DNA of 23,294 nucleotides from an uncultured archaeon (lineage in GTDB: Archaea > Asgardarchaeota > Lokiarchaeia > Sigyniarchaeales > SOKP01). Location of the stretch: positions 1-23,294 of the forward strand of contig CAZWEM010000058.1 of the NCBI GenBank assembly GCA_964632315.1, given 5' to 3'. Positions 1-23,294 of the stretch are shown here, one piece after another (positions within the stretch are counted from its first letter, which is position 1; each line of letters opens with the position of its first letter). The notes beneath the pieces were generated by a model. It saw nothing but the letters and a program-made list of their open reading frames with translations. It did no database searches and was not told where the DNA came from. Made by a program: the position numbers and the translations under genes.

Positions 1-452
1 ATTATTCTTTTAGCTCCTGATAAGCGCACTCCATCAATAATTGAACCATGATTAAGCTCGTCTGATACGACTATGTCTTGTTTTCCAACTAACATGGGAA
101 TTAATCCCGAATTTACGGCGAAACCTGTTTGGCATAAAAGAGAAGCTTCTACTTCTTTAAACTTAGCAAATTTATCTTGAAATTCTTGAGTAAGATCGAA
201 AGAGCCAGCTATAACTGGTACTGCACCTGCTCCGGCTCCATACTTTTTAGTAGCTTCAATGGATGCTTGAACTACTTTAGGATGTGTTGCAAGACCTAAG
301 TAATTATTAGTATTTAACATCAATACCTTTTTTCCATCGACAACAGAATGAGGTTTGGAGCCATCATCAAGATATCGGATGATCCATTCCAAGTTATTAT
401 TACGTAAATCAGCCATTTCCTCACTTAAGAATGCAACGGGATCTCTATTCAA
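1..452 (-). CDS. kbl: Glycine C-acetyltransferase / 2-amino-3-ketobutyrate CoA ligase (PLP class II, BioF/Kbl family), 5' part; continues beyond the window start
   Basis: Not in the ORF track. Hand translation from TTG at 452: MNRDPVAFLSEEMADLR...VDGKKVLMLNTNNYLGLATHPKV...KYGAGAGAV...QTGFAVNSG...VSDELNHGSIIDGVRLSGA. NNYLGL and SDELNHxSIIDG are family motifs. The divergent tdh neighbour favours Kbl over BioF. Confidence 0.85.
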   Translation of the reverse strand, partial: MNRDPVAFLSEEMADLRNNNLEWIIRYLDDGSKPHSVVDGKKVLMLNTNNYLGLATHPKVVQASIEATKKYGAGAGAVPVIAGSFDLTQEFQDKFAKFKEVEASLLCQTGFAVNSGLIPMLVGKQDIVVSDELNHGSIIDGVRLSGAKRI

Positions 453-458
453 TACATT

Positions 459-464
459 TCACCT
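459..464 (-). promoter_or_regulatory. Shine-Dalgarno (AGGTGA) for kbl
   Basis: Minus strand reads AAGGTGA-AATGTA-TTG, a 6 nt spacing to the TTG start. Confidence 0.6.
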
Positions 465-622
465 TGTAATATAAAATTTGATATAATTGTAAGGTATAGA
501 CATGTATATTAGTTTTTCTCATTACATTTGTAAGGGAAAGGAGTGGGAATGATAGTGGTAAACCTTTTTTAGGGGAGAGAATTATGAATTTACACTGAAT
601 TTTATAGTCTAAGCTGATATAA

Positions 623-1567
623 ATGAGAAGAATATTAGTGATCGGAGCTGCTGGTCAAATTGGATCGGAACTCGTGCCGGCTTTACGAGAGATTTATGGA
701 TCACAAAACGTAATAGCTACGGGAAGACGAACCCCATTGCCTCCAATTATAACTGAGAATGGCCCTGTAATTTATCTAGATGCATTAAATAAAGACTCGT
801 TAGCGAAAACTATATATGAAAGAGATATTGATACGATATTTCACATGGCATCAATTTTATCTGCGACAGGGGAAAAAATGCCTCAGTCCGCATGGAATAT
901 TAACATTAATGGGTTAATGAACGTTCTTGAAATTGGGCGTTCTTATAGCATTGACAGAATCATTTGGCCAAGCTCGATTGCGGCGTTTGGGCCCTCGACT
1001 CCAAGAGAAAGTACCCCAAATGAGACAATTCTCCAGCCTTCCACTATCTATGGAATAAGCAAGGTCGCGGGGGAATTGTTAATTGAATATTATTATAATA
1101 AATATGGGCTGGATACTCGTTCAATGCGACTTCCCGGCATCATAAGTAGTGAAACACTACCGGGTGGAGGCACCACGGATTACGCTGTTGAGATTTTCTA
1201 TGAAGCGATTAAACACAAAACATACACTTGCTTTCTTAAAGAGGATACTCGGCTCCCCATGATGTACATGCCCGATTGTACAAAATGCATGGTAGATTTA
1301 TTAGAAGCACATCCTTCTAAGTTAAAGAGGCATGTATACAATGTGACTGGAATGAGTTTCTCGGCTGGAGAGCTGGCTGTTGAGATTAAAAAGCACATTC
1401 CGCAATTTACCATTGAATATAAACCCGATTTCAGGCAAAAAATTGCAGATTCTTGGCCCATGTCTATTGATGATTCTCTTGCGAGGGAAGAATGGGGTTG
1501 GAATCCTCAGTATGACCTTCAAAAAATGACTAAAGATATGATTGATGTTTTGAGTAAAAGGTTATAA
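623..1567 (+). CDS. tdh: L-threonine 3-dehydrogenase, SDR/GalE-like type
   Basis: GAAGQIG Rossmann motif, ILSATGE, PSSIAAFG, YGISK (YxxxK), and the PGGGTTDY and LPMMYMPD signatures of GalE-like ThrDH; next to kbl. Confidence 0.9.
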   Translation: MRRILVIGAAGQIGSELVPALREIYGSQNVIATGRRTPLPPIITENGPVIYLDALNKDSLAKTIYERDIDTIFHMASILSATGEKMPQSAWNININGLMNVLEIGRSYSIDRIIWPSSIAAFGPSTPRESTPNETILQPSTIYGISKVAGELLIEYYYNKYGLDTRSMRLPGIISSETLPGGGTTDYAVEIFYEAIKHKTYTCFLKEDTRLPMMYMPDCTKCMVDLLEAHPSKLKRHVYNVTGMSFSAGELAVEIKKHIPQFTIEYKPDFRQKIADSWPMSIDDSLAREEWGWNPQYDLQKMTKDMIDVLSKRL

Positions 1568-1597
1568 TTATTTTCTCAAATTTCTTATTTTTTATTG

Positions 1598-2374
1598 ATG
1601 AAAATGAAAGTTGTATTTCATGAAAAATACTTTGACTCGTCCTATGCCATGGATCCAGCTGCAGCATCTGGACGTTTAGAGGGAATTTTCGAGATTTTGT
1701 CTCAAAAGGTTGAGTATGAATTTATCGTTCCAGATTATGCAGAAAAAGAAGATATATTAAGAGCGCATACTAAACGGCATTATGATGCTATAAAAAGAGA
1801 CCTACATTTATTTGATTTAGCCACATTAGCTGCGGGAGGAGCAATTAAGGCTGCAAAATTAGGATATAATGGAGATCCAGCATTTGCTTTAATTAGGCCT
1901 CCAGGGCATCATGCTTCGGCGGATTCATGCTGGGGCTTTTGTTATTTCAATAACATGAGTATCAGCTTGCTTAAACTGTTTTCTGAAGGAAAGATCAAAT
2001 CTGCATTCGTGCTTGATTTCGACTTGCATACTGGAGATGGTAATCTTAATATCCTTAGCCATCGAAGTGATGGCTTCAAAGTCGATATTTTGAATCCGGA
2101 CGGAAGAACAAATCAAGATTATATTGATAGAGTGGAGAGTTACATGGAAAATTTACACGATATTGATCTCATTACAGCAAGCGCTGGATTTGACCAAGGC
2201 GTTGAAGATTGGGGAGGCCTGTTAGAACCGGAGGATTATACTACTCTTGGTGATTTGATGAAGAAACATTCCAAAAGACTTTGCAATGGACGTCGATATG
2301 CACTCATGGAAGGAGGATATAATCATGAGATTTTACCCATCAATGTCAATTCTTTCTGTCAAGGATTTGAATAA
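1598..2374 (+). CDS. Zn-dependent histone deacetylase (HDAC/AcuC/APAH) family protein, compact form
   Basis: RPPGHHA, GFCYFNN, DFDLHTGDG, SAGFD and EGGY motifs are all present. ATG at 1598 or 1604. Confidence 0.9.
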   Translation: MKMKVVFHEKYFDSSYAMDPAAASGRLEGIFEILSQKVEYEFIVPDYAEKEDILRAHTKRHYDAIKRDLHLFDLATLAAGGAIKAAKLGYNGDPAFALIRPPGHHASADSCWGFCYFNNMSISLLKLFSEGKIKSAFVLDFDLHTGDGNLNILSHRSDGFKVDILNPDGRTNQDYIDRVESYMENLHDIDLITASAGFDQGVEDWGGLLEPEDYTTLGDLMKKHSKRLCNGRRYALMEGGYNHEILPINVNSFCQGFE

Positions 2375-2468
2375 GGAAATCATGAGTAAAACCTAAATTT
2401 TAATCCAAGAGATATAAATACAAAAGCCTTATATGATTTTCAATAAAAATAACTATCTTGCGTTTATA

Positions 2469-3044
2469 TTACAGAAATATCAGTTCATAAAAATAGGCAC
2501 TCAAGAAGGTCATTGTCAATATTAGTGTCAATAGAATAATTAAATATAATTTATATTTATGTTTCTTCTCCTTCATCTTCTGCTTTTCTATCTCCTTTTC
2601 CCTCTGTAGAGTAATTAATTCCTCGTTTGTATCACCTGAATTATTCGAAGAGAGAATATCTACATCATCATGCCAGAATTGATCTAACCGCTTTTTGCCA
2701 TAAGCTTGGATAGCACCATATTTTACAGTGAATTTCTTTTTTGCCCATAAATCCATTCCTTGTGAGAAAACCTTAATTTTAACGATTAGATAAATAAAAT
2801 AAATGATTAAAGGAAGGATCATAATTTGATAAACAGCAAAATAAAAAATTCCCACACCAATTGTGTCTACGCATATTATCAAACTACAAATGGTTGATCC
2901 ATAATTGAAAATGATGAAATAAGGATTTTTCATTATCCAATAATAAAAACATAAGAAGTAGATAATTGATGACGAAGAGATTAGAACTAAAGAAAGAAGA
3001 AAATTAGAGTAATTACTAAAACTCCAAAAACTCCAAAAAAACAT
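2469..3044 (-). CDS. Hypothetical multi-pass membrane protein, possibly N-terminally truncated (upstream in-frame ATG at 3161)
   Basis: About 3 hydrophobic helices, a charged coiled-coil-like segment and a C-terminal TM helix. The frame stays open upstream to a TAA at 3152-3150. Confidence 0.6.
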   Translation of the reverse strand: MFFWSFWSFSNYSNFLLSLVLISSSSIIYFLCFYYWIMKNPYFIIFNYGSTICSLIICVDTIGVGIFYFAVYQIMILPLIIYFIYLIVKIKVFSQGMDLWAKKKFTVKYGAIQAYGKKRLDQFWHDDVDILSSNNSGDTNEELITLQREKEIEKQKMKEKKHKYKLYLIILLTLILTMTFLSAYFYELIFL

Positions 3045-3275
3045 TATGATAAAATTGATACTTGCAAATACTAAATTAAAATAATCACTTCTACTATGAC
3101 TTTTTTTGATTTCTGAACCTGGAGCACTAATCTGGATATTTTTAATTTTTTATTGCACCATTTTACAAGGTAAACTGGATTATTTAAAAATCTCTATAAT
3201 AATATAATTTTCAATTCTTACACTTAGAGAATATTTATATAAGATTCTGTCTACTATTGTCATAAGCCAAAAAAC

Positions 3276-3282
3276 AAGGAGG
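3276..3282 (+). promoter_or_regulatory. Shine-Dalgarno AAGGAGG for the small ORF
   Basis: AAGGAGG ends 7 nt upstream of the ATG at 3290. Confidence 0.65.
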
Positions 3283-3289
3283 GAAAAAA

Positions 3290-3445
3290 ATGCCCGAAAA
3301 TAATGAACTAAATGAAAATGTCATTGATGAATTAAAAAAAATAAACAAACGATTGAATAGTATGCATTCGTGGCTAGCTGGGTTCATCATTGTGACTATA
3401 CTATTCTACGTATATATCGTGTACTTCAGATTTATCCTGCCCTAA
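3290..3445 (+). CDS. 51-aa small membrane protein (amphipathic helix plus C-terminal TM)
   Basis: Not in the ORF track. MPENNELNENVIDELKKINKRLNSMHSWLAGFIIVTILFYVYIVYFRFILP*; strong SD; lies in an otherwise empty intergenic gap. Confidence 0.7.
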   Translation: MPENNELNENVIDELKKINKRLNSMHSWLAGFIIVTILFYVYIVYFRFILP

Positions 3446-3543
3446 ATTTTCAGAAATTAATCTAATGTCTAGGAAACTTAAACCTATAAGTTAGAATTTT
3501 GAAATTTCAGCTTAAATCATCAAGAAAATTAAAAAGGAAAAAA

Positions 3544-4878
3544 CTAAGAGCTAATTTGATAAAAGCTTTCTTGAAACTCTGGTTTATTTTTGTATCGTTC
3601 CATGAATAATAAGGGAGCTTTTTCAAGATTTTTGAATAAATATGATGGTGCTTTAATACCAGCTTCTTTTAATGCATTTTGGATATTTTCGACAGTTGGT
3701 GGGCAACCCTTTATTGCGATCAGTTGATTTATGTTCGGATGATCTTTGTTCTTGTTGTATTGGCATTGTCCGAGTAAAATTGTTTTGTTCGCATCTGGAG
3801 AAGGTTCCATGATTTTTCCAGTCAATACTTCGATATTATCAAATGGTTCGCCCTTCCAGGCAGACTTAATTGCGGTCAATATAACCCCGTTATAAAAACT
3901 ACAAAAAGTGCACATAGTTTCATCGTATCTTCTATATCTTATACCCTTAATCCCCGCTTTAGCATATGATAAGGGTAACGTATTGTTATTTTTGTAAATA
4001 AATTCCCATCCATGTGGACTTGCTAAACTTTCAATAGTTTCCCCCTTGATTTCTATGTCAGACAAATCAATTGGTCGATTGCGGTCCTTAGCAGCTTGGA
4101 CTAAATGTGGTACGGCTTTAGGATCAATGTCTAAAAGACTAGACCCAACGAGATCAGCAGAAAGTATATCCTTTGATGCCACTAGGATGTTGCTTCGATG
4201 AGCTTTTCCATCGAAGGTTGGGCCTCTCTCTAGGGTATAAATGCCATCAATCAAAGTGAAAGTAGGAGGTACCTTATTAGCCAGTTGAGATACGTTATAA
4301 TGCAAAGTATATTTAGGATCATCTCCATGGAATTTCTTTCGAGAGGCAATATTGATGAGCCCTTTAATGTTTTTCATGCCTAAACTTACTACGCATTGAG
4401 CATGTGTCTTTAGTACAGGAAGATCAATTAAGAAATCCGAATGCAGCATATCCGCATTCATCTTTGCAGTCAATCCTTCAGTTAACTCAACCTTCTCAAA
4501 AGGTCGAGCGAACGTATCGTATATTTCAACTCCGTATTTTTCCTTTAGTACATTGTATCCTAAATATTCAAATGCATCTTTTGGTGTTTCTCTATCTTTT
4601 GGATCATCAGTAATTATTCCTTCACCAATGATCATATTACGTGCACCAAGCTCATGGAGATATTTTACGACTTCTTCCACCACTCGGGTAGTTGTGAGCA
4701 TTCCCCATTTAGGAAAGTCGCAATGTCGATTCCAATATACCAGATTTGGCTTGATAAAGATTTTTCCATCCATAGGAATATCTTCAAAACCGTTAACTAA
4801 ATCTATAGCTTTTCTTACTGATTCTTTTGGTTGATCATACTTTACTATTGATACTAATCTCTTTTCCATATTTATCAA
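3544..4878 (-). CDS. DUF362-domain protein with C-terminal Cys-rich (putative Fe-S) region
   Basis: IFIKPNLV, LPVLKTH, SLGMKN, LIDGI and DLV motifs of DUF362; C-terminal CTFC, GQC and KGCPP. The true start may be the ATG at 4869. Confidence 0.8.
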   Translation of the reverse strand: MINMEKRLVSIVKYDQPKESVRKAIDLVNGFEDIPMDGKIFIKPNLVYWNRHCDFPKWGMLTTTRVVEEVVKYLHELGARNMIIGEGIITDDPKDRETPKDAFEYLGYNVLKEKYGVEIYDTFARPFEKVELTEGLTAKMNADMLHSDFLIDLPVLKTHAQCVVSLGMKNIKGLINIASRKKFHGDDPKYTLHYNVSQLANKVPPTFTLIDGIYTLERGPTFDGKAHRSNILVASKDILSADLVGSSLLDIDPKAVPHLVQAAKDRNRPIDLSDIEIKGETIESLASPHGWEFIYKNNNTLPLSYAKAGIKGIRYRRYDETMCTFCSFYNGVILTAIKSAWKGEPFDNIEVLTGKIMEPSPDANKTILLGQCQYNKNKDHPNINQLIAIKGCPPTVENIQNALKEAGIKAPSYLFKNLEKAPLLFMERYKNKPEFQESFYQISS

Positions 4879-4999
4879 CTAATCTTCACTTAAATTAAGT
4901 ATCTGAATTTAAAATTGCTTAAAAATACCATTATTATTCATATAAATTTGAATGCAATTTTTTCTTAAAACAAGATTAATTTAACTTGAAAATAAAGAT

Positions 5000-5554
5000 T
5001 TAAGATTTTTTCTCGTCATGAATTTTTTTCCATTCTTGCTGTAAAATAGCCATAATGAGAGTATCGTGATAATCCCCGTTAATAAAGACCGCTTGCCTTT
5101 TTGCGCCTTCTCTTGTAAATCCTAATTTCTCATAGCATCGTATTCCTCTCTGATTAAAATCATATACCAAGAGTTCAATTCTGTTTAGATTTAAGGTTTT
5201 AAAACTATAATCCAAGAGAAGTTCCAATGCTTCAGTTCCATAACCTTTTCCCCAATAATCTTTCTCACCGATCATTATTCCACACACACCAACCCGATCC
5301 TTCCAGTTAACTTGATGGATTCCACAATTTCCTATTAAAAGTTCTTTTTCATTCTCTTCTGAAATCACGATAGCAAAAAGAAAATCATTTTCCCTTTTAG
5401 GAAGATTTTCATACCACGCTTCCTCCATTTCTATGGTCATTGGGCGGAACATTACTAAATATTGAGTGATTTCAAGGTCATTTATCCACTTTATATAAGA
5501 TTCTATGTACTCTTTCTTTGTTGGTACTAATTTGATTCTTTCTCCTATTAACAT
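5000..5554 (-). CDS. GNAT N-acetyltransferase, RimJ/RimL (SpeG-like) family
   Basis: GIMIGEKDYWGKGYGTEA acetyl-CoA motif A, LNLNRIEL, and NQRGIRCYEKLGF..EG. Confidence 0.9.
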   Translation of the reverse strand: MLIGERIKLVPTKKEYIESYIKWINDLEITQYLVMFRPMTIEMEEAWYENLPKRENDFLFAIVISEENEKELLIGNCGIHQVNWKDRVGVCGIMIGEKDYWGKGYGTEALELLLDYSFKTLNLNRIELLVYDFNQRGIRCYEKLGFTREGAKRQAVFINGDYHDTLIMAILQQEWKKIHDEKKS

Positions 5555-5610
5555 ACGAACTTATATTCATTTTTTATTTAAAAGATTTAACTAAAATGTA
5601 TAGTAAGGAT

Positions 5611-5632
5611 AAAAAAGATGAAAAAGAATAAA
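5611..5632 (-). terminator. Putative archaeal U-rich terminator after P-type ATPase 1
   Basis: Minus strand reads TTTATTCTTTTTCATCTTTTTT just after the stop codon. Confidence 0.4.
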
Positions 5633-5638
5633 GGATTT

Positions 5639-8545
5639 TTAAAAGAATATTTTCGACCTTCTAGCTAAATACTTGACAATCTCGAAAGATATGATGCAAA
5701 TCAATGAAATAAGAAAGCAAACTAACCAATCTAGAGCAGTCAAGTACATGAACATAAAATTAATACCCCAAGAAGCAAGAGTTACTTGAAATCCAGGAAT
5801 GTACATTATAGCTAAAAATACAAAAAACAATAATCCGATGAGGATATACATGAATTTAGTGGAATCTTCCCTTATACTTCTTACAAGAGATTTATTAGGT
5901 CTTCTAATTTGAAAGACTAAAAATGATTCACAGAAATAGAGCGTAACCATCAACATTGTCAATGTTTTTGCAGTTGTGAGGTTTACACCAGGAGAATACA
6001 ATCCAATTGTTTCGGGAGAATAAAGATAACCACCATTAAAAGCACCAAAATTATAATTTTGGGGGAATAATGGATATGCTCCCGTGATTGTGGTAAAATA
6101 AACGACCAGCATACTAATAGATAATAGTATGCCAAATATCGCTAATAATATAAACGTATTTTTACTCAAGATCTCTTCTTCATCTCGCGGTTTATGCTTC
6201 ATCACATCCCTAGAGGTAGTGTCAAAAGTTAGTACCAGTCCAGGGAACATGTGAAGAGTAATTGATAAGAAGACCCACTGTAAGTAAAATGCCTGATCTA
6301 AAAAGTAAGGATGTTCCAAAATAACTGCTAAGATGAATTGGACTATGCCCTCGAATACATTTATGCATATATAAAAAAATACTACTGCCCTTATCCTGGC
6401 AAAAATACCTCTTCCTTGTTCTATACCTTTAACAATTGAGTTGAAAGAATCATCACTGATGACCATATCGGAAGCCTCCTTGGCAACGTCTGTACCTTGG
6501 ATCCCCATCGCAATGCCTGCATCAGCCATATTTAAGGCTAAAGCGTCATTCACACCATCTCCGGTCATCGCAACAACCTTATCAGCATCTTGATATCTTT
6601 CTACGATGTCTTGCTTGTGTTCGGGAGATACCCGAGCGAAGACTTTAACTCGGCTAAAATCATAGAAGGAGTTTATGTCTTTAATATCCTTACCTTCCAT
6701 GACGAGATCACTATTAGTATCATTTATAATAGAGATTTGTTTCGCTATTGCAGAAGCAGTTACTTTACTATCTCCAGTAATCATGACAACATTTACCCCT
6801 GCAGCATGGCACTCTTCTACGCTTTCCTTAACCCCTTCACGTGGCGGATCTAAAATCGTGACAAATCCGATATAAATCATTTCAGATTCCAACAATTCTC
6901 TTCCAGAATCCTCTTCATCTTCGGGAGGAATTGTATCCAATTTTTTATAGCAGAGGCAAAGAACTCTATACCCTTGGCTAGCATAATGCTGTTCTTCTTT
7001 AGATATCCTTTCTTTTAAATCAGTAGTAAATTCTACCTCTTTATTTTCGTATAAAACCTTGGTACATAATGGCATGAGAATTTCACTCGCTCCCTTAGTG
7101 AAAGAGTAATATTTTCCTTCCCGCTTGTAGATTTTAGTCATTCTTTTCAACTTGGAATCAAATGGATATTCTCTTATATACTCGAAATCCTCAAGCATGT
7201 AGTCTCCCATTCCTTTTTGGAAGAGTACCATGAGAGCACCCTCTGTTGGACTTCCTATTACAGTGTAATTATTTATTGTTTTACCAGAAATTTCTAATTC
7301 ATTTTTTACTAAAGCAGAGTTATTATTTAGAAATCCGGAAATTAATAAGAGTTTTAATTGGGAGTGTTCATCAATATGTTTTACATATCGGGGATTCTTT
7401 TCATCCATTTTAATAATTTCCCCCTCAGGATTATATCCTACTCCAGTTACTTTGTATGTACTACCATTTGTCCAAATATTTTGAATGCACATTTGATTCT
7501 TCGTTAAAGTTCCTGTTTTATCGCTACATACAACACTAACCCTACCCAAACTATCTACTGAAGCTAAATTACGAATAATTACGCCTTTATGAGCCATTGC
7601 AACAACCCCAGTCAAAAGAATAATTGTTACTAATAATGGGATGTTAATCGGAAGCAGATCAAGAGCAGCATTTAGACTTCCTACGATCTCAATTCTTAAG
7701 AATCCACTCGCAATCCATTTTATGAATAAAATAAGCAACCAAAAAGCTATGACAATTATACCAAGCCACTTTCCAAAATTATTCATTTTTTCACGGATGG
7801 GAATTTCTGAGGTTCCTGCTTCCTCAAGACCTTGAGATATTTTTCCTATTTCAGTATTTTTCCCAACTTTTACAGTTAAAGCTGTACCATTACCAGTCGT
7901 AATATAGGTACCGTAAAAAACCATATTATTTCTCTCAGCTATGGGAATTTCCTTTTCTGATAAAAATTTGCCTTGATTCAACTTTCTAACTGGTTCTGCT
8001 TCACCTGTGAGAGAAGCTTCATTAACCTCTAAATTAGAAGCTTGTATGATACGTGCATCAGCGGGAATTCGGTCACCTTGCTTTAATACGAGTAGATCTC
8101 CAACAACTACCTCTTTTGTGGGAATTTCTAGCTTACTTCCGTTACGAATAACTGTTGTAGTTGGTGCTGTCATTTCTCTCAGAGCATTTAATTTTTTTGT
8201 TGCTCTATATTGTTGAACAACGGCTACTACAGCATTGAGGAGAACTATGCCCAAGGTTAACATAATAAAGGTCAAATTCCCTTCTCCACCAAAAATAGCT
8301 GCCAAAAATAAGATTAAAGCACCAATTAAATAAATTACAATCAACCAATTGAATAAGGGGGCTAAATAAATCTTAATGAACCCTTTTGAGGCTTTCGGGA
8401 TTTCATTGTATCCATAAAGCTGAATTCTTTTTTGAGCCTCTTCCCGAGTCAAACCATTAGTAGGATTTGATTGGAATTTGTCATAAATTTGATCTAAATT
8501 TAGAGAATAATATCGTTCTTCTATCAAAAAAATCTCCCGCGACAA
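5639..8545 (-). CDS. P-type ATPase, P2-like scaffold with atypical transport site (copy 1)
   Basis: GDRIPADARI, SLTGEA, CSDKTGTLTKNQM, KGASE, DPPR, MITGD, ARVSPEHK, TGDGVND; ~10 TM. M4 reads LPINIP and M6 reads ITLHMFP. Confidence 0.95.
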   Translation of the reverse strand: MSREIFLIEERYYSLNLDQIYDKFQSNPTNGLTREEAQKRIQLYGYNEIPKASKGFIKIYLAPLFNWLIVIYLIGALILFLAAIFGGEGNLTFIMLTLGIVLLNAVVAVVQQYRATKKLNALREMTAPTTTVIRNGSKLEIPTKEVVVGDLLVLKQGDRIPADARIIQASNLEVNEASLTGEAEPVRKLNQGKFLSEKEIPIAERNNMVFYGTYITTGNGTALTVKVGKNTEIGKISQGLEEAGTSEIPIREKMNNFGKWLGIIVIAFWLLILFIKWIASGFLRIEIVGSLNAALDLLPINIPLLVTIILLTGVVAMAHKGVIIRNLASVDSLGRVSVVCSDKTGTLTKNQMCIQNIWTNGSTYKVTGVGYNPEGEIIKMDEKNPRYVKHIDEHSQLKLLLISGFLNNNSALVKNELEISGKTINNYTVIGSPTEGALMVLFQKGMGDYMLEDFEYIREYPFDSKLKRMTKIYKREGKYYSFTKGASEILMPLCTKVLYENKEVEFTTDLKERISKEEQHYASQGYRVLCLCYKKLDTIPPEDEEDSGRELLESEMIYIGFVTILDPPREGVKESVEECHAAGVNVVMITGDSKVTASAIAKQISIINDTNSDLVMEGKDIKDINSFYDFSRVKVFARVSPEHKQDIVERYQDADKVVAMTGDGVNDALALNMADAGIAMGIQGTDVAKEASDMVISDDSFNSIVKGIEQGRGIFARIRAVVFFYICINVFEGIVQFILAVILEHPYFLDQAFYLQWVFLSITLHMFPGLVLTFDTTSRDVMKHKPRDEEEILSKNTFILLAIFGILLSISMLVVYFTTITGAYPLFPQNYNFGAFNGGYLYSPETIGLYSPGVNLTTAKTLTMLMVTLYFCESFLVFQIRRPNKSLVRSIREDSTKFMYILIGLLFFVFLAIMYIPGFQVTLASWGINFMFMYLTALDWLVCFLISLICIISFEIVKYLARRSKIFF

Positions 8546-8739
8546 TTATTATTGATAATAAATCAATTAATTCTAATATATAATAGCTAAAACAATACTT
8601 ATTTTTATTTTATTACTTTTTTGATATGATTCTTAGGAAGATTGACAAGTATCATTCTTTCTTTACGTTAAATTGTGAAAAAATTATAATATTTAAAACA
8701 AAATGTAGAAATTTAAAAATCTATCATTTCTTTCTTGAA

Positions 8740-11607
8740 TTAAAATTTTATTTTCTTCCTTCTTGCAGCATATTTGAATATTTCTATACCTACAATACCT
8801 ATCGAAGATAAGGCTATACAAATTAACCAATCGGATCCACTTAGAAATAAAAAGTTGATTTGTAAGCCTAAACCCCAAACATCATTCACGTAAAAATTAA
8901 CAGGTTGAGAAAAATTGATGTATAGGATATGAATTGTTAATGTGCCTATTGTAATTAAGAAGAGTGAAAGGTTGAATTCTCCCCTAATTGATTGTATAAT
9001 TGATTTATTTGGTCTTCTAAAACCCCATATAAAAGTAGTCTCAGAGATATATATCGTAGTTACTAACATTGTTCTGGCTTTCTGGGCAATGAGGTCCGAT
9101 CCTGAAGGAAGATAGCTCAACATTGGATTGAGGTTTGCAGCATTCAATGGAATTAACCCAGCTAGAGTTAATTGAAGTGCCAAAGCAACTCCGATTCCGA
9201 TAAGAATTGCATTAATAACCAACATTATCCACATGGGTTTATTTAAAAGTTGCTGTTCATCACGAGGTCTTTCTAGCATGACATCCTTAGGATGCGAATC
9301 AATGACCAATGCTATTGAAGGAAGCGAATGTACAATGCCGTAGATATATATATGTTGCCATTCAGAAGAGAATAAAGTAAATGTAGGAACAAATTCATAT
9401 CCGAAAAAAATAGCAGCTTCCATTATGTTTAAACAGATAAAAAAATAGATAATGTTTCTTATCTTAGCAAAAAGGCCTCTTCCGATTTTAACTCCTTTTT
9501 CTATCGATGTAAAATCGTCGTCAGAAATTACTAAATCTGCTACTTCCTTACTTACATCAGTTCCAGTTATTCCCATCGAAATTCCAGCGTCCGCTAATTT
9601 TAATGCAAGTGCATCGTTGACTCCATCTCCAGTCATAGCCACAACATGCTTCTTTGCGCCATCTTGTCCTTGATATCTTCTTACAATGATTTCTTTATCT
9701 TTAGGAGCCACTCTTGCGAAAACACTCACTTTATCGAAATCTTCATCAGATAGGGTTTGAATTTCTGATCCTTCAACTACTAAATCTCCTTTTTTATAAA
9801 TTCTACTTTGAGCTGCAATGGTTTTAGCTGTTTTAGGATGATCTCCCGTAATCATTGCCACTTTTATTCCTCCAGATTCACATTCTAATACTGATTCTTG
9901 AACACCCGGCCTTATAGGGTCTAAAATTGATAGAAATCCTAAAAATAAAAATCCTGTTTCCGCAGATTCTCTGGTTAGACCCTCAAGGTCAGGAATCATT
10001 TTATAAGCTACAGCTAAGGTTCGATAACCCTGATTTGCCCTTTTATTTATTTTATCAAAAATTTCTTGTTTGAATTGGGATATCTCGCTAACACTACCAT
10101 CAATCTCTATTTTAGAGGATTCAGATAAAATTTTTTCAGGAGCACCTTTAGAAAATACGAAGAATTTGTCATCTTGGCTAACTTCTTGACAAACTGTTGT
10201 CATTTGCTTAACTGACGAATCAAAAGAGTATTCTTCAATTAATTTATAATTCTTTTTAATATCATAAGGGAAATAACCTGCTTTCTCAGCCAACACCAAT
10301 AATGAGGCTTCTGTAGGAGAACCAACAGCTTTCCTTATTGCCTTTTCCTTTTGATCGCGAAAATGAACCTTTACATCTTCATAAACTAATCTTGCGTTAT
10401 TATTTACCACAGCGGAATTGATAAAATGAAGAAAGGTTGAATTGTCAGTTAAATTTACATTTTCAGAGTTTAAAGTAATTGATCCATCAGCTTCATAACC
10501 TGCACCTGAGACATCATATTCCACGTTATTTAACCAGAATTTATCCACTGACATTTCATTCTTAGTAATAGTACCCGTTTTGTCAGAACATATCACTGAA
10601 ACACGTCCGAGAGATTCTATAGCCGCCAAGTTCTTAACGATTACACCACTCTGAGCCATATTTAGCACACCAGTTACAAGCACCAAAGTAGATAGTAGAG
10701 GTAAATTGATCGGCATAACATTCGTGGCACGCAACAAGGAATCAGTTAAAGCTACATTTACGAAATGCCCGTACAGTTTTCCCTCAAACGCGAGAATTGA
10801 GAGTTTATAGGTTATTAGTATTATTAGAATCACTATAAGTAAAGCAGCTAAAATATAACCAAGTCGATTTAATTTTTTGGTTAGTGGAATATCTTCTATA
10901 GTGCCCATTTCATTTAATTGGTCAGATATTTTACCTATTTCTGTATTGATTCCAGTTCCATAAACTACCACTTTCCCCCTTCCCGTACTAACATAAGTTC
11001 CCATAAAAACAATATTAGATTGCCGTTGTAAGGGAAGGTTAAGTTCATTTAAAGTATTGATTTCTTTTTGCACTGCTTGAGATTCCCCCGTGAGTGTCGC
11101 TTCATTAACAGTCAAGTTAAAAGCATCTATTATTCTACCATCAGCAGGAATCTTGTCACCTTGTTCGAGTATAATAATATCCCCTGGAAGAACGTCTCTA
11201 TTAGGAATCTCTAATTGCCTACCATCTCTTAGCACCGTTGCTTTCAAAGCAGCAATCTCATATAATGCTTCAAGAGCTTTTTGAGCCCTAAATTGTTGAA
11301 TAATCACAGTAATAGAATTTGCACCGACAATAATAAATGTAAAGGTCGCTGCACTATAATCTCCTAAAATTATTACAAATATTCCAATAAAGATAAGAAT
11401 AATAATTAAAATGTTAAAAATTGGAGCAAGATAGATCTTCCACAGAGATTTTTTAACTTTAGGTAGTTCATTATATCCATAAAGAGAATATTTTCCCTCT
11501 AATTGTGATGATTTTAATCCAATATTTTCATCCACGTTAAACTCTTTTAGTATTTCTTTGACAGATCGTGAATAAAATCCGTTCTCTGATTTGATTGAGT
11601 TAGCCAT
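8740..11607 (-). CDS. P-type ATPase, P2-like scaffold with atypical transport site (copy 2)
   Basis: GDKIPADGRI, TLTGES, CSDKTGTITKNEM, KGAPE, DPIR, MITGD, ARVAPKDK, TGDGVND. M4 reads MPINLP and M6 reads GIVHSLP. Confidence 0.95.
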   Translation of the reverse strand: MANSIKSENGFYSRSVKEILKEFNVDENIGLKSSQLEGKYSLYGYNELPKVKKSLWKIYLAPIFNILIIILIFIGIFVIILGDYSAATFTFIIVGANSITVIIQQFRAQKALEALYEIAALKATVLRDGRQLEIPNRDVLPGDIIILEQGDKIPADGRIIDAFNLTVNEATLTGESQAVQKEINTLNELNLPLQRQSNIVFMGTYVSTGRGKVVVYGTGINTEIGKISDQLNEMGTIEDIPLTKKLNRLGYILAALLIVILIILITYKLSILAFEGKLYGHFVNVALTDSLLRATNVMPINLPLLSTLVLVTGVLNMAQSGVIVKNLAAIESLGRVSVICSDKTGTITKNEMSVDKFWLNNVEYDVSGAGYEADGSITLNSENVNLTDNSTFLHFINSAVVNNNARLVYEDVKVHFRDQKEKAIRKAVGSPTEASLLVLAEKAGYFPYDIKKNYKLIEEYSFDSSVKQMTTVCQEVSQDDKFFVFSKGAPEKILSESSKIEIDGSVSEISQFKQEIFDKINKRANQGYRTLAVAYKMIPDLEGLTRESAETGFLFLGFLSILDPIRPGVQESVLECESGGIKVAMITGDHPKTAKTIAAQSRIYKKGDLVVEGSEIQTLSDEDFDKVSVFARVAPKDKEIIVRRYQGQDGAKKHVVAMTGDGVNDALALKLADAGISMGITGTDVSKEVADLVISDDDFTSIEKGVKIGRGLFAKIRNIIYFFICLNIMEAAIFFGYEFVPTFTLFSSEWQHIYIYGIVHSLPSIALVIDSHPKDVMLERPRDEQQLLNKPMWIMLVINAILIGIGVALALQLTLAGLIPLNAANLNPMLSYLPSGSDLIAQKARTMLVTTIYISETTFIWGFRRPNKSIIQSIRGEFNLSLFLITIGTLTIHILYINFSQPVNFYVNDVWGLGLQINFLFLSGSDWLICIALSSIGIVGIEIFKYAARRKKIKF

Positions 11608-11690
11608 CTTTCAATTAATATTTTTAATATGTAATAGTTTTATTTAGACTTCAAGCTTTATTAATAATCTAGCTAAATTTGCAGAATTTT

Positions 11691-12659
11691 TCAGACTTTT
11701 AATTCTGTGGGATCTCCCAACAAGTCTTTAAGGATGTGAAATTTCTTCCGTATTGTTGTACTTGAAAATCTGCTTGTTTTTTCAACCAGACTTTGGGTAA
11801 ATATTTTAGGATTTTCCAATGTTTGTCCAATATAATAGATTAAACCTGCTGTAAATGCCTTATAATTTAAATTTTGTAAGTATCTATAGGGAATGCTTGT
11901 TAGTATTCGATCCGCAATTAACTGCATATCGATTTTTAACTTGTTAAATTCTTCTTGATCAGCGATATATTCTTTCAATTCTTCAAATGGGATATTATTC
12001 ATATCTTTTTGAAAAAGGATTTTAATTTTCTTTTTAATTTCTCGTTCTAGTTGTGAAATTGATAGCGTTTGTTTATCATCGAGATTAGTTTCGGTTCTCG
12101 TTATTTTTTCCATTGCATTATTTAACATTTTTTTGTTTATTTTGTGCCCTAATTCTCGAGAAGTCTTAATAAATTCTTCAACCCGTATATTTGTGGTATC
12201 TTTAATTTCCATCCATACGATAGCTAAGAAAATAATAATCATATTCTGGTAAGTTTGGCGATGATATTTGTTATACCGAAGATATCTCTTCTTTATATGT
12301 TGATATTTAACGTTATCAATATTTAAACCAATTTCATACGATTTTAGTAAATCTATAGTTTTTTTCTGCTCAGAAAAATTAGTATGATAATCTCTAAACC
12401 ACTTGTCCAAGGTTTTTAACTTTTCATACTTCTGTTTGATTTTTGGATTCTGAGTTGCTCTTGAATCGCCTACTCTTATCTTTCTTTCATACGCTTGTTG
12501 AGAATCTGAATAAAAAGAAGCACTTGAACTGGTCTCAAACTCTAATCCTTCATCAACAATTAGCCCACAATCCTTACACACAATATAAGGGCCATCTTGC
12601 ATTAAGTTTTGATGCGTGCAAATGGGAGTTTCCGAATTATTCTTTTCATTCTCACTCAA
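11691..12659 (-). CDS. Divergent TFB/TFIIB-like protein (Zn ribbon plus cyclin-like repeats)
   Basis: N-terminal CTH...VCKDCGLIV Zn ribbon. C-terminal KAFTAGLIYY...TQSLVEKTSRFSSTTIRKK resembles TFB repeat 2 and its HTH. Repeat 1 is degenerate. Confidence 0.7.
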   Translation of the reverse strand: MSENEKNNSETPICTHQNLMQDGPYIVCKDCGLIVDEGLEFETSSSASFYSDSQQAYERKIRVGDSRATQNPKIKQKYEKLKTLDKWFRDYHTNFSEQKKTIDLLKSYEIGLNIDNVKYQHIKKRYLRYNKYHRQTYQNMIIIFLAIVWMEIKDTTNIRVEEFIKTSRELGHKINKKMLNNAMEKITRTETNLDDKQTLSISQLEREIKKKIKILFQKDMNNIPFEELKEYIADQEEFNKLKIDMQLIADRILTSIPYRYLQNLNYKAFTAGLIYYIGQTLENPKIFTQSLVEKTSRFSSTTIRKKFHILKDLLGDPTELKV

Positions 12660-12784
12660 GTGTGATTCATATCATTATTGTTTTTAATAACAACCAATTT
12701 ATGTAGAAAGTTTATTTAAATTTTTATAAAATGCGAACAAATTAATAATTAACCACAAATATTTCGTTATAGATTTTTTAAGAT

Positions 12785-13366
12785 GTGAATGGAACAATGG
12801 ATCGCGAGGGTGTCTTAAAATGGCTTAAGATTTTTTCGATTGGATTTATAATTTTATATTTATTAGAAATATTGGACTTATTTTTCTTTGGTACTATGCA
12901 AATTACTGTTGAGAGTGAACAGAAATTTGTCGCTAATTTAATTTTTTCATCAGAATTCACAGATCTATCATCCTCAATATTATATATCTTTTTAATAATC
13001 TTATCCTTTGTATATTTAACATTTTCAGTCTTCCTTTTAAGGCTTGCATTGAAACAAAATGTAGAAAATATAAGACTTTCGAAAATGGTTCTCATGGTTG
13101 GACTTATTTTCCTAGCAGCAAATTTCATAAAATTATTTTATCTTTACATGATTGACAATAGCATTGTAAGTATTCCACCTTCCATCCATTCAAAATTCAT
13201 AGAAATTATTTACAACTTTTCAATTACCCCATTATTTATAGCAATTATGTGGTTATATATCTCTATAGTTGCATCTACTATGATTATTTCCGGTTTAATT
13301 TTTGGTGGAGTAGGTTTACAGTGGTTTCTTAAGTTAAATACTGAATTTCGAAAAGCTAAGAAATAA
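12785..13366 (+). CDS. Hypothetical 4-TM membrane protein
   Basis: Four hydrophobic segments and a basic C-terminus; fills the gap between the two TFB-family genes. Start is GTG 12785 or ATG 12797. Confidence 0.7.
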   Translation: MNGTMDREGVLKWLKIFSIGFIILYLLEILDLFFFGTMQITVESEQKFVANLIFSSEFTDLSSSILYIFLIILSFVYLTFSVFLLRLALKQNVENIRLSKMVLMVGLIFLAANFIKLFYLYMIDNSIVSIPPSIHSKFIEIIYNFSITPLFIAIMWLYISIVASTMIISGLIFGGVGLQWFLKLNTEFRKAKK

Positions 13367-13382
13367 TATAATAAAAAGAAGA

Positions 13383-14312
13383 TTAAGATAAAATATTTTT
13401 TATTTGTTTTGCCCTTGAGCGCAATGTGACCTCGGTGATTTTTGCTACGTCTGCAACATTAGACTGTGTCTTTCGCACACTTCCATCTTTTGCAGCGATA
13501 TAAATGCAAGCAGCAGCTAATCCTTTAGGATCCTTTCCAGTTCTTTTTAACCCATGTTTTGAAGCCTTACGAAGCATGTCTATAGCAACTCTTTGAATTT
13601 TCATAGGTAACTCAAGTTCATTACCAAAACGGAAAACTAATGATTCGGCAGTTATTGGTTGATATCTTAACCCCAACTGAGGTAAAACTTCTCGAATGAT
13701 CATTGCTAAACTTCTATGTACTGTTCTACGTGGAGTCATAGAAGCTTCGCACACTTCATCGAGTAAACGAGGAAAGTCATGAACCCTTATAGCAGCATAT
13801 AAAGATCCTGCGATAAATCCATTAATGGATCGTCCCATTGTAAGTTTCTTTTTTGCTACAATGCTATAAATTTTCCAAGCTGTCTCACTTATGTATTCGG
13901 GAATATTTAATTTAGATGTGAGCATTTTTAACTTGGGTTTGGCTTCCCAAAAATTTCGCTCAATACTTGAAATTAATGAATTTTGTATTTTAGATAATCT
14001 TGAGAATAAAGCTTGTTCTTTTGGTCCAATACTCTTCCCTTTTGAATCCGTTTTTGTCGTTGGTAACATAGTACGCGGCCCAAAATCCCGCCATCTAGGT
14101 TCAGTTCGTCTCCTAGTTTGTATTTCTTCGATCGTATATGCCCGTCGCTCATTTCCAACGTAAGTTCTTTCAGATATTAGTCCACAATTCAAACATACTT
14201 TGTTACCGTCCCTTTCTTCAATGCAAGGGTTGTCACAGCACTCTGCGGCATAACGGGTGTTTTCTTGATCTATGTTCTTACTTTTAATGAGTTCTCTGTA
14301 AGGATTGTTCAT
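13383..14312 (-). CDS. tfb: Transcription initiation factor IIB (TFB)
   Basis: Zn ribbon CC...VCLNCGLI, B-reader-like ERRAY, ERN, repeat 1 GRSINGFIAGSLYAAIR, repeat 2 GKDPKGLAAACIYIAA, and TQSNVADVAKITEVTLRSR HTH. Confidence 0.92.
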   Translation of the reverse strand: MNNPYRELIKSKNIDQENTRYAAECCDNPCIEERDGNKVCLNCGLISERTYVGNERRAYTIEEIQTRRRTEPRWRDFGPRTMLPTTKTDSKGKSIGPKEQALFSRLSKIQNSLISSIERNFWEAKPKLKMLTSKLNIPEYISETAWKIYSIVAKKKLTMGRSINGFIAGSLYAAIRVHDFPRLLDEVCEASMTPRRTVHRSLAMIIREVLPQLGLRYQPITAESLVFRFGNELELPMKIQRVAIDMLRKASKHGLKRTGKDPKGLAAACIYIAAKDGSVRKTQSNVADVAKITEVTLRSRAKQIKNILS

Positions 14313-14581
14313 AATATATCACGATAACCATATAATTCAGTTTGACGCATTCTATGATGATAAATTCTGTATTAAAAACAGTAGTTATTAAATTATTAAT
14401 AACAAAACCATATGTAGATAAATATTATCCAAGTTGTAAATATAAATCTTTGTCTAACTATATGAAAATATTCATTATAAATCCCACAAATTTCCCTAAA
14501 AACTATGAAAATGTTCAACTATGAATTAAAATCAAAAACATATTATTTAATTCTATATTTGCCTTCTAAAAGGTGCATTAA

Positions 14582-15097
14582 ATGGATTTTTATGATGTTA
14601 TAAAATCAAGAAGAAGTTATCGAATGTATAAACCCAAAGTTCCTGAAAATGCAAAAATCAAGAGAATCATAAACGCTGCTCGTTTAGCTCCTACGTGGGC
14701 AAATATGCAGGGAATGGAATACATTATCGTGAAGGATCCAGATATGGTTAAAGCAGTATGGAAAGCTGTTAATCAGAAGCAAAAGTTTGTAGATGCTCCA
14801 ATATTTATTGTAGGAGTAATAAAAGAAAGTGGATCAGGACAAAATGCCAATGGTGAGAAATATTACCCAGTAGATTTTGGTATATGCTTTGAACACCTCA
14901 TTTTGGCGGCAACTGCTGAAGGATTAGGAACTTGTTGGATAGGCTGGTTTAATGAAAAGAAGTTAAAAGAGACTTTATCAATCCCAGATAAATTAAGAGT
15001 GTTAGGATTAACTCCTCTCGGTTATCCTCTTAAAGAGAAAGGAGAAGTTTCTGATCGGAAGAAACTTGAAGATATCATACATTATGATAGATTTTAA
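14582..15097 (+). CDS. Nitroreductase family flavoprotein
   Basis: IKSRRSYR, ARLAPTWANMQ, LAATAEGLGTCWIG, TPLGYP and RK motifs. Confidence 0.92.
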   Translation: MDFYDVIKSRRSYRMYKPKVPENAKIKRIINAARLAPTWANMQGMEYIIVKDPDMVKAVWKAVNQKQKFVDAPIFIVGVIKESGSGQNANGEKYYPVDFGICFEHLILAATAEGLGTCWIGWFNEKKLKETLSIPDKLRVLGLTPLGYPLKEKGEVSDRKKLEDIIHYDRF

Positions 15098-15173
15098 TCT
15101 TATCTATTTCATTCTATTTTCTTTATTAATTATATAAGTAAATCTAATATAAATTCGAAAAATTACTTTATAT

Positions 15174-16904
15174 ATGAAGCTAATACGTATTAATTTAAAG
15201 ACAAATTCAATTATTCAAGAAGAAATTGATATAAATTCAGAGTATTTTCTATTTGGTGCTCGAGGTTTAACCTCTAACATTATCAGTAATGAAGTAAATC
15301 CTCACGTTGAACCCTTAAGTTCAGAAAATAAACTCATCATCGCAAATGGATTACTTGCAGGAAGTCCTTTTCCCAATTCTGCAAGAACTTCAGTTGGTGC
15401 TAAAAGCCCACTAACCAATGGAATTAAAGAAGCAAATGTTGGTGGAAGAGGTGCGATGATGTTAGCAAGATATGGAATAAGAGGTATAATTCTTGAAAGT
15501 ATCTCAGATTCCTTAAAAGTTATCATCATCAATGAAAAACAAGTCGAATTAAAAAATGCTCAAGAATATGAGGGTCTTGGAAATTACGAGCTTCATTCAA
15601 AACTAAAATCTAAGTATGGGGATAAGATAGGTATTTATTCCATAGGTCCCGCTGGAGAACATCTCATGAAATCTGCTACGGTTGCTGCAAACGATTTAGA
15701 AGGATATCCAAGTAGGCATGCCGCAAGAGGTGGATTAGGTGCAGTTATGGGTTCAAAAAAAGTGAAAGCTATAGTAATTCTTCCACCTAAAGTTTCAAAC
15801 GTGCCAATGCATGACTTAAAAAAATTTAGAGAAACCTCAACTCCTTTTGCTAAAGTTTTAGCAGAAACTAAACAAGCCTTTTCAACATTTGGCACGCCAA
15901 TGATGATGAAAGGGATGAGTGGGTATGGAGCACTTCCAACAAAAAATTTTCGAATGGCATCATTCGAAAAAATAGCTAAAATATCCGGAGAGGCTCTACA
16001 TGATATGGTTATAAAGCGGGGTGGAAAAAAGCGTTTAGCTTGTAGCCCAACTTGTGTTATAAAATGCTCTAATCTCGTGGTTGATGAAAATGGAAAACAT
16101 ATCACGTCTAGTCTCGAATATGAAACGATGTGCTTGAATGGAAGTAACTTGATGATTGATGATTTAGAAAGCTTGGCTTGGATTGATCATTATTGCGATG
16201 ATGTTGGAATTGATACCATAGAATATGGCGGGACTTGCGGAGTAGCAATGGATAGTGAAAAAATGAAATGGGGTGATTCGGAGAGAGTGATTGAGATATT
16301 AAATGAAGAAATTAGAAATAACACAAAAATTGGAAAAATCTATGGTAATGGAGTTAAGCATATCGGGCAGTTATTAAATGCAAAAAGAGTCCCCCAAGTT
16401 AAAGGACAAGGATTATCAGCGTATGATCCAAGAGTTATGAAAGCGATGGGTGTTACTTTCGCAACCAGCCCTATGGGCGCCGACCATACTAGTGGTGCTG
16501 CTATAGTAAGCCGGGTTCCACGTCAAGATAGGGAGTATGGGGAATATTTAGATGATGAACATAAATTAGACCTTTCATTTGAACTTCAAGTTTATACTGC
16601 TGTGATGGATTCGATGGGATGCTGCTATTTCATAGGACCAAGTTATGAGAACATGGAATTAATTGCTTCAGCTCTTAATGCCATGTATGACTTAGAACTA
16701 ACTCGAAAGGATGTTATTGAAATTGGGATTAATATATTGAAAACCGAAATTGAATTTAATAGAAAAGCAGGAATCACTCAAGAAATGAATGATGTTCCCG
16801 ATTTTTTCAAGAGAGAAGAATCAAATCCTCACCCCTTAAAATTTACTTTCGATAAATCCGAACTTCTAAATTTCTGGAAGCGATTAGAAGCCCATGAATA
16901 TTAA
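15174..16904 (+). CDS. aor: Aldehyde:ferredoxin oxidoreductase family (tungstopterin, [4Fe-4S])
   Basis: KSPLTNGIKEANVGG, IGPAGE, AARGGLGAVMGSKKVKAI, CSPTCVIKC, EYET, DDVGIDTIE, YDPR, GADH and DSMGCCYF. Confidence 0.92.
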   Translation: MKLIRINLKTNSIIQEEIDINSEYFLFGARGLTSNIISNEVNPHVEPLSSENKLIIANGLLAGSPFPNSARTSVGAKSPLTNGIKEANVGGRGAMMLARYGIRGIILESISDSLKVIIINEKQVELKNAQEYEGLGNYELHSKLKSKYGDKIGIYSIGPAGEHLMKSATVAANDLEGYPSRHAARGGLGAVMGSKKVKAIVILPPKVSNVPMHDLKKFRETSTPFAKVLAETKQAFSTFGTPMMMKGMSGYGALPTKNFRMASFEKIAKISGEALHDMVIKRGGKKRLACSPTCVIKCSNLVVDENGKHITSSLEYETMCLNGSNLMIDDLESLAWIDHYCDDVGIDTIEYGGTCGVAMDSEKMKWGDSERVIEILNEEIRNNTKIGKIYGNGVKHIGQLLNAKRVPQVKGQGLSAYDPRVMKAMGVTFATSPMGADHTSGAAIVSRVPRQDREYGEYLDDEHKLDLSFELQVYTAVMDSMGCCYFIGPSYENMELIASALNAMYDLELTRKDVIEIGINILKTEIEFNRKAGITQEMNDVPDFFKREESNPHPLKFTFDKSELLNFWKRLEAHEY

Positions 16905-16908
16905 CTAA

Positions 16909-16915
16909 TTTTTTT
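16909..16915 (+). terminator. Oligo-T terminator candidate after aor
   Basis: T7 run 4 nt after the stop codon, in a short convergent intergenic gap. Confidence 0.4.
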
Positions 16916-16944
16916 AATTCATAAATCCTTGAATTCTATTGGAT

Positions 16945-17487
16945 TTATTTTTTAATGTAATTTAGATAACCTTTTCGATGAAGAAAATATTCAATTAAGA
17001 GGATTGTTGTTAAACCAAAACTCACCAAAATAATCTCTACGATTTTCTCAACATAATATAAAGATGGCATTCGTAATAGAAACAAAATGGAGATAGAAAT
17101 ATAGATTGCTCCACCTAAGACAAAATACACTTTTTTTTTTCTATAAATAGACAATGAGAAATGCCAACAGATTAATAATGCTAAAATTGAAATCGTAATA
17201 AATAAGAGATTTAAAAATCCTAATTGATACATTATTAAGATTAAAATTCCAATTCCTGCGGAATAAAAGCTGAGAATTATTAAAATTTTATATTTATTGT
17301 TTACAATCACACTAAATTCCAATTTTAGAAAAATGCTTAACAATAACCATGGAATAATTATTAAATTAGTTATGATTGAGCTAAAATTCAAGAAACAATT
17401 AAATATAATAGATAGAGCTAATCCTACTAAAATTAAAACGGCTCCAATTAAGCGAAAAATTGTTTTTCTTTTTGCTTTGATGCTCAT
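16945..17487 (-). CDS. Hypothetical ~6-TM membrane protein
   Basis: Six hydrophobic helices with Lys-rich loops; ATG start. Confidence 0.7.
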   Translation of the reverse strand: MSIKAKRKTIFRLIGAVLILVGLALSIIFNCFLNFSSIITNLIIIPWLLLSIFLKLEFSVIVNNKYKILIILSFYSAGIGILILIMYQLGFLNLLFITISILALLICWHFSLSIYRKKKVYFVLGGAIYISISILFLLRMPSLYYVEKIVEIILVSFGLTTILLIEYFLHRKGYLNYIKK

Positions 17488-17588
17488 TTCTTAAACATTG
17501 ATTAATATAAAATATTTATTTATAACTTTATAACTTAAAAAAACTAATTATGAATTATTATTAATTATAATCTTGAAAATTGATTTTG

Positions 17589-18965
17589 ATGCATAATGAG
17601 AGAATTCTAAATGAATTGCAAAATATTGTAGGAGAAAATTACGTAAGCAACCGAGAAGAAGACCTTTATATCTATTCCCAAGATCCTGGAGCATCTCTTC
17701 GGCGTAATGTGGATTATGTGATTTTACCTAAAAATACTGAAGAAGTCCGGAAAATTGTATTATTTGCCAATGCTGAAAAAATTCCAATTATCCCGATGGG
17801 AGGTGGCTTAACTTTAAGTGGCTTGATCATTCCTGTAAGGGGTGGTATTGTCATGGATATGAAACGAATGAATAGAATCATTGAGATTAACGAAACAAGT
17901 CGTTATGCTTTAATAGAAGCAGGAGTAACTACTGGACAATTACTTTCACATCTTAATCAAAATTTTCCTGAATTACAACCCCCAATCCCAGATGCACCAC
18001 CTTCAGCAACAATTGCTGGAAACGTGTTAATTCACGGTTCAGGATATTTATCCCAAAAACATGGAGATCATGGGGCGATGATAAATGGTATCGAAGTAGT
18101 TTTACCAGACGGAGAGATCAGCAAATTTGGCTCCTGTGCCTTATCGGATTATTGGTTCTCAAGGGGACCTATCATTGATTTTATCGGTTTATTCATTAGC
18201 GCTTTTGGGACTTTAGGTGTAATAACTAAACTTTCGATTAAGTTATATCCTAAACCCAATTACCGTGATGTTGTTTTTGGATTATTAAAGGATACAAAAG
18301 ATATACCTAAATTATTACTTGAAATAACAAAAACAGGATTAGCCGAGGATGTTTTATTAGGTAGTCAAGATAAACCAGAATGGATGAAAGGCTATATTTT
18401 TGTAATGACTTATGTCACTGGAGACGATCCAGAAGAAATTGAGCAAAATATCAAAACCTTTAAAAAAGTTTATAGAAAGAGTAATGCTCGATTCATGAAA
18501 CCACCAGACCGGATGCGCGATACATATTTAGAGAAACCAATTTTCGCAGCAGGAGCTGCTGATTATCGGAAGGGAGGTGGATTTGAATATGTTGGAGCTT
18601 TTATGCCATTAGAGAAGGTTCCAGAAGCATATGACAGAGCAGCAGAGATTTCAAGAAAGTATAATATACCTCCTACAATAGGATCAAGATTAATGAGTGG
18701 AACACATACAATAGTTGTATTTTTCTCTTATTCGTTTAATCGAGCAGATCCTAAAGACATGGAGAATGCAAGAAATGCTCTTCATGAAACCAATGAACTA
18801 GCATTGCAATTAGGTGGAATCCCATGGAAGGTTGAACTTGATGGCCAGCAATTAGTGTTAGAAAAAATAGATCCTTCATATAAAAAAGTGTTGAAGTTGG
18901 TAAAAACCGCACTAGATCCAAACAATATTATGAATCCCGGAAATTGGGAGGTGAATGAAAAATGA
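17589..18965 (+). CDS. FAD-binding oxidoreductase (FAD_binding_4 / GlcD-like, VAO/PCMH fold)
   Basis: IIPMGGGLTLSG, MDMKRMNRI, EAGVT, ATIAGNV, GIEVVLPDG, GTLGVIT and LDPNNIMNPG. ATG at 17589. Confidence 0.88.
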   Translation: MHNERILNELQNIVGENYVSNREEDLYIYSQDPGASLRRNVDYVILPKNTEEVRKIVLFANAEKIPIIPMGGGLTLSGLIIPVRGGIVMDMKRMNRIIEINETSRYALIEAGVTTGQLLSHLNQNFPELQPPIPDAPPSATIAGNVLIHGSGYLSQKHGDHGAMINGIEVVLPDGEISKFGSCALSDYWFSRGPIIDFIGLFISAFGTLGVITKLSIKLYPKPNYRDVVFGLLKDTKDIPKLLLEITKTGLAEDVLLGSQDKPEWMKGYIFVMTYVTGDDPEEIEQNIKTFKKVYRKSNARFMKPPDRMRDTYLEKPIFAAGAADYRKGGGFEYVGAFMPLEKVPEAYDRAAEISRKYNIPPTIGSRLMSGTHTIVVFFSYSFNRADPKDMENARNALHETNELALQLGGIPWKVELDGQQLVLEKIDPSYKKVLKLVKTALDPNNIMNPGNWEVNEK

Positions 18966-20134
18966 ATGCCAGCCATGAATTAGATTGGAAGGATATCGTC
19001 CATAGATGTTTTAGGTGTGGTTATTGTAAGTTCACCGAAGATTTTCTTGATTTTAACTGTCCTTCTTATAAAAATTTTCGATATGAAACCTATAGCACCG
19101 GAGGTAGGATGTGGTTGATTTACGGTCTTATTAGTGGTGAGATTGAATGGAGTGAAGGAGCAGCTAATGCTATTTATGCGTGTCCTACGTGCGGGAATTG
19201 CATAGAAAATTGTAGATTTGATAAATTCAAGGACTTTTTGGTTGATTTCATTGAACTAGCTAGAGTGGAAGCGTCCAAAGCCGGTTTTACTCCAAAAAAG
19301 CAGGTAAATTTACTTAAGAGAATAGAGAATCCCGAGATGAATAACCCCTATGGGGAACTAAATTCTGATAACGAAAACTTGAAAAAAAAGTATGATCTTC
19401 CTGACCAAGCAGAATGGGTGTACTTCATTGGATGCACTTCTAACTATCGACAGAAAGAATTAAGAGATGCTACGATTAAATTTCTTAAAAAAGCAAAAAT
19501 AGATTTCACATTAATCGATGAGCATTGCTGTTGTTCACCAATTATTAGAACTGGACAAGTGGATCCAGTTAAAAATTTCATCAATTATAATTTGCTGAAG
19601 ATAAAAAATACTGGTGCTTCTAAAATTATCACCAGTTGCGCTGGATGTTATAAAACTATCAAAAAGGACTGGTTGAAATTCCAAGAGGTTTTAGGAATTG
19701 AAGTCTTTCATACCGTAGAATTAATAAAAGATTTAATGGATAATAAGAAACTTAAATTTAATTCGGAATATAAGAAAAAAATTACGTATCATGATCCTTG
19801 CCATCTGGGAAGACACATGAAATTCTACGACGTACCTCGAGAAGTTATTAAGAATATTCCTGGTGTAGAATTAGTTGAGATGAAACGAAATCGAGAAAAT
19901 GCATGGTGCTGTGGTGCAGGTGGAGGGGTTAAAATTGGATATCCCGAATGGGCCATCGAAACTTCTAGAGAGCGGTTAGAGGAAGCAAAATCAACTGGAG
20001 CATCAATAATCACCTCAATATGTCCTTTTTGTAGGACTAATTTGACTGACGCAAATGAACACTATGATATGAATTTACAAGTAATCGATTTATTGGAAAT
20101 AATCAATAATATTGGTTACACGATAATAAATTAA
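18962..20134 (+). CDS. Fe-S/CCG-domain oxidoreductase (GlcF/HdrD-like)
   Basis: CFRCGYC..CP and CPTCGNCIENC ferredoxin motifs; two CCG domains (YFIGC/EHCCC/SCAGC and YHDPCHLGR/CCGAGGG/CPFC). ATGA overlap with the upstream gene. Confidence 0.92.
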   Translation: MNASHELDWKDIVHRCFRCGYCKFTEDFLDFNCPSYKNFRYETYSTGGRMWLIYGLISGEIEWSEGAANAIYACPTCGNCIENCRFDKFKDFLVDFIELARVEASKAGFTPKKQVNLLKRIENPEMNNPYGELNSDNENLKKKYDLPDQAEWVYFIGCTSNYRQKELRDATIKFLKKAKIDFTLIDEHCCCSPIIRTGQVDPVKNFINYNLLKIKNTGASKIITSCAGCYKTIKKDWLKFQEVLGIEVFHTVELIKDLMDNKKLKFNSEYKKKITYHDPCHLGRHMKFYDVPREVIKNIPGVELVEMKRNRENAWCCGAGGGVKIGYPEWAIETSRERLEEAKSTGASIITSICPFCRTNLTDANEHYDMNLQVIDLLEIINNIGYTIIN

Positions 20135-20195
20135 CATATCAACCACATCTTGTTGAGAAGAAGCAAAAAATAGCAATTATTCAAAAAAAGAAATA

Positions 20196-20891
20196 TTATT
20201 CATATTGTTTTTTTTCTTTTAGTTTCTTTAAGAATTCTTTATCATCAGATTTTATTTTTTCGTTATACCATTTATTAAACCTTATTTCTTTGATGATTCT
20301 ATATAATAACAAAGCTGGTATAACGGAAAGAGAAAGATATATCGTTTCTAACCATGTCGTTATATTACCCCACTCATAATTAATTGCATTACCATCTAAA
20401 GTTATGATAATTCCAAGATTTATTGGGATTCGATATGTTACATTATTATTATTAACTAAAAGGATGATATCTGCATATCCTTTAATTATTAAATTATCAT
20501 TTTGATGTAAGCGGGTTATGGTATTAGGGTTAGAGGAATAAGATTTTCTTGGAGGTTCTAAATTCTGATCAATTACTTGTTTAACTGATGTCCCAGTTTT
20601 AACCGTGAAGGATACATTTGAAATCCCAACTGAATTTACATCCCCATTAGAAAACTCAGTCAAGCTATATCCATAATAATGTTCAAGTTGACTTCGGTGA
20701 CGAGCCCATAATTCTACATGTAGCCCGCATGAACTACCATTAATGTCAACTGTAAAATTTTTTTCTCCTTGGTAATGCCCGATCCCAAGGACATCTCTTA
20801 TATTAAAAATCATTATAAATCCTAAGAGATATGAAACAAGTAATATTGAAAAAATGACTACTTTTACTATATTTTTGTTTTGAGCTTTCAA
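20196..20891 (-). CDS. Hypothetical 2-TM membrane protein with a beta-rich extracytoplasmic domain (copy A)
   Basis: N- and C-terminal TM helices and sequons NGS/NVS/NVT/NIT. Start placed at TTG 20891 by homology to copy B; the ORF track extends to 20930. Confidence 0.8.
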   Translation of the reverse strand: MKAQNKNIVKVVIFSILLVSYLLGFIMIFNIRDVLGIGHYQGEKNFTVDINGSSCGLHVELWARHRSQLEHYYGYSLTEFSNGDVNSVGISNVSFTVKTGTSVKQVIDQNLEPPRKSYSSNPNTITRLHQNDNLIIKGYADIILLVNNNNVTYRIPINLGIIITLDGNAINYEWGNITTWLETIYLSLSVIPALLLYRIIKEIRFNKWYNEKIKSDDKEFLKKLKEKKQYE

Positions 20892-20934
20892 AATTCTTTT
20901 AAAAGTCTGGAATTGAAATATAAAATGCAAATTT

Positions 20935-20946
20935 CTTTATAAGCTA
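20935..20946. promoter_or_regulatory. Conserved TATA-like element (CTTTATAAGCTA), copy A
   Basis: Identical 12-mer at 22031-22042, ~45 nt upstream of each membrane gene, while the flanks diverge. Confidence 0.45.
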
Positions 20947-20994
20947 TCACAACATTTATGGAAAGCCAAAAACATTATTAAAAAAATTAAGTAA

Positions 20995-21161
20995 GAATTG
21001 AATAAGTCGTATGACGCTTTTTTGGATGAATTGACAAAGAGAGATCAATTGCAATTAGATTACGTTGTTATTCACCCTGGAACGTATAATTATGAGGATA
21101 ATAATGAAACTAAGGAAAAAGTGATTATAATGATATGTGGGATGAGTTTGAAAGTATTATT
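20995..21161 (+). pseudogene. nfo: Endonuclease IV internal remnants (two pieces, deletion plus frameshift)
   Basis: 20995-21120 translates to ELNKSYDAFLDELTKRDQLQLDYVVIHPG (Nfo 'KS..AF.DEL.R...LG..Y...HPG'). From 21123, in another frame, DYNDMWDEFESII resembles Nfo 'Y....EEFD.IIG'. Confidence 0.7.
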
Positions 21162-21224
21162 GATTTACAAGTAATTGATTTATTGGAAATAATCGACAAC
21201 CTTAGCTATGATATTTATGATTAA
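21162..21224 (+). pseudogene. Duplicated 3' end of the CCG Fe-S gene
   Basis: DLQVIDLLEIIDNLSYDIYD* versus NLQVIDLLEIINNIGYTIIN* at the end of 18962..20134. Confidence 0.8.
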
Positions 21225-21282
21225 TCGTTAAATTCAATTAAACTTAAAGAATTAGTAGAAAATTAAATTAAAAAAAAGGTAA

Positions 21283-21987
21283 TCAAACTTGATTTTCATA
21301 GGTTTTCTTTCTGCTTAAAATCTCAAGGAAATGTTCATCATTGGATTCTAATTCTTTACTATACCAATTCTCAAACTTAATACTTTTGATACTTCTATAT
21401 AATAATAGCGCAGGTATAACGGTAAGAGAGAGATATATCACATTTAACCAGATGTTTATATTGTCCCATTCATAATCAATTGAATTGCCATCCGAAGTTA
21501 TGACAATACCAATATTGATTGGGATTTGGTGGATTTCATAAACATCATTAACTGAAAATCTGATATCTACATATCCATTAATTGTTAAATTATCATTTTG
21601 ATGTAATCGGGTTATGGCGTTAGGATTAGAAGAATAAGACCTTCTTGGAGGATCTATATTCAGATCGATCAGTTGTTTAATTGAGGTGACGGTTCTTACT
21701 GTATAGGATACATTTGAGATCCCGACTAAATCTACACCCCCATTAGAAAATGCAGTCAAGGTATATCCATAATAGTGTTCAAGTTCCGTTCGATGATGAG
21801 CCCATAATTCTACATTGAGTCCACATGGACTTCCATTAATGTCAACTGTAAAATCTTTATCTCCTTGGTAAACTCCAATGCCAAGAACGCTTCTTATATT
21901 AAATACAACTATAAATCCTAAGAGATACGAAACAAGTAATAAGGAAAAAAGTACTACTTTTAATATATTTTTGTTTTGAGCTTTCAA
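21283..21987 (-). CDS. Hypothetical 2-TM membrane protein (copy B), paralog of 20196..20891
   Basis: Colinear paralog sharing FTVDINGS.CGL.VELWA, LEHYYGY, VGISNVS, SYSSNPN.ITRLHQNDNL and IYLSL.VIPALLLYR. Confidence 0.85.
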   Translation of the reverse strand: MKAQNKNILKVVLFSLLLVSYLLGFIVVFNIRSVLGIGVYQGDKDFTVDINGSPCGLNVELWAHHRTELEHYYGYTLTAFSNGGVDLVGISNVSYTVRTVTSIKQLIDLNIDPPRRSYSSNPNAITRLHQNDNLTINGYVDIRFSVNDVYEIHQIPINIGIVITSDGNSIDYEWDNINIWLNVIYLSLTVIPALLLYRSIKSIKFENWYSKELESNDEHFLEILSRKKTYENQV

Positions 21988-22030
21988 AGTTCTTTAAGAG
22001 GTGTGGAATTGAAATATAAAATGTAAGTAT

Positions 22031-22042
22031 CTTTATAAGCTA
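22031..22042. promoter_or_regulatory. Conserved TATA-like element (CTTTATAAGCTA), copy B
   Basis: Identical to 20935-20946. Confidence 0.45.
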
Positions 22043-22179
22043 TATCACATAATTTACGTATTTCAAAAAAAATTATTGCAAAAATTAAAAATCAAATACA
22101 TCAACCAAATATTTATTAATCGGTCTATTTAATTAGATCAATCAAACTCAAGTGAAAATCTTATATTGAGAGTGTGATA

Positions 22180-22362
22180 ATGCGATTAGGAGCTCATATG
22201 AGTATTAGTGGAGGAAACCCTTTAGCATTAAAAAGAGGAGAAGAGATTGGGCGTCAATCCATCCAAATGTTCATTAGAAACGTAAGAGGATGGTCTTCAA
22301 AGCCTTTTATTCAAAAAGAAATTGATGTTTTTTTAAAGAAATAAGAAGAATATGGAGTCTGA
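22180..22362 (+). pseudogene. nfo: Endonuclease IV N-terminal remnant
   Basis: Not in the ORF track. MRLGAHMSISGGNPLALKRGEEIGRQSIQMFIRNVRGWSSKP...FLKK* (stop at 22342-22344, then EEYGV*). Matches the Nfo N-terminus GAH.S..GG / Q.F..N.R.W. Confidence 0.85.
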
Positions 22363-22375
22363 TTTGTTAATAATT

Positions 22376-22405
22376 AAATACCCTAATGTTAAAAATACCC
22401 TAATG
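22376..22405. repeat. 13-bp direct repeat AAATACCCTAATG x2 (17-bp period)
   Basis: Exact copies at 22376-22388 and 22393-22405. Confidence 0.8.
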
Positions 22406-22460
22406 CAGAGTAGACTGAATAAAAACAGGCTTAAAAATTTCAAACAAATATTATATGAAT

Positions 22461-23294
22461 TCAGATTATTTTCCGTTTTTTTATACTTAAATTTGTTACT
22501 ATTAGAGATTGAATAATCAATATTACACTTAAAATTATAAACCAATCATAGCCAGGTATAAATAATTCTTCCGCTAAACAGGTATTGTGTTCAAAAATAT
22601 TATTCATGCTATCAAATCTCTCATCAAAACATTCTCCATTTCCATCTAAGTAATTATAAGTTATATTATTATATGTGGATCCAAATATTTGCATTCCTAC
22701 TTTGTCATAGTGTATTACATTTTTATGTATTATATTGTAATGAGAATCCGAAAGAATTACACAGCCATGTTGTTCAACCTCTATATGATTTTCAGTAATA
22801 AAACAATTTGTACATTGATATAAGCTTATACCATGCCATGTTCCATCTGTGAATGTATTATTATATATTGTAATTTTCTTACAATTGTCAATGTCAATAG
22901 CAAAATTATAACTCATTTTGAAGATATTGCTTGAAATATTTACATTACTACAATTCGCTAAAGCAATTGGCTTATCTACTCCATCAGCTTGGTTATAAGA
23001 AATAATTCCATTACTTACGTTCCAAAGAAAGAGACCAGTGTGGCTATCATGTCCTACATCACAATTTTTTATTATAAAAAAGGCGAGCGAGTTATGTATG
23101 TATATTCCATAATCATCTCCGTTAGATTCTCTTCTTATCATGATATTATCAATTACGTATGGATTATTCATAGTTCCATTTCCAGAACACCAGTCATTTT
23201 CAAGCTCTAATTTATTCCAAGATAAGTTAGCATCTAAATCATTGATTACCAATCCTCTAACAACTGGCGCATCAGCATTATTTGGAGTTTCAAT
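22461..23294 (-). CDS. NosD/CASH parallel beta-helix cell-surface protein with Loki-CTERM-like anchor; 5' end lies beyond the window
   Basis: WCSGNGT..NPYVI, repeated I..N / GI.L..S/C beta-helix rungs, and C-terminal IPGY + TM + KKRK. The frame is open to the window end. Confidence 0.85.
   Translation of the reverse strand: METPNNADAPVVRGLVINDLDANLSWNKLELENDWCSGNGTMNNPYVIDNIMIRRESNGDDYGIYIHNSLAFFIIKNCDVGHDSHTGLFLWNVSNGIISYNQADGVDKPIALANCSNVNISSNIFKMSYNFAIDIDNCKKITIYNNTFTDGTWHGISLYQCTNCFITENHIEVEQHGCVILSDSHYNIIHKNVIHYDKVGMQIFGSTYNNITYNYLDGNGECFDERFDSMNNIFEHNTCLAEELFIPGYDWFIILSVILIIQSLIVTNLSIKKRKII

Follow-up and report, generated by a model that had tools for sequence, protein, structure and literature searches.

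The Ca2+ transport site of two P2-like P-type ATPases, encoded by adjacent genes of a Lokiarchaeial genome, is rebuilt around a histidine, so both pumps probably move another small ion. They are best read as active P-type pumps in which site II has been erased and one central Glu-Glu-Asn-Asn-His site probably binds a small cation that is not Ca2+. The genes lie on contig CAZWEM010000058.1 (assembly GCA_964632315.1), positions 1 to 23,294 of which are referred to as the window. The genome is that of an Asgard archaeon, as the first-pass annotation of the sequence had supposed.

P-type subfamilies are sorted by transport-site chemistry, and new site chemistries are rare. The clade to which both pumps belong is common among the archaea most closely related to eukaryotes and is routinely labelled Ca2+-ATPase, a label that has fed claims on Asgard Ca2+ signalling. 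The true substrate, once found, would correct these annotations, would add a Glu-Glu-Asn-Asn-His site type to P-type pump mechanism and would reveal an ion or metal homeostasis task special to Asgard cells.

Two intact P2-type ATPase genes

P0001, an A-type pump of 968 residues, is encoded at positions 5639–8545 of the window, and P0002, a B-type pump of 955 residues, at 8740–11607. Both genes, and all pump features located below, are on the reverse strand. The start codon of P0001 is TTG and is uncertain; close homologs have about 962 residues. The proteins are 40% identical, and their genes are separated by an AT-rich spacer of 194 nt (8546–8739, no strand) that holds no VTT/DedA gene. Translation gives open, full-length reading frames with an identical Pfam architecture of Cation_ATPase_N, E1-E2_ATPase, Cation_ATPase, Hydrolase and Cation_ATPase_C. 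The motifs of the P-type superfamily are present in both, namely the DKTGT phosphorylation motif (7508–7522 in P0001, 10570–10584 in P0002), the TGE loop, TGD and GDGVND. This full catalytic set agrees with the first-pass view that both pumps are catalytically intact, and intact reading frames with conserved motor motifs predict that they are active. Both forms of the TGE(S/A) motif listed there occur, TGEA in P0001 and TGES in P0002, but TGEA is not general: it is limited to P0001 and its two closest relatives, and TGES is found in 115 of 122 close homologs.

The transport site departs from that of Ca2+ pumps

The M4 motif PEGLP of ordinary pumps is replaced by PINIP in P0001 (P299–P303, 7637–7651) and by PINLP in P0002 (10699–10713). 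The gating glutamate is thus missing; in P0001 the isoleucine takes the SERCA E309 position and the asparagine that of G310. The pattern running from this M4 motif to DKTGT occurs twice in the window against an expectation of 0. In M6, H765 of P0001 (codon 6251–6253) and H760 of P0002 (codon 9328–9330) take the place of SERCA D800, three residues ahead of the M6 proline. HMMER alignment to SPCA1, which pairs the histidine with D742, and MAFFT alignment to PEGLP pumps both give this register. The SERCA N796/T799/D800 positions read S/L/H in P0001 and Y/V/H in P0002, which is not the P2A ligand set. M5 and M8 resemble SERCA site I in both pumps. The N768/E771 equivalents are retained as N729 and E732 of P0001 (6350–6361) and N727 and E730 of P0002 (9418–9429), and the E908 equivalent as E873 (5927–5929) and E856 (9040–9042), respectively. 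The cytoplasmic entry funnel is neutralised. The M1 xQFxD of ordinary P2 pumps becomes APLFN, and the Q-E at the end of M2 becomes Q-Q (Q111–Q112 of P0001, 8210–8215).

Translation and alignment therefore bear out the M4, M5, M6 and M8 assignments of the first-pass annotation, and its proposal that site II is abolished stands, with E309, N796 and D800 all replaced. Its asparagine three residues before the M4 proline holds for P0002 (TNVMP) but not for P0001, which has aspartate, and this column varies across the clade.

Both pumps belong to a conserved, mainly Asgard clade

We define the PIN clade by an M4 motif P-hydrophobic-N-x-(P/V/I), an M6 histidine three residues before proline, QQxR in M2, retention of the M5 N..E and M8 glutamate, and monophyly. 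P0001 and P0002 carry all of these features and fall inside a monophyletic group with an SH-aLRT of 99, within P2-like pumps, in a tree built solely from this genome's paralogs and database representatives. The two proteins lie in separate deep subclades. The group is rooted well away from the CPC pumps of the same genome.

Conservation was counted over 118 clade sequences in P0001 numbering. In M4, P299 is invariant (118/118) and N301 nearly so (115/118). The E309 column is hydrophobic in all 118 members (I95 L9 V6 F6 W2). H765 is present in 117 of the 118 and Q756 in every one. The M5 residues N729 and E732 are kept in 112 and 118 members, E873 of M8 in 109, and Q111 and Q112 of M2 in 118 and 110. 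The N796 and T799 positions vary. M4 PxNxP and the M6 histidine occur together in every locus from which M6 was recovered. The clade is found in 270 of 400 Asgard-phylum genomes and a few TACK genomes, making it almost wholly Asgard, and is present in the cultured strains MK-D1 and Lokiarchaeum ossiferum; a cluster look-up named the taxon of two representatives only, Odin and Hel. The tandem A/B pair recurs in many genomes. dN/dS is at most 0.11 wherever computable. The near-invariant site residues and the low dN/dS support the earlier proposal of a distinct P-type subfamily under selection rather than in decay. The clade is a large, old and apparently undescribed offshoot of the calcium-pump family; no description was found in the literature on Asgard and archaeal P-type ATPases, P2A subfamilies, FUPA, or Asgard flippases and P4-ATPases.

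P2A pumps are the nearest relatives but the Ca2+-ATPase label is unsafe

P0001 and P0002 share architecture, 10-TM fold and catalytic motifs with the P2A Ca2+/Mn2+-ATPases (human SPCA1, 8iwp/7yag; Listeria LMCA1, 6zhf/9euq; SERCA1/2), which are the best matches by sequence (E ~1e-118) and by structure (TM up to 0.78). The AF2 model of P0001 (pLDDT 87, pTM 0.82) has M4 unwound at the proline. Its top 50 Foldseek matches are P2 pumps without exception (TM 0.57–0.78), and SPCA1, LMCA1 and SERCA are the nearest solved relatives. A P2-type fold is indicated by the Cation_ATPase_N and C domains, the 10 TM helices and the structural likeness to SERCA, SPCA and Na,K-ATPase. An ESM Atlas feature search returned cation P-type ATPase clusters only.

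Profile scores set the pumps apart from named Ca2+ pumps. The generic P-type model TIGR01494 (HAD-IC) is the only one passed, with 290 bits for P0001 and 248 for P0002 against a cut-off of 62.3. PMR1-type TIGR01522 is the best specific model for P0001 (472 bits; P0002, 420; cut-off 798), followed by SERCA-type TIGR01116 (424; P0002, 411; cut-off 703), which places the Ca2+-pump scores about 40–45% under the curated cut-offs. Among three ordinary PEGLP pumps used as controls (658–777 bits), P0159 alone scores above the SERCA-type cut-off (713/703), and none reaches that of PMR1. The P3A model TIGR01647 gives 345 and 316 bits (cut-off 615.5). An automatic Ca2+-ATPase label is unsafe, as had been suspected, since neither pump reaches any curated NCBIfam equivalog cut-off. 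The separation from P2A pumps appears in the M4, M6 and M1/M2 replacements, in these shortfalls and in the clade's own branch.

The P3A H+-ATPases (plant AHA2, fungal Pma1 and the P3A-like IPVALP pumps of the same genome) likewise have a hydrophobic residue after the M4 proline at the E309 position. AHA2 has a single central titratable residue in M6, a feature shared by the two pumps. Unlike them, P3A pumps combine an M6 Asp with an M5 Arg and lack the M5/M8 Glu pair; P0001 and P0002 have the M6 His and no M5 Arg. The genome's own P3A-like pumps split from the PIN clade with an SH-aLRT of 98.

No support for a link to P4 or P5 pumps

The first-pass annotation had read the M4 motif as flippase-like and had offered the pumps as a candidate intermediate between P2 and P4. 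Profile scores compared with those of controls, motif checks and a structure search all speak against P4 or P5 ancestry, which was rejected. With the P4 model TIGR01652, P0001 and P0002 score 115 and 95 bits (cut-off 431), and clade members (89–115) score as ordinary PEGLP pumps do (96–110). With the P5 model TIGR01657 they score 246 and 223 bits (cut-off 618; PEGLP controls, 244–275). From the P4 motif N-x-x-(I/L)-P-I-S-L, both pumps share only P-I, and isoleucine directly after the M4 proline is their one likeness to ATP8A1, Drs2 and Neo1. The P5 motif PP(E/A)LP is absent. Neither pump has DGET in the A domain or the M5 Lys, traits already noted as missing, and neither has PhoLip_ATPase_N or C domains. 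No P4 or P5 structure occurs among the top 50 Foldseek matches. Cdc50 (PF03381) has no match in the genome (99.5% complete) or in any prokaryotic control genome, so its absence is expected for any prokaryote. Because the P3A-like IPVALP pumps of this genome are hydrophobic at E309 as well, this trait is not a P4 hallmark. A relationship to eukaryotic lipid flippases is not supported, nothing linking both pumps to them, and at present the clade says nothing about how eukaryotic P4 or P5 pumps arose.

A proposed single central site for a small cation

The motor is standard, with phosphorylation at DKTGT, dephosphorylation by TGE(S/A), and 10 TM helices bearing the N, P and A domains. Ca2+ site II is erased, E309 being changed to Ile and the N796 and T799 positions being free to vary, and the acidic entry residues of M1 and M2 are neutralised. 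By homology to SERCA, the retained site-I Asn and Glu of M5 and Glu of M8, the new M4 Asn (G310) and the His (D800) would form a single central pocket, which we infer to be a binding site for a single small cation, not Ca2+. The histidine may be a ligand, a Glu2-His-Asn2 sphere possibly suiting Mn2+, Fe2+, Co2+, Ni2+ or Zn2+. Alternatively, and with slightly less confidence, it could serve the transport of H+ or a monovalent ion as a titratable group or built-in counter-charge. An ancient duplication would have given rise to the A-type and B-type paralogs, and the pair, kept adjacent in many genomes, presumably differs in specificity or regulation. Transport of Ca2+, H+ and Cu/Zn is already provided for in the genome by its PEGLP, PEGLV/I, P3A-like and CPC pumps.

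P1B-4 Co2+/Zn2+/Fe2+ pumps such as sCoaT set a functional precedent for the M6 histidine: in them, a histidine of the transport-site helix is an internal counter-ion (PMC10654040). P1B pumps differ in topology and have an SPC/CPC motif in M4. Against the small-cation reading, the 118 clade members lack His-rich or CxxC metal-binding extensions (no His-rich tracts, CxxC motifs in only 4), and a neutralised acidic entry funnel is unexpected in a divalent-cation pump.

It is unlikely that the automatic annotation is broadly right and that these are Ca2+ (or Ca2+/Mn2+) pumps working with a site-I-like pocket alone. The matches to PMR1, SPCA1, LMCA1 and SERCA and the three retained site-I ligands fit such a pump, but all of E309, N796 and D800 are replaced, whereas every characterised single-site Ca2+ pump known to us (SPCA, PMCA, LMCA1) keeps site II, with its M4 Glu and M6 Asn/Asp. 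The low equivalog scores and the PEGLP-type pumps already in the genome also count against it. Export of a polyamine or another organic cation, by analogy with P5B pumps, is very unlikely. P5 pumps have PPELP or PPALP in M4 (P-P-x-L-P), and the functional M4 residue of P5B is at the G310 position, the register of the new Asn. A GNAT acetyltransferase is encoded directly downstream of the pumps, an arrangement conserved in 18 loci, although this synteny may reflect inheritance among related Lokiarchaeia; the two proteins lack the additional N-terminal helices that P5 pumps have, and the P5 scores do not exceed those of ordinary P2 pumps. That the proteins are decaying or non-transporting relics is barely credible. 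Lost canonical ligands and the TGEA of P0001 might suggest it, but the reading frames and catalytic motifs are intact, dN/dS is far below 1, and the new residues are near-invariant across 118 sequences spanning all major Asgard lineages in a clade this common; the conservation data already contradict decay.

A lipid or amphipathic substrate (archaeal phospholipid, polyprenyl phosphate), reached by convergence with P4 pumps, is improbable, and marginally more so is the specific proposal that clade pumps move such a bulky, membrane-embedded non-metal substrate together with VTT/DedA proteins. The isoleucine at the E309 "gate" and the neutralised funnel would suit it. Of 120 loci, 9 have a gene of the VTT/DedA lipid scramblase family between or next to clade ATPases, adjoining three different subclades and, in some Hod- and Lokiarchaeial genomes, separating the two pump genes; a lipid-related role therefore stays open. 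SERCA is cited as a binding partner of VMP1, a eukaryotic VTT protein, in 10.1101/2020.12.18.423352. Two buried glutamates (118/118 and 109/118) and the histidine argue instead for a charged small ligand, and each P4 comparison above, from profile scores, motifs and domains to structural matches and the hydrophobic E309 position of the P3A-like proton pumps, weighs the same way. The window has no VTT gene; the genome has one near a CPC P1B pump instead. Were the VTT/DedA proposal true, the system would be an Asgard counterpart of the eukaryotic VMP1-SERCA partnership, in which P-type transport of large substrates had been invented independently.

Gene neighbourhood and occurrence

The neighbours of the pumps in the window, the GNAT, a DUF362 protein and a 322-aa protein, give no clue to the ion. 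A "TFB-like" assignment of the 322-aa upstream ORF was unconfirmed: BLAST against the neighbouring TFB was not significant (E 0.06), and a Pfam search gave no match. The public runs listed with this sequence include no RNA run, and those of DNA come from salt-marsh and marsh metagenomes.

Two P2-type ATPases with an intact catalytic motor

The window carries two neighbouring P-type ATPase genes on its minus strand, P0001 (the A-type pump, 968 aa with a TTG start, 5639-8545) and P0002 (the B-type pump, 955 aa, 8740-11607). The genes are co-oriented and separated by an AT-rich gap of 194 nt, and their products are 40% identical over the whole length. Both contain the complete P2-type Pfam set (Cation_ATPase_N, E1-E2_ATPase, Cation_ATPase, Hydrolase and Cation_ATPase_C). 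Translation reproduced, position for position, the motifs reported in the first-pass annotation: PINIP and PINLP, both His codons, DKTGT, GDGVND, the M5 N..E and the M8 Glu. The DNA pattern running from M4 to DKTGT matches twice in the window versus zero matches expected from shuffling. The A-domain loop of P0001 (7997-8008, minus strand) reads TGEA, a form otherwise found only in its two closest relatives, versus TGES in 115 of 122 close homologs. The catalytic motor of both pumps is intact.

The transport site is rebuilt across a clade

HMMER alignment with human SPCA1 places P0001 His765 opposite SPCA1 Asp742, the equivalent of SERCA Asp800, and the same register, free of gaps, comes from MAFFT alignment with dozens of ordinary PEGLP pumps. 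In the MAFFT alignment, M4 Pro299-Ile-Asn-Ile-Pro303 lies opposite Pro308-Glu-Gly-Leu-Pro312, and Ser761, Leu764 and His765 of M6 lie opposite Asn796, Thr799 and Asp800, with the M6 Pro as anchor. Asn729 and Glu732 in M5 and Glu873 in M8 are the equivalents of SERCA Asn768, Glu771 and Glu908. M1 and the end of M2 also differ systematically from PEGLP pumps, with A-P-L-F-N versus x-Q-F-x-D in M1 and Q-Q-x-R versus Q-E-x-K in M2, so the cytoplasmic entry has lost its surrounding acidic residues too. As judged from aligned residues, these comparisons show site II and its entry funnel to be dismantled in these pumps.

Searching 1.84 billion representatives exhaustively, without a profile, returned ~33 clusters (50% identity level) whose M4 reads P-(I/V/L/F/W)-N-(I/L/F)-(P/V/I); past ~520 bits, the matches turn abruptly to PEGLP with ..NLVTDGLP. 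We call the group with the PIN(I/L)P-type M4 motif and the M6 His the PIN clade. A 66-row maximum-likelihood tree rooted on the CPC pumps of the source genome recovers it as monophyletic (SH-aLRT 99) within P2-like pumps, which split from P3A-like pumps at SH-aLRT 98. P0001 and P0002 fall in separate deep subclades of 18 and 4 rows, and their duplication is therefore old. Among 118 near-full-length members, Pro299, Gln756, Glu732 and Gln111 are invariant (118 each), and His765 (117), Pro768 (117), Asn301 (115), Asn729 (112) and Glu873 (109) are nearly so; the columns equivalent to Asn796 and Thr799 vary freely. The PIN-type site is thus, by residue conservation, a clade-wide trait and not two oddities. 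Decay of the pumps was excluded by these near-invariant residues together with dN/dS values against orthologs of at most 0.11 where dS is unsaturated.

All close homologs (70-92% identity) belong to Asgard MAGs, where they carry the label 'cation-translocating P-type ATPase' or 'Ca2+-transporting ATPase'. Scanning one genome for each prokaryotic species with the pattern gave at least 120 matching loci. Named Asgard lineages (Loki/Promethearchaeota, Thor, Hod, Heimdall, Hermod, Odin, Sigyn, Borr and Atabey) account for at least 94, and the cultured MK-D1 and Lokiarchaeum ossiferum are among the carriers. The rest of the 120 matches listed comprise 20 other archaea without a lineage name, five TACK archaea and one bin labelled 'Candidatus Aerophobetes bacterium Ae_b3b' (NJBP01000013.1). 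This last contig, the sole bacterial-labelled match among those listed, carries a Lokiarchaeia-like A+B pair and is probably mis-binned rather than a case of gene transfer. The M6 His is present at every listed locus with a readable M6. Within the window's own phylum, the pattern occurs in 270 of 400 genomes (66/90 high-quality genomes, 57/85 genera, 122/134 in the window's family) and some families lack it entirely. Carriers usually have two copies, both on the same strand; a control with the reversed pattern had no matches. The order B-type then A-type, as in the window, recurs in at least 14 fetched loci.

No description of the PIN clade was found in the literature. An Asgard transporter survey enters P2 pumps merely as orthologs of putative Ca2+-ATPase (PMC7997004), and a recent review of P-type ATPases, in which P4 and P5 are confined to eukaryotes, makes no mention of an archaeal group of this kind (PMC10654040). 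By sequence criteria, the PIN clade is a P2-derived subfamily with what appears to be new site chemistry.

Flippase affinity and the candidate substrate

The first-pass annotation had proposed a flippase-like (P4) transport site, as a P2-P4 intermediate or by convergence. The P4 model TIGR01652 scores 115 bits on P0001, 95 on P0002 and 89-113 on basal clade members, and 96-110 on three ordinary PEGLP pumps; the P5 model gives 223-246 bits for the two pumps versus 244-275 for PEGLP controls. The clade scores no higher than the controls and thus has no excess affinity to either eukaryote-only family. Neither translation has DGET, the M5 Lys or PhoLip Pfam domains; Cdc50 was not found in the source genome, as expected for any prokaryote. 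The P0001 model (pLDDT 87, pTM 0.82) has M4 unwound at the Pro, and its best 50 structural matches are only SERCA, SPCA1, H,K- and Na,K-ATPase and LMCA1. The Asn three residues before the Pro, taken as a P4 hallmark, occurs in P0002 only of the two pumps, in a column that is not conserved among the 118 members. The four P3A-like pumps of the same genome, which read IPVALP, likewise carry a hydrophobic residue behind the M4 Pro; this feature is therefore shared with proton-pump-type enzymes and not diagnostic of P4. These comparisons do not support the flippase reading.

Conservation in the membrane core falls on a Glu in each of M5 and M8, an Asn in each of M5 and M4, and a His in M6; by homology with SERCA, all five would line the central cavity. 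Together they would form one pocket that binds one small cation. With its two carboxylates, two amides and an imidazole, such a pocket would offer a typical sphere for Mn2+, Fe2+, Co2+, Ni2+ or Zn2+. Alternatively, the His could serve as a counter-charge, either titratable or built in, for H+ or a monovalent ion, a role described for a His in P1B-4 pumps (PMC10654040). Metal-binding extensions are absent across the 118 members, and the window neighbours offer no hint of the ion. The source genome separately encodes PEGLP, PEGLV/I, P3A-like and CPC pumps, so P0001 and P0002 need not be its exporters of Ca2+, H+ or Cu/Zn. We somewhat favor a small cation other than Ca2+, carried at a rebuilt single site, and within that preference give about equal weight to a transition metal and to a proton or monovalent ion.

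Genomic context

A VTT/DedA-domain gene (PF09335) adjoins a clade ATPase in 9 of the 120 loci listed. It lies co-oriented between the B-type and A-type genes in four (L072:4363-5178, L102:2163-2984, L131:3959-4774 and L054:818-1672), adjoins the PFNFP subclade in two (L015:5647-6771 and L094:1393-2454) and neighbours clade ATPases at L080:1-786, L087:3413-4348 and L110:6437-7321. The B-VTT-A arrangement recalls the eukaryotic VMP1-SERCA partnership; eukaryotic VTT proteins are lipid scramblases, and VMP1 binds SERCA (cited in 10.1101/2020.12.18.423352). The window has no VTT gene. One of three VTT genes in the source genome lies ~1.4 kb downstream of a CPC-type P1B ATPase (G000:C4:114673-118595), so VTT closeness to P-type pumps is not confined to the PIN clade here. 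The association keeps a lipid-related role in play as an unlikely reading; it is a lead, not evidence of lipid transport.

Downstream of P0001 are genes for a GNAT acetyltransferase (5000-5554, minus strand) and a DUF362 protein (3544-4878, minus strand), found beside A-type pumps in 18 and 16 of the loci listed, respectively. Their recurrence may reflect either shared ancestry of the gene order or a functional connection. A 322-aa ORF (11691-12659, minus strand) with a Zn-ribbon-like N-terminal CxxC...CxxC ends 83 nt upstream of P0002 and is kept upstream of B-type pumps in 25 listed loci at ~67% identity. It has no Pfam match, and its BLAST comparison with the neighbouring bona fide TFB (13383-14312) was not significant (E 0.06), so it is at most a candidate TFB-like protein.

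The source assembly is 99.5% complete and 8.6% contaminated, and paralog counts such as its total of 11 P-type ATPases therefore need care. Two of its four P3A-like pumps are in tandem on contig C14. A second P2-type tandem (G000:C8:107889-113737, plus strand; 953 and 950 aa) has PEGLI/PEGLV in M4, N-F-D-E in M5 and NIATDG in M6. A partly masked (X/N) 810-aa PEGLP pump (G000:C80:4469-6898, plus strand) reads WINMTTAV in M6, without Asp at the Asp800 position.
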